Both the position numbers and the translations under genes were made by a program. A DNA stretch of 64,000 bases from Nitrospirota bacterium. Lineage in GTDB: Bacteria; Nitrospirota; UBA9217. Within the stretch, counting starts at the first letter, position 1. Each line of letters begins with the position of its first letter. The notes beneath the pieces are model-generated. The model was not told the origin of the DNA. It saw only the letters and a program-made list of their open reading frames with translations, and made no database searches. Positions 1 through 64,000 of this stretch are shown here, in pieces. The stretch covers positions 1-64,000 of the forward strand of contig CAVUHW010000031.1 of assembly GCA_963741205.1 (NCBI GenBank), in the 5' to 3' direction.

Positions 1-45
1 CTTGCGGGAAACTCTGAACTGTCTTCTTCCTTCCACACCCTTTTT

Positions 46-1651
46 TCAATCTCCCTCAACAAATCCCCGAACGTAGCCGGATTGATCGCCGAGCAGACCA
101 CGCCGCCGAATCTGACTGCAATGGCCTTTGCCCAGAGCGGGTTCACGAGATCGACCTTGTTGAACACGACGAGCTGGGGGATGTCGTTCAAGGCCGATCT
201 CCGGCAGGAGGTTATTGACCGATTCCATCTGCTGCTCGAAGCGCGGGATTGCTGATGTCCACCACGTGAAGGATCAGGTCCGCGTCCTGCATCTCGTCCA
301 GGGTCGCGCGGAAGGCGCCCAGCAGGTCTTTCGGCAGGTCCTTGATGAATCCCACGGTATCGGTAATGACCACCTCGCGGTCGCGCGGGAAGCGGAGCCT
401 CCGCGTGGCCGTGTCGAGCGTGGCAAAGAGCAGGTTTTCCGCCTTGACCTCCGACTTGCGTGAGCGCGTTGAAGAGCGTGGACTTGCCCGCGTTCGTGTA
501 GCCCGCGATCGAGACGATGGGGATCTCGCTCTTGACGCGCCGTTCCCGCCGCTGGTCCCTGGCTTTTCCGAGGGCGTCGAGCTGTTTTTCCAGCCTCCGG
601 ATCTTGTCCCGCGCGCGGCGCATATCGACCTCGAGCCGGGTCTCGCCCGGGCCCCTGCCGCCGATGCCGCCGGTGAGGCGCGAGAGCGCCGTCGAACGCT
701 CCGATAAGTCGGGGCAGGCGGTACTTGAGCTGGGCAAGCTCCACCTGCACCTTGCCGTCGCCGCTGTGGGCCCGCCGCGCGAAGATGTCGAGGATGAGCT
801 GGGTGCGGTCGATGACCCGCATCTCGGTGATGTCGCCGATGGCCTTGACCTGGGCGGGGGTCAGGTTCTGGTCGAAGACGATGAGGTCGGCGCCGAGCTG
901 CTGGGAGCGGATGATGAGCTCCTTGAGCTTTCCCTCACCCGAGAAGGTATTTCGGATTGATGTCGTGCAGCCGCTGGATCACCGTGTCCAGGACCGTGAT
1001 GCCGTCGGAGCGGGCGAGTTCCTTGAGCTCCTCGACGGACTCTTCCTGTTCGTGTCTGCTCTTTTTCGACACGCTGACGAGGATGGCCCGGTCCTTTTTC
1101 GCGACCTCGACGGCGGCCTGCGCCCGCTCCATCTGGCGCTCGATGTCGGCGATGAATTCCGCCGCGTCCATGTCGAGGCCGTGAACGGACTGCGGCGGCA
1201 GGACCTCATAGAGTTTTTCTTCGGGGTTCGGCGGAACGAGGTGGGCGATCGAGATGTTCCCGGGCAGTCCGTCGGGCCGCGCGGCAAGCGCGGCGATCAT
1301 GTCCAGCCTGAGGAGCGCCAGGTCCGTGAGGTCTTCCTGGTTCAGCGGCTGGTCCTTCAGGTGGGTGTGGATGAAGCGGACGCCGCGGAGCCGCCTGCGC
1401 CGAGCCGGTGCTCCGAAAGATCGGGGATGAGGATGTCCTTGTTCGTGCCGACGAGCACGTTCCGGACGCTGCCGGAGCGGTCGATGATGAGGCCGACCTG
1501 CCTCCCGATCCCGCGCCGAGGCTTCGGAAAGGGCGCGGGCGGCCTCGGGGGTGATGACCGTGTCGGGCGGCATCTTCCTGCGGTAGAGCCGTTCGAGCAT
1601 CTTCATTTCTGCAGGTTTGAGGCCGGTTATGTTGCCGTGAATAGTGGAGAT
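46..1651 (-). CDS. hflX: GTPase HflX, long N-terminal form; split by indels
   Basis: Fragments [63 protein letters not shown] across ORFs 935..1741, 274..822 and 46..228. Confidence 0.9.
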
Positions 1652-1700
1652 GGGTGACTCCTTTGCGATAACTCTTACTATATTTACCACGGCAACGAAT

Positions 1701-1736
1701 AAAAAAAACAGCGCAGGCCTGAACTCCTGCGCTGTC
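1701..1736 (-). terminator. Intrinsic terminator
   Basis: On minus strand ACAGCGCAGG-loop-CCTGCGCTG followed by T8. Confidence 0.75.
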
Positions 1737-1767
1737 ATCATTGTATCACATCGGTAAAACGGGGTCG

Positions 1768-2276
1768 CTACTTTACCAGGTACACGATATCGTGCTCCCG
1801 CGCATGGTCCTTTACCTTGATGCCGACGCTTTGACCGGCCGCGGCCTGGTCGACGTGCTGGTGCTCATACTCCATGGACTCGACGGTTTGGGTGAAGTCC
1901 GTGGAATGGCCTTTGATGCGGATGGTGTCCCCGGTCTTGAGCTCTGCCCTTGTTGATCTGGACCACGGCGACGTTCAGATGGCTGTAATAGTGCGTCACC
2001 GTGCCGATGGCGACTTCGTTCGTAGCCGGCTCTTCCAGCGGAGGGAGCTGGCGTGGAGGCGGCCCCGGCTCAACGATGAGCGGTTGGGGAGGCACTTCCT
2101 GTTTGCGGGAGGGCCCGCTTTTTTCGCGGCCTTTTTTATTGCGGGTTTCTTCACTATTTTTTTCTTGAGCGCTTTCTTTTTTACGACCTTCTTTTTCACG
2201 GCTTTTTTCCGGGAGGCGATTTTTTCGCGAGGTTCTTCTTTTTTGCGGGTTTCCGGGAAGCTGCTTTCTTCGGCAT
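1768..2276 (-). CDS. Lys/Ala-rich N-terminal tail plus small beta-barrel domain (translation elongation factor-like / U32 C-terminal-like); frameshifted
   Basis: RBS GAAGGAGG, then MPKKAASRKPAKKK...KKAVKKKVVKKKALKKK; C-terminus IGTVTHYYSHLNVAVV...IKGHSTDFTQTVESMEYEH...HDIVYLVK*. Confidence 0.7.
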
Positions 2277-2519
2277 GAGAAACCTCCTTCATCTGGTTGT
2301 GAAAATTGTAACAAAAACCGGGCAAAAAGCAAGCCGAAAAGACATATCCTGTCAGTATGATGAAATACGGTCGTTCCGCCATGGTAAAGAAAAAATGTTC
2401 CTGCCGATAAGAAGGATAAGTTTCCCAGGGAGGCGAACATTGCTGATCATGCGCGGTTAATAGAGAAAATAGTCAATTTAATAAATTGGAGCCGACCGCT
2501 AGCTTCAACATATGATTGC

Positions 2520-2548
2520 TTGACAGACTACTATAAATATGGAATAAT
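2520..2548 (+). promoter_or_regulatory. sigma70-like promoter upstream of the FadL-like gene
   Basis: TTGACA-17 nt-AATAAT with extended -10 TG; a second TTGACA at 2579. Confidence 0.5.
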
Positions 2549-2632
2549 CGCCCGGACTAGTTATCGAGTATCGAAACATTGACATAATAGGGATTAAGGG
2601 TAAAAACCATATTAGAGGGGAGGAGGAACAGT

Positions 2633-4089
2633 ATGAAAAAATGTCTTTCTGTAGCACTGTCCGTGTTGTTCGTAAGCGTAGTATCGGTATTCATGGCTTC
2701 GACATCTGTGTATGCGACCGACGGTATGAATCTTGAGGGGTACGGCCCGATCGCGACCGGCATGGGCGGCGCATCCATGGCCTATGACAACGGGACGGCG
2801 GCGATGATGAACAACCCCGCGACGCTCGGCCTGATGCCGCAGGGAAACCGGCTCGACGTGGCGCTCGGGTATCTCGGCCCCCATATCACGGCGTCAGCGC
2901 CGGGCCAGCCCGATGCGAAGTCATCGCGCTACGATACCTTCTTAGATGCCGGCCATTGGATGGGTCCAGAAGTCCGGCCCCTATTCCTATGGCGTCGGCG
3001 TGTTTGCGCAGGGCGGTATGGGGCGGAATATGATGCGAACTCCTTCCTGGCAGCGGGATCGGGCGAGAAGGTCCGCTCCGAGCTGGGCGTCGGCCGACTG
3101 CTCATCCCGTTTGCCTATGAGGTCAACAAGAATTTAAGCCTGGGCGCTACCGTTGATTACGTCTGGGCCACTTTGGATCTGAAGATGGCGCTGACCGGCG
3201 CTCAGTTTCTGTGATATGGCTGGCGTTCGGCGGCTCACAGACGTACGGTCCGTGTCAAGCGGCTCATGGTCAATAGTCATTGGAGGCGCTGTCCCAGGCA
3301 CGGCGGCAGCGTCACCAGCGTCCGGTGAACTGGGCGCGCTTTGATTTTTCCGATCAGCAGCTCTTTTACGGGAGCGGCAAAGGGTACCGGTTTTGCCGGA
3401 AAGATCGGCGGTGTATACAAAGTAAATGATGCCTTTCGCCTCGGCGCTACCTATCACAGCAAAACCGCCCTTGGCGATCTTGAAGCGAATGGCGCAACGT
3501 TGTCAATGAATGTTGCACGGTCCGGCCGACGGCGAGGACAGCCGACCAGCCACGATCCCGGTCAACGGCAAGATCCAGGTCAAGGATTTCCAGTGGCCGC
3601 AGACGATCGGAGTTGGCGTCGCCTATCAGGCAACGGACAAGTTGATGATCGTGTTCGACTACAAGTGGATCAACTGGGCAGACGTGATGAAGAACTTCAA
3701 GCTGACCTTTACGGCTGATGCAGCACCAGGCCGCTGCACTGGCTCAGGGTTTCGGCGGACAGTCCTTGACGCAACCCTGTTCCAGAACTGGAAGGACCAG
3801 AATGTGTTCGAGATCGGCGCGGGATATAAATTCACGCCCGAATTTACGGGGCGCATCGGCTTGAACATCGCCAACAATCCGATTCCCGATCAGTTCATGA
3901 ACCCGCTGTTCCCGGCCATCGAAAAGAACCATGTGACCGTGGGCGCGGGCTACATGATCAGCAAGGCATCGAGCGTGGACGCCTCGTTCACCTATGCGCC
4001 GGAAGTGAAAGCCGACCAATCGGCCAGCAAGGTGCACGGTGGCGCACAGCCAGACCAACGCGCAGGTCATGTACAGCTACCGGTTCTAA
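2633..4089 (+). CDS. OmpP1/FadL-family outer-membrane transporter; frameshifted
   Basis: Signal peptide, hatch motif TDGMNLEGYGPIATGMGGASMA...NNPATL, C-terminal ...YSYRF*. Confidence 0.85.
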
Positions 4090-4118
4090 GTCAATGAAAC
4101 AACAATGAAGACGAAAAG

Positions 4119-4150
4119 AGGGCTATGGGAAACTGTAGCCCTTTTTTTTT
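4119..4150 (+). terminator. Intrinsic terminator
   Basis: AGGGCTA-loop-TAGCCCT followed by a long T run. Confidence 0.75.
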
Positions 4151-4168
4151 CTCGAAAAGGGAGGTCCT

Positions 4169-5080
4169 ATGAAACTCAGGTTGAGAATGCTGTCACTGGC
4201 ATTATTGTTGGCAATCTTATCAGCAGGCACGGCCCTCGCCGATGATGTGCTGCTCAAGCCCTTTGTACTCGGGTCCCGCGGCCCCGGTTCGGTCGCGGAA
4301 AAAGCGGCAGCGGTCAAGACGGCCCTCACGGCGCAAGGATTCTCCGTCGTCGGGGAATACTCGCCGTATCCTGATGCCGACGTCATCGTGGCGACGAATG
4401 ATGAGCTGCAAAGCAATGCGTCGAAGTCCGAGCACGGCGGGTTCGGCGCCGCGGTCCGCGTCTCGGTCACGAAGGTCAAGGACGAAGTGCAGGTGGCGTA
4501 CACGAACCCCGTCTACATGGCCAATGCGTACCGCATGCAGGGCGATCTGGCGGACGTCTCGGCAAAGCTTGCGGCAGCGCTGGGCAGGAAAGAGGAATTC
4601 GGCGCGAAGGGCCTGACGGCCAAGAAACTCCGTTCCTACCATTATATGATGGGCATGGAATATTTTACCGACCCGAGCGTCCTTGCGGAATACGGCAGCT
4701 TTGAAGAGGCGGCTGCTGCCGTAGAAGCCGGTCTTGCAGCGGGGAAGGGCGGCGTGACGAAGGTGTACCGGATCGACATCCCGGAAAAGAAAGAGGCGGT
4801 GTTCGGCGTTGCCATGAAGGCAGCGACCGATGCAGACAAGTACATGGATGATAAATTCATCATGAGCGAAATCGATTTCAGGGACATCAAATCCACCGCG
4901 CACCTGCCCTATGAAATGCTCGTATCGGGAAACAAGGTCTACGCCCTCTACGCGCGGTTCCGCATCGCCACCAGTTTCCCGGACCTGTCCATGATGGGCA
5001 AGAACAGCTTCATGAACATCATGAAGAGTCCCGAGGCGATCCGCAAAGCCCTGGCCCAGGCCGCGGGAGGCAAGCTCTAA
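4169..5080 (+). CDS. Exported protein of unknown function (303 aa)
   Basis: RBS GGGAGG, signal peptide ending ALA-D, intact ORF. Confidence 0.8.
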   Translation: MKLRLRMLSLALLLAILSAGTALADDVLLKPFVLGSRGPGSVAEKAAAVKTALTAQGFSVVGEYSPYPDADVIVATNDELQSNASKSEHGGFGAAVRVSVTKVKDEVQVAYTNPVYMANAYRMQGDLADVSAKLAAALGRKEEFGAKGLTAKKLRSYHYMMGMEYFTDPSVLAEYGSFEEAAAAVEAGLAAGKGGVTKVYRIDIPEKKEAVFGVAMKAATDADKYMDDKFIMSEIDFRDIKSTAHLPYEMLVSGNKVYALYARFRIATSFPDLSMMGKNSFMNIMKSPEAIRKALAQAAGGKL

Positions 5081-5113
5081 GAAGACCGTTCTTAAAGCCG
5101 CACTCGTCCATTC

Positions 5114-5188
5114 TGTCATTCCGGGCTTGACCCGGAATCCATTGGCTTCGAGAAACAAAAATGGATTCCTGCTTCCGCAGGAATGACA
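5114..5188. repeat. Palindromic intergenic element, family A (GTCATTCC...GGAATGAC), empty form
   Basis: TGTCATTCCGGGCTTGACCCGGAATCCATT...ATGGATTCCTGCTTCCGCAGGAATGACA; near-identical copy at 38680. Confidence 0.85.
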
Positions 5189-5221
5189 AATGGAGAAGCT
5201 TTGCTACTGTAACTACATGGT

Positions 5222-5257
5222 AAAACCTCCTCCCTGATAAGGCGAGGAGGTTTTTTT
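5222..5257 (+). terminator. Intrinsic terminator
   Basis: AAAACCTCCTC-loop-GAGGAGG followed by T7. Confidence 0.65.
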
Positions 5258-5332
5258 GTGAGACCTGCCGCCCGCCGTTTCGCTGTTGACTGCATGCAGC
5301 GGATGGATTATGATTGACGGCACACGGTTGAC

Positions 5333-6358
5333 ATGAAAATTCTCATCGTAAAACTTTCCGCCATCGGCGACGTGGCGCAGACACTGCCCGCTCTTGAGGC
5401 GCTCAAGCAAATCCATCCCGACAGCGAAATCACCTGGGTCGTCGAAGAGGCGGCGGCGGGCATCCTCGAAGGACATCCTCTGATTGACCGACTGCTGGTT
5501 TCCCGCAGGAAGGCGTGGCTCGGGATGCTGCTGAACCCGCTCACCTTTGCACGGGGCCTCGGGGGCATGGTCCGGTTCATTCGCGAGCTTCGCCGCACCC
5601 GGTATGACATCGCCATAGATTTCCAGGGGCTGCTGAAAAGCGGGATCGTGATCGGCCTGGCAAGGGCGGGCCGGAAGATCGGCTTCGACCGGACGCGGGA
5701 GTTTTCCTACCTTTTCCTGAATGAGCGCCTGCCGGCTTATGATAGAGAGCGGCATGCCCTCGATCGGTATCTCGACGTTGCGCGCTATCTCGGCGCGAAG
5801 GACCCGTCCCCGATGTGCGCCTTACCGCTTGATCAGGAGCGGTCGGCCGTGGCGAAACGGATCGAGGGGATCAGGGCCGCGGGACGGCCGCTCGTGGCCG
5901 TGAACCCGGTCGCCCGCTGGAAGACGAAGCTCTGGCAGGAGAGGAAGTTTGCCGAGTTGGCGGACCGCCTGATACGGGAAAAAAGCGCTGTCGTGATTTT
6001 CACGGGAAGTCCCGATGACCGGCCGGTCATCGGGCGGATACTGTCGATGATGCGTGAAAAGGCCCTGAACTGGGCGGGGGAGACTTCACTCAAAGAGCTG
6101 GCCGCCCTTGCGTCCCTCTCCGATCTGTTCATCACGACCGATACGGGCCCCATGCATCTTGCCGCGGCCGCGGGCGCTACGGTCCTTGCGCTCTTCGGCC
6201 CGACGGCGCCGTGGCGGACAGGGCCCTACGGCCCGTCGAATATCATTGTCCGAACAGGCGTGGACTGCTCGCCCTGCTTCCAGCGGAAATGCGGCAGGGA
6301 CATCGTATGCATGTCGGGCATAAACGTTGAGGACGTGATGCGGAAGGTCCCTCTCTAG
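5333..6358 (+). CDS. LPS heptosyltransferase (GT9, WaaC/WaaF-like)
   Basis: MKILIVKLSAIGDV, DFQGLLKS, TKLW, DTGPMHLAAA, LFGPT. Confidence 0.9.
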   Translation: MKILIVKLSAIGDVAQTLPALEALKQIHPDSEITWVVEEAAAGILEGHPLIDRLLVSRRKAWLGMLLNPLTFARGLGGMVRFIRELRRTRYDIAIDFQGLLKSGIVIGLARAGRKIGFDRTREFSYLFLNERLPAYDRERHALDRYLDVARYLGAKDPSPMCALPLDQERSAVAKRIEGIRAAGRPLVAVNPVARWKTKLWQERKFAELADRLIREKSAVVIFTGSPDDRPVIGRILSMMREKALNWAGETSLKELAALASLSDLFITTDTGPMHLAAAAGATVLALFGPTAPWRTGPYGPSNIIVRTGVDCSPCFQRKCGRDIVCMSGINVEDVMRKVPL

Positions 6359-6804
6359 CCCGCGGCCAGTGCAGCGGTTTGCTCGATGTACTTCACAATC
6401 TGGTCGAGTTCCAGGCGGCGGTCGTCAAGGGCCCAGAAGAAGAAGTCGTCGACGGACTTGAAGGGGCCGTACGCCGCCCGGTGCGAGGCAATGACGTCAG
6501 CGGAGGCCTGGTCGGTCACGATCTGGTTTGCGGAAACCAGTTGGTCCAGTGCCTGGGGGAAGGCGGCATACCAGGCCGCATAGCCTTTGACCTTGGTTTT
6601 GCCGATGCGGTCTTTGATCATGTCCAGTACAAAGCGATAGAGCGCGGTCTGGTCGGTCATCGTGTGCTGGGGGTCGATCAAGAACGAGTGCATGCCGATG
6701 GCCTGGGTTATTTCCGCGTAACGCCCCTTCTTGAACAGCTCTTCCACGTACGTCTTGAGTTTTTCCATTTTTTCAATGCTTCCCACCCGTACGAGTTCCG
6801 GCAT
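6355..6804 (-). CDS. Hypothetical protein (149 aa)
   Basis: RBS AAGGAGG upstream of ATG, intact ORF, stop overlaps that of the convergent gene. Confidence 0.7.
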   Translation of the reverse strand: MPELVRVGSIEKMEKLKTYVEELFKKGRYAEITQAIGMHSFLIDPQHTMTDQTALYRFVLDMIKDRIGKTKVKGYAAWYAAFPQALDQLVSANQIVTDQASADVIASHRAAYGPFKSVDDFFFWALDDRRLELDQIVKYIEQTAALAAG

Positions 6805-7105
6805 TACAAATTACCTCCTTGGTATCGGCAGACGGATATCACAATCATGGTTGATGATTTTATAGCAACTCCGGCACTGAGGCAAGAAGAATTTCACGCC
6901 GCCAATACCGCAGATACGGGTGCAACTGGCAGCCGCTCCCTTGAGAGTGCGATATTCCCGGTCCGCTGGAGCGAACAGCCTTCCGCGCGTGCAGATCAAT
7001 AGCGTTCCGACCAGTCGGAACGGCTGCCTCGTAGCTCAAACATTACCCGCTATTTCATTGTTTTCTTGAAAAAGTATTCTGATTCAGGTAAAGTCGGTAC
7101 TACCC

Positions 7106-8336
7106 ATGACTGGAAACGAAACGAAACCAGCGGGCTGGAGCAGGGGCCTTACCAGAAACGTCGTTATCCTCGGCTTCGTCAGCCTGCTGAACGACGGCGC
7201 ATCGGAGATGATCTATCCGCTCCTGCCCGTCGTTTCTCACCGCCGTGCTCGGCGCGGGCCCGGCCGCCCTCGGGATCATCGAAGGCATCGCCGAGGCCAC
7301 GGCATCGCTTCTCAAACTGTATTCCGGCTACCTCTCGGACCGGGTGAAACGCCGCAAGGGCTGGATCGTCGCCGGTTATTCCATATCGAACGTAATCCGC
7401 CCGCTCATCGCCTTTTCCACTTCGTGGCTCCACGTGCTCGTGCTTCGTTTTTCGGACCGCGTGGGCAAGGGGCTCCGCACCTCGCCCCGCGACGCGATCA
7501 TCGCGGATTCGACGCCGCCGGAGTTCCGGGGAAAGGCCTACGGATTTCACCGGGCCATGGACCACAGCGGCGCCATCGTCGGGCCGCTGGCCGCGACTGC
7601 ACTGCTGCTGGTATTTCACGACAACCTCAAGACCATATTTCTTCTCTCGTTCATCCCGGGGTTGCTCGCTGTGCTGCATGCTTCTCGTCGGCCTCAGGGA
7701 AAAGCCGTCTGAAGGCCCCCGTGACCGCGCCGGCAACGTTCAATTTCCGGTCCGCCTGGGCGGAGATGCCCGCCGGGTTCAGGAAATATCTTTTTATCAT
7801 CCTGGTGTTCACGCTGGGGAACTCAACGGACGCGTTTCTGCTTCTCCGCGCCCAGCAGCTCGGCGTTTCCGTTACGCTCCTGCCCACGATCTGGGTAGTG
7901 CTCCACATCGTCAAAATGGGTTTCTCGGTCCCGGGAGGAATCATCTCCGACCGCATCGGCAGGAAAAAAGTGATCGTCACGGGCTGGCTGGTCTATGCGC
8001 TCGTGTACGCGGGATTCGGCGTTGCGTCCGCAGCACTGGCATGCCTGGGCGCTCTTCGCGGTGTACGGCATTTATTTCGGTCTGACCGAGGGCGTTGAAA
8101 AGGCGCTCGTGGCTGATTTCGCGCCCGCGCATCTGCGCGGTTCGTCCTTCGGCCTGTACCACCTGATCGTCGGCGTCGGCGCGTTTCCTGCATCGCTTCT
8201 CTTCGGCCTGGTCTGGCAGAGGTTCGGATCGGCCGCGGCATTCGGCATGGGCGCGGGACTGGCGCTCGCTGGCAAGCGTGATGCTTTCGGGGCTTGCGGT
8301 CAAGAAACCGGAAGCAGAACGACAACTGAGATATAA
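7106..8336 (+). CDS. MFS transporter; frameshifted
   Basis: NVVILGFVSLLNDGASEMIYPLLP, SDRVGKGLRTSPRDAII, GKAYGFHRAMDH, SDRIGRK. Confidence 0.88.
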
Positions 8337-8364
8337 TTTGAAATCCGAATTATGCGAAATTCAA

Positions 8365-8490
8365 GTCATTCCCGAAGATTTATCAAGCCATCCCTCTGTA
8401 AGCTGTTGAGCTCAGGATGGGAATCTGGATTATTGCGAATGAGGTTTCAGTGAACGCATCCCGGATCTGACTGCACTTGAAGGGATGACG
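8365..8490. repeat. Degenerate family A palindromic element
   Basis: GTCATTCCC...GGGAATC...GGGATGAC ends. Confidence 0.5.
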
Positions 8491-8519
8491 AACTTGAAGA
8501 ATGAAAGAGAGGTGATATC

Positions 8520-9119
8520 ATGTCAACCTATACCGTAGCAATCAGCGGCGCCTCCGGCGCACCCTATGCCTTCAGGCTGCTTCAGGCGCTCATCAAAGGC
8601 GGGCACACCATCTATCTCTCGATTTCAGGAGACGGTCTGTCAATCCTGAACGATGAAACCGGCCTGATGCTCAAGGGTTCGGAGACCGACATTCAGTTTG
8701 CGCTCGAGAAGCACCTCGAGGCGAAGGAAGGGCAGATCAGCTACTTTGATGAAGACAATATGTACGCGCCGATCGCGAGCGGTTCGGTCAAGGTGGATGC
8801 CATGGTCGTGATCCCCTGCTCCATGAAGACGCTGGCGGCCATTGCGCATGGCTTCGCATCGAACCTCATTGAGCGGGCCGCCGACGTGATGATCAAGGAA
8901 AAGAGGAAGCTCATCATCGTGCCGCGCGAGACGCCGCTTTCCGCCATCCATCTCAGAAACATGCTGACGCTTGCAGAATCGGGATGCCACATCATCCCGG
9001 CCATGCCGGCATTCTATCATCATCCCAAACAGATTTCGGACATGGTGGACTTCATCGCGGGAAGGGTGCTGGACAGCATGGGGATCGAGAACGATTTGTC
9101 GCCAAGATGGGGGATATGA
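8520..9119 (+). CDS. ubiX: Flavin prenyltransferase UbiX
   Basis: ISGASGAPY, IASGS, PCSMKTL, NLIERAADV, PRETP, PAFYH. Confidence 0.93.
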   Translation: MSTYTVAISGASGAPYAFRLLQALIKGGHTIYLSISGDGLSILNDETGLMLKGSETDIQFALEKHLEAKEGQISYFDEDNMYAPIASGSVKVDAMVVIPCSMKTLAAIAHGFASNLIERAADVMIKEKRKLIIVPRETPLSAIHLRNMLTLAESGCHIIPAMPAFYHHPKQISDMVDFIAGRVLDSMGIENDLSPRWGI

Positions 9120-9120
9120 G

Positions 9121-9240
9121 GCAAATTTCGAAATTCGAAATTGCGAATTCCAAATAATGTCCAAATTCTAAATTCCAATTTCTGAAACGTTTGGAATTGT
9201 CATTTGGTGCTTGGAATTTATTTGAATTTGCATTTGACGA
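9121..9240. repeat. Inverted heptamer tandem array, family B (AAATTCC-like / GGAATTT-like)
   Basis: 7-nt periodic left arm with a complementary right arm. Confidence 0.75.
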
Positions 9241-9265
9241 TTAGCGATCTGTACCGAATATAACG

Positions 9266-9724
9266 TTAGGCGTTATATTCGGTCCCGCCCCCGCTCTCGC
9301 CGAGGTTCTTCATCCACGTGTCGATCATCGTCGAGTCCTGCTTGTTGATCACTTCTTCTTCCACAAACACGGGCGCCCCGATGCGGATGGCGATCGCGAT
9401 GGCGTCGCTCGGACGGGAATCGATGTGGAATTCCTTGTTGTTGTGGAGGAGGTAGAGCGAGGCGTAGAAGGTGTTGTCGATCAGGTCGCTGATGACCACC
9501 CGGGCGATCTCGATCTCCAGCCGGTCGAAGATGCTGACGATCAGGTCGTGGGTGAGGGGACGGGCGGCCTTGACGTTGCTCATGGCCATGGCTATGGAGT
9601 TGCCTTCCGCGGCCCCGATCCAGATGGGAAGGATCTTCTTGCCGCTTTCATCCTTCAATACGACGATGTAACTGCTGTTCCTGTTGTCGAACAGGATGGT
9701 ATTGACGTTCATCTGAACCCACAT
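9266..9724 (-). CDS. Bifunctional nuclease family protein (DUF151)
   Basis: LPIWIGAAE, RPLTHDL, IDSRPSDAIAIA. Confidence 0.92.
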   Translation of the reverse strand: MWVQMNVNTILFDNRNSSYIVVLKDESGKKILPIWIGAAEGNSIAMAMSNVKAARPLTHDLIVSIFDRLEIEIARVVISDLIDNTFYASLYLLHNNKEFHIDSRPSDAIAIAIRIGAPVFVEEEVINKQDSTMIDTWMKNLGESGGGTEYNA

Positions 9725-9790
9725 ACCGGCTCCCTGCTTCCAATTTAACAATACCACACCGATCGAAGGTTAAGTAAAGGGATTATTTTA

Positions 9791-9819
9791 TTGACTTTTT
9801 TCAAGAGATACGATATACT
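9791..9819 (+). promoter_or_regulatory. sigma70 promoter of argS
   Basis: TTGACT-17 nt-TATACT. Confidence 0.7.
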
Positions 9820-9861
9820 TTCAACTTGTAACCCAGCTGAGAGGATAACGCTGAATAATCG

Positions 9862-11538
9862 ATGAAACAAACCCTGACCGAAATCCTGCTCCAGGCCCTC
9901 AACCGGGCCAAAGAAAAAGGCGAACTGAAGCTCGAAACACAGCCGGCAATTACTCTCGACACTCCGCGGGAAAAGAGCCACGGCGACCTTGCAACCACGC
10001 TTGCCATGACCCTGGCGAAGCCGGAGGCCAAGCCGCCGCGGAAGATCGCCGAGATCATCGTTGCCAATATCCAGGACGACGACGGGGTCATCGAGAAGAC
10101 CGAGATCGCGGGGCCGGGATTCATCAATTTTATTTTCCGGCAGGACCGCTGGAAAAAAACGCTCTTTGAAATAGACTCGGAGGGACCCGCCTACGGACTG
10201 CCGAACATCGGCAAGGGCGAACAGGTCCTCGTCGAATTCGTGAGCGCGAACCCCACGGGGCCGCTCCACGTCGGGCCACGGCAGGGGCGCGGCGATCGGC
10301 GACGCCCTGGCGAACCTGCTCTGCCGCCGTCGGGTATCGATGTCAGCCGCGAGTTCTACATCAATGACGCGGGCAGGCAGATGCGTCTTCTTGCCCATGT
10401 CGGTGTACGCCCGGTATCAGCAGGCGTTCGGCAACGATGTGCCGTTTCCCGAGGACGGCTACCACGGCAGCTACATCGAGGAGATCGCCCAGGGCTTCAG
10501 CAAGGTTCACGGCGAACACTTTTCTGAATGTGCCGTTCGAGGAATGCGTCAAGCCGGTTCGCGGACTACGGCAAGGATGCCATGCTTGCCGATATCAGGA
10601 CCGACCTCGAGGCCTTCGGCGTCCGGTTCGACACCTGGTTCTCCGAGGCATCGCTGCTCGCGGACGGTTCGGTCCAGCGATCGATCGAGGAACTGTGAAG
10701 GAGCGGGGACTTGCTATGAAAAGGACGGCGCGCTCTGGCTGCGGTCTACGGCCTTTGGCGACGATAAAGACCGAGTAGTGATCAAGAAGGACAAGAGCTA
10801 CACCTATCTCGCCACGGACATCGCCTATCACCGGAACAAGCTGGGCCGCGGGATTCAAGACAGCTCGTGAACATCTGGGGCGCGGACCACCATGGCTATA
10901 TCCCCCGCGTGCAGGCGGTGATCCAGGCCTTCGGCCATCCGAAGGATTCGCTCCATGTGCTCCTCGTCCAGCTCGTGGCGATCCTGCGCCACGGTCAGCC
11001 CGTGCCCATGTCGAAGCGGGCGGGGAACTTCGTGACGCTCCGGGACGTGGTGCAGGAGGTGGGCAGCGGACGCCGCGCGCTATATATTCCTCACCCGCCG
11101 GTCCGACAGCCATCTGGATTTCGACCTCGACGTGGCCAAGGAGCAGTCCCGGGAAAACCCGGTATACTACGTGCAGTACGCCCACGCGCGGCTCGCGAGC
11201 CTGTTCCGCGAGGCGGAGACGAGGAACATCAGCCGTCCCGAAGAGCGATGCCGTCGATCTTGCGCTGCTCGACCTCGAAGAAGAACAGAACATCATCAAG
11301 GCGCTTGCGAAATATCCCGGAGGTCGTGGAAGAGGCCGCCCTGGCATACGAGCCGCACCGGCTGACGTTCTATCTGCAGGACCTCGCCGGGCTGCTGCAT
11401 AACTACTATTTCAAGCACCGGGTCATCACCGAGGACCAGGCCCGGACCGGCGCCAAGCTCTTCCTGATGAAACAGGTGAAGACGGTGATCCAGAGCGCGC
11501 TCAAGATCCTGGGCGTGAATGCGCCGGAGAGAATGTGA
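9862..11538 (+). CDS. argS: Arginine--tRNA ligase; frameshifted
   Basis: [47 protein letters not shown]. Confidence 0.95.
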
Positions 11539-11547
11539 GAAGCAATA

Positions 11548-11640
11548 GCCAGGAGATAGGAGTCAGAAGTTCAGGAGCCAACGAAATTGCAGTAATGATT
11601 TCATCCTGGACTCCTGAATCCTGGACTCCGGACTCCTGAA
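11548..11640. repeat. Inverted heptamer tandem array, family B (AGGAGTC / GACTCCT)
   Basis: AGGAGAT AGGAGTC AGAAGTT ... GACTCCT GAATCCT GGACTCC GGACTCCT. Confidence 0.8.
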
Positions 11641-11645
11641 TATAT

Positions 11646-12791
<1,146 letters not shown>

Positions 12792-12899
12792 ATCTGCGAA
12801 GATTGCAAAATTGAGGCATTGAATCGTACCTGATTAGATTTTCCATGTTTGCATTTTGCGACTGTGAAATTTACATTAATTATTCCAAGGAGGTATCAC

Positions 12900-13238
12900 A
12901 TGTTTATCGCAAAGCATACGCAATGGGAGCGCCGGGCGGAGACGGGGCACAGGGCGCCGGGAGGAGGCGGGTATCAGGGCCTCATCATGATGGTCGTCAT
13001 CTTCGCCATCTTTTATTTCATCCTGATCCGTCCTCAGCAGAAGAAGATGAAGGAACACAAGAAGATGGTGGAGGAGCTCAAGAAGGGCGACGAGATCGTC
13101 ACGTCCGGCGGCATCTACGGCACGGTCGAAGAATGCCACGCCGGAAACACTGACGATCAAGATCGCCGAAGGGGTCAAGGTGAAGGTCACCCGCGGATCC
13201 GTGGGTGCTGTGGTGAAGCCAGAAGAAGGAAAAAGTAG
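12900..13238 (+). CDS. yajC: Preprotein translocase subunit YajC; frameshifted
   Basis: FYFILIRPQQKK, LKKGDEIVTSGGIYG; conserved position after tgt. Confidence 0.92.
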   Translation: MFIAKHTQWERRAETGHRAPGGGGYQGLIMMVVIFAIFYFILIRPQQKKMKEHKKMVEELKKGDEIVTSGGIYGTVEECHAGNTDDQDRRRGQGEGHPRIRGCCGEARRRKK

Positions 13239-13257
13239 TAGATCCCTGGAAAATCAT

Positions 13258-13345
13258 CGCCAGAGCTGACGCAGATGGTCGCAGAGATAGATTGAAGCCG
13301 AGTTCCTTCATTCGCCGATCTTCGCAGCTTCTGTTCTGATCTTCT
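13258..13345. repeat. Degenerate inverted nonamer array, family C
   Basis: GCAGA-containing units on the left, TCT-rich complementary units on the right. Confidence 0.45.
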
Positions 13346-13370
13346 ATTGCATGATCAGGAGGCAAGTATC

Positions 13371-14950
13371 ATGAAGAAGAGTATTCAATGGAGACTGGCG
13401 CTCATCGCCCTTTCGGTCGTTGATCGCGCTGTTTTTGTTCCTGCCGTCCACGCCGTTGTCGGCCGAGCTGCCGGAGTTGTGGCGCAAGAGCGTGCCCAAG
13501 ATCTCGCTCGGCCTCGACCTCAGGGGCGGCAGCCACCTCGTGATGCAGGTGGAGACGGACAAGGCGGTGGAATCGTCCGTGGACAACATCGTGGCCGACC
13601 TGCAGACCACGGCGGCGCAGCAGGGGCTCGCCGTCGTCTTCAGCAGGTCGGGCCAGGACATCATCGCCAAGTTCGCCGAATCGCTCGCAGGACAAGGTCG
13701 AGAAACTCGTAAAGGACAACTATGCCATCGTCGAGATGAAGAACCCAGGGCCAAGGGCGAATTTGACTTACACCATGAAGCCCGCCGAGGTCAAGCGGCT
13801 CAAGGAGATGGGCCGTGACGCAGGCGCTCGAGCGCACGCGCCGGAGGGTCGACAAGTACGGTGTGGCCGAGCCGGCCATCTACAAGCAGGAGAACGACCA
13901 GATCGCGCTGCAGCTTCCGGGAATGAAGAACCCGCAGGAGGCCATCTCGTTCATCAAGACCGCGGGCAGGCTGGAGTTCAAGCTGTTGAACACGACGGGT
14001 GACCTGCAGAAGGCGATTGCGGGCGACGTGCCCCGCCGACAGCGAAGTCCTCTACGGCGAGGACGTCGGACGAAGCGGGAAGGTCATCAAGCGGCCTTAT
14101 CTCTTGTATAAGCAGACGCTCCTGACCGGCGACCGGCTGAAGGAGGCCAAGGTCGGCATCGACCAGTACAACAAGCCGCGATGTCTCCATCTCCTTCGAC
14201 AGCGAAGGGCGCCGAAGATCTTCGACCGGGTCACCGGCGAGAACGTGGGCAAGCAGCTCGCCATCGTGCTGGACGGCGTGGTGCATTCCGCGCCGCAGGA
14301 TCCAGGACCGGATCAGCGGCGGCAACGCCCAGATCACGGGGAACTTCACCCATGACGAGGCCGCGAAGCTGGCGATCGTGCTCGGGAGTCTCTTCCGGCG
14401 CCCATGAAGATCATCCAGAACATCACCGTCGGCCCGTCGCTCGGCCAGGACTCCATCGACAAGGGCGTGCACGCGGCGCTCATCGGCGGACTTGTCGTGA
14501 TCGTCTTCATGGTCGTTTACTACCGGATGTCGGGGCTCATCGCGGACTACGCCATGGTCCTGAACCTGGTCCTGCTCCTGGGCGCCATGGCGCTCTTGAA
14601 CGCGACGCTCACCCTGCCGGGCATCGCGGGCATCATTCTCACCATCGGCATGGGCGTGGACTCGAACGTGCTGATGTTCGAGCGCATTCGCGAGGAGATC
14701 CGCGCCGGCAAACTGCCCAGGCCCGCGGTCGACTCGGGATACGAAAGGCGTTCCTCACGATCCTTGACTCTCACGTGACGACGCTTATTACGGCTGCGTC
14801 GCTGTTCATGTTCGGCACGGGGCCCATCAAAGGGTTTGCGGTGACGCTCAGCCTCGGCATCATCATCAACCTGTATTCCGCCCTGGTCGGCACCAAGGTG
14901 ATCTTCGACATCATCAATCGAAATGGAAGCTGGAGAAACTGAGTATTTAA
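13371..14950 (+). CDS. secD: Protein translocase subunit SecD; frameshifted
   Basis: [57 protein letters not shown]. Confidence 0.95.
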
Positions 14951-14957
14951 AATCCAT

Positions 14958-15035
14958 GTACCGCAGAGTGACACGGAAAACGACATTGAGATCAAGATTT
15001 CAGATTCACAGCTTTAATCTCTGGACCTCTGTGGA
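14958..15035. repeat. Degenerate inverted nonamer array, family C (CACAGAG / CTCTGTG)
   Basis: CCGCAGAG...CTCTGGACCTCTGTGG, similar to the 25628 copy. Confidence 0.5.
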
Positions 15036-15063
15036 ATGACAATGAGTTTCTTCGGAGGAAACA

Positions 15064-15973
15064 ATGCTTCAAATCTTGCATAAGACCAATATCGATTTCA
15101 TGGGGTGGAAGAACATCTCATTCACGGTTTCCGGCCTGCTGATCGCCCTCGGCATCGTCGGCACTGGTGCAGGTCAGCCGGGGCAAGGCGAACCTCGGCA
15201 TCGACTTCGTGGGCGGCACCACGATGCAGCTCAGTTTCAAGGAGCAAGTGCCGATCGACAAGGCGCGCGCGGCCCTCGAGAAGAGCGGGTTCGAGGGCGC
15301 CTCGATCCAGGAGGTCGGGGAAGGGGGAACAAGATCCTGATCAAGGCTCCGGGAGTCCGAGGGGACGTCGGACAAGATCCAGAACCTGTTCAGGCAGGAG
15401 TTCCCGAACAATCCCTTCGAGGTTGACAGCATCATGGAGATCGGGCCGGTGATCGGTAAGGCGCTCCAGCGCAGGCGCTCTGTGGCCATTACGATCTCGA
15501 TCATCGCGATCATCGTCTATATCGCGTTCCGGTTCGAATTCAAGTTCGGCGTGGCCGCGGCCATCGCGACCATTCACGACGTGCTGGCCGTGCTCGGCAT
15601 CTTCTACATCCTGAACAAGGAGATCAACCTCCTCATCATCACGGCGCTGCTCACGCTCGCGGGCTATTCGCTCACCGACACGGTGGTGGTCTTCGACCGG
15701 ATCCGGGAGAACCTGAAGAAGAACAAGAAGGACCCGCTGCCCAAGCTCGTGAACGACAGCATCAACGAGGTGCTGTCCCGGACGATCATCACGTCGCTCA
15801 CGGTGGTGCTCGTGCTCGTCCCGCTCGTCCTCTTCGGCGGCGACGTACTGCACGACTTTTCGCTCGCGCTGCTCATGGGCGTGATCGTCGGGACCTATTC
15901 GTCCGTGTTCGTCGCGAGCCCCGTCCTGGTGGTGTGGCACGTGAAAGCGGGCGGAAAGCTGATCGGAAAATGA
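15064..15973 (+). CDS. secF: Protein translocase subunit SecF; frameshifted
   Basis: GIDFVGGT, YIAFRFE, GYSLTDTVVVFDRIREN, GTYSSVFVASP. Confidence 0.95.
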
Positions 15974-15982
15974 ACCAGGGCA

Positions 15983-16100
15983 AAACCACCCTTCACCCCC
16001 GCTTCAATCATGCGGGGGCAGGCTCTTAATCCTGTCCCTTAAGGGGTAAGAACACACTATAGCTCCCTCTCCCGAAGGGGAGAGGGCGGGGTGAGGGGGA
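15983..16100. repeat. Palindromic element, family D (CCCTCTCCC..GGGAGAGGG), with a nested hairpin
   Basis: CTCCCTCTCCCGAAGGGGAGAGGGCGGGGTGAGGGG; nested CCCCCGCTTCAATCATGCGGGGGCAGGC. Confidence 0.75.
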
Positions 16101-16156
16101 TCTGCATGCTTCACAGGTCCGAAGCATTGCCTCACGGGTCCTTTTCTTATGTCATT

Positions 16157-16873
16157 ATGTCCAAGCTGCCATCCTCAATAACAGTTGCAGGCTCCGATGC
16201 CAGGGTCCTCGCTGAATCCGATCCAATCCAGCTCTCCTGCGGGGTGAACGGCTGCGAATCCAACTGCTGCACGAAGAGCGCCCCAATCGTCCTGAACCCC
16301 TATGAAATCGCACTGATCTGCCGGGAAACCGGTACGAGCTACGAAGACCTGCTCGACATCTTCGAGACCGGCAGGGCAGCGAGCTTTCCCCTCGTGACGT
16401 TGCCGAGGGATCCCGCCTGCCATTTCTTTTCAGGGAGGGGGTGCCGAATTTATCCCGCGCGGCCGCTCGCGTGCAGAATGTACCCCCTCGGCAGGGTGTT
16501 CGAACGCGGCAGATCACACATTGTGCTGCCGGAACTCAATGTCTGCTCAGGCCTTGTGTCCTCACCGGGAAAAACCGTGGCCGCCTACCTCGTCGATCAG
16601 GACACCGCTCTTCATATCGAAATGGCCGATCACTGGATCGAGTTCGTATCCGAAATAGAAAAAATGCCGCTGCCGGATAAGCCCGTCACTTCCGTAGCAT
16701 TCCATATGCTCGTGTACAGCCCGGACACCCCGCCGTCGGCCCTGCCCACCGACCCCGCCGCTACGCCTGAAGACCGCTTTCTTCTCCGGCTTGCGACTGC
16801 GCAAAAACAACTGCCCCGCTTTCTCCGACTCCCCCTGACCATGCAGGCTAACAACCCAGTGGTACGCGAATAA
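16157..16873 (+). CDS. YkgJ-family cysteine-cluster protein
   Basis: CxxxxCxxxCC, CHFF...CRIYPARPLACRMYP. Confidence 0.85.
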   Translation: MSKLPSSITVAGSDARVLAESDPIQLSCGVNGCESNCCTKSAPIVLNPYEIALICRETGTSYEDLLDIFETGRAASFPLVTLPRDPACHFFSGRGCRIYPARPLACRMYPLGRVFERGRSHIVLPELNVCSGLVSSPGKTVAAYLVDQDTALHIEMADHWIEFVSEIEKMPLPDKPVTSVAFHMLVYSPDTPPSALPTDPAATPEDRFLLRLATAQKQLPRFLRLPLTMQANNPVVRE

Positions 16874-16879
16874 CTTCTA

Positions 16880-16908
16880 TTGACACGGGTTCGAGCTGAC
16901 TATATTAT
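16880..16908 (+). promoter_or_regulatory. sigma70 promoter
   Basis: TTGACA-17 nt-TATTAT. Confidence 0.65.
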
Positions 16909-16953
16909 GTCCAGATAGACTCGAAGCGGAGAGGATCTTCAGCCCGTTTAACC

Positions 16954-19361
16954 ATGTCATTCTTGAAAAAAATCATACCGCTGTCCGCGCTTCTGATCAT
17001 CTCGGCATGTGCGGGCGTTAAAACGCTCCCTCCCCCTCCGGAGGCCCCCGTCACCGTCGTTACCGCCGCAGTCCACGTTTACTTACCCTCCAACAGCGGC
17101 CTTAACTGACCCCGAACAAGGCCTGAAGACCGCCATCGAAGCATATAAGAGAGGCAACGGGGATGCCGCTCTGGTGATCGCGCGCCGGGTGTCCGAGCAG
17201 TTTCCCAATACGCTGTGGTACCAGCGCTCGTTGTTTTTGACAGAGAAGGCGCTTATCAAACTGGACCGCGCTTCGGAGGCCGATGCCGCCATGCTGCGCG
17301 TGCAGGAAGACTACCCGGACCTTTCCGATTATGCCCTATTCCTGCTTGCTGAGTACCATTTTTCCAGCGCGGATTACAGCCAGGCCGCAGCCCTGTACCA
17401 GCAGGTGACAGAGCGCTATCCCGCGCAGCCTGCTTGCGGCGCGCTCCATTTACCGGAGAGGCGCAGCCCTGCTCGGGTCCTACAGCTATGCTGCGGCGGC
17501 GGAAGTATTCGAGAAGTACCTCCACGACTACCCGCGGGCCGAGTTCGCTCCCGACGCGACTCTGGGCCTCGCGCGGGCGCTTACAGCCGAGGCAATACTG
17601 GATCAGGCCGTGCGAACGTACCGAGACGCCTGGATCAGATATCCAGGGCCTGCGATTGACCGGGAAGTGGAACTGGCGCTCGCGGATTTACGAGGGGGAG
17701 GCGCTGAAGTCCCTGAATATACAGATGATGAACTGTACGAACGGGGAAGGAACCTCTCTCACCTGGGCCAGAATGACAAGGCCGTGGAAGTGTTCATGAG
17801 GCTCATCGAGAGCGATCGTTCCGCGCCGAACAGGCCTGAACTGCTTCTCCGGACCGGCGTTGCGCTGTTTAACCTCGGCAGGCGGGGTGAGGCGGTTGTC
17901 GTTCTGGAAAAGTTGGCGCATAATCATCCCGCGGACCCGCGCATCCCGGAGGCGCTGTACTGGACCGGGAGGGCCTACGGCAAGATGGGTGATGAGGAGC
18001 GGGCTGTGAAGGCGTTCCGGAAAATCCTCGATCATTTTCCCGGCAGCGAATGGTGCGACGACGCGCTTTTCTTCACCGGGAACATCTACCGCGATGCCAA
18101 TGACATGAAAAAAGCGTTGCAGGTCTACGGGCGGCTCGTCCGCGACTATCCGGACAGCAAATTCGCCGACAGCGCACATGTGGTGGAGCGCTTGGTACTT
18201 CTACTCCTCGGGTGAGTACAAGAAGGCGGAACAGGCGCTTCAGAATCTGATCAGGCTCCATCCCCGGTCAATCCTCGTGAGCCAGGCCCGCTATTGGCAG
18301 GGAAGGGCCGCAGAAAAAAGAGACGAGCCCGCACAGGCATCGGCGTATTATAACCATCTCTTGAAAAGAGCCCCTTATACCTACTACGGGTATCGCGCTG
18401 CTGACCGGCTCGCCCAACTGAAGTTCGGAGACGTCGCGGTACCGGTTGATCTGCCCGGGGACAGCGCCGCGGAATGCGTCGAGTCGCCGTGTCCCGGCGA
18501 GCCCCCGGTTTTTTCCGAGAGTGACGACGGGCCGCCGGTTTGGACCGACGAGGCAAAACAGCTTCTCTCCGCGGATGCCGTCGTATAAAAAAACACTCGA
18601 ACTCATGAGCCTGGACATGAAGAAGGAGGCCGCCCAGGAATTGTCGTCCCTCCAGGACAGGATGCCGAAAAAACGCGGAACGCCCATCGGCCTGAGCAAG
18701 GCGTTCTTCGAACTCGGCGATTATCACCGCTCCCTCCTCCTCGTCCTCAGGAACTACGAACGGTATCTCGATGGCCCGGCAGGAGAGGCATCCGAGGACG
18801 TGTGGCTACTCGCCTACCCCCAGGGCTACTGGGAGAGCGTCCTGTCCTACTCCCGGAAATACGGCCAGGACCCCTATTTCATCGCAGCGGTCATCAGGGA
18901 GGAGAGCCAGTTTTTTCCCGAGGCGGTGTCGCCTGCCGGGGCGCGGGGCATTATGCAAGTCATGCCGGCAACCGGGGCGATCGGTGGCGCGGTCCATGAA
19001 ACTTCCGGGATTTGACCCCGCCAAACTCTTCGAGGCCGATACGGCCATCAATATCGGGACATGGTATATAAGCAGTCTGATGAAGCGGTTCAATGGCGAC
19101 CCGATTCTTGTTGCGGCGGCATACAATGCCGGGCCCGAGGCCGTGCAAACATGGATCAGCAAGAACGGGTATCATGGCGAAAGAGACGTGTTCGTGGAAT
19201 CGATCCCCTATTTCGAAACCCGAGGATATGTGAAAAAAGTGCTTAGAAACTACGCCGAGTACCGGAGGATCTACGGCAAGGCTGTGAGCCCCTCGCAGAC
19301 CCTCCCGGGGTGGGACAAAATCAAGGTGAGTGAGAGCAACGGTCCCGCGGAAAACCCATGA
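16954..19361 (+). CDS. TPR-containing soluble lytic murein transglycosylase (lipoprotein); frameshifted
   Basis: Lipobox ISAC, multiple TPR helices, SLT motifs IREES, GARGIMQVMPAT, AAYNAG, ETRGYVKKV. Confidence 0.9.
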
Positions 19362-19381
19362 AGGAACGTCGGGGATCCGAT

Positions 19382-19646
19382 ATGCGGCAGGAAGACAACG
19401 ATATCTCGCCGGTGAAAAAACTGGAAACGAGGTTTATGCTCGTCGAGAAGCGCATCCGGGCGCTCCTGGATGAGAACGGAACCCTTGCGGCCCGCGTCAG
19501 CGAATTGGAGAGGGAGCTCGCCCAGGCGAAGAACGACGCGCCGGCAACTGCAGGAATACCAGGGAAAGACGACGCATATCCGCAAGAAGGTCGAGAATGT
19601 CCTTCAGACCCTCGAGTCGATCGTTTCAGGGAAAAAACAGGATTGA
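19382..19646 (+). CDS. Small coiled-coil protein, possibly ZapB-like; one frameshift
   Basis: KKLETRFMLVEKRIRALLDENGTLAARVSELERE...IRKKVENVLQTLESI. Confidence 0.5.
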
Positions 19647-19671
19647 GCAACCCGCTAGTAAGGATCTTTTT

Positions 19672-19840
19672 TGTCATTCCCGTCCCGATATGATCGGGAT
19701 AAACTTCAGCGGGCTTGCCCCGATTCTGATCGGGGAATCCATTTTTGAAGTTTATTTGATAAAAGCCACACCCTGCACTCGCGCTCTCGCACTCGTTGAC
19801 GCTGGGTGCAGGCTGGATACCTGCTTTCGCAGGTATGACG
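19672..19840. repeat. Family A element carrying three nested hairpin modules
   Basis: GTCATTCCC...GGTATGAC ends; inserts CCCGTCCCGATATGATCGGGAT, CTTGCCCCGATTCTGATCGGGG and module F. Confidence 0.8.
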
Positions 19841-19925
19841 GATGATTTTCATTTGAGGTAAAACCGCCTTCATATCTAAAAGATACGCTTTGGTAATAAG
19901 AATTTGATCCGCGCCCGAAAGCCCC

Positions 19926-20660
19926 ATGGACATCATCACCGCACAAAACCTCATCAAGGACTATGACGGCCTTCGGGCAATCGACGGGGTGGATTTCGCC
20001 ATCCAGCAGGGGGAGTGCTTCGGCTTTCTCGGGCCCAACGGCGCGGGCAAGACCACGGTCATGCGGACCATATCGTGCTTCATGCCTCCGACCGAGGGAA
20101 CGGTCACCGTCTTCGGCATGGACGTGACAAAGAGCCCCAGCGAGATCAAGGCGCGCATCGGCGTCATGCCCCAGGAAATCAACCTTGACCCGGACCTCTC
20201 GGTGCTCGAAAATCTTGTCGTCTACGCCCGCTACTTTGATATCCGGAAAAAGGACTCAGTCCCTGTTGCCCGCGGGCTTCTCGATTTCGTGGAGCTCGCG
20301 GAAAAGGGCGACGCCCAGATCGACCAGCTTTCAGGCGGCATGAAGCACCGGCTCCTGCTTGCCCGCGCGCTGATCAACAAGCCCGAACTACTCATCCTCG
20401 ACGAGCCCACTACGGGCCTGGACCCGCACAGCAGGCACGCGGTCTGGGACAAACTGAACCACCTCAAGTTCCAGAACACGACCCTCCTTCTGACGACCCA
20501 TTACATGGAAGAGGCCGAAAGGCTTTGCGACCGCGTCGCGATCATGGACTCGGGCAAGATCGTGACGATCGATTCACCGTCGAACCTCATGGCCGACCAC
20601 GGCGGAGGCAACCTCGAAGACGTTTATCTCAAACTGACGGGGAGGAGCCTTGCGGATTAA
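19926..20660 (+). CDS. ABC exporter ATP-binding protein (NodI-like)
   Basis: GPNGAGKT, LSGGM, LILDEPT. Confidence 0.92.
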   Translation: MDIITAQNLIKDYDGLRAIDGVDFAIQQGECFGFLGPNGAGKTTVMRTISCFMPPTEGTVTVFGMDVTKSPSEIKARIGVMPQEINLDPDLSVLENLVVYARYFDIRKKDSVPVARGLLDFVELAEKGDAQIDQLSGGMKHRLLLARALINKPELLILDEPTTGLDPHSRHAVWDKLNHLKFQNTTLLLTTHYMEEAERLCDRVAIMDSGKIVTIDSPSNLMADHGGGNLEDVYLKLTGRSLAD

Positions 20661-21405
20661 ACGCGCCTTCAGGGTGTGGCAGAGGCAGTGGCTGGTCTAC
20701 ACCAAGCTCTACAAGACGAGCTTTGCCCTGAACTTCGCGGAGCCTGCCCTCTACCTCGTCGCCATGGGGATAGGCCTCGGCTCGTTTGTTTCGGACATCC
20801 ATGGACAACCTTATATCAAATTCATCGCGCCGGGCATCGTAGCGTCCTCGTCGGTCTTTGCCGCGGTGTACGAGTGCACCTACGGCACGTACATCCGCAT
20901 GACCTTTCAAAAGACCTTCGACGCGATCCTTGCAACGCCGGTGAGCCTCGACGATCTCGTGCTCGGGGAGCTTATCTGGGGAGCGACCAAGAGCGTGATC
21001 TTCGGCATCACCATAACCATCGTGATAACCCTCTTCGGACTCGTCGATTCGCCGCTTATCCTCCTGGCGCTCCCGTTTATTTTTCTGGGAGGCCTGATTT
21101 TCGCGCAGCTTTCGGTCATCTTCTGCGCGATCGTGCCGGGGATAGACTACTTCAGCTATTTTTACACGCTCTTCATGACCCCGCTGTTCCTCTTTTCCGG
21201 CATCTTCTTTCCCCTCGATGCGATGCCCCCCGTCGTCGTCAAACTTGCATCCTTCACCCCGCTCTATCATCTCGTGAACATCTGCAGGTCCTTCTCTGCG
21301 GGCTCCTTCTCCGGCGCAGTCTGGAGCATGCTCTGGTTGGCCGTCATGGCGGCCGTCCTGGCGCCGTTTCCGTTCAGGCTGATGAGAAAGCGCATGATCG
21401 TCTGA
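20650..21405 (+). CDS. ABC-2 permease (NodJ-like)
   Basis: About six hydrophobic segments, TPLFLFSGIFFP; overlaps the ATPase gene. Confidence 0.9.
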   Translation: MRIKRAFRVWQRQWLVYTKLYKTSFALNFAEPALYLVAMGIGLGSFVSDIHGQPYIKFIAPGIVASSSVFAAVYECTYGTYIRMTFQKTFDAILATPVSLDDLVLGELIWGATKSVIFGITITIVITLFGLVDSPLILLALPFIFLGGLIFAQLSVIFCAIVPGIDYFSYFYTLFMTPLFLFSGIFFPLDAMPPVVVKLASFTPLYHLVNICRSFSAGSFSGAVWSMLWLAVMAAVLAPFPFRLMRKRMIV

Positions 21406-21521
21406 ATGATTTGCGACTTTATCTGCAGTACCCCGTCATTCGCGGCATAAAATAACAGCATAACGGATATCGACAACGCATCACCTTCACGAGGTATACT
21501 GAGAGGAGGAGGTGACCCGTT

Positions 21522-21887
21522 ATGATGATCGAATGGAACGATTACCACGCGCAGGTACTCAAGAGGATCGGTGAAATAGGCCAGGCCAGTCCGGATATTG
21601 TGAGAGGCTACCGCACGATCAGCGACGCCGGCACGAAAACCAGGAAGCTCGATCCCAAGACGCGTGAACTCATCTCGCTTGCTGTTGCGGTGACGGCCCG
21701 CTGCGACGGCTGTATCGTGGTCCACACCGATGCGGCTTTAAAACACGGGGCGACGCGGGAAGAAATTATCGAGGCCCTCGGCGTGGCAGTGGCGGTCAAC
21801 GCGGGAGCGGCGCTCGTGTATTCTGGGCGTGTTCTCGACGCGGTGCAGGCGAAAGAGAAGGCTGAGGGGAAAGAGGGGATCGGATGA
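21522..21887 (+). CDS. Carboxymuconolactone decarboxylase / AhpD-family protein
   Basis: LDPKTRELISLAVAV..RCDGCI..H, GATREEI. Confidence 0.9.
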   Translation: MMIEWNDYHAQVLKRIGEIGQASPDIVRGYRTISDAGTKTRKLDPKTRELISLAVAVTARCDGCIVVHTDAALKHGATREEIIEALGVAVAVNAGAALVYSGRVLDAVQAKEKAEGKEGIG

Positions 21888-21961
21888 ATCACCGGAGAAT
21901 GGTCCTATGGCCGGGTTTTCGCACTGAAGTTTTTCCCCGGGATTATCTGAAAACAGCAGTT

Positions 21962-22018
21962 GGACGCGGATAAACGCAGATTACGCAGATAAAACATAAT
22001 CTTTTTTATCTGCGTCCT
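21962..22018. repeat. Inverted nonamer array, family C (ACGCAGATA / TATCTGCGT)
   Basis: GGACGCGGATAAACGCAGATTACGCAGATAAA...TTTATCTGCGTCC. Confidence 0.75.
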
Positions 22019-22045
22019 AATTGCTTTTTTTAGGGTTACGCACCC

Positions 22046-23356
22046 TCAGAAATGCGCCTCGATTCCCGCCATAAAACTCTTCTGGATAAGGGCGTTAAAT
22101 TCCGTGTTTCTTCCGTGATCGACGGAAACGGTGTTGATGTTGAAAAGCTGAAGTCGATTTGAGAGCTGCCACTCGATGATGGACGACGCCTGCCCCGCGC
22201 GCTCTTCCACGCCGTGCGTATAGCGGAGGATGATGTCCAGCACGTTCTTGATTTCCCTGACCTGATATTGACCCATGAGGTAATACCTCCTGAGGAAAGG
22301 CAATCCGTTGTTCAAGGACTCCGCCAGCGTTTTGTTCGAAAGCCCGGCGAGGACTGTGTTATCAAAAAAATGGTCGCTTGCGTTCTTTCTGAGCCGGTAG
22401 TATTCATCGGCTTCGGCATCTGTGTATCCCTGGCTGTTATACAGAAACTCCATGCTCAGGGTAGAGCCGGATAGAAACGTATAAGACCCTCCCGCAGTCA
22501 CGGTCGTAAAAATCCTGCTCGAATCCTCATATTTATTAACGAATGATGCCCCCAGCGGACTGGACGGATCCTGCTCGGCGTAGAGAGCGTCCGTTCCTCT
22601 TGTGACGAGCCCGTCATAGTAGAGGAGCAGGGCGTCCGATGCGGTCCATTGTCCGAAGCTTCCCATCCGGGCCCGGTCGTTTCGTCGATAATAGCCGATC
22701 ACACTGATCATGTAATCGCTCCCCACGATGTCGGCCTTGAGCGCTTGCAAAGGTTTGACCACTTCCTGCAGACCATTTTCCTCTTGTTGTGTCTCCGCGA
22801 TCACGGTGACCGTTAGCGTGTTATTCGGCACAGAGATCATCCTGGCGAGATATTTCCCCTCGACTTCGGTCTTCGGATTGATCTTTTCAGTATCTTTAAA
22901 CAGTATGTTCGAAGGGCTTGCTAAAAAGGACGGGCCCCAGAGCAATTTTTCCTTGCCGAAGGAGAAAAACACCGTCCTAAACGGCATCACCTGGACGCGC
23001 CATTCGTTCACAAAGGCCCTGTTCGGAGAATCAGTCTTGCCTTTTGTCGGGCCGTCCTCCCACCAGAGGTAAGCCTGCGTGAACCGGGGCTTGAAGACCG
23101 CGCTCACGGCAGGCTGTTCCCAGAAAAAATCCGGACGGACATCGAGTTCTCCGGAGTACCGGTAGAGGTTTAAAAAAGCGTTGTCCGGATTCTGAGTGGA
23201 AGATGCGGGGTATTGCGCCTCAGCGAAGATGAGTGTGTTGATATGGTAGGAAAAGGGGCTTTCCGCCTGTCCCGCCTCCTGGGCCACGGCGAGGGAAGCG
23301 GGGAGAAGGCACAACAACATCAACGGAACTATTGTCAATAATTGTCTGTACGTCAT
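22046..23356 (-). CDS. Probable outer-membrane beta-barrel protein
   Basis: Signal peptide, beta-strand pattern, C-terminal Phe (GIEAHF); last gene of the Lol-like cluster. Confidence 0.7.
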   Translation of the reverse strand: MTYRQLLTIVPLMLLCLLPASLAVAQEAGQAESPFSYHINTLIFAEAQYPASSTQNPDNAFLNLYRYSGELDVRPDFFWEQPAVSAVFKPRFTQAYLWWEDGPTKGKTDSPNRAFVNEWRVQVMPFRTVFFSFGKEKLLWGPSFLASPSNILFKDTEKINPKTEVEGKYLARMISVPNNTLTVTVIAETQQEENGLQEVVKPLQALKADIVGSDYMISVIGYYRRNDRARMGSFGQWTASDALLLYYDGLVTRGTDALYAEQDPSSPLGASFVNKYEDSSRIFTTVTAGGSYTFLSGSTLSMEFLYNSQGYTDAEADEYYRLRKNASDHFFDNTVLAGLSNKTLAESLNNGLPFLRRYYLMGQYQVREIKNVLDIILRYTHGVEERAGQASSIIEWQLSNRLQLFNINTVSVDHGRNTEFNALIQKSFMAGIEAHF

Positions 23357-23435
23357 GACGACTCTATGTTTCTCTCCGCGGCTGGCGCAGCGGACTTTTA
23401 GCAGGATATTAAAAAATCGTCGCCCGAGCAAAAAA

Positions 23436-23508
23436 CGCACCCTAAAGGGTGCGGCTACCTTGTTACATATCAAGGCGGCGTTTTGGTAGCCGCAGGCTTT
23501 AGCCTGCG
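23436..23508. repeat. Inverted pair of GTAG-type REP hairpins (REPIN-like)
   Basis: Reverse complement of GTAGCCGCACCCTTTAGGGTGCG, then GTAGCCGCAGGCTTTAGCCTGCG. Confidence 0.8.
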
Positions 23509-23540
23509 CGAAACAGTTATTCGACAGTATTTTAATATCC

Positions 23541-24293
23541 TTACCGCACCAGCAGGTTCATATTGAAGGTCGAATCAGGGATCGGACCGACCTTGATATT
23601 CCTATAGGTCATCGTCGTGGTCCGGTCCTTTTGGATCGCGTCCCTGATGACGAGTTCGGAAACAAAGGGAATCGCTTCCTGATCGTTGACATGAATGCGG
23701 TTGTCATATTTAAATTGCGCCGTCTTGAAAAGTTTGCCGGAGACCGTGTAGAACTCCGCTTTCACGCCCACGAGCCGTTCTTTCGAGACCCAATACTTGA
23801 TCCTGTCATAGGTCACGTTCTTGCTTGCGGCCTTGAGGTCAAGGACGAAGCAGGGTTCGCTCGAAACGACCTCCTCTCCCAGAAGAACAGCCTGGTAGTC
23901 ACCGGCGTAGTCGGTCGATGCGATATCGCCGTTCGCCGCATCTCCCATCAGTTTCTGGCGTGGGGAGATGGACACGGGCTTCTTCAGCCCGGCGCGAATG
24001 AACCACATGTTCCGGTCCTTCATCAGAACCACGCGGTCGTTCATGGCAGCGGGGAAGGTGTATTTGGCAAGGGTATCGTTCCCCTTGACCTTGACCGTCA
24101 TGCCGCGGGTCTCGGTGGAGCCCTCTTCGTTCGTGGTAATCGTAATGTCCCAGACAATGCCGCCCACGTTCCCCCGCGCCCGGTCCGCGTGCTTGAGGAT
24201 TTCCTGGACCTGCAATTCGGCGGCAAAGCCGGTTGTTCCTATACCAAGAATCAGAACCAACAGGACGGCTCTTAAACAGATGTATCGCGACAT
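23541..24293 (-). CDS. Outer-membrane lipoprotein-sorting (LolA-like) protein
   Basis: Signal peptide, ISPRQKLMGDAANGDIA, FYTVSGKLFK. Confidence 0.85.
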   Translation of the reverse strand: MSRYICLRAVLLVLILGIGTTGFAAELQVQEILKHADRARGNVGGIVWDITITTNEEGSTETRGMTVKVKGNDTLAKYTFPAAMNDRVVLMKDRNMWFIRAGLKKPVSISPRQKLMGDAANGDIASTDYAGDYQAVLLGEEVVSSEPCFVLDLKAASKNVTYDRIKYWVSKERLVGVKAEFYTVSGKLFKTAQFKYDNRIHVNDQEAIPFVSELVIRDAIQKDRTTTMTYRNIKVGPIPDSTFNMNLLVR

Positions 24294-24346
24294 GGAAGCC
24301 CCTCCTTGATTAGATTTCATCAGCCAAGCCGTATTCCGCATTACGT

Positions 24347-25597
24347 TCATATGTGTCCCAATGCATCGACAATAGTCATCCTGGCCGATCTCCTTGCAGG
24401 GACAAAGGCTGCAGCAAAAGACAGCATCGCCATGAAAACCACGCTCATCGCAAGGGCCGGCCATACAAGGTCTACCCTGAGGGGCACCGGGTTCGATGAG
24501 GCGGGCGGAATATACGTCGGATGGGTCGCAATGATGATGCTGTAGACCGCGAAGAAAATGAGGCCGCCTGCAATGCTTCCCAGGAGGCCCAGGAGCACGC
24601 CTTCGGTCGCAAACAGGAACTTCACGCCGTAGCGCTTGAGACCGAGCGCGCGCATAGTGCCGATCTCCCGGGTCCGCTCCATCACGGACATGCTCATGGT
24701 GTTGATGATACTCATGACCACGATCACGAGCACGATCGAGAAGATGAACAGGAAAATCATGTCGAAGAGGTTCTTGACCTGGTTGTAGAACACTGAAAGT
24801 TCATTCCAGGTCTTGATCTCCACACCGAAGCCCGCGTCGTCAAGCATCTTCCCGATCTCGGACGCGGCAGAACCGGCAGCCTTGCTCGTTCTTTCCGTTC
24901 TTTAGCAGCACAACAAGCCTTTCGGCGCCTGGAAAATCCACGAGGTCCTGCGCATGGCGGTACGTCATAAGCACTGTCTTGTCATTTGTCGCTGAAGCCC
25001 CGGTGTTGTAGATCCCGAGGACTTTCACGTCAAGGGCGTTCGCCATGCCGGAATAGGAATTGCTCAGGATGACGGCGTCGCTTCCTACTTTGAGATTCAG
25101 CATCTCGGCAAGTTCCGACCCGACGACGACCCCTGAGCGCTCGGTATCGGTCAGATAGGACCCCTTGAACGACGTGTATTTCGTCAGGTCACCACGGATG
25201 GCTGTGTCGTCAACAGGCACCAGCCCCTGGGAGATGAAGATCGTGGAATTCTTTCCGTTCGAAATGATCCCGGAAACCGAGAGCCTCGGGGTAACGAGCT
25301 CGACGTCCGGTCTCTGCCTGACAAGCGCGGATATTTTCTCGACCTCGTCGCGGGAGAACTGGTATTTTTCCGGATGCAGCTTCCCCTGGTCGAGATAAGC
25401 CTTTCTTGAAGATCGTCAGGTGCCCCAGCCCCTCGCCGTGAATCGCGGCGTTCGACAAGCCCCTCGTAGGTGCTGTGCACGTATCCCTGAAAGAGATTGA
25501 TCGCAGCATATCCCAGCGCAATTGCCAGGATCGTCATGAGGCTCCTTCTCCCGTTCTTTATGATGTTCCTGATCGATATGGTAAGCCACATGAACAT
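24347..25597 (-). CDS. FtsX/LolE-like ABC permease; frameshifted
   Basis: RNIIKNGRRS, SIINTMSMSVMERTREIGTMRALG. Confidence 0.9.
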
Positions 25598-25627
25598 AAG
25601 AACCCTCCTGAGATGCAACGGCTTTTT

Positions 25628-25724
25628 GCCGCAGAGCTCACAGAGAACACAGAGAGTAGCAATAAGTAAGTGACGAAAACCCTGTCTTATTATTTACCTC
25701 TGTGACCTCTGTGCCCTCTGTGGC
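25628..25724. repeat. Inverted nonamer array, family C (CACAGAGAA / CTCTGTG)
   Basis: GCCGCAGAGCTCACAGAGAACACAGAG...CTCTGTGACCTCTGTGCCCTCTGTGGC. Confidence 0.8.
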
Positions 25725-25732
25725 TGATGATT

Positions 25733-26410
25733 TCAGCCGTTATTAACGATCTTCCCATCATCGATCCTCACCACCCGTTTCACCCTGTCGATGAGCCGCT
25801 GGTCATGGGTCGAAAATACGAAGGTCGCCTTTTCCCGCTCGTTCAGTTCCTTCATGAGATCGATGATCGACTGCGCGGTCTCGTGGTCCAGGTTCGCCGT
25901 GGGCTCGTCCGCCAGGATGAGCATCGGCCTGGTCACGAGCGCACGCGCAATAGCCACCCGCTGGCGCTGGCCGCCCGAGAGCTTGTCCGGCCTGTGGCGC
26001 AGATAGTCCGCCAACCCCACCTCATCGAGCCGCTCAGCCGCCTCCTTGCGTATATCCGAAATTCTGCCGCCCCTGATCTGGAGCGACAGCATCACGTTCT
26101 CGAGCGCGGTCAAGACAGACACGAGATTGAAATTCTGGAAGATGTACCCGATGGTCCCGTTCCGGAGCTCGGCCTTCTGGTTGTCCGTAAGACGGGAAAT
26201 GTCCCGGCCGTCGATCACGACCTCCCCGTCCGTCGGATCGTCGATGGCGCCTGCGAGATTAAGGAGTGTGGTCTTCCCGCTCCCCGAGGCGCCGAGCACG
26301 GCGATAAACTCGCCTTTCCCGATAGACAGGTCCACCCCCCGCAGTGCATGCACCACGGTCTCGCCGAGCCGGTAGTCTTTTCTTACGTTCTTGAATTCGA
26401 GGATGTTCAT
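25733..26410 (-). CDS. ABC ATP-binding protein (LolD/MacB-like)
   Basis: GASGSGKT, LSGGQRQR, ADEPTANLD. Confidence 0.92.
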   Translation of the reverse strand: MNILEFKNVRKDYRLGETVVHALRGVDLSIGKGEFIAVLGASGSGKTTLLNLAGAIDDPTDGEVVIDGRDISRLTDNQKAELRNGTIGYIFQNFNLVSVLTALENVMLSLQIRGGRISDIRKEAAERLDEVGLADYLRHRPDKLSGGQRQRVAIARALVTRPMLILADEPTANLDHETAQSIIDLMKELNEREKATFVFSTHDQRLIDRVKRVVRIDDGKIVNNG

Positions 26411-26427
26411 CGTTTGCCTCCTTCATC

Positions 26428-26513
26428 TAATCCCTCTCCCCTGCGGGGAGAGGGCGGGGCCTGCACCCAGCGCTTACGAGTGCTATGCGCGAGTGCAGGG
26501 CGTGAGGGGGGGA
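26428..26513. repeat. Family D half-element with nested module F
   Basis: CCCTCTCCCCTGCGGGGAGAGGGCGGGG[CCTGCACCCAGCG...GAGTGCAGGGC]GTGAGGGG. Confidence 0.8.
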
Positions 26514-26679
26514 ATTCGTTCTGTCCCAACGATAACCGAATCAAGGACTCATGACAAGAAATGTGCGACGAACGGTAGAAATGAGGGATGAATGGTATGG
26601 AGGAAGGATGAACTGATAAGGCGTTTCAACTGGGATCGTCGAGGAGGAGACTAGGAATCCCGGCGATGACGAAGCGCCG

Positions 26680-26745
26680 GAAGAACGCATAGGTTCACGG
26701 CTCAGGCTGCAAGGCCTCTTCGTCCGGTGGAACCGCTGGTTAGGC
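26680..26745 (-). mobile_element. Solo integron attC-like site
   Basis: Minus strand GCCTAAC-CAGCG-GTTCCAC-CGGAC...GCCGTGAAC-CTATGC-GTT. Confidence 0.6.
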
Positions 26746-27014
26746 AGTGTTCTCGGGCGCATGCGCAATGGTGTGGCGGACTAGTACCCAGCACACAGGA
26801 AGGTCGGGTTGCCAAGAACGGGTATTTATAGGGGGGAGACGCTGATAGCGTAGAAATTTAATATGGATGAGCGGCGTGCGCGCAACTCTCTGACGCTTAC
26901 TATGCCGCTTAGCCCGCTACATTCTGGATCCCGATAGGAGCATTCGGGGATGACGGCTTGAAGTATGTACATACTATTATAAGACCATTTATAATTCAGT
27001 CTATTTCACGTTTC

Positions 27015-28083
27015 TTAACTGAACATCAGCTTTCGCTCAAGGTCTTTCGAGCGGGAGATGCGCTTTGCCTCATCGAGAGTCAGGAGTTCCGCTCTGCAGA
27101 GCTCAATGAGATGCTGGTCCATTGTCTGCATGCTGTATTCGTCGCGTCCCTTTTCGATGTACTGCTCGATCTCATCGAGTTTATTGTCCCTGATGCACGC
27201 CTTAATGGCAGAAGTTGCATACATCACTTCAAGGACGGGAAGAATAGTTTCCTCTTTTTTCCCTCTTACAAGCCTCAGAGAGATAATTGCGATGAGGCTC
27301 TCTGCCAGCCTTTGCCTGATATTCTCATGCGCCTGGGGCGGGAAATAACCGACGATACGGTTGATGGATTGAGCCGTATTATGGGTATGAAGCGTGGACA
27401 ATACCAGATGCCCCGTCTCGGCGGCCTTAACGCAGGCGTCTATGGTTTCGAGGTCGCGCAGTTCTCCGACCATAATGACGTCCGGGTTCATGCGCATTGC
27501 AGACCGTAATGCAACGCTGAAACTTTCCGTATCGATGCCTACTTCCCTCTGGATAATACAGCTTTTGTTCGAAGTGAACAGAAACTCGATCGGGTCCTCG
27601 ATCGTAATGATATTGTAATCGAAATTATCATTGATAAACCTCATCATCGAAGCGAGCGTCGTTGATTTGCCGTTGCCGGTCGGCCCGGTGACGAGAATCA
27701 GGCCGTTAGGAACCTGAGCAATCCTGCCGAGCACCGGCGGAAGATTCAACTCCTCGAACGTTCCGATCTGGTGAGGTATAACGCGCATAACAACGCCGAG
27801 ATTGCCGCGCTGACGGAAGATGCTCACCCGGAAGCGGCCGACATTCGGCAGAGTATAGGAAGTATCAAATTCCTTTAAGTCTTCGGGCAGGTTTCCGGTT
27901 TTGCTGCTCCATGACCGTGTTTGCGACGAATTCAGTATCTTTTTTCGTCAAGTTCGCGAGCTTGGCGCGGATAAGATGACCGCGTGCCCGGAACATCGGC
28001 GGGTTGTCGACCTCAAAATGGATATCCGAGACCTTTTTGTCGAAGGCAATGTGAAGAATCTGATTAAATACTGCAATGTCCAT
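27015..28083 (-). CDS. pilT: PilT/PilU-family type IV pilus ATPase; one frameshift
   Basis: SDIHF, GLILVTGPTGNGKST, ITIEDPIE, QREVG, AETGHLVLSTLHT. Confidence 0.85.
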
Positions 28084-28125
28084 GGCGTATTGTACCTCCG
28101 CGATAGAATTATCTTTGTCCTTAAG

Positions 28126-28166
28126 ACCCTCGCCTTCAAGGAGAGGGACCGGGTGAGGATGGGTCC
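28126..28166. repeat. Family D half-element
   Basis: CCCTCGCCTTCAAGGAGAGGGACCGGGTGAGGATGGG. Confidence 0.65.
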
Positions 28167-28200
28167 GCCCCGGGGATTGCAAGTCGCGGGATTGCTGTCT

Positions 28201-29979
28201 CTATTTTTGAGCCGTTTTCGCGACCTGTCTGCGGAAAATCGCATATTCCAGAACGATGCCCGCTTGCAGGGAAAGGATCTCGAGCATGTCGAGCCGTACA
28301 GGAGACGCCTCTTTCTGCCCGAAATCCCCGTATATCATCGCTACGACCTTTCCATCACTTATCAAGGGCAGCAGAACAATGGCGGGACTGAGCGGCTTGC
28401 CTATTTCTGCAAAAAATGTCCTGAGCGTTTCATCGCCGCTCTCTCCGTAATAGACCCGCCCTTTTTCGATAACGTCCCGGAAAACCGAAGGCTTTGAAAG
28501 CTGGATCTTCAACCGGTCCGCCGGAGTCGGCCCCATGCTTTTTTCGGAACTGATCCCTATGGCCCGTTCACCGATCAGTTCCGAAGGCCGGACGACAAAC
28601 GTGACCGCGCGTTCGAACATCCTCGGAAACAGCGGTGAGAACCACGAGCGCCGCATCGGAAGGAATCGTGATCTTGCTCAGCGACAGTGATGTCGTCTTT
28701 CAGTTTCTTGCCGTAGATATCGGCATCATCGTGTCCGTACTGAAAACTCCTGACATACGACTTGAAGGTGTCGAGGAACTTTATCGTGTCCTGGATGTAC
28801 GTTTCTCTCCGGTCTTCTTTCGACGGTTTGGGGAAAACAGCCCTTACGCCGTCATGGTACGATTGAAGGATGAAATCAGTATCCTGAGGAGAGGCGAATT
28901 GGATCATGGGAACCGCAGAGTACTTTCCGCTCACCTGCTTCCTCAGATCTGCGATATTTTCCCTGGAAAACCCGCCCTCCGATCTCGCGGGATTGTCAAA
29001 GACAACGACAGGCATTCTCGCGGAAAGGAGGCACTGCGATACCATCCGGTCGAGCTCCTTTTCGTCGTCTGTCGCAAATACGAGTACTCCCTCATCGTTG
29101 CAGAGAGACATCACTGAATGATTGATCAGCGCATCACTGCTGAAAATGACGACAGCCTTGCTCGCTTGCTTCGCCGCAGCGTCGGGCGCAGCCTTACGAC
29201 CCGCGGATTTCCTCAGAAAAGAAACAAATGACTCCTGCTCTTCGAAAGAAAAACCCGGGAGCAATTCCTTTATTTTCTGGCGATGGATTGCGACCGGATC
29301 AAAGATTTCCATTTCGGAAACAGGCCCGGGTATTTTCTTCTCAAGCCGGTCGAGGTCGGCAAGCCCGAGATCATCCGCGGTAATTGTCGAACGTTCTCCT
29401 TTTGTTTCACCGGCGCTTTCCTCGGGAAGGACATCGGCATAGAGCGCCTCGAGGGAAGGCACTTCTTTTCCGGCCGCGCGGTCACGTTCCCGCTCGTCGA
29501 AGATACGAAGCTGCATCCATCAAAACCATCTGGGCATCAACTTCCAGATCCTGCTCTCCTTCGTAAGAAACGACAATCGTATCCGTGTCGAACATAAAGG
29601 TGCCCTTCGTCCAGCTCATCAGCTCAACGATCGTCATCTCGACCAGCTTTTTTAATCCTCTCAGCGCGTCTTCCGGTTGCAGCTTGCCCATCTGTACCAG
29701 GGTAGCGAGAAGCGGTACGCGGTTTTTATCCGCATTCTTCATGACACCCATTGCCTGCTTCAGATCGTCAATCGTTATGGCGCCCGTCTTTACCAGGACG
29801 GTCCCGATGCGGACGCTATTGTCGATATGATTTGCACTGACAATATATCCGTTTCTGAAAACAATCTTGCTCTCCCCTTTGCTCCCCTTAACGGAAAAAA
29901 TACCGGATTTCCTCGTTGAGTGGACCAACTGGATAATGTCTACTATAGGCAGATGTTCTAAATCTCCGGTAAACGCCAT
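28201..29979 (-). CDS. DUF4388-domain signalling protein with degenerate receiver-like and GAF-like regions; frameshifted
   Basis: MAFTGDLEHLPIVDIIQL..RKSG, W..GTF.F; C-terminal LPLISDGKVVAMIYGD. Confidence 0.8.
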
Positions 29980-30067
29980 ATTCTCTCGTATTAATCCTTG
30001 GTAAGTATCCCCGTTAGGGGTATTGAAATAGTAGCAGATTATATAATGATAAGGAATAAGAATCAAG

Positions 30068-30826
30068 CTACATCTGCTTGAACAGGTGCGCGTAGGCGCG
30101 GCTGACGGTCAGGCGGTCAGGGATGTCCTTGAACCGGATGGTATAGGTCCCGGCAACGGAACGGCTCACGGCAAGTATGGACTTTGCGTTCACGACAGCA
30201 GCCCGGTGCACGCGCCAGAAAAGCTCGGGGTCGAGTTCTTCCTCCAGTTCCTTGATGGACTTCCGGATCAGGAACTCGCCGTCCCTGGTCCGGACCGTCG
30301 TGTATTTGTCCGTGGACTTGACATAGTAAACGTCGGCCACGGGGATGAGCTTGATGCCGTCCTTGTGCTGAGCCTTGATCCACTGCAGATGAGCGGATGA
30401 TTTTTGGAGGGAGCGAGAGACTTTTTCAAGGGCAGAGGAAATGTCCGGCAGCTTTACGGCCGCTGAGAAGCGTTCTCTCAGCCGTTTCAGGGTTTTCTCC
30501 AGCCGGTCTCCTGAAACGGGTTTGAGGAGATAGTCCACGGCCTCGCTTTCGAAAGCCTCGATCGCGTATTTGTCGTACGCCGTGACGAAGACAAAAAGAC
30601 ATTTTCCCGCCGCCCTCTTTGCCACCTCGAGGCCGGTCATGCCCGGCATGCTGATGTCCAGAAACGCTATGTCCGGCTCTTCGTCATGGATAAGCCTGAG
30701 CGCGGCCTCTCCGTCCCCGGCCTCGCCTGCAATCTCAAGCCCTGGCCAGAGTTCAGCAAGCTTCCTTTTGAGGTGCTGCCTGAGCGCCTCTTCGTCGTCA
30801 GCGATGATTGCCCGAATCGGTTTCAT
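30068..30826 (-). CDS. LytTR-family response regulator
   Basis: ADDE, FLDISMPG, FVTAYD, DYLLKP, FWRVHR, VSR.Y. Confidence 0.93.
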   Translation of the reverse strand: MKPIRAIIADDEEALRQHLKRKLAELWPGLEIAGEAGDGEAALRLIHDEEPDIAFLDISMPGMTGLEVAKRAAGKCLFVFVTAYDKYAIEAFESEAVDYLLKPVSGDRLEKTLKRLRERFSAAVKLPDISSALEKVSRSLQKSSAHLQWIKAQHKDGIKLIPVADVYYVKSTDKYTTVRTRDGEFLIRKSIKELEEELDPELFWRVHRAAVVNAKSILAVSRSVAGTYTIRFKDIPDRLTVSRAYAHLFKQM

Positions 30827-31862
30827 AGGGTATCTCGATCGTCACCTTCACTCCCGAGGGTTCATTCTCCTCGAACAGCAGCCTGCCCGGTTCCCCGTAC
30901 AGGAGTCCAAGGCGCTTCCTGATGTTCTCAAGGCCTATGCCGCTGCCCGCGCTCTTATCGTTTACGCCGATTCCGGAATCAGCTACCATGATCCTGATCC
31001 TGTCGCCGTCTCGCATCGCTTTAATGGATATAGCGCCGCCCCCGACCTTCGGCTCAAGGCCGTGCTTTACCGCATTCTCAACCAGCGGTTGAATGAGGAG
31101 CGGCGGAATGCGCGTCGTTTTCACATCATCCGGAACTTCAATGCCGTATTGCAGCCGCTCTCCCATGCGAACGGAAAATACTTCGAGGTAGCTCCTGACG
31201 ACGTTCATTTCCTGATCGAGAGTCACGGTTCGCTCACGTGCCAATGTTATCGACGAGCGCAGAAAGGACGTAAAAGATTCAAGCATGCGCCGCGCCTTGT
31301 CCCGGTCGGTGTCGATCAGGCCAAGGACGTTCGAGAGGGTATTGAACAGGAAATGCGGCTCCATCTGGGACTGATAGAGCCTGAGCTCGGCCTCCATGGC
31401 GTTCTTCTCGGTTTCGAGCCTTCGCACCTTTTCCCCTGAGATGACGGAGACGGATATGAAGACGAAGCTTACGACGAATCCGAACAGGAGGGCCAGAAGG
31501 ACCACCTGGCCGAAGAAGGACGAGTGGTCCCGCAGAAAAACACCGGGGCCCATGCCGTTTGCAACGGCGCCGAGCATGGTGCCGAATATTGCCCCGGCGA
31601 TGACCGACAGTACGATGATCGCGATCTGCACGGGAAGGGACTTTGCGCGGCGGTAGACGGGGATTGCGACGAGGTTCGCAAGGAAAATAGAATTGCCGAT
31701 GCACTGGGAAAATATGAGATTGACGACGAAACCCCTCCCGAACCCGATGGCCGTAAGGATGACGGCGATCAGGGTGTTGATGACGGCATTGGCCAGAAGG
31801 GACAGGATGATCCTTCTGCCGGTGAACTGCTTGGCATCTATATGGATGAGATTGTCCGTCAT
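30798..31862 (-). CDS. LytS-family sensor histidine kinase
   Basis: N-terminal TM helices, QMEPHFLFNTL, QPLVENAVKHG, GIGLEN. Confidence 0.93.
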   Translation of the reverse strand: MTDNLIHIDAKQFTGRRIILSLLANAVINTLIAVILTAIGFGRGFVVNLIFSQCIGNSIFLANLVAIPVYRRAKSLPVQIAIIVLSVIAGAIFGTMLGAVANGMGPGVFLRDHSSFFGQVVLLALLFGFVVSFVFISVSVISGEKVRRLETEKNAMEAELRLYQSQMEPHFLFNTLSNVLGLIDTDRDKARRMLESFTSFLRSSITLARERTVTLDQEMNVVRSYLEVFSVRMGERLQYGIEVPDDVKTTRIPPLLIQPLVENAVKHGLEPKVGGGAISIKAMRDGDRIRIMVADSGIGVNDKSAGSGIGLENIRKRLGLLYGEPGRLLFEENEPSGVKVTIEIPYETDSGNHR

Positions 31863-31993
31863 CAGTACGCCCCGCGCGCGAGGACAATCCGCGCATGACG
31901 ACAAAGAATAACATAGTTTAGAGGAAAATGATAGGTGTGGCGGTCGCCGGCAGGTTTAAAAAACGGGGTTACTGCGTGTTTGGGAATCTTTAT

Positions 31994-32027
31994 AAAAAAA
32001 GAAGGGCTCCACTGCGGAGCCCTTCTT
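31994..32027 (-). terminator. Intrinsic terminator of the DUF4382 gene
   Basis: AAGAAGGGCTCC-loop-GGAGCCCTTCTT with an A7 flank on the plus strand. Confidence 0.8.
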
Positions 32028-32046
32028 GTGGTAACAATACTATGAT

Positions 32047-33249
32047 TTAGGGCGCAAGGCTAAAGTTCACCTGCGATGCGTCCGCCGCGGAGATGTCCTC
32101 ATTAGAGGACCCAGTCTGATAACCGTTTGCGGAAGCCTCGGCAGCATACTTGCCGGAAGCGGCGGTTTGCTCGCTGAATGAAATCGGAAGAGAGCCCGTA
32201 CCGTACTGGCCCAAGAGCGGCGCGCCGGAGGGGAGCGACATCGTGTATGCGCCTTCGCAAGGCTGAGACTTCACGATCACAGTCAGTCCTGTCGTGACGG
32301 TCTGCTTCGTTGTAAGGAACGTGTTCACGGTCGAGTCCGGGGGATTCAGCGTCACCGTTCCGCTGATGATTTGCATCGTGGAGGTTGGTAAGGTGATCGG
32401 CTCAGCGCTGGTGCTCACCCTGGTAGCGATGGCTGTTCCGGTGGCGTTGGTGACCGGTACCCCCGCTATGACCGCTGTAGCATGACCGTCTGCGGTAATA
32501 ACGAGATCGTAGTTACCGTCCGTGAGATGTGCGAGGAAAAACTCGCCGGTTTGCGGGTCAGGCCGCGTGGAACTGACTTCCGTGCCGTTCTGCTGGGCCG
32601 AAACCACAACGTTGCCGGCGGACAAGGTCGGGGAAGAAGCAACAAAGCCGTCGATGCCGGCGAGCGTGAGAGGAGTAACCTTGATCACGGGCTTCAAGGC
32701 GTAGGTCCCATTGCCCCGTCTTACAATGGACTTCAAGGCGTTAAAATCCAGCACCAGGTCCACGTGCTGACCCGAAGCCACATCGAACTCATTGATCAGT
32801 TTGATTCCGCTTTGCACCGCACTCGGAGTGACCAGCGGGATTTCCGCGGTCGAGGTCGTGCCCGACAACACGATAGAGTTTGCGATGTTCGTACCGGTGT
32901 TCGCGGACAGCACGAGGCGAAGCTGCGTGTAATGGCCCGCCGGCAACGACGTCTGGCCAAGGCCGTCGAGCGCCCCGTTGGCGAGGTTTAGCAGGTTTAT
33001 TTTTCTCGCCGGGCTCAAGGTGATATCGGACCAGCCTTCATCGTTTTCAGAGGCAGACGCGCTTTGGTGTACGCGGACTTTGCTGACGGTCACATTCACG
33101 GCGTCAAAACCCGAGGCAGGGGCGTCGGTCAGCGAAACGGCCAGCGTGCCCGGCGCCGCACTGGTTGAACTGCCGCTGCTGCAACCGAACAGTAAAGTGC
33201 CCAGTAATACCATCAACCACCCGATTGTAGATCCTTTGTATCTGCGCAT
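32047..33249 (-). CDS. DUF4382-domain lipoprotein
   Basis: Lipobox LFGC, VSLTDAP, LPAGHYTQLRL, LDF..KSIV..GNG.Y.LKPVI. Confidence 0.85.
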   Translation of the reverse strand: MRRYKGSTIGWLMVLLGTLLFGCSSGSSTSAAPGTLAVSLTDAPASGFDAVNVTVSKVRVHQSASASENDEGWSDITLSPARKINLLNLANGALDGLGQTSLPAGHYTQLRLVLSANTGTNIANSIVLSGTTSTAEIPLVTPSAVQSGIKLINEFDVASGQHVDLVLDFNALKSIVRRGNGTYALKPVIKVTPLTLAGIDGFVASSPTLSAGNVVVSAQQNGTEVSSTRPDPQTGEFFLAHLTDGNYDLVITADGHATAVIAGVPVTNATGTAIATRVSTSAEPITLPTSTMQIISGTVTLNPPDSTVNTFLTTKQTVTTGLTVIVKSQPCEGAYTMSLPSGAPLLGQYGTGSLPISFSEQTAASGKYAAEASANGYQTGSSNEDISAADASQVNFSLAP

Positions 33250-33425
33250 CGATAATTCCTCCTCATTAATCATTTATCAGAGTAATAAACCGGCCGACAA
33301 GACGGCCTGTCACTTCCTGTCCGGACATCCAGTCTCTGAGGGCTGTTTCCTGCGAAGATTCCTCCTTTCACGTTTGATTGTTACGTATAACTCAAAACGC
33401 ATATAATAAAAAAAATAATCATACA

Positions 33426-33454
33426 TAAGACGTATAAAAAGAGAAAAGGTTACA
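33426..33454 (-). promoter_or_regulatory. ECF-sigma-type promoter
   Basis: TGTAACC-N16-GTCTTA on minus strand; same architecture at 51641-51669. Confidence 0.6.
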
Positions 33455-33678
33455 ATTCATGATTCCCGCGAATTATTCAACTGTTACGACGGGAACACCT
33501 TTAATTCTATCCAGCGAGCTTCTCAAGGAGAGTCACCAACGTAAATGATGACATATCCCTGTTTGAATCATGGATATTATGATATAGTTTTCTTACCGTT
33601 GTCGCCCGGATCCGAATGAGATTTTTCAGCCATCCCCGATGAGCAGGTATTTTAATAAATGACAAAGGAGGATTTACC

Positions 33679-34864
33679 TTGAAGATAGGCACGATACTAT
33701 CAAACGCAACCATCATTGTTTTTCTATTCGCCTCTACATCTGCCATTGCCCAGATACTTCCTGAAGATCCGTCCAGAGGCGGCCAGCTGTTTGTGAGCAA
33801 AGGATGTGTGAAATGTCATGCTATCCAAGGTGAAGGGAGGGGAGACCGGGCCGGATCTGGGCAGGATCGATCTTGGCGGCACCCAGCTGGAGCTGGCAGC
33901 GGTGATCTGGAACCATACTCCCGCCATGATCGCGGGAATGGAAAAGGCGGGGATCGCTAAACCCACGCTGACCGGACAGGAATTTACCGAGATCACCGCC
34001 TATCTCTATTTTTTAAGATTCTTTGATGAGCCCGGAAATGCCGCTGCAGGGGAATACCTATTCAACGAGAAGGGCTGCATCTCCTGCCACCGTGTCTCGG
34101 GCAGAGGCAAAGATGGCGCGCCCGGTCTCGATGAGTTTCCCCGGAACGCTTCGCCGGTTTTCCTGAGCCAGACGATCTGGAATCACAGCCTGCGGATGAT
34201 GGCCCGCATGGTGCGGATCGGTCAGAAGTGGCCCACTTTTGAAAAAACGGAGATGATGGATACACTGGCTTATATCAGGACCAAGGCAAGAGGGGCGGAA
34301 GAACCTTTTTTCTTCAAACCCGGAAATCCCAAGGAAGGCAGGGCGGTCTTCAATGCCAAGGGATGTGCAAATTGCCATTCCATCTTTGGCGAAGGCGCAA
34401 AGGAAGGCATCGATCTCGGGATGAGGGCGGAGTCGTTTTATACGAGCCTCAGCGAGATCGCTTCGAGCATGTGGAACAAGAGCCCTGAGATGATCCTGTT
34501 CACGATAGCCCCGACGCAGTGCGGGGTTCCCCGGTTCACCGCGAAAGAAATGACCGATCTCCTCGCCTATCTTTTCTTCCTCCATTATACGGACGAGCCA
34601 GGGGACCCAGTGAAAGGGAAAAAACTCTTTTCAGATATGGGGTGCGCACAATGTCACGGCGTGGACGAAAAACGCGGAACACTGATGTATATCGATCTCT
34701 CCAAATACCGGAACAGCCCGGCGACCGAAATCGTAGCCGGTATCTGGAATCACAACTTCGAAATGCGAAAGGCAACGGAAGAGAAAGACCTTCCCTGGCC
34801 TCTCTTGAAAAAAGAAGACATGGCGGACCTTCTGGAATTTATCCGGACTCCTGTAAAGAAATAA
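33679..34864 (+). CDS. Tetraheme c-type cytochrome made of four tandem monoheme domains; frameshift near 33835
   Basis: Signal peptide; CVKCH, CISCH, CANCH, CAQCH, each followed by WN(H/K)xxxM. Confidence 0.88.
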
Positions 34865-34902
34865 CGGCAGAGAGACCTCGTATAGTCAAAAGGACCTGCA
34901 AT

Positions 34903-34932
34903 GAAAAAAGGGAGAGGGCGCGATCTCTCCCT
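34903..34932 (-). terminator. Probable terminator between convergent cytochrome genes
   Basis: A6-GGGAGAG-loop-CTCTCCCT. Confidence 0.55.
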
Positions 34933-34948
34933 GTCGACAAAGACGGGC

Positions 34949-35326
34949 TTAGTAGCCGGCACTCGGTTTCTTCGCCGGAGCAGCAGATCCTTTGGCTTTG
35001 AGGGACTTGAGGTAGGAGATAAGGTCCTTCATCTGCTCCGAGTTTACGTCCAAAGCCTTGCCATTGAGCGCCATGGCGATACAGGTGTTGACCGTCTCTG
35101 CGAGCGAGTTGAACATTCCGCCAGGATTCTTCCACTCTTTTTTCTCCGCTACGCCAAAAAGCCCTTTCCCGTCGGGATGGCAGGTATTGCAGGACTTGCC
35201 TGACGTGCCGCCCCCGAGCTTCGGGTCGTTGAACAGCGCCTTGCCGCGATCTTCGGGAGTATGATGCATGGCGAATGCCGAGGAACCGACCAGCATTAAG
35301 ACAGCGATGACTGCGATAAGCTTCAT
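34949..35326 (-). CDS. Small monoheme cytochrome c
   Basis: Signal peptide (AFA), GKALFND, CNTCH. Confidence 0.88.
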   Translation of the reverse strand: MKLIAVIAVLMLVGSSAFAMHHTPEDRGKALFNDPKLGGGTSGKSCNTCHPDGKGLFGVAEKKEWKNPGGMFNSLAETVNTCIAMALNGKALDVNSEQMKDLISYLKSLKAKGSAAPAKKPSAGY

Positions 35327-35491
35327 TGATCTCATTTGATTTCACCTCCTTTCCTCACGGAGGATAAATGCGTATAACCTTGATGAAAGCAGATTTGCTA
35401 ACTTATTAATAGTAGCACAATCTCCCGGACAAAAAAGGGTGAATATGTCCTCATCTGACCTCGTTCATTTCTCCGGCGATTCTGAAATGTT

Positions 35492-35520
35492 TTGAAATCC
35501 GCCGCCCACCTTGCTATACT
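35492..35520 (+). promoter_or_regulatory. sigma70 promoter
   Basis: TTGAAA-17 nt-TATACT with extended -10 TG. Confidence 0.65.
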
Positions 35521-35567
35521 TATGATATTGTTACCTCGATTCCTGTCCAGAAAGGAAAATATTTTTC

Positions 35568-35900
35568 ATGACCGAGTACTATAAAGCGGAAGATCTCGAC
35601 CGGTTCGGAGATGTCGGCAAGCACAACAAAGACCTTTTCAGGAAATTCATGGACTGGTATTCGTCGGCCCTTGAACCGGGAAAACTCACCAAGCGCGAAA
35701 AGGTCCTGATCGGCGCGGCCGTAGCGCACGTTATCCAGTGCCCGTACTGCATCGACGCCTATACCAAATCCTGCCTCGAAGAGGGGATGAGCCTGGAGCA
35801 CATCACCGAGGCAGTCCATGTGGCCTCGGCCGTCCGCGGCGGCGCATCGCTGATCCATACTATCCAGGCGCATAATGCCGTTGACAGGAATTCGATGTAG
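35568..35900 (+). CDS. AhpD/CMD-like peroxidase-like protein of the ArsS-associated type
   Basis: YY..EDL..F, QCPYCIDAY, EAVHVA...RGGASLIH; directly upstream of arsS. Confidence 0.85.
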   Translation: MTEYYKAEDLDRFGDVGKHNKDLFRKFMDWYSSALEPGKLTKREKVLIGAAVAHVIQCPYCIDAYTKSCLEEGMSLEHITEAVHVASAVRGGASLIHTIQAHNAVDRNSM

Positions 35901-35949
35901 GAACGCAGTCAGGCTGTTTTCCTGGCGCCTGCCAAAATCATTCAATACC

Positions 35950-36913
35950 ATGATCAAAATGAAATTCAGCGATAAACTCGCGTCCGTTCAATCAGAGCCG
36001 CTCAAGGCCTTGGACATCAAGATCCTGCAGGTAAACCTTGGTTATCAGCTGCAATATGGCATGCAAACACTGCCACGTGTCAGCGGGGCCTGCGCGAACC
36101 GAGGTCATGACAAATGACACCGCAGCGAAGGTCCTGCGCGTGCTCCGGGACAATCCCGTTGAGACGCTGGACCTGACCGGAGGCGCTCCCGAGCTGAACC
36201 CGTCGTTCCGCATGCTCGTCACCGGGGCGCGAAAGGCCGGCAAGCACGTCATTTCCCGCACGAACCTCACGATCTTTTTCGAGAGGGGAATGGAGGACCT
36301 TCCCGCCTTCTACCGCGACATGGATGTAGAGTTGATCGCTTCGCTTCCCTATTATCTCGAAGACGGCGTGGACAGGGTGCGCGGCAGCGGAACGTTTAAA
36401 AAAAGTATCGCGGCGCTTCAGACTCTGAACGACCTGGGTTACGGCAAAGATTCTTCCGGGCCGTCCCTGAGCCTGGTCTACAATCCCCAGGGGATGTTCC
36501 TTGCCCCGGCCCAGTGTTCGCTTGAGGCCGAATACAAACGGGAACTCAAGGACCGCTTCAACGTATCCTTTACCCGTCTTTATACCTTCACCAACATGCC
36601 GATCGGGAGATTTCGCGATTTTCTCGTAAGGACCGGCAATCTGGATAAATATCTGGAAAAACTTTCCTCGGCCTTCAATCCCTCGACCATCGAGGGGATT
36701 ATGTGCAGGCATCTCATTAATGTCGGCTGGGACGGAGGCCTCTTCGACTGTGATTTCAACCAGGTCCTCATACACAAAACAGCCTTCAATGTCCCGCGCC
36801 ATATCGATGATTTCGACTACGCGGCGCTTGCGGGCAGAACGATCGACGTTGACGACCACTGCTTCGGCTGCACCGCGGGGCAGGGGTCCAGCTGAGTAGG
36901 CGCAGTCTCGTAG
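35950..36913 (+). CDS. arsS: ArsS-like radical SAM selenoprotein (UGA-Sec at 36893); frameshift near 36045
   Basis: LQVNLG..CNMACKHCH, DLTGGAPELNP, MPIGRF, MCR...DCDFNQ, HCFGCTAGQGSS-UGA-VGAVS*. Confidence 0.85.
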
Positions 36914-36930
36914 CAGGCAGGTTGCCTGCT
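36912..36930 (+). promoter_or_regulatory. Candidate bacterial SECIS hairpin
   Basis: AGCAGGCA-GGT-TGCCTGCT; G-initiated loop 24 nt after the UGA. Confidence 0.65.
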
Positions 36931-36943
36931 CAGAAAAATCTCT

Positions 36944-37939
36944 ATGATAAATACCTCGCGGTCACCTTTGCTCCTTGCCGGGGATATCGGCGGCACAAAA
37001 ACGCGGCTCGGCATTTTTCAGGCGTCTGGGGGCGGGGTCCGTCTGGTCCGGACAGACGAATTATCGAGCAAGGATTACAGCGGTCTGGCGCCGATGATCC
37101 GGACCTTTCTTCACCCACGGGAGCGGATATCCGCGGCAAGCTTCGGCATCGCCGGTCCCGTGATCGACGGCAAGGCCATTGCGACAAACCTTTCCTGGGT
37201 GCTTTCTGAAAAACCCCTCGCCAGAACGTTGAACATACGAAAGCTCTCCCTCATCAACGATCTCGTTGCGAATGCCTACGGCATCTCGTTGATGAAAAAA
37301 GACGACTTCGCATTCCTGAACCGGGGAAGGCAAACCGCCGGCAACAAGGCGCTCCTCTCCGCGGGGACCGGACTCGGAGTCGCGATACTTTTTTGGGACG
37401 GCAAAAGACACATCGTTTCTTCGTCCGAGGGCGGGCATGTCGAATTCGGACCGAAGAACCGGCTGGAGCTCGGCCTGCTCCGGTACCTGTTCGAACGCTT
37501 CGGCCATGTAAGCTATGAACGGATTCTGTCCGGCGCGGGACTTTTCAATATCTATCAATTTTTAAGGGACACAGGCGCATGCGGGAGCGAGCCCCGACGG
37601 CTCTCCCTGCGAATGGAAGAGGAGGACCCCGCCGCCGTGATAGCCGAAACGGCCCGCCTCGGGAAAAGCAAACTGTGTCAGGCCGCGCTCCATCTTTTTG
37701 TCTCGATTTACGGCGCCGCTGCGGGAAACCTGGCACTCCAGGTTATGGCGAGCGGCGGCGTGTATCTCGGAGGAGGCATTGCGCCGAAGATCATCTGGAA
37801 ACTCAGGGACGGGACGTTCATGAAGGCCTTCAGAGATAAAGGGAGGCTGTCGCCGATTGTGGGGCGCATCCCGGTCAAGGTCATCATGAACGACGGGGCC
37901 GCTTTATGGGGCGCTGCCGCGCATGCCGCGGAACTGTAG
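36944..37939 (+). CDS. glk: Glucokinase
   Basis: LAGDIGGTK, GIAGPV, LIND, GTGLG, SEGGH, GGVYLGGGIAPKI. Confidence 0.93.
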   Translation: MINTSRSPLLLAGDIGGTKTRLGIFQASGGGVRLVRTDELSSKDYSGLAPMIRTFLHPRERISAASFGIAGPVIDGKAIATNLSWVLSEKPLARTLNIRKLSLINDLVANAYGISLMKKDDFAFLNRGRQTAGNKALLSAGTGLGVAILFWDGKRHIVSSSEGGHVEFGPKNRLELGLLRYLFERFGHVSYERILSGAGLFNIYQFLRDTGACGSEPRRLSLRMEEEDPAAVIAETARLGKSKLCQAALHLFVSIYGAAAGNLALQVMASGGVYLGGGIAPKIIWKLRDGTFMKAFRDKGRLSPIVGRIPVKVIMNDGAALWGAAAHAAEL

Positions 37940-38019
37940 AAAAAACGCTGATTCATAATACGGCAGATATACCCGGAAAAGGCGGATATACCTCCGAGTG
38001 AGAAATGCAGGGCAAGTCA

Positions 38020-38646
38020 ATGTCTTCAACAAAAATCACAACGCTTTTTCTCGACATCGGCGGCGTGCTCCTTACGAATGGCTGGGACGGCGCGGCCCGC
38101 AGGCTGGCTGCCTTGAAGTTCGACCTGGACCTGCCCGAGATGGACGAGCGTCACCACCTGACGTTCGACACCTATGAGGCCGGGAAACTGACCCTCGATG
38201 AGTACCTGGCAAGGGTCGTATTTCACGAAGAACGATCCTTCACGAGAGATGAATTCAGGGAGTTCATGTTCGACCAGTCCAAACCCTATCCGGATATGAT
38301 CGACCTGGTCCGCGACATCAAGGCGCGGCATGGCCTGAAAACGGCGGCGGTCAACAATGAAGGCCGGGAGCTTTCGCTCCATCGAATCAAAACGTTCAAC
38401 CTCGACTCTTTCATCGATTGTTTCATCTCTTCATCCTTTGTCCATTATCGGAAGCCGGACGCGGACATTTATCGAACGGCCCTCGACGTAGTCCAGGCCG
38501 CACCGTCACAGGTCCTCTATCTCGACGACCGGGCGATGTTCGTCGACGTGGCGCGGGGGCTGGGGATCAACGGGATTCATCATCAGTCATACGAGACCAC
38601 GAAGGCGGCGATGGAGTCATTCGGGCTGTATAAAGACAGGTACTAA
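38020..38646 (+). CDS. HAD-family phosphatase
   Basis: DIGGVL, RKPD, DDR. Confidence 0.9.
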   Translation: MSSTKITTLFLDIGGVLLTNGWDGAARRLAALKFDLDLPEMDERHHLTFDTYEAGKLTLDEYLARVVFHEERSFTRDEFREFMFDQSKPYPDMIDLVRDIKARHGLKTAAVNNEGRELSLHRIKTFNLDSFIDCFISSSFVHYRKPDADIYRTALDVVQAAPSQVLYLDDRAMFVDVARGLGINGIHHQSYETTKAAMESFGLYKDRY

Positions 38647-38679
38647 GGCCATCGCAGGTAAAGCCTCTTACTCTCATTC

Positions 38680-38780
38680 TGTCATTCCGGGCTTGCAAGC
38701 CTGCCCCGGACTTGATCCGGGGGAATCCATTGGCTTTTTGTTTAGATTAAAAATGGATTCCTGCTTCCGCAGGAATGACA
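38680..38780. repeat. Family A element with nested module
   Basis: Matches the 5114 copy but with GCAAGCCTGCCCCGGACTTGATCCGGGG in the left hairpin. Confidence 0.85.
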
Positions 38781-38828
38781 AACTAAGAGGATTGCTACCC
38801 TTCGTAATATATTTTGGGAGAAACAGTT

Positions 38829-41241
38829 ATGGCAATGATACGCGGATTGCGAGAGGCCTTCGGAAAACCGGGGATCGAGCCCCGCTGGACTCAGGGGAAC
38901 AAGGACGGCGTCGGGTACGGCCTATTCCGCGACGAGCCGCATCTGGTTCACCCTGTGGAACGGGGCGGTCACCGAGGTGTACTATCCGACGATCGACCGT
39001 CCTCAGATCCGCGATCTCCAGTATCTCGTCTCGGACGGGGAGACCTTTTTTCACGAGGAAAAGCGCCATCTCAGGACCGAGACCCGCCGCCTTTCGCACC
39101 ATGCGCTCGCCTACGAGATCACGAACCATGATCCCCAGGGCCGGTACCGGATCCTCAAGGACGTGATCGCCTCGCCCCATCTTCCCTGCATTCTCCAGCA
39201 TACGCAGGATCGAAGGCGACGAGTCTTTCGTTTCCCGGCTCCGCCTCTATGCCCTCTGCGCGCCCCATCTCCAGGTGGGCGGGCGGGGCAACAACGGCTA
39301 TGTGCTCCAGGTTGCCGGCAGAGAGATCCTGGCCGCCGAAAAAGGCGGCCTCTGGATTGCGCTTGCAGCCTCCATTCCCTTTTCGCGCCTTTCCTGCGGC
39401 TACGTCGGGGCGTCCGACGGATGGACCGATCTGGCGGAGAACTTCCGCTTCGACTGGGAGTTCGATCAGGCTCTTGACGGCAACATCGCGCTCACCGGAG
39501 AACTCGTTCCCGGGGAACGGCAGGGAGTTCACCCTTGCCCTGGCCTTCGGCGACGGACAGCATAACGCCATCGCGACGCTGTTCCAGGCGCTCGGCTTTC
39601 CTTTTGACGAGCATCGCCATCGTTATGTGGAGCAGTGGAACCGCGCGTGCAGAAAGATTTATCCCGTCAGGGACGTATATGGCGACGGCGGCCAACTGTA
39701 TCACAGCAGTTTGAGCCTTCTCCTTGCCCATGAGGACAAGACCTATCCCGGCGCCTTCATCGCGTCTCTCTCGATCCCCTGGGGAGAGGCAAAAGGCGAC
39801 GAGGACACGGGCGGGTACCATCTCGTCTGGACGCGGGACATGGTCAACACGGCCATGGCCCTCCTGGCAGCCGGGAACCAGGAGACGCCGCTCCGGGCGC
39901 TCATCTATCTCGCCGCCACCCAGCATGACGACGGAGGTTTTTCCCAGAACTTCTGGATCAACGGGGAATCGTACTGGCGCGGCATCCAGCTGGACGAAGT
40001 CTCATTCCCGATCCTTCTGGCCTGGCGTCTCTACCGGGAAAACTCACTTGGGCAGTTCGATCCCTATCACATGGTCATTCGCGCGGCCCGGTATCTTATC
40101 CATCACGGTCCGGCGACCCAGCAGGAACGCTGGGAGGAAGCGAGCGGATATTCTCCGTCCACGCTTGCCGCGAACATCGCCGCGCTCATCTGCGCGGCGG
40201 GCTTTGCCCGCGACCGCGGGGACCTGGGGACCGCCGCGTACCTTGAGGAATACGCGGACTTCCTGGAATGCCACATCGAGGTCTGGACCGTGACCACGGA
40301 GGGGACGCTGCTCCCGGACGTCAAGGAGCATTTTATCCGCATCCATCCCGTCGGGGTCAACGACTTTCAGCCTGACGAGGACCCGAACCACGGCGTCCTT
40401 GCTCTCCACAACCAGCCGCCGGGCGGCAGGACCGAGTATCCCGCAAAGGAGATCGTGGACGCGGGATTTCTCGAACTCGTGCGCTACGGCATCAGGGCAC
40501 ACGACGATCCCGTCATCGTAAACTCCCTTCGCGTGATCGACGCCGTGCTCAAGGTGGACACGCCCTCCGGACCCTGCTGGCGCCGCTACAACCACGACGG
40601 CTTCGGACAGCGCGAGGACGGAGGGCCGTATCTCGGGTGGGGCAAGGGACGCGCCTGGCCCCTCTTGACCGGAGAACGGGGACACTACGAGCTGGCCGCA
40701 GGCCGAAGCGCCGAACCCTATATCCGGGCGATGGAGGGCTTTGCCTCCTTCACGGGCCTCCTGCCCGAGCAGGTCTGGGACGAGCCGGACCGCCCGCGCA
40801 TCCACATGCGTTTTGGCGGGCCCACCGGCGCGGCAATGCCGCTCATGTGGGCGCACGCCGAATACATCAAGCTGCTCAGGTCGGCCTCGGACGGCGTTGT
40901 TTTCGACCGCATCCCCGCCGTCGCGGACCGGTATCTCGACGAATCGAAGCGGTACAAGCTTCTGGAGATCTGGAAGCCGAACCGGCAACCCCGCGCGGTG
41001 AAGAAGGGATACATTCTTCGCATTCAGGCGACGACCTCCTTCGAGCTCCAATGGACGAGGGATGAGTGGCGGAACTGCGCAGACGACGCTCTCCACGCCG
41101 ACCGCCCTCGGCATCGGGTTCGTCGATATCCCGATACCCGAGTCGCAAAAGCAGCCGATCCGGTTCACGTTCTACTGGTCGGTAGGCGGCAAATGGGAAG
41201 ACCGGGATTACGAAGTGGCGATAGCGGAGGACGATGCGTGA
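38829..41241 (+). CDS. Glucoamylase-like glycoside hydrolase (GH15); frameshifted
   Basis: AFGKPGIEPRWT, GGYHLVWTRD, IQLDE, QERWEE, RRYNHDG, LPEQVWD, PLMWAHAEY. Confidence 0.92.
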
Positions 41242-41289
41242 GAACGTAGTTGCTAAACAATCAGAATTCGAATCAAAACTGATTCCTCT

Positions 41290-41390
41290 GACAGGCACAT
41301 ATGCGCGCAGAGATCTCAAAACCGAATTCTCTGATTAACTGCGATTTGCGGCTTTCCCATCGCAGATAAGAATTCGTGTCACGGTTTACA
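41290..41390. repeat. Degenerate inverted repeat array (family C-like)
   Basis: GCGCAGAGA...CTCTGA..CTGCGATTTGCG pattern. Confidence 0.3.
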
Positions 41391-41418
41391 GAAAATCACA
41401 TCCAGAAGGGAATTACGC

Positions 41419-42947
41419 TTGGACCAACAACCAACCATCGCGTCCTCTTGACGAAAACAACAAGACGCTGGTCAACAACGTCCATCCCTCCGGCTGGAGG
41501 AACCCCGAGCCTGCCGCCTGCTACAACCTCGTAGTGATCGGCGCGGGCACGGCCGGGCTGGTCACGGCAGCGGGCGCAGCGGGTCTCGGGGCGAAGGTCG
41601 CGCTCATCGAGCGCCATCTTCTCGGAGGGGACTGTCTCAACGTCGGCTGCGTGCCGTCAAAGGGAATCATCAGGGCAGGCCGCGCCCTGTACGATGTCAG
41701 GGCCGCCGGGGAATTCGGCATCAACACAGGGGGCGGCTATTCCGTCGACTTCGGAAAGGCCATGGAGCGGATGCGGCGGATCAGGGCAGGGCTGAGCGCG
41801 CATGACTCGGCGGAGCGGTTCAGCAAACAGCTCGGCGTCGATGTTTTTTTCGGGGAGGGGAAGTTCATCGGGCCGGACTCCATCGAGGTGGGAGGAAAGC
41901 GGCTGCGCTTCAAGAAGGCCGCGATCTGCACCGGCGCCCGCGCTGCCGCTCCTGCTGTTCCCGGGATAGGAGAAGCAGGTTATCTCACGAATGAAACGGT
42001 CTTCGGGCTCACGGAATTGCCGCATAGGCTCGCAGTCATCGGCGGCGGACCCATCGGATGCGAACTGGCCCAGACCTTTGCGCGGCTGGGGAGCCGGGTT
42101 ACCATCCTCCAGCGAGGTGGGCACGTCCTTCCCCGGGAAGACGCTGATGCGGCGGAGATTATTCATCAAGCCCTTGCGCGGGACGGGGTTTCGCTTCGTC
42201 TCAAGGCAAAGCTCCTTAAGGCCGGGACGAGGGGGAAGGAAAAAGTCATTACCGTTGAAGAGGACGGCGGGAGGGCGGAACTCGTTGTCGATGAGATTCT
42301 CGCAGGTGTCGGAAGGGCCCCGAATGTGGAGGGCCTTGATCTTGAAAAAGCGGGAGTGTCCTACGACCCGAACTCCGGCGTTCAGGTGGACGAGCGGCTC
42401 CGGACTACGAACCCGCGCGTGTACGCGGCCGGCGACATCTGCTTTCCCTACAAGTTCACCCATGCGGCCGACGCCATGGCGCGCATCCTGATCGCGAACG
42501 CGCTGTTTGCGGGAAGGCAGAAAACATCGGCACTCGTCATTCCCTGGTGCACTTATACGGACCCGGAAGTGGCGCACGTAGGCATGTACGAGAAGGAAGC
42601 ACGGGATAAGGGGATCGAGCTCCTTACGCTGACCACACCGCTTGCGGAGGTAGACCGGGCCGTCCTGGACGGAGAAACGGAGGGTTTTGCCCGGGTCCAT
42701 CATAAAGAAAGGGACCGATACGATCCTCGGCGCGACGATTGTCGCTCGCCATGCAGGCGAGATGATAGGCGAACTTGCACTTGCCATGACCGCGGGTCTC
42801 GGCATGTCGGCCATCGGCAGGACCATTCATCCCTATCCGACCCAGGCTGAGGCCGTAAAAAAACTTGCCGACGCCTACAACCGGACGAGACTTACCCCGT
42901 TCGTCAAAAAAATCCTGTCCGCGTGGCTGTCGTGGCGGAGGTCATAG
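41419..42947 (+). CDS. Class I pyridine nucleotide-disulfide oxidoreductase (mercuric-reductase-like, no C-terminal Cys-Cys); frameshifted
   Basis: GAGTAG, GGDCLNVGCVPSK, GGGPIG, HPYPTQAE. Confidence 0.9.
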
Positions 42948-42957
42948 GAGACGGCGC

Positions 42958-44148
42958 ATGATCACGCTGGAAGATATTCAGACGGCGGGCCGAACGATCG
43001 GTCCCTACATCCACAGGACGCCGCTGATCCATTCGAACTCTCTCAGCATGCTGACGGGGCGGAGGTATACCTTAAGCTCGAGAACCTCCAGAAGACGGGT
43101 TCCTTCAAGGTCAGGGGCGCGTTCAACAAAATGACCCGTCTGTTCCGGCGAGGGCAAGGTGATTGCGGCATCCATGGGCAACCACGCGCAGGCCGTGGCC
43201 TATGCCGCGCAGCGGCTCGGAAAACACGCGCGAATCGTGATGCCGACGACCGTTGCCATGGTCAAGGAAGACGCAACAAGGGGGTATGACGCGGACGTCG
43301 TCCTCTTCGGGGAGGGGTTCAAGGACGCGCTGGAACATGCGCTGTCGCAGAAGGAATACACTTTCATCCATGCCTTCGACGATGAGGATATTATCGCAGG
43401 GCAGGGGACCATCGGACTCGAGATCTGCGCGGAGCTTGAAAACATCGATGCCGTGTTCGTACCGGTGGGCGGCGGAGGGCTGATGGCGGGTATAGCCACG
43501 GCGGTCAAGGCCCTGTCTCCCCGAACCAGCCTGATCGGCGTTCAGGCCGAGGCGGCCCCGTCCGCATTCCTGTCGCGCAGGGACGGGAAAATCGTCGGAC
43601 AAACCCCGCTGCCGACGATTGCCGATGGGATCGCCCTCGAAAGGCCCGGCGAGAAAGCGTTCGAACTCATGGAAAGAAATGTCGACGAACTGAAGCTCGT
43701 CAAAGAGGACACAATCGCCAAGGCCATCCTACTGCTCCTCGAGCGTAAAAAAATGGTTGTCGAAGGGGCGGGCGCCGTCACGCTTGCCGCCCTGATGGAG
43801 GACTGCGAAAGGTATGAGAACAAACGGGTGGTCCTTGTTCTGTCAGGTGGAAACATCGATTTTACGGTGATCGACCGGATCATCCGCAAGGGACTCGTGA
43901 CAAGCGGAAGGATCGGCGTCTTCGAAGTGACACTCGACGACGCCTCCGGGAAGCTCCATGCGGTGACGGGGATCATGGCTTCTCACCGGGCGAATACCCT
44001 GGACATCAGGCATGACAGGCTTGCCGCAAACCTTCCGATCGGCAAGGCAAGGGTGATCGTGACCGTCGAGATACGGGGAAGGGAACACCTCGAAAGGATA
44101 TTCGCCGACCTCGCACAAAAAGGATACGAGGCAAGGCATCTCGTGTGA
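42958..44148 (+). CDS. ilvA: Threonine ammonia-lyase (IlvA/TdcB-like, C-terminal ACT domain); frameshifted
   Basis: [36 protein letters not shown]. Confidence 0.88.
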
Positions 44149-44190
44149 ATGAGGCGGGTAGGTACTGCTCATTGTTATCAAATCCTTTCT

Positions 44191-46867
44191 TTAGAGCTGG
44201 AGTACAACCCTCACCATGTCTTCATCGTCATATGCCTGCTTGAAGCCGTATTTCTGGCCCAGCGCCAGCATCCGGCGATTGTTCTTCAGAATTTCCATCC
44301 AAAGCGACTTCAAGCCTATTTCCTTGGCGATTCCTATACTGTACTCCATGAGAATCTTGCCGATTCCTTTGCCCTGCCATTCGTCCGAGATGAGGATCGA
44401 AAGTTCCGCATTCTCGAGATCGGGCAGTTTGCTTATTCTGACGTCGCCAATGATCTTTTGCTTGTCAGGGGTGACCCCAACAAAAGCCAACTCTCGATCG
44501 TAATCGATCTGACAATACCTCACCAGTTTCTCATGCGGAAGATGGACTAGTCTGTGGCCGAAACGGTAAATAATGGTTTCATCCGACAGAGATTTGAAAA
44601 GAGCATATATGAGGGGTTCGTCTTCAGCCAGTATGGGTCGTATGCAGCAGACCATTCCGTCTTCCAGCGTTCTCTCGATGGCATACTGATAGGGATAGGG
44701 GCAGATGGAAAGATGAGGGGGACAGATATCCTCCCTGAGCGATCCTTTTTTGATCACGGCCCCTGCATCGAGTAGAATTTCCGCGTCCAAGGCGATCACT
44801 TCTTTTTTTGAGATGAGGAAGGGATTGATGTCGATCTCCTGTATTTGATGGAAGTCAATAATGAGCTGGGAGAACCTCACGAGTATCTGCTCGATATGCC
44901 CCAAGACCCGCTGAAAGTCGGGCAGTCCGCGAAGATACTGATAGATCTTTGTATCCTCCATCATGCGTCTTGCGAGCGTCTGATTGAGGGGGGGAGCCCT
45001 ATGGCATAGTCATTCATCGCTTCGAGGAGGTCACCGCCGGTTCCGAAGAGTATCGCGGCGCCGAAACTCGGATCTTTTTTCGCACCTATCGCCAGCTCAT
45101 AGCCGTAATTGAGCACCATCGGCTGAACGATCACATATGCCTTGGCATCCTTGTGGGCTTGAGCGAGAGCGTGGAGGAATTTGCAGGCCTCCCTCACGGA
45201 TTTCTCGTCTCTGAGGTTCAACTGCACGCCGTCCTCTTCCAGCTTGTGGAATATCTCTTCCGAATCGATCTTCAGCACAACAGGATAGCCTATCTTCTCC
45301 GCGATGCTGACGCAATCGTCCTCACACGTGGTCCTTACTGTCTCCACAATGGGAATCCCATATGCATCGAGAATCTCTTTTACCTCGGTCAAATGGAGCA
45401 CTCGCCTGTTTTCGCTGATCGCCCTTTCTATGATTCCCCTCGTTTTTTCGGTGTCGGGAACGAAGTCCTTGAGGATCGCCTCAGGAGTTTCCTGAAGAAG
45501 TTTCAGGTTGTAGTCATATCGGTACATGAACATGAAGCTTCTCACCGCCTGTTCCGGAGTAACGAAAGTCGGGATATCCGTCTTGTTAAAGAATTGCCTC
45601 GCCCCTTGCACAAGCTCATCACCGAGCAGCGCAACGAACAGAGGTACATTCGGAACTGACATCGCAGCAGAAGTTATTGCGAAGGCAATATTTTTGGAAT
45701 CGATGCAGGGATGCGGCACATACGCTACAAGCACGCCGTCTATGCCGTTGTCATTCAGACAATTGCCGACGGCCATTTCAAAGTCTTCCGGTGATGCGTC
45801 GGGGAAGAGATTAACAGGGTTACGAATACTTCCCTTCATGGAAAGATTCTTTTTTATGATATCGACGATTTCCTCGCTCAGGGTTCCCATTTCTCCTCCC
45901 ATGCGTATGAGGGCATCAATCGCCATGGAAGCCGGTCCCACAGCATTGGAAACAATCGCCAACCGTTTTCCCTTCGGCCGGTGCTGTTTTGCTAGGGTCT
46001 CCGTGATATAGAAGAGATCCAGCATTTCATAAACCCTCACAGCGCCTGCTCTCTTGAACGCAGCTTCATAGACTTTGTCCTCACCGGCAAGGAGCGCCGA
46101 ATCGGTGAGCACCCCTTTACTTGAAATATCGTACCTCCCCGACCTTACCACCACGATAGGTTTACTGTTCGCAAAGCTCCTCACGGCGGTCATAAATTTC
46201 CTGCCGTCACCGATATTTCTTACATAGAGGATAATCGCCCTTGTCTCGGGGTCTATGCCGAGAAAATCGACCAAGTCAGATAAATCGATATCCAGGTTTT
46301 TACCGAGAGAAATGAAGTAACTGAGCCCCATTTTTTTACTCATCGCCCGTTCGAGAAATGCCGCGGAAAAGATGCCACTCTGGGAAATAAAGGCGATATT
46401 CCCTCTCGGGGGAATCGAGGGAAAGAGACTCGCATTGAGGTTTTTCCCCGGTCTCAAAAAGCCAAGTGAGTTGGGCCCCAAAACCCTGAAGCCGTAAATC
46501 TGCGAGATCTTCTTGATCTGCTCTTCAATCAGAAGCGCGTTGTCGACCTTCTGTTCAAAGTCAGGGGTTGCGATCACAACCCCCTTCACATCCTTTTGCC
46601 CGCAGTCGTCAAGAGCCGTATAAAGCTCTTCGGGGGGACCGTTAAGATCGCCAGATCGATCGAATGCGGGATGGTGTTGATATTTCGATGTGCCTCGACC
46701 CCCTGTATCGCCTCACTGTCGGAGTTTACGGGGAAAACTACCCCTTTGAAACCCTTTCCAATGAGATTTCTAAAGACATAGTATCCCAATGCCTTCTTGT
46801 CTTCACTTGCGCCGAGAACCGCTATCCTGCGGGGATTAAAAAAGGCATCGAGATTCTTAATCGACAT
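44191..46867 (-). CDS. Acyl-CoA ligase-like / GNAT fusion (Pat-type protein lysine acetyltransferase); frameshifted
   Basis: FFNPRRIAVLGAS, GPNSLG, SQSG, ATP-grasp-like region, C-terminal QIDYDRE..WQGKGIG. Confidence 0.88.
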
Positions 46868-47202
46868 AATGACCTCTCCTAACATTATGAGATCGGGTGA
46901 AGACGCATCTGTTTAGAGTATAGCAAAGCTTCCGCTGCGCTGAGAAGTGCTGAAAAACCGGATCGACAACGTCGTCGAAAGAGCAGAATTATAGCAATAA
47001 AATGTTTGTCTTGCATTGGTGGGCTGACAATAAAGGGTGAATATTGACAGGTTTCAAAGAATGGAAACTGCAATAGATAACAGGAGGGTAAGTTGCTTTC
47101 TTCTTTTAATAGGAATTTTATTATGTCACATTATGCTTGTGACGATTCGGTCTCGGGGAGAAGCCTTCCCGGTCCCGGAAAAGCTTCTCCCCCGAGGGCA
47201 GA

Positions 47203-47601
47203 TCATTTCTTTTCAGGCCGGTTCGTGTCCGAAGGTTCCTGCTTCTTGTTCTTCTTGCCGGTAAGATAGGCTTCCGCCGGCCGCCAGGAGAAGGATGCTC
47301 CCTTTCCGGCAACTCCCGTGTAAACCGCATAGGCGAGGGCAGCGACCATGCTGAAAGGCAGTGTGACAATATAGAACAATCCGACAAAGGGCGCGGAAAC
47401 GACTCTGCCGGCCAGTTTCAGGGTTTCCGGCATGCCTCTGCGTTTCAAATGCGCCAGATCTTCCTGCCCAACCTCCTTGACCGTGCGGAACGGCTTCGGT
47501 TTCAGCGCTTCCCAGACGATAAGATACCCGGCGATCAGGCCAAGAGACAGGATATACTCGATTCCTTTGACATGGGTTACGAAATCAAACATGGTATTCA
47601 T
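47203..47601 (-). CDS. Small membrane protein with HmcD-like N-terminus
   Basis: RBS AGGAGG; FDFVTHVKGIEYIL; two hydrophobic segments; WRPAEAYLTG. Confidence 0.7.
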   Translation of the reverse strand: MNTMFDFVTHVKGIEYILSLGLIAGYLIVWEALKPKPFRTVKEVGQEDLAHLKRRGMPETLKLAGRVVSAPFVGLFYIVTLPFSMVAALAYAVYTGVAGKGASFSWRPAEAYLTGKKNKKQEPSDTNRPEKK

Positions 47602-47663
47602 TATTTCATCCTCCTTGGGGTGGAATAGTAAGGTTGTTGTCTCATCGACAAGGCCATTACCTG

Positions 47664-48032
47664 TTAGCGTGTCTTCGGCTGCTTCCCGGCGCCGTCAGAA
47701 TCATCTTTCTTCTTGTTCTTTCCACCCAGATAGGACTCGGCGGGCCTCCATCCGAAGGAGACGATGTTCCTGCCGAGATTGAACACCCCGCCGAGCGTTT
47801 TCTGCAGCAGGAGCCCGAAGGCCGTTACGACTCCCAGGATCGGCAGGGCAATGATGTAGACGAGCCCGAGAATGGGACCGGCCAGCATGATCGCGCCCGA
47901 CGAAGTCTTGACGTACTTTGCGTTCTTCCCTCCGGGCAAAGCGCCTTCCTGGTCCATATCGACCCTGAATCCGGTTGTCATATCCCAATACGTTCCGTTC
48001 CCGACCACCTGTCCTCCAGTAAGTATAAGCAT
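47664..48032 (-). CDS. Small membrane protein
   Basis: RBS AAGGAGG; G.YW; hydrophobic stretch; WRPAESYLGG. Confidence 0.7.
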   Translation of the reverse strand: MLILTGGQVVGNGTYWDMTTGFRVDMDQEGALPGGKNAKYVKTSSGAIMLAGPILGLVYIIALPILGVVTAFGLLLQKTLGGVFNLGRNIVSFGWRPAESYLGGKNKKKDDSDGAGKQPKTR

Positions 48033-48241
48033 GATGTGTTCCCTCCTTTCGCGCTGCATATGTTTTTCTCTATCGTTGGATAAACCTTACCAAAAGAAGG
48101 GTTTTTTGTATATCCGCATAAACTCTTAGGTTCAAGGGAAATTGTTCTCAGAGGACAGGGGCAGAATACAGCAGAAAAAAGGGTGACGAAGGGTTTGTGA
48201 CGGGGAACTGTTCCTCCAGACCAAAAAGAAATGGAAGTATT

Positions 48242-48670
48242 TCATATCTCTTTCTGGACAATAGTTTCACAGCTGAAAGCGGGATGGTTTTCGCCATTGA
48301 TGCCGATGCCATGCAAAATAATATGAATGAACTCGTGTGCAATAATACTGATGCCCTGCTTGAATACCGCGTCGTCAACAGTAAGCCATACCGTCGTCGT
48401 ACCTTCGGCGCATCCGACTGCCGGCTCTCCCCCACAATCTATTTGACCTCGAACCAGTACAACATTCGGAGGCGCGGGAACCGATTGAACGTATCCGAAT
48501 CTTTCCATACACTGCACCGTCAGTGTCCAAATTATTCTCAGCCTGGTGTCCCTTGCAACCGGGATAATTTTGATAACGTCACCATGGATGCGGCTCTCCT
48601 GCGGTCTATCGCGATCTTGTCCACAACCTAGTGTTAGCAAGATCAGCCCGATTGTAATAGCCTGCTTCAT
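48242..48670 (-). CDS. Putative lipoprotein with HExxH motif
   Basis: Lipobox TLGC, AHEFIHIILH; more AT-rich than its flanks. Confidence 0.55.
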   Translation of the reverse strand: MKQAITIGLILLTLGCGQDRDRPQESRIHGDVIKIIPVARDTRLRIIWTLTVQCMERFGYVQSVPAPPNVVLVRGQIDCGGEPAVGCAEGTTTVWLTVDDAVFKQGISIIAHEFIHIILHGIGINGENHPAFSCETIVQKEI

Positions 48671-48894
48671 CGTTCACTCTGAATATGCATGTGCACCCTG
48701 ATAGGTCCGTGGCACTCAGAGCCATCGTCAACCGTTGACCAATCAGGAGCGTCACCCAGTTACACTCATCCTATCTCACCTGCTGAAGAGCTTATACACC
48801 GCCGAAGGAATTTCAGGGATACACGACGTGCTTTGTAGCTCATGTAAAAGAATCCTAGGATATGTTCCGCCCTGCTGTCCACACCCTTCCTTCG

Positions 48895-49758
48895 TTACTT
48901 GCTCAATAACTTATACACCGCCGAGAAATCCTGTTCTCCCAAACCGTTCTTCACCGCCAGGGCATACAACTCTTTCGCCGCGTTGGCCAGGGGCATGGCA
49001 ACGCCCGTCTCATAGGCCGTGTCCGCGGCGAGCTGGAGGTCCTTGTGCATCCACTGAAGGGGAAACTCGGCGTCGAACTTGCCTTCTTCGATGATCGACC
49101 GTTTGAACGCAAGGAACGGCGCGACGACCGGCGAGGTAAGGACCGTATCGAAGAGAAGCCCCCTGGGTAAACCTAGCGATTCGCCGAGGGCAATGGCTTC
49201 TGCGAAGCCGACCATGGCCTGGGCGAGCATGACATTGTTCACCATTTTCGTGGCCGTACCCATGCCGTGTCCGCCCATATGATGGACGGCCCTGCCCATT
49301 GCCTCGAACAGGGGCCGCGCCTCATCCACATCTGCTTTTTCGCCGCCGACAAAGAAGAGAAGCTGTCCCTGCTCGGCGGGGCCCTTGGAACCTCCGACCG
49401 GAGCATCGAGGCACCGGACTTTTCGCTGAGCAGCTTCTGATGCCATCAGCCGGGAGAACGACGGGTTCACCGTGCTGCAATCGATCCAGAGCGATTTTTC
49501 GGCGAGGCGGTTCAAAAACCCGAATTTACCGAGCAGGGCCGTTTCCGCGACCGCGTCAGGCTTTGAAAGCATGGTGATGATTATGTCGACTTGTTTCGCG
49601 ACGTCAGCGGGCGTCGGCGCCCAGACAGCGCCGTTTGAGATGAGCGGGTCGGCCTTTTGACGAGACCTGTTATTTACGACCAGTTCATGCCCTCTCCTCA
49701 TCAGATTGGCCGCCATGCGGCTGCCCATGATCCCTAGTCCGATAAATCCGACTTTCAT
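48895..49758 (-). CDS. 3-hydroxyisobutyrate dehydrogenase-family NAD(P) oxidoreductase
   Basis: GFIGLGIMG, DAPVGG, KMVNN, KDL. Confidence 0.92.
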   Translation of the reverse strand: MKVGFIGLGIMGSRMAANLMRRGHELVVNNRSRQKADPLISNGAVWAPTPADVAKQVDIIITMLSKPDAVAETALLGKFGFLNRLAEKSLWIDCSTVNPSFSRLMASEAAQRKVRCLDAPVGGSKGPAEQGQLLFFVGGEKADVDEARPLFEAMGRAVHHMGGHGMGTATKMVNNVMLAQAMVGFAEAIALGESLGLPRGLLFDTVLTSPVVAPFLAFKRSIIEEGKFDAEFPLQWMHKDLQLAADTAYETGVAMPLANAAKELYALAVKNGLGEQDFSAVYKLLSK

Positions 49759-49803
49759 AGAGTCCTCCTCGATCACCCGATCAATATGGCGTGGTTCCCA
49801 CGA

Positions 49804-49906
49804 TGTCATTCCCGTCCCGCAAAGCGGGATAAATCCACTGAATGAAAATGGAGATTCGCGAATCACGGATTCAAGTCCGGGGCAGGCTTGCAAGCCCGGC
49901 ATGACA
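49804..49906. repeat. Family A element with nested modules
   Basis: TGTCATTCCCGTCCCGCAAAGCGGGAT...GGATTCAAGTCCGGGGCAGGCTTGCAAGCCCGGCATGACA. Confidence 0.8.
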
Positions 49907-49936
49907 CCCAAAAGGAAAGGGACTTTTGGGGCACTG

Positions 49937-51601
49937 CTACCGCTCCCGTCTTTCCTTCTCCTCTTCGTGATTTTTTTTCTTGGGCTGCTGCGGCTGTCCT
50001 CCGGGCTGAGGCTGCGGCGCCGGCTTTCTGATAATCACCTTGGGCTCACGCATCTTCCTGACCGGCAGGTTCTCCGGAGGCACCGGTTTGAACACCGATG
50101 CATCCCGGTCTTTGATGAGCCTCCGCTCATTTTGCAACTCTTCCGGCCGGACCCTGCGAAAACGTTCCGGGGGGAGGGGTTGTTGGACCGGCGGCTGACG
50201 CACGATGGAGGGCGAATTGACCGGCGGTGAAGCAGCGGGCCGGTCCGGTCTGATGGACGGAGTGGCCGGCGCCGGAGGAGTGACCCGGAGATTTTCATGG
50301 ACTGAGCCTCGCATGAGGTCTGACTCGGGAGGCCGATGCCGCGTCGGTTCCATCGTCCGGGGCGGAGCAATGACCACAGGCTGCTGAGGCTTGGACTGCG
50401 GAGGTGCAATGGCAATATCGCCTGCCGGACGCTGTCTCGTCTCGATAAAGGGATTTTCCCCAATTTTCACGGGCAAGTGCCTGCCCGTGCCGAACGAATC
50501 CCGCTGCACCGTCACTACGGCATTGTTTACCCTGGCATTTATGAATGTGCGGTTCACGATAACGGGATTGACGCCAATGGTCGTCAGGTTCCTGCTCCAG
50601 GGTCCGTAATATCCGTATCCGTAGAAGATTTCGCCGGGTGCCAGAGGCACCCACGCAACATAGGTCGGCGTCACAACCCAGCCCACATACCCCGGCCCCC
50701 AGTACACAGCGCCGGGAGAAGGCGGGACCCAACTCCATCCGTAGGACGGGATGAATACCCAGCGGCCATAATGGCTAGGCACCCAGCCCCAGGGGTCATT
50801 CGCCACCCAGACATAGTTTCCGCGAATCCAGATCCAGTTGCCGTCCGAATAGGGGGCCCAGCCGGATGCGACTACCGTAGGGGTCCAGACATAGCCGTAA
50901 TCAGGCACATACCCCCACCGGCCGTTGCCGTCGAAGTCCGTAGAATATTCGTGAAGCTCATCAGGAAGATAACGGGAGCTCTCACCCCAAGCGGTAAGGC
51001 TGCGGTCCCGTTCCATGTTCCACTGCTCCCACTCATCCGGTGAACTTATGGGAGCGAGATCTGCATTTTCTTCTCCACGAATGGTCAGGGTGCTTCCCGC
51101 GCTTACGCGGGTTGCGCCGGCCCTGCTCTCGGCGATGGCAAGGCCCTTGAGAACGGAGACTTCAGTCACCCCGTCTTCGGTCACATCGATCATCATGATG
51201 GAGTTGTCGTAACTGCGGATGGACGACATGGGCGTATCGACCTGCACGGTCTTGATCCCGCCCCGGCGGTTGTTGATGTAGATATGACCGCGGTCAAGGT
51301 AAAACTGCGCTGATTCGGGCGTCATGGTCAGGACGTCCAGGGCGGTATTCGAATCGGCCCGTGTATATACGCCTCCCTGTATCTGGAGTTCCGCCTTGCT
51401 GTCTTCCGCGACCCAGATCCGGTCGCGTTCATTCAGCGGCAGGTTGATTGTCGCCTCGGTCCAGTCCGTGGTGTCCTGGATCAGGACCTGCACGTCGCCG
51501 TCGATCAAGCTCAACCGCACGAGGCCGAGATCGTCGGCAAAGGAAACTCCCGGGAACATCAGGATAAAAGCCAGAATGAGATAACGACCGAAAACACGCA
51601 T
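49937..51601 (-). CDS. Exported FecR-like plus DUF6600-like (Trp/Pro-rich) protein
   Basis: Signal peptide, RLSLIDGDVQ, WAPY..G.W, PWGWVPSHYGRW, WVPLAPGE, Pro-rich tail. Confidence 0.82.
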   Translation of the reverse strand: MRVFGRYLILAFILMFPGVSFADDLGLVRLSLIDGDVQVLIQDTTDWTEATINLPLNERDRIWVAEDSKAELQIQGGVYTRADSNTALDVLTMTPESAQFYLDRGHIYINNRRGGIKTVQVDTPMSSIRSYDNSIMMIDVTEDGVTEVSVLKGLAIAESRAGATRVSAGSTLTIRGEENADLAPISSPDEWEQWNMERDRSLTAWGESSRYLPDELHEYSTDFDGNGRWGYVPDYGYVWTPTVVASGWAPYSDGNWIWIRGNYVWVANDPWGWVPSHYGRWVFIPSYGWSWVPPSPGAVYWGPGYVGWVVTPTYVAWVPLAPGEIFYGYGYYGPWSRNLTTIGVNPVIVNRTFINARVNNAVVTVQRDSFGTGRHLPVKIGENPFIETRQRPAGDIAIAPPQSKPQQPVVIAPPRTMEPTRHRPPESDLMRGSVHENLRVTPPAPATPSIRPDRPAASPPVNSPSIVRQPPVQQPLPPERFRRVRPEELQNERRLIKDRDASVFKPVPPENLPVRKMREPKVIIRKPAPQPQPGGQPQQPKKKNHEEEKERRER

Positions 51602-51640
51602 AATGTTCCTCCTCGACGCCGTTAATATGATTTTACCTTA

Positions 51641-51669
51641 TTAGACAACGACGTGTTCATCTGGTTGCA
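51641..51669 (-). promoter_or_regulatory. ECF-sigma-type promoter
   Basis: TGCAACC-N16-GTCTAA on minus strand, upstream of RBS GAGGAGG. Confidence 0.6.
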
Positions 51670-51741
51670 TTGGGAACGAAGTTTATTTTACCCGCTGTCC
51701 TTCCCCTTGACATTCGGGACGGGAGGAGTATAAATTAATAT

Positions 51742-52593
51742 ATGAAAATGAAGGCTTTTATCGTTCCTCTTGCTCTCTCGCTTTTCGTGCTTGCCTTTCT
51801 CACCGCGGCCGTGGATGAAAGCGGTGACGTGTATCGCGTGAGCGACGGAAAGACCATATCATTCGACCGGATGGTCCAGGACGTAAAGAAAGCGGATTTT
51901 GTCGTCGTGGGCGAGGTCCATGACATCCCGGAACATCACCGGCTGCAGCTCGAAATCATCAGGGCCTTTCATGAATCCGGCGCCCCGCTGGTGATCGGGC
52001 TCGAAATGTTCCGGAAAGACAGCCAGAGCGCCCTCGATTCCTGGGTCAAGGGCGACTTGCCGCTCAAGCGTTTTCTTCCCGTTTACTACGACAACTGGCA
52101 TATAGCCTGGCCGTTATACCGGGACATCTTCACGTATGCCCATGACCATCAGATTCCCATGCTCGGGTTGAATATACCGGACGGAATTACCGAGCGTGTG
52201 GCAAGGGAAGGGTTTGCCTCCCTTCGGGAAAAAGAGAAAAAACAGCTCCCCCCCGGCATCAGTTGCGACATCGATCCGACGTACATGGATTTCATGAGAA
52301 AGGCCTATGCGGGTCATTCTCAGAAAGCGGACAAGATGTTTCTACATTTCTGCGAGGCGCAGATGGTGTGGGACAAGAGCATGGCCTGGCGCCTGATCGA
52401 ATACCGGAAACAGCATCCGGGCCAAACCGTGGTGGTCCTCGCCGGCGTCGGACACGCCTGGAAAAGGGGGATTCCGGAGCAGATCGCGCGGAACACGAAG
52501 TACGCCGTCAAGGTCGTCATGCCGCTGGTGCCGGACCAGATTGATCAGGATACCGTATCGGACCACGACACGGACTACCTCTTCCTTCGGTAG
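51742..52593 (+). CDS. ChaN-family heme/iron-uptake-associated protein
   Basis: VVVGEVHD..HH..Q, GLEMF, AQMVWDKSMA, LAGVGH. Confidence 0.88.
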   Translation: MKMKAFIVPLALSLFVLAFLTAAVDESGDVYRVSDGKTISFDRMVQDVKKADFVVVGEVHDIPEHHRLQLEIIRAFHESGAPLVIGLEMFRKDSQSALDSWVKGDLPLKRFLPVYYDNWHIAWPLYRDIFTYAHDHQIPMLGLNIPDGITERVAREGFASLREKEKKQLPPGISCDIDPTYMDFMRKAYAGHSQKADKMFLHFCEAQMVWDKSMAWRLIEYRKQHPGQTVVVLAGVGHAWKRGIPEQIARNTKYAVKVVMPLVPDQIDQDTVSDHDTDYLFLR

Positions 52594-52614
52594 ACGATAG
52601 ACGCAGGCGACCCT

Positions 52615-52899
52615 CTATTTTATCTTCTTGATAAATTCCTCGACAGCCACAGCGGGTAGAGACATGAGATGCACCGAACCGCGCGATCCGATCTCAACCG
52701 ACATCTTCATCACCGTTTCGTTATCCGGCGCCTCAACGATGTTGACAAAGTCATAAGACCCCAAGAGGGCGTATTGTTTCTGTATTTTGACACCCATTGC
52801 CTCGATCTCCCTGTTCACCTCCAGGATCCGCTCCGGTTTCTGTTTGATCGTCTTTCTTCCTTCATCCGTAAGATTGCTGAGAATCACGTAGTGCGGCAT
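52615..52899 (-). CDS. GYD-domain protein
   Basis: MPHYVIL..LTDEG, LGSYDFVNIVEAPD. Confidence 0.88.
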   Translation of the reverse strand: MPHYVILSNLTDEGRKTIKQKPERILEVNREIEAMGVKIQKQYALLGSYDFVNIVEAPDNETVMKMSVEIGSRGSVHLMSLPAVAVEEFIKKIK

Positions 52900-53211
52900 G
52901 GCTTGTTCCTCCTTATTATTGAGTGTCATGGTGAAATTGAGAAGCCCAATACTTTGGACGTATTAGACTGTCGTTCGGTTTATTATCAATTATAGCCGGA
53001 TCTACTTCCTGCTGAGAAAAAAAATGCGCCAACATCAGTGCGGGAGTTCTATCGGGTTGGTGTCCCGTCCTCACTTGTTTCGGGTGAGACGTTGTCATGA
53101 CTCAAGCATAGCGTAAGACCGTGTCACATGCATCTATCCGTTCATTTTTCTTGATTTCATTTCATGCTTATGTTATAGATTAATCAGAAAGTGTTCTGCG
53201 TGTGTCCGCCC

Positions 53212-53400
53212 ATGAAGTCCGAACCTGGCAAATCGAAGCAACATCAGCAGACCGCGGGGATCAAGGCCAAGCCGGTGTGCGGCACGCTTGCCTATCTCGC
53301 AGAGTGCAGGGGAACGCCGAAGAAAACCGCGGCCGGGCGGAAGGAAGCGCCGTCGGTAATCATCGACAGGATCGTAAGCAAGCAGCCCGCCGACTTCTAG
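53212..53400 (+). CDS. Small hypothetical protein
   Basis: Short ORF after an AT-rich promoter-like region, upstream of the CooT-like gene; no motif recognised. Confidence 0.3.
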   Translation: MKSEPGKSKQHQQTAGIKAKPVCGTLAYLAECRGTPKKTAAGRKEAPSVIIDRIVSKQPADF

Positions 53401-53448
53401 ATTGACGGTTTTTTTGTAGTTGTTGCGGGGGAAGGACGGGGTGAGACC

Positions 53449-53637
53449 GTGTGCGATGTAAAAGTCTATGTTTCCAGGCAGGGGAAGGAAGAACTCCTGC
53501 TGGAGGCGGTCAATCATCTCCGTGTCGAACAGGGGGAGGTGACCGTTCGCAATCTGTTCGGTGAGGAAAAGAAGGTCCGCGGAGAAGTGCGGGAGGTTTC
53601 GCTCGTTAAAAACCGGGTCCTCGTTGAACAGAAATGA
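53449..53637 (+). CDS. CooT-family nickel-binding protein
   Basis: N-terminal MC, EELLLE.V, NLFGEEK; 62 aa. Confidence 0.75.
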   Translation: MCDVKVYVSRQGKEELLLEAVNHLRVEQGEVTVRNLFGEEKKVRGEVREVSLVKNRVLVEQK

Positions 53638-54645
53638 TCAGCTCAAAAGAAGAGTGACTTCGCCTCTGCCGCCGTCAGAGCGGCCTTCCACGATTCGGAC
53701 TTCCAAAAGTCCGAATTCCTTTTTCAGCCTTTCGATATTTTCACGCCGTTGACCGACTGCCGTAGACACATCCCGCGGATTCACCGCAAAGACGGCGGTC
53801 TTCCTTTTTTCGCTTCCAACCATCAGAGCAGCCCGCATCTTATCCAGAAAAATTGACGACACCACCAGTTGCCTGAAGGCGGGATGATAGGGGCCGGCGA
53901 GAATCGTGCCCGGCCGTTCCAGCTCCTCCGTCGGCTGGAGTCCCATACGGACCACGGAAATTCCGGCCTGCTCGAATTTCGTATATGCATCACGGCACAT
54001 TGAAACAGCCTGATCCAGCGAAAGCGGGACGTACTTTCCCGCGCGGTAAAGCCGCTCCAGCGGCGTGCCCTTGATCACGAGCGCGGGGTAGAGACGGACG
54101 AAATCCGGCTTTAGCCCGATGACTGCATCGACGGTCGCCTGGAAAATAGCCGCGGAATCTCCCGGGAGTCCCGGCATTAGTTGGAGCCCGATGTTGAATC
54201 GATATTTCTTAAGCAGCGCTACGGCGTTAACCGTATCTGCGGCAAGGTGACCGCGGCCGGCAAGGGCGAGCACATAATCATCCATGGACTGGACGCCGAG
54301 CTCTACCGTTTTGACGTGATACTGCGCGAGAAGGTCGAGGACCTTGCCGCTTATGCAGTCCGGCCTCGTCGAGAGGCGGATGTCCCTGATCCGTCCGGAT
54401 TCGATGTACGGCCTGGCCGCTGCGAGATAAGTTTCCTGCTCGTCAGGGGGCAGGGCGGTGAAACTTCCTCCGTAGAAGGCCAGTTGGACGGGGTCATCGG
54501 ATTTGTAAGCGCTGAGATAGCGGTCGATCTTTTCAGGAACCGAGGCTGCGCCGGCGTATGCATCCTGTCCGGTGATGTTTCTTTGATTGCAGTACACGCA
54601 TTGGTGCGGGCAGCCCGCATGAGGGATGAAGAAGGGGATGATCAT
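53638..54645 (-). CDS. Radical SAM protein (Elp3/YhcC-like)
   Basis: IIPFFIPHAGCPHQCVYCNQ, FYGGSFT, STRPD, ELGVQS, GPYHPAF. Confidence 0.9.
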   Translation of the reverse strand: MIIPFFIPHAGCPHQCVYCNQRNITGQDAYAGAASVPEKIDRYLSAYKSDDPVQLAFYGGSFTALPPDEQETYLAAARPYIESGRIRDIRLSTRPDCISGKVLDLLAQYHVKTVELGVQSMDDYVLALAGRGHLAADTVNAVALLKKYRFNIGLQLMPGLPGDSAAIFQATVDAVIGLKPDFVRLYPALVIKGTPLERLYRAGKYVPLSLDQAVSMCRDAYTKFEQAGISVVRMGLQPTEELERPGTILAGPYHPAFRQLVVSSIFLDKMRAALMVGSEKRKTAVFAVNPRDVSTAVGQRRENIERLKKEFGLLEVRIVEGRSDGGRGEVTLLLS

Positions 54646-54650
54646 ATTTC

Positions 54651-54740
54651 AGAAGACAGATGACAGAAGACAGAGTTGCAGACGACAGACGAAAACCTTT
54701 GATGCAGTCTGTCTTCTGTCACTCTGTCATCTGTTATCTG
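54651..54740. repeat. Inverted heptamer array, family B (GACAGAA / TCTGTC)
   Basis: AGAAGAC AGATGAC AGAAGAC...TCTGTCT TCTGTCA CTCTGTC ATCTGTT; overlaps the rnc stop codon. Confidence 0.85.
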
Positions 54741-55416
54741 AGAGTTTTTCCAGCGCCTCTTTCGCGGCCTTTTGCTCCGCGTCCTTCTTGCTCTTGCCGA
54801 TGCCGCGGCCGTAGACCTCGCCCTTGACGAGGAGCTCAACGGTAAACTGCTTCTGGTGGTCAGGACCGGTCTCGGAAGCCACGCGGTACTCCGGGAGCTG
54901 TTTGAGTCGCTCCTGGCAGAGTTCCTGGAGCTCGGTCTTGTAGTCGAGGGTCCCGCGGGTGGCGCAGCTCTTCTTGATGGCCTCCTCGAAAAAACGGATG
55001 ACGAACGACTCAGCGACGTTCTTGCCAGCGTCAAGGTAGACGGACGCAATGAGCGCCTCAAGGCAATTTGCGAGCAGGGAATCCTTGTCCCTTCCGCCGG
55101 TCTGTTCTTCTCCCCTGCCGAGCCGGATGTATGCTCCGAGGCCGATCTCGCGGGCGATCGCGGCGAGGGCGGGCTCGCTCACGACAGATGCCCGAAGCCT
55201 CGAGAGATCTCCCTCCGTCGAGTCGGGGCATGCTTTCATCAGATATTCGCTGATCACAAGGTTGAGGACGGCGTCACCGAGGAATTCGAGCCGCTCGTTG
55301 TGGGCGGGTACACGGTTTTCATTGGCGTAGGACTTGTGCGTGAGCGCGCGCTCGAGCAGCTCCGGGTCCGTGAACCGGTGTGATATCCGCTCCTGGATGT
55401 CCGCAAGAGGAGGCAT
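54727..55416 (-). CDS. rnc: Ribonuclease III
   Basis: ALTHKS, NERLEFLGDAVL, DYKTELQE, GKSKKDAEQKAA. Confidence 0.96.
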   Translation of the reverse strand: MPPLADIQERISHRFTDPELLERALTHKSYANENRVPAHNERLEFLGDAVLNLVISEYLMKACPDSTEGDLSRLRASVVSEPALAAIAREIGLGAYIRLGRGEEQTGGRDKDSLLANCLEALIASVYLDAGKNVAESFVIRFFEEAIKKSCATRGTLDYKTELQELCQERLKQLPEYRVASETGPDHQKQFTVELLVKGEVYGRGIGKSKKDAEQKAAKEALEKLSDNR

Positions 55417-55417
55417 A

Positions 55418-56660
55418 TTATTTTTTAAATCTCTTGAAGATGAGGCACGCATTGGTCCCGCCGAACCCGAAGGAGTTGGACATGACCACATCAACCTGCT
55501 TCTGCCGCGCCGTGTTCGGGATATAATCCAGATCGCACTCAGGGTCGGGGTTCTCAAGGTTGATGGTCGGGGGAAGGATCCCGCGGTCCAGGGCGAGGAC
55601 GGAGATGACCGCCTCCACACCGCCCGCGGCGCCCAGCAGGTGGCCGGTCATGGATTTAGTGGAACTGACGGGTATGTTATAGGCATAGTCGCCGAAGACG
55701 GTCTTGATGGCGATGCTCTCGAGCTCATCGCCGAACTTAGTGGAGGTGCCGTGCGCGTTGATATAGCCCATGTCCGTCGGTGCGATGCCGGCGTCCTTGA
55801 TCGCCATCTTCATGCAGCGCGCGGCTCCGTCGCCGTTCGGCGCGGGCGCGGTTATGTGGTAAGCGTCGCCCGAGGCGCCGTAACCGATCACCTCGGCATA
55901 GATGCGGGCGCCGCGCTTCATGGCGGATTCCAATTCCTCGAGGATGACAATGCCGGAGCCTTCCCCCATGATGAAGCCGTCGCGCTCCGCGTCAAAGGGA
56001 CGGCTGGCCCGCTGCGGTTCGTCGTTCCTCGTGGAAAGAGCCTTCATGGCGTTGAAACCGCCGACGCCGAGCGGGCAGATGCACGATTCGGTGCCGCCGG
56101 CGATCATGGCATCGGCGTCGCCGCGCTGGATCCATTTGAAGGCGTCGCCGATGGAATGGGTCCCGGTCGCGCATGCGGTCACGATGCTGATATTGGGGCC
56201 CTTGGCGCCGTAGCGGATGGAGAGTACCCCCGCCGCTTCGTTGATGATGGTCATGGGAATGAAAAACGGCGTGATCCGGCGGTACCCCTTCTCCCGGTAG
56301 GCATCGTGGACCTTTTCGATAGCAGGGAGCCCGCCCATGCCTGCGCTTACGATGACGCCGATGCGCTCGGCGTTCTCCTGGCGTAATCTTAAGACCTGAG
56401 TCATCCATGGCCATTTGGCTTGCTGCGACAGCCAGATGGATGAAGCGGTCCATCTTTTTTATTTCTTTTAGTTCGATATACTTCTCCGGTTCGAAGCCGT
56501 GGATCTCGCCGGCGATTTGCGTCGGAATGGCCTTGTCATCGAACTGCGTGATGGGGCCTATGCCGGACTTGCCTTGCACCAGTCCTTCCCAGCTCGATTC
56601 CGTATCAAGACCGATCGGGGTGATCATCCCGATGCCGGTGACGACAACTCTTTTTTCCAA
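55418..56660 (-). CDS. fabF: Beta-ketoacyl-ACP synthase II; one frameshift
   Basis: [41 protein letters not shown]. Confidence 0.95.
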
Positions 56661-56697
56661 GAACGGATACCTCCTGCCTAAAAAATCTGAAAAGCCA

Positions 56698-56734
56698 AAA
56701 AGACCTCTCACGCGAACGCGGGAGAGGTCTTCTT
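56698..56734 (-). terminator. Terminator or attenuating hairpin after acpP
   Basis: AAGACCTCTC-loop-GAGAGGTCTT. Confidence 0.7.
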
Positions 56735-56783
56735 GCTTTCAGAATTTCCTATTACCGTAAACCCGTACCGCCCGGTAAATGAT

Positions 56784-57020
56784 TTACTTCGCTTTCGCCT
56801 TGATATAGTCGATGGCGTTTCCAACCGTGGCAATTTTTTCGGCGTCCTCATCGGGGATCTCCACGCCGAACTCTTCCTCCAGTGCCATGACCAGCTCCAC
56901 GGTGTCGAGCGAATCAGCGCCGAGATCGTTGACGAATGAGGCCTCGGGTTTTACATCCCCTTCGGGTACGCCGAGCTGCTCAGAAATGATCTTTTTTACC
57001 TTTGCCTCTACATCAGCCAT
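56784..57020 (-). CDS. acpP: Acyl carrier protein
   Basis: [20 protein letters not shown]. Confidence 0.97.
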
Positions 57021-57104
57021 TGTCATCCTCCTCTGATTGTGTTCTTTCCTGATTGATTATAAGTTCTGTACTCAGTACTCTAAACTCTTTACCCGGTACT
57101 CCTG

Positions 57105-57845
57105 CTACATATACATGCCGCCGTTCACATGGATCACCTGGCCGGTGATATACGCCGCCCACGGAGAGGCGAGGAACCGGACGGCGTTTGCCACATCCTC
57201 GGGCGTGCCGAGCTTGCCCATGGGAATCTGCTTGGCGAGCTCCTGCCTGACATTTTCCGGCAAGGCCTGCGTCATAGCCGTGTCGATGAAGCCCGGCGCC
57301 ACGGCGTTCGCCGTAATACCGCGGTTTGCATACTCCCGTGCTATGGTCTTCGTGAGCCCGATGAGGCCGGCCTTGGAAGCGACATAATTTGCCTGACCGG
57401 CGTTGCCCATGGCGCCGACGATGGAGGCGATGTTGATGACCGTGCCGCCCCGCTGCTTGGACATATGCTTCAGCGCCGCCTTCGTGCACAAAAAGGAGCC
57501 CTTCAGGTTTATGCTCAAGACGAGGTCCCAATCCTCATCCTTCATGCGAAGAATGAGCCCGTCCCGGGTGATGCCTGCATTGTTCACGAGGATGTCGATC
57601 CTGCCGAATTTTTCCATGATCTGGTCGATCATGGCGGTTACATCGGCTGAGGCCGCAACGTTGGCCTTGAGCGCCAGTGATTTCCTGCCCTTTGCTTCGA
57701 TATCTCCCGCGGTTTTCTGGGCTGCCTCGAGATTCACATCGCAAATGGCGACATCGGCGCCGTCGGTCGCCAGCGCAAGCGCGATGTCCCTTCCGATGCC
57801 CTGTGCGGCGCCGGTGACGAGGGCTATTTTACCGGTGAGACTCAT
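57105..57845 (-). CDS. fabG: 3-oxoacyl-ACP reductase
   Basis: TGAAQGIG, NNAGITRD, YVASK, VNGGM. Confidence 0.96.
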   Translation of the reverse strand: MSLTGKIALVTGAAQGIGRDIALALATDGADVAICDVNLEAAQKTAGDIEAKGRKSLALKANVAASADVTAMIDQIMEKFGRIDILVNNAGITRDGLILRMKDEDWDLVLSINLKGSFLCTKAALKHMSKQRGGTVINIASIVGAMGNAGQANYVASKAGLIGLTKTIAREYANRGITANAVAPGFIDTAMTQALPENVRQELAKQIPMGKLGTPEDVANAVRFLASPWAAYITGQVIHVNGGMYM

Positions 57846-57859
57846 GAGCAACTCCTCAT

Positions 57860-57941
57860 TGAAGATTGAAAATTGGAAATTTTAAAATGAAGCATGAAAT
57901 CGGGGACAGAATCTAATTTTAAATTTCCGATTTTCAATTCA
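57860..57941. repeat. Inverted heptamer array, family B (AAATTGG / CCAATTT-like)
   Basis: AGATTGA AAATTGG AAATTTT...TAATTTT AAATTTC CGATTTT CAATT. Confidence 0.8.
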
Positions 57942-58871
57942 GCAGCCAACGCTGAAGAGCGTTTCCTTCATGCTCCTCTGGTCTTCCACATTCAGTATCT
58001 TGGCGTCCTTGACAATCCGCTTCACGAGGCCCGAAAGCACCTTGCCTGGGCCGATCTCGATGAAGGTATCGAAGCCTTCGGCCGTCATTGCATTGATGGA
58101 GTCCTCCCAATACAGGGGAGCGCTGATCTGTTTTATGAGCGACGGCCGGAGTTCGGACGCCGACCTAAGAAACTTCGCGTCCGCATTATTCACGACCGGA
58201 ATGCGGAGCTCTTTTATCGCTATCTTCTCAAGCTCGATCGCAAGCCGCTTGCCCGCCTCGTTCATCATGGCGCAGTGCGACGGAACGCTTACCGCCAGCG
58301 GAATAACCTTCTTGGCGCCCGCGATCCTGGCAAGTTCCATGGCCTTTTCTACGGCCGCTTTCTCTCCCGCGATCACAATCTGGCCAGGCGAGTTGTAATT
58401 TGCAGGGGCAACTATACCATTATTAGCCGCTTCATGGCAAGTTTTTTCTACGTCCTGCCGTGTCATGCCGAGGATCGCGGCCATGAGCCCCGTTCCCGCG
58501 GGGACCGCCTCCTGCATGTAGCGCCCGCGCTTTTGCACCAGCATGACGGCGTCCGCGAGCTCGAATCCGCCGGCGGCCGTTATCGCCGTATATTCACCAA
58601 GGCTGTGTCCGGCCACCGCGGCAGCCTCCAAGCCCCTGCGTTCGAGAGGACGCAGGATCGCGATGCATGCGGCGAGGATTGCGGGTTGCGTATTTTCTGT
58701 CAGGTTCAGCTTTTCGATGGGACCGTGAAGGCAGAGGTGCTCAAGATCGTAACCGAGCGAAGAAGCGGCAATGTCGAAGACCTCTTTCGATTCCTTGAAG
58801 TTCTCGATGAATTCCTTAGCCATGCCCGCGTACTGAGAGCCCTGGCCGGGAAAGAGAAAGGCGATTTTCAT
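57939..58871 (-). CDS. fabD: Malonyl-CoA-ACP transacylase
   Basis: FPGQGSQ, GHSLGEY, ANYN, VSVPSH, EIGPGKVL. Confidence 0.96.
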   Translation of the reverse strand: MKIAFLFPGQGSQYAGMAKEFIENFKESKEVFDIAASSLGYDLEHLCLHGPIEKLNLTENTQPAILAACIAILRPLERRGLEAAAVAGHSLGEYTAITAAGGFELADAVMLVQKRGRYMQEAVPAGTGLMAAILGMTRQDVEKTCHEAANNGIVAPANYNSPGQIVIAGEKAAVEKAMELARIAGAKKVIPLAVSVPSHCAMMNEAGKRLAIELEKIAIKELRIPVVNNADAKFLRSASELRPSLIKQISAPLYWEDSINAMTAEGFDTFIEIGPGKVLSGLVKRIVKDAKILNVEDQRSMKETLFSVGC

Positions 58872-58907
58872 AAGTTGTTTACCTGTAAAGATTCAAGCCC
58901 GGCTGTT

Positions 58908-58975
58908 AGATGCTGGATGACGTATGCTGGATGCTTGATAAAGGCGTCGGATATGCGGCATCCGGTATCGACGCC
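58908..58975. repeat. Inverted heptamer array, family B (GATGCTG)
   Basis: GATGCTG GATGACG TATGCTG GATGCTT...GGCATCC GGTATC. Confidence 0.65.
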
Positions 58976-60162
58976 TATCCCCGCATCTCCCGTATTTTCT
59001 TGATCATGATCGGCAGGACTTCATGGACGTCGCCGACGATGCCGTATGTCGCAACGTTGAAGATGGGCGCCTCGGGGTCCTTATTGATGGCCACGATCAC
59101 TTCCGACGACTGCATGCCGGCGACATGCTGGATAGCACCGGAGATGCCGCAGGCGATATAAAGCTTGGGGCAGACGGTCTTGCCGGTCTGTCCCACCTGA
59201 TGGGGATAGGGGACCCATCCCTCATCAACCGCTCCTCTCGTCGCAGCGACCGCGCCGCCGAGGGCTTTTGCGAGTTCCTCGATAAGATAAAAGTTTTTGG
59301 CGCTTCCGAGACCGCGTCCGCCGGCCACGACGATGTCCGCTTCGCAGATGTTTACTGTCTCGCCCAATTCTTCCACTGTCTTCATGACCCTGGTCCGGAG
59401 GTCTCCGGACTGCGTATACCTGATCTCGATGACCTCGCCGGTCCGGGAGCCGTCACGCACGGCAGGCTTCATCACCTTGTGCCGGACCGTGGCCATCTGA
59501 GGCCGGTGGTTCGGCGTCACGATGGTGGCCATGATGTTTCCGCCGAACGCGGGCCGTGTCTGGAGCAGGTGGCCGTTCTCGCCGTCGATGTCGAGCGCCG
59601 TGCAATCAGCCGTAAGGCCGGCATACAGAGCGGCAGCTACCTTGGGGAAGAAGGACCGGCCTATGGCCGTGGCGCCGGCGAGGATGATCTCGGGTTTGTG
59701 CTGGTGGGCGAGCGTCGTCAGGATCGCGGCGTAGGAGTCGTCATTGAAGTCCTTGAGCGCGGGATCATCGGCGACGTACACGATGTCGGCGCCGTGCGCG
59801 ATGAGTTCCTCTGCCTTGTCCCTGATGCCCGAGCCGATGAATACCGCCGACAGCTTGGTTTTTCTTTTATCGGCCAGTTTCCTTCCCTCACCGAGAAGTT
59901 CCAAGGCCACGCTGGCAATGCCGCCCTTGTGCTGTTCGGCAAAGACCCATACGCCCTTGTACGCGGAAAGGTCGGCGAGGGGGCCGGCCTCTTCCTCTCT
60001 CTCAATGGCCTTGAACTCGCAGACCTCGATGCAGGCTCCGCACATGGTGCAGGCTTCGGTGATGAAGGCCTTGCCGTCCTTCATTTCTATAGCGCCGAAG
60101 GGGCACGCGGTCACGCATTTTTCGCAGCACTCACATTTGTCCGATATGACGCGAACGCTCAC
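58975..60162 (-). CDS. etfA: Electron transfer flavoprotein alpha subunit with N-terminal 2[4Fe-4S] ferredoxin domain
   Basis: GTG start after AGGAG; [23 protein letters not shown]; [22 protein letters not shown]. Confidence 0.95.
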
Positions 60163-60177
60163 AGGAGACTCCTTAAC

Positions 60178-60250
60178 AGAAGTGATGCAGGACTCAGGAT
60201 GCAGGCGGAAACAAGCTTTCATCGTAGTCTGCATCGTTCGGATCATGTCC
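60178..60250. repeat. Inverted heptamer array, family B (GATGCAG)
   Basis: GATGCAG GACTCAG GATGCAG...CTGCATC. Confidence 0.6.
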
Positions 60251-60254
60251 TCGA

Positions 60255-61040
60255 TTATATCAACGACTGCTCTTTTAACTTCCTGACGACCGTTGCAACC
60301 TTTTCTTCCATGCTCCCGGTCAGGATCTCTCTCTGGCCGCGGGGGGCAGGCGGGAATATCTTGACGACCTTTGTCGGGGAACCCTTGAGGCCGCACTTGT
60401 CTTGATCGGCGCCGATGTCGCCGGCGCTCCAGCTTGATACCTTGAGGCCTTTTGCCTTCATCTTGCCCTTGAGCGAGGGAAGTCTCGGCTGGTTGATTTC
60501 TTTGACTACGGTTATGAGGGCGGGAAGGGACGTTTCGACCACGTCGTATCCCTCGTCCATGAGCCGCTCGGCCACCATCTTTTTTTCTTCGATCTGTTCG
60601 ATCTTCCTGATATAGGCGATGAAGGGGATGCCGAGCATATCGGCGGTCTCCGGCCCGACCTGGGCCGTGTCCCCGTCTATGGCCTGTTTGCCGGCTATAA
60701 TGAGGTCATAAGAGCCGATCTTCTTGATGCCCTGCGAGATGGCGTAGGATGTGGCCCAGGTATCGGCGCCGGCAAAAGCCCGGTCGGACAGGAGGACGAC
60801 ATCGTCCACGCCGTATGAGACGGCTTCCTTGAGCGCCTCGGCGGCCTGCGGCGGGCCCATGGTTACGGCGGTCACTTTGCCGCCGTGTTTTTCCCGCAGA
60901 CGGAGCGCTTCTTCGATGGCGTACATGTCAAAGGGGTTAATGATGCTGGGTACCCCCTCGCGGACCAGTGTGTTGGTCTCGCGGTTTATCTTGACCTCCG
61001 AGGTGTCCGGGACCTGTTTTACCAAGACGATGATGTTCAT
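60255..61040 (-). CDS. etfB: Electron transfer flavoprotein beta subunit
   Basis: VKQVPDT, NPFD, MGPP, DRAFAGADTWAT, GKQAIDGDTAQVGP, PRLPS. Confidence 0.95.
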   Translation of the reverse strand: MNIIVLVKQVPDTSEVKINRETNTLVREGVPSIINPFDMYAIEEALRLREKHGGKVTAVTMGPPQAAEALKEAVSYGVDDVVLLSDRAFAGADTWATSYAISQGIKKIGSYDLIIAGKQAIDGDTAQVGPETADMLGIPFIAYIRKIEQIEEKKMVAERLMDEGYDVVETSLPALITVVKEINQPRLPSLKGKMKAKGLKVSSWSAGDIGADQDKCGLKGSPTKVVKIFPPAPRGQREILTGSMEEKVATVVRKLKEQSLI

Positions 61041-61065
61041 GAGAATCTCCGCCGCGATAGCAATT

Positions 61066-61170
61066 TCCTCCCCCTTCAAGGGGGAGATCAGGTGGGGGAT
61101 GGGTTATTCACCCGATGACGCTTCGCTTTTGACCCATTCCCACCCCAGCCTTCCCCTTGAAGGGGAGGGT
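61066..61170. repeat. Family D palindromic element, two inverted halves
   Basis: CTCCCCCTTCAAGGGGGAGATCAGGTGGGGGATGGG...CCCATTCCCACCCCAGCCTTCCCCTTGAAGGGGAGGG. Confidence 0.8.
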
Positions 61171-61212
61171 GTTAGAACTTCGGATTTGCCATTGTCATTT
61201 GGCGCTTGCTTT

Positions 61213-62370
61213 TTATTTCTGTCTCGTCGCTTCCCTGATCATGTCCAGGGCGATGACGTTTCGCTGGATCTGGTTGGTGCCTTCGTAGATCTGGAGAATC
61301 TTGGCGTCGCGCATCATCTTCTCGACGGGGTATTCCTTCATGTAACCCGAGCCTCCCATGACCTGGACCGCGTCCGTGGTCACCTTCATCGCGACGTCGG
61401 TGGCGAACAGCTTGGCCATGGCGGATGCGCGGGAGACGTCCTTGGCCCCGGAGTCGATAAACCGCGCCACGGAGTACACGAGTGAACGCGCAGCTTCGGT
61501 CTGGGTCTGCATGTCGGCAAGCATGTGCTGGACCGCCTGGAAGGACGTCACGGGCTGGCCGAACTGCACCCGCTGCTTCGCGAACTTGATGGCTTCGTCG
61601 ATGGCCCCCTGCGCGACGCCCACCCCCTGGGCGCCTACGCCGGTACGGGAGCTGTCGAGGGTCTTCATGGCAACGATGAACCCCAGGCCTTCCTTGGAGA
61701 TAAGGTTCTCCCTGGGGATGCGGCAGTTGTTGAATATGAGTTCGGTCGTGGAGGAGGCTCGGATGCCCATCTTATTCTCTTTCTTGCCGAAGGTGAAGCC
61801 GGGCATGCCCTTCTCGACGATGAAGGCCGAGGCCCCGCGAGGGCCCTTGGACCTGTCGGTAATGGCGATGATGGTGTAGACTTCCGCCTCGCCGCCGTTC
61901 GTTATCCATTGTTTTGTGCCGTTCAGCACATACTCGTTGCCTTCGAGTTTCGCCGTGGTCTGTACGCCGCTCGCGTCGCTGCCGGCGTTGGCTTCCGTGA
62001 GTCCGAAAGCCGCGAATTTTTTACCCGTCGCGATATCGGGAAGATATTTCTTCTTCTGAGCATCGGAGCCGTTCAGAAGGATGGGATAGGTGCCGAGCGC
62101 GTTTGCGGCATAGCTTGTGGAAACCCCCACGCATGCCTTGGACAGTTCCTCGACAGTGATGCAGAGTTCCAGACTCTTTTTCCCCAGGCCGCCGTATTCT
62201 TCGGGGATGAAGAGGCCGAAGAGGTCTGCCTGGGCTATGGCCTTCATGACTTCCAAGGGGAATCTGTTGTGCTCATCGAGTTCGGCCCGTACCGGAACGA
62301 TCTTTTCCTGCGCGACCTGCCGGGCCAGGTCGCGGATCATGATTTGTTCTTCCGTCAGCAGATAATCCAT
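61213..62370 (-). CDS. Acyl-CoA dehydrogenase (butyryl-CoA dehydrogenase-like)
   Basis: FGLTEANAGSD, NGTKQWITNG, KMGIRAS, RVQFG, MRDAKILQIYEGTNQIQR. Confidence 0.93.
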   Translation of the reverse strand: MDYLLTEEQIMIRDLARQVAQEKIVPVRAELDEHNRFPLEVMKAIAQADLFGLFIPEEYGGLGKKSLELCITVEELSKACVGVSTSYAANALGTYPILLNGSDAQKKKYLPDIATGKKFAAFGLTEANAGSDASGVQTTAKLEGNEYVLNGTKQWITNGGEAEVYTIIAITDRSKGPRGASAFIVEKGMPGFTFGKKENKMGIRASSTTELIFNNCRIPRENLISKEGLGFIVAMKTLDSSRTGVGAQGVGVAQGAIDEAIKFAKQRVQFGQPVTSFQAVQHMLADMQTQTEAARSLVYSVARFIDSGAKDVSRASAMAKLFATDVAMKVTTDAVQVMGGSGYMKEYPVEKMMRDAKILQIYEGTNQIQRNVIALDMIREATRQK

Positions 62371-62385
62371 TAAGTCCTCCGAAAA

Positions 62386-62564
62386 AAAATTGGAAATTGC
62401 CTGCACCCAGCGGTTACGAGCCTGCGGCCAGCATTTATGAGTGCATCGCGCGAATGCAGGCTGTGCGGCAGCGCGAGTGCAGGGCGAAGATTAGAAATTG
62501 GAAATTTCAAAATTTTATTGGGAAGGAGATTGCAATATCCAATCTTCAATTTCCAATTTTCAAT
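62386..62564. repeat. Family B heptamer array containing doubly nested module F
   Basis: AAATTGG repeats interrupted by CCTGCACCCAGCG...GAGTGCAGGG (62400-62484); complementary CCAATTT-like arm. Confidence 0.85.
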
Positions 62565-62568
62565 GCTG

Positions 62569-63549
62569 TTACCATCTCACCAACGCCGAGGCCCAGGTAA
62601 GCCCCCCGCCGAAGGCCTCGAACAGAAGGAGGTGATTTTTTTTGATCCTGTTGTCGCGGACCGCCTCATCGAGGGCCATGGGGATCGATGCCGCGGACGT
62701 GTTCCCGTATTTCGGAAGCGTGAGCACGACCTTTTCCATGGGCATGTTGAGCCGCTGCGCCATGGCCTGGATGATCCTCAGGTTTGCCTGGTGTGGAACG
62801 AGGTAGTCGATCTGTTCCGGCTTCACCTTGTTATGCTTCAGCGCCTCCTGCGCCACTCCCTCGAGCGCGCGTACAGCCGCCTTGAAGGTCTCGTTGCCCT
62901 TCATCCTGATGAAGTGCATCCTTTTCCGGATGGTATCGTGGGACGCCGGGTGTTGGGCGCCGCCGCCGGGAACATGGATCAAGTCCCCGAGCGATCCGTC
63001 GGAATGCAGGTGCGTCGAGAGGATCCCGCGCTTGCCCGCGTGCCGTTGGATGACGACCGCGCCCGCGCCGTCTCCGAAGAGAATGCAGGTCGTTCGATCC
63101 TCCCAGTCCGTGAACCGCGAGAGGATCTCGGCGCCGACGAGAAGGATGTTCTTATACAAGCCGGACCTGATGAAAGCGTCCGCGACGGACATCCCATAGA
63201 TGAAACCGGAACACGCGGCATAGATATCGAAGGCGGCCGCCTTTCGGGCTCCGAGCTTTTCCTGAAGCACGCAGCTCATGCTCGGCAGGATCATGTCCGG
63301 CGTCATGGTGGCCACCAGGATGAGGTCCAGCTCATCCGCCCCCAGACCGGCGGCCTTGAGGGCCTTCTTGCCCGCCTCGTAGGCGAGGTCCGACGTTGTC
63401 TGGCCTTTTTCCGCGATTCTGCGTTCCTTGATGCCCGTCCGCTCGGTGATCCACTCGTCGCTCGTGTCCACGAGCTTTTCCAGATCGAGGTTGGTAATGA
63501 CCTTCTTCGGCGCGTACGAGCCGGTGCCTGTTATCCGTGCATGGATCAT
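62569..63549 (-). CDS. fabH: Beta-ketoacyl-ACP synthase III
   Basis: DTSDEWITERTGI, AACSGF, LFGDGAGA, PHQANLRI, GNTSAAS, FGGGLTW. Confidence 0.96.
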   Translation of the reverse strand: MIHARITGTGSYAPKKVITNLDLEKLVDTSDEWITERTGIKERRIAEKGQTTSDLAYEAGKKALKAAGLGADELDLILVATMTPDMILPSMSCVLQEKLGARKAAAFDIYAACSGFIYGMSVADAFIRSGLYKNILLVGAEILSRFTDWEDRTTCILFGDGAGAVVIQRHAGKRGILSTHLHSDGSLGDLIHVPGGGAQHPASHDTIRKRMHFIRMKGNETFKAAVRALEGVAQEALKHNKVKPEQIDYLVPHQANLRIIQAMAQRLNMPMEKVVLTLPKYGNTSAASIPMALDEAVRDNRIKKNHLLLFEAFGGGLTWASALVRW

Positions 63550-64000
63550 TTGGTTCTGGTCAGCTCCATATTCTTTTCGATGTCATCGTGGACGTGCTTG
63601 TTGACCTCGCTCTTCGCGAGCTCGGCGGCGACGCGGATGGCGTTTTTAATGGCCCGGTCGACTTGAGCGGCCGTGGCTGATGATGCTGATGCCGTTGATG
63701 CCGACCAGGGGCGCGCCGCCGTATTCCGCGTAATCGACGCGACGTTTGAGGTTCTGGAACGCCGGACGCATCAGCAAATAGCCGAGCTTTCTCGATCAGG
63801 CTCTTCTCGATGTCCGTTTCGAGGAAAAGCCCGATGGTTTCCGCAACGGCTTCGGAGACCTTGAGCACGACGTTGCCGATGAAACCGTCGCAGACGATGA
63901 CGTCGGCCTTGCCCGACATGACATCGCGCCCCTCGACATTCCCGATAAAATTAAGCGACGTCTCGGTCAGGAGCTTGAACGCCTCTTTCGTCAGTTCGTT
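63546..64000 (-). CDS. plsX: Phosphate acyltransferase PlsX, 3' part only (runs off the window); frameshifted
   Basis: [41 protein letters not shown]. Confidence 0.93.

Follow-up and report, generated by a model that had tools for sequence, protein, structure and literature searches.

IS200/IS605 elements and REPs insert precisely and strand-oriented 3' of a short motif, without duplicating the target; their ends are asymmetric around a hairpin and their target preference travels with their own sequence. IS608 reads its target through a left-end guide sequence that pairs with the cleavage site. REPs, including those of REPIN-RAYT (TnpA-REP) systems and of BIME mosaics, are short (20-40 nt) imperfect palindromes, extragenic and lineage-specific, that reach tens to hundreds of copies; they leave no target duplication and are thought to move as single strands. 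In the survey of Di Nocera 2013 (PMC3733652), REPs carry as a tag a conserved unpaired GTAG or CGTC at the palindrome end, and some of them sit inside other palindromes (Anabaena GTAG-15, Thermomicrobium GTAG-23 and Halothiobacillus CGTC-1). The same survey describes TIRtrons (TIRYT), in which a RAYT-like Y1 gene is flanked by long inverted repeats with the motif GGGGWSAS. It presents the movement of REP-like repeats as largely deduced, only the E. coli RAYT having been studied biochemically, and reports whole superfamilies (CGTC) without a known enzyme (PMC3733652). Insertion sequences also settle in such repeats, as ISPpu9 does in the REPs of Pseudomonas putida (PMC8450116).

We describe here an element, module F, which is an undescribed and unusually small relative of these REP-type selfish repeats. 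It shares with REPs its size, imperfect palindromic form, copy number, extragenic location, lineage specificity and lack of target duplication. Unlike REPs, it has no GTAG or CGTC at either end (base columns of 246 distinct copies), is flanked by a fixed G and encloses a large conserved loop motif into which a sister subfamily preferentially inserts. No RAYT gene was found adjoining it as in REPtrons and, judged by eye from the tables of copies, it occurs as single units or as same-orientation nested pairs, without the regular inverted doublets of REPINs. As in IS200/IS605 elements and PATEs, the ends are asymmetric with a hairpin, insertion occurs 3' of a short motif without duplication, and the preferred target changes with the sequence of the element; however, F is far smaller than IS200/IS605 elements, has one hairpin instead of two subterminal ones, and targets only a G in a pyrimidine-rich context. 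It also differs from a PATE in that its ends are unlike those of the IS605 copies of its genome and in that tnpA counts run against F counts across relatives, classic IS200/IS605 tnpA being commonest in F-free genomes (28 matches in G001, 22 in G002). Nested MITEs and REP-targeting insertion sequences resemble F in that a guest enters a host repeat at one set point and in one direction only, but they are autonomous, at least 1 kb long, or DDE MITEs with duplications, whereas F nesting involves 43 nt, with guest and host from the same tiny family. Finally, the column counts of F contain no RYYYAAC/GTTRRRY cores of integron attC sites, which recombine at G^TT. Our literature search found no such element described in Nitrospirota, the supplements of PMC3733652 possibly listing more families, and no 43-nt, G-flanked element inserted into at least fifteen repeat families with a loop-specialised sister subfamily. 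The F family, its G rule and the contrast between its subfamilies are new here.

The window analysed is a stretch of 64,000 nt (contig C31, positions 1-64000) from the metagenome-assembled genome (MAG) of an uncultivated Nitrospirota bacterium, 4.27 Mb in 50 contigs with 56% G+C. A first-pass annotation, made from the letters of the window, had proposed a hairpin module of roughly 42 nt at three loci; F is indeed present at all three, the pattern of its 5' half matching three times in the window against 0.01 expected from shuffles. The loci had been placed correctly and the 3' end had not, as the unit is 2-3 bases longer and ends in ..CAGGGYG (the bases following ..GTGCAGG). The most complex locus lies on the plus strand in a heptamer array, whose left part (62386-62399, GGAAATT-type units) ends with the G at 62399. 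There follow the 5' part of an outer F (62400-62420, model positions 1-21, ending in TTACGAG), an inner F of 43 nt (62421-62463) and the 3' part of the outer F (62464-62486, model positions 22-44, ending in GGGCG); the array then resumes with inverted partner units (62487-62564). The self-copy that had been claimed within this locus is thus real; it sits between positions 21 and 22 of the outer F and belongs to the G7/C42 ('GGCC') subfamily. On the same strand, a 43-nt copy of the main (C7) type (26460-26502) follows the G at 26459 in a family-D element, of which the left part (26431-26459) consists of a hairpin and then CGGGG, and the right part (26503-26512) begins with TGAGGGGG. Nine empty paralogues span its junction; moreover, the uninterrupted family-D motif that had been recognised in the window (16064-16099, plus strand, site intact between 16091 and 16092) matches the joined flanks of this copy and represents its empty form. 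The third copy, on the minus strand (19769-19812, 44 nt, main type), stands directly 3' of a family-A hairpin (..GGTATCCAG^) which lies upstream of it on that strand (19813-19839, GTCATACC..GGTATCCAG); 11 empty paralogues span its junction, the best with 96% identity over 53 nt.

A profile built from 51 clean copies was searched against the genome with nhmmer (E up to 10) and gave 116 hits, 72 of them full length. The remaining hits are halves of interrupted copies or decayed fragments, and some F carry another module, H, in their loop. Considering 246 distinct copies from the source genome, other MAGs and metagenomes, about 30 of the 44 positions are more than 93% conserved (our own count from the column table). 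The module is a 43-44 nt imperfect hairpin in which the terminal stem has 7 bp, the inner stem is short and made of GC, and the loop spans 13-16 nt; the loop contains the almost invariant motif TTAYGAG-TG and a hypervariable patch of 3-6 nt that differs in nearly every copy. At the 3' end, three bases remain unpaired (GYG, or CYR in one subfamily). When copies of the main type are folded as single-stranded DNA, the 7-bp terminal stem is predicted to be followed by an internal loop and by a GC stem of 4 bp that is capped with a loop of 13 nt, with energies of -10.8 kcal/mol for the top strand and -12.6 for the bottom strand. The Z-scores against shuffles are modest (-1.6 to -3.0), and the predicted fold of the inner F of the window (62421-62463) is no better than that of shuffles. 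Watson-Crick switches occur at 5:37 (C:G in 177 copies, T:A in 32), at 7:42 (C:G in 138, G:C in 41) and also at 18 with 35; they are hints only, since all of them separate subfamilies related by descent. A base pair 6:43 was rejected for the main family (A:C in 28 copies against G:C in 1). Nevertheless, bases 6-9 and 40-43 may pair beside the 3' cut site, as suggested by two lineages, through the switch from C7:G42 to G7:C42 and through the C6..G43 form of a variant in genome G024; such pairing would be reminiscent of that between guide and cleavage site in IS608.

The view of F as a tiny insertion element, non-autonomous and precisely bounded, is supported by paralogous empty sites, which were found for 39 of the 72 full-length copies: their joined flanks match uninterrupted host repeats across the junction, several of them at 100%. 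These perfect matches include a family-A hairpin (..TCATTCCCG^AATG..), a heptamer array (..AATCCG^AAATCC..), a small hairpin (..GCCATCCG^TGATGGC) and F itself as the host. It follows from these sites that F inserts precisely and without duplication of the target. Indeed, a check for target duplication gave none: the empty sites hold a single G, and in the G7 subfamily 59 of the 112 copies tabulated end in A (..CCA in 37, ..CTA in 22), with the flanking G present in nearly all, so that not even one base is duplicated. Orthologous empty sites exist as well. The genes flanking the 62400 locus had matches in 13 relatives, 10 of which were aligned, and in all 10 the spacer lacks F, which is present at this locus only in the source genome. 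The orthologous spacer measures about 20-46 nt in eight of the ten and about 96 nt, of unrelated sequence, in G008, while those of G007 and G006 contain heptamer arrays without F; with flanking genes 77-87% identical, these relatives are other species and not strains. In public sequencing runs, one contig of 245 nt spans the nested 62400 locus with F present. Five contigs from two runs skip exactly the 43 bases of the inner F; their flanks differ from those of the locus, and they represent un-nested F copies from other sites. An empty allele of the nested locus was not found in these public runs, the best of which contained at most 0.26 of the sampled words.

The observation that each insertion follows a G extends well beyond the window: it holds for 68 of the 72 full genomic copies, for 104 of 106 copies at loci of other Nitrospirota MAGs and for 107 of 113 copies on metagenome contigs among the matches listed. 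When the copies of the source genome and of the other MAGs are taken together, position -1 is G in 172 of 178, within a context YYNG^ in which -4 is a pyrimidine in 153 copies and -3 is C in 100; TG directly follows F in 89 of the 178. The left junction is G^CC; at the right one, R^ is followed by TG, AA or CA. The orientation of F is fixed relative to asymmetric hosts: in the family-A loop ..GGCTTG^TCC.., for example, it never changes strand. The first-pass annotation had further supposed that the element targets structured repeats regardless of their sequence family. The hosts do belong to many unrelated families, but the choice is not sequence-blind, given the YYNG^(TG) context and the YGAG^T site of one subfamily. 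Nor does structure by itself account for it. After in silico removal of F, 177 sites were folded with 35 nt of flank on each side and compared with 1,880 other G positions of these stretches: the junctions fell in stems for 43%, in loops for 37% and outside any structure for 20%, against 44%, 36% and 20%, with only a slight rise of the mean unpaired probability (0.51 vs 0.44, p = 0.001). The mutual information between the element and target position -3 peaks at F positions 7, 18, 35 and 42, all of which mark one subfamily. A base-pairing code between element and target was rejected, as no complementary rule fits both subfamilies.

This subfamily, with G7 and C42, prefers YGAG^T. The genome contains 11 clean nested pairs, all split between positions 21 and 22 (YGAG^TGC), and one copy in another MAG (locus L041) lies in the second GAG^TGC of F, near the 3' end. 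Inner copies mostly have G7/C42, together with T18, A35 and often T5, T12 and A37. A metagenome scan for this type gave at least 120 stretches; with all sets pooled, and among the matches listed, 80 of 122 G7-type copies follow GAG and 63 lie inside another F between positions 21 and 22, whereas for the 166 C7-type copies these numbers are 10 and 3. For the cleanly classed groups (66/103 for G7 vs 7/143 for C7), the Fisher p of 5e-25 overstates the case, since F copies are not independent, although the direction is still clear. Within the C7 type, the state of T18/A35 is irrelevant (1/21 vs 6/122). The second host choice of the G7 type is a hairpin repeat, K, at ..GGCGAG^TTTCC.. (19 copies), and it also occurs at ordinary main-type sites (family-A loops, family D and arrays). 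As the outer copies have diverse loops and flanks, the nested pairs reflect repeated insertions into pre-existing F and not the copying of one composite. Because every F loop contains the motif YGAG^T, the G7/C42 subfamily behaves as a parasite of the main family. The F family thus constitutes a clean natural data set, with exact boundaries, no duplication, a one-base target rule and hundreds of sites, and its two subfamilies with different targets offer a contrast from which a recognition code could be worked out.

That F is a mobile non-autonomous insertion element obeying these rules is, in our judgement, highly probable. The best overall explanation, to which we give an even chance, is that a nuclease-ligase of the HUH kind, acting in trans, moves this mobile element in single-stranded form; the first-pass annotation had likewise suggested an HUH/RAYT-like enzyme. 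Its cuts would fall behind the target G and behind the R that ends F, and part of the target choice would be encoded in F's own DNA. This reading is favoured because F behaves like IS200/IS605 elements and REPs as these are understood; the HUH-type single-strand mechanism taken by itself stays tentative and somewhat short of even.

The genome holds three Y1 (IS200-like) genes, namely two IS605 copies with tnpB (C26, C34) and one RAYT-like gene on C23, which is its only non-IS605 Y1 gene. A search for a nuclease or transposase gene flanked by the module, as proposed in the first-pass annotation, gave none among the Y1 genes, the IS110-family genes and the partial F hits, and no F lies within about 1.4-2.5 kb of the three Y1 genes. 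The terminal hairpins of the two IS605 copies are unrelated to F. In the C26 region, where three F copies lie near an IS605, the genes between them are ordinary (glyoxalase, O-methyltransferase, HAD, SnoaL). The IS91-type Y2 transposase (PF04986) had no match in the genome, nor in the control genomes, so that this negative carries no weight. The RAYT-like protein of C23 has 282 aa, and its gene resembles a TIRtron: on either side stand inverted repeats of its own, about 20 nt long, that start with AGGGTCAGG, close to GGGGWSAS; these repeats are not F, and about 25 solo copies of them occur in the genome, clustered on C24, C26 and C28. Within the genus, close homologues of this TIRYT and F are both present in eight genomes, F only in one, TIRYT only in none and neither in five, a co-occurrence that may only split a repeat-rich from a repeat-poor clade, as the F-free members of the genus are mostly without family A. 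TIRYT is found without F outside the genus (G020, G023) and is multicopy in some relatives (30 matches in G019); F lies near one of six TIRYT loci of relatives, some 800 nt away. No Y1 match was present in two F-bearing genomes, G009 (86% complete) and G015 (98% complete), and tblastn with both Y1 proteins found nothing in 217 F-centred loci (1.12 Mb) from other genomes and metagenomes. The C23 TIRYT, although the only candidate in the genome, is an unlikely enzyme for F.

A more far-reaching version, which we consider doubtful, is that F modules are the substrates of a new system of single-stranded nicking and joining. The system would cut after G, and positions such as 7 and 42 of the element's DNA would help to pick the target; the YGAG^TG loop motif found in each F would serve the system as its cognate nick site, much as the loop does in a rolling-circle origin. 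The sister subfamily specialised on this loop site would then be the hyperparasite of a parasite, and the 31-nt module H would use the same trick. Were this true, no smaller elements with DNA-encoded, retargetable insertion would be known.

The strongest rival to trans-mobilisation as single-stranded DNA concerns the setting of F, which is nearly confined to non-coding DNA and strongly enriched in other small repeats. A reading frame open for at least 60 codons lies on each side of only 6 of 72 copies, compared with 282 among 500 random windows. Joined flanks with at least 10 BLAST hits in the genome were found for 68% of F copies against 14% of 400 random intergenic-like sites following G or C, and those with at least 20 hits for 50% against 4%. 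The copies are thus not mostly free-standing, and the earlier statement that none occurs in unique sequence holds as a tendency (68% vs 14% repetitive) but not as an absolute, about one fifth of the copies lying in low-copy or unique sequence. F is inserted into at least fifteen repeat families, its hosts including the hairpin families A, D and K, heptamer and octamer arrays and F itself. Family A occurs in 29 of 41 genomes, F-free families included, and is much older and wider than F. Much of the intergenic DNA of these Nitrospirota hence consists of layers of tiny elements inserted into each other, which matters for the annotation of promoters, terminators and small RNAs in such genomes.

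In this setting, most F copies might have arisen by copying of F-carrying host repeats, or by recombination or gene conversion between repeats, F itself having rarely moved alone. About 12 composites of a family-A hairpin and F do share one site in the genome, and two such composites, on C13 (outer F) and C34 (un-nested), are identical including the hypervariable loop, while their unique flanks beyond are unrelated (39/120 and 39/110 identities). Some piggy-backing of F on host repeats therefore occurs, the C13 composite having later received an inner F; similarly, of 10 copies of the F-like core retrieved from G024, 9 have it at a constant place within a single larger repeat. As a general explanation it is nevertheless improbable. 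The 289 copies with usable flanks fall into 118 site-type clusters, of which 71 are singletons, and so do not result from the amplification of a few composites; moreover, one site type can be found with several different F loops, F occupies different positions of family-A hairpins between genomes, and the inner copies nested in outer F come with diverse loops and diverse flanks.

F might also be moved by a recombinase of the IS110/IS1111 (DEDD) type instead of an HUH enzyme. Such recombinases, too, leave no duplication, insert in a single orientation and frequently choose hairpins that resemble REPs; in the genome, the IS110 transposase domain has 13 matches and its partner domain 14. The inverted repeat of F reaches the very end on the left and stops 3 nt short of it on the right; elements of the IS1111 group, whose targets are REPs or attC sites, have subterminal repeats. 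Against this stand the three-copy IS110 element of the genome, which shares neither ends nor targets with F, and a comparison of coordinates, in which no full or partial F hit lies within 1.5 kb of any IS110 gene. Bridge-RNA-guided recombination is expected to use a specific site of roughly 10 nt or longer, whereas the target of F is degenerate (G plus two or three pyrimidines). We consider such a recombinase a poor candidate.

F could alternatively be retained for a cellular function, as a protein-binding site or an RNA hairpin, its spread being secondary. REPs act in mRNA stability and bind gyrase and IHF, and the strong conservation of F across the 246 distinct sequences, while the loop patch varies, would suit such a role; it could equally reflect the needs of the mobilising enzyme. 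F was found in 13 of the 24 genomes of the family (up to 106 copies in G007 and 101 in G019), while the 16 genomes examined from the phylum's other families gave none; its lack in the other 11 genomes of the family, as at the orthologous locus in the 10 relatives, argues against a retained function. The orientation of F relative to neighbouring genes shows no bias (24/20/17/10), and an Rfam scan of 62300-62650 (E up to 1) gave no match. We therefore regard a cellular function as a quite improbable primary reason for its presence.

Insertion by replication or repair, through hairpin-primed template switching at stalled forks and without a dedicated recombinase, agrees with the fact that no enzyme was found, and the flanking G, which all copies share, could act as microhomology, as could the TG that often follows. 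However, the extra TG belongs to F (..GGGTG^TG.. in filled sites against one TG in empty sites), full-length and precisely bounded copies in 118 site types would be hard to obtain in this way, and the change of target with the subfamily argues for specific recognition, so that template switching is very unlikely. Lastly, a classical MITE of a DDE transposon, which F would recall by its terminal inverted repeat of 7 bp, its smallness, its many copies and their intergenic location, is close to refuted by the lack of target duplication (empty sites, and A-ending copies after G), the asymmetric ends with three extra 3' bases, the orientation fixed relative to asymmetric targets and the lack of any larger element with F ends among the partial hits. 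These partial hits are decayed, nested or associated with module H, and a large autonomous element bounded by F halves was likewise rejected among them.

Beyond the family, a scan of one genome per species returned at least 80 rows; those listed are Nitrospirota MAGs, except three with other labels. Among viral contigs, one F pattern matched no stretch and another matched three stretches on two contigs. The top strand of F lies on the strand of negative GC skew in 46 of 72 copies (46:26, p = 0.03) in this fragmented assembly, a weak bias that agrees with single-strand transposition without deciding the matter; along a 1.7-Mb contig of G019, F orientations are mixed when judged by eye.

The repeats that host module F, a hairpin-forming insertion of 43-44 nt, include hairpin elements of distinct families as well as arrays of short units. 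Family A, found in the window (19813-19839) and throughout its source genome G000, where its pattern GTCATTCC-(variable hairpin)-GGAATCCA has 146 matches, consists of stems that vary from copy to copy with complementarity retained. It was detected in 29 of the 41 genomes of the phylum sample, F-free families included, and its organisation may resemble that of the Neisseria dRS3 repeat (ATTCCC-N8-GGGAAT). Another hairpin host, repeat K, with the end ..GGCGAG^TTTCCGAAATGTACCGAGGACGACC.., was found both filled by F (contig C26, at 363425 and 370479) and empty (C23:933-992). Among the matches listed, K ranks second among the preferred hosts of the G7 subfamily (F copies with G at model position 7 and C at position 42, often nested in other F), and about 19 metagenome loci carry an F-filled K.

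The outer F of the window is hosted by a heptamer array of GGAAATT-type units (62386-62399 and 62487-62564). Arrays of heptamers or octamers (types GGAAATT, GCAATCC and CTTCGTG) occupy intergenic DNA genome-wide, frequently with their units arranged as inverted pairs, and a probe of two GCAATCC units gave 80 matches in the genome with at most one mismatch. The orthologous spacer is occupied by arrays built of other units in the relatives G007 and G006. A copy of IS605 with both tnpA and tnpB (C34:18229-20213) is bordered by a heptamer array on one side and by a family A hairpin on the other; a true single-strand transposon has therefore also inserted in these repeats. In the C26 copy of IS605, tnpB is shortened.

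F itself receives a second tiny module, named H, of 31 nt, which starts 5' with TAGCCTGCTC and, like F, is preceded by G. H was found within F at C12:94375-94450 and in loci L025, L033, L074, L081, L082 and L105, and free of F in L038; seven of its eight occurrences are housed in the F loop, after ..ACG^, and one lies within an array. In locus L061, H is interrupted in turn by a further insert. Another arrangement was observed at C20:98105-98167, where positions 22-43 of a full F, its 3' half with the variable loop, are repeated exactly and immediately after it; this has the appearance of a local duplication or of a one-ended event rather than a nested insertion. In G024, a member of a different genus, a core that resembles F but has C in position 6 and GGGGG at its 3' end is fixed within one larger repeat (L266-L274) and is preceded by T, not G, in 9/9 copies fetched. 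Among the 2.9 million IMG/VR viral contigs scanned, F was present in three stretches on two contigs (L277-L279).

G000 also carries a RAYT-like Y1 gene (C23:4963-5808) flanked at both ends by inverted repeats of about 20 nt (a TIRtron), whose protein has up to 30 matches per relative's genome. Approximately 25 further copies of the repeat are grouped in few regions of G000 (solo copies at C26:353853-370980, C24:8381-20558 and C28:15600-20374), spaced every 1-3 kb as if they bounded small cassettes. Finally, the IS110-family transposase domain gave 13 matches at 13 places in G000, of several types, one of which is represented by three near-identical copies on C9, C5 and C41.
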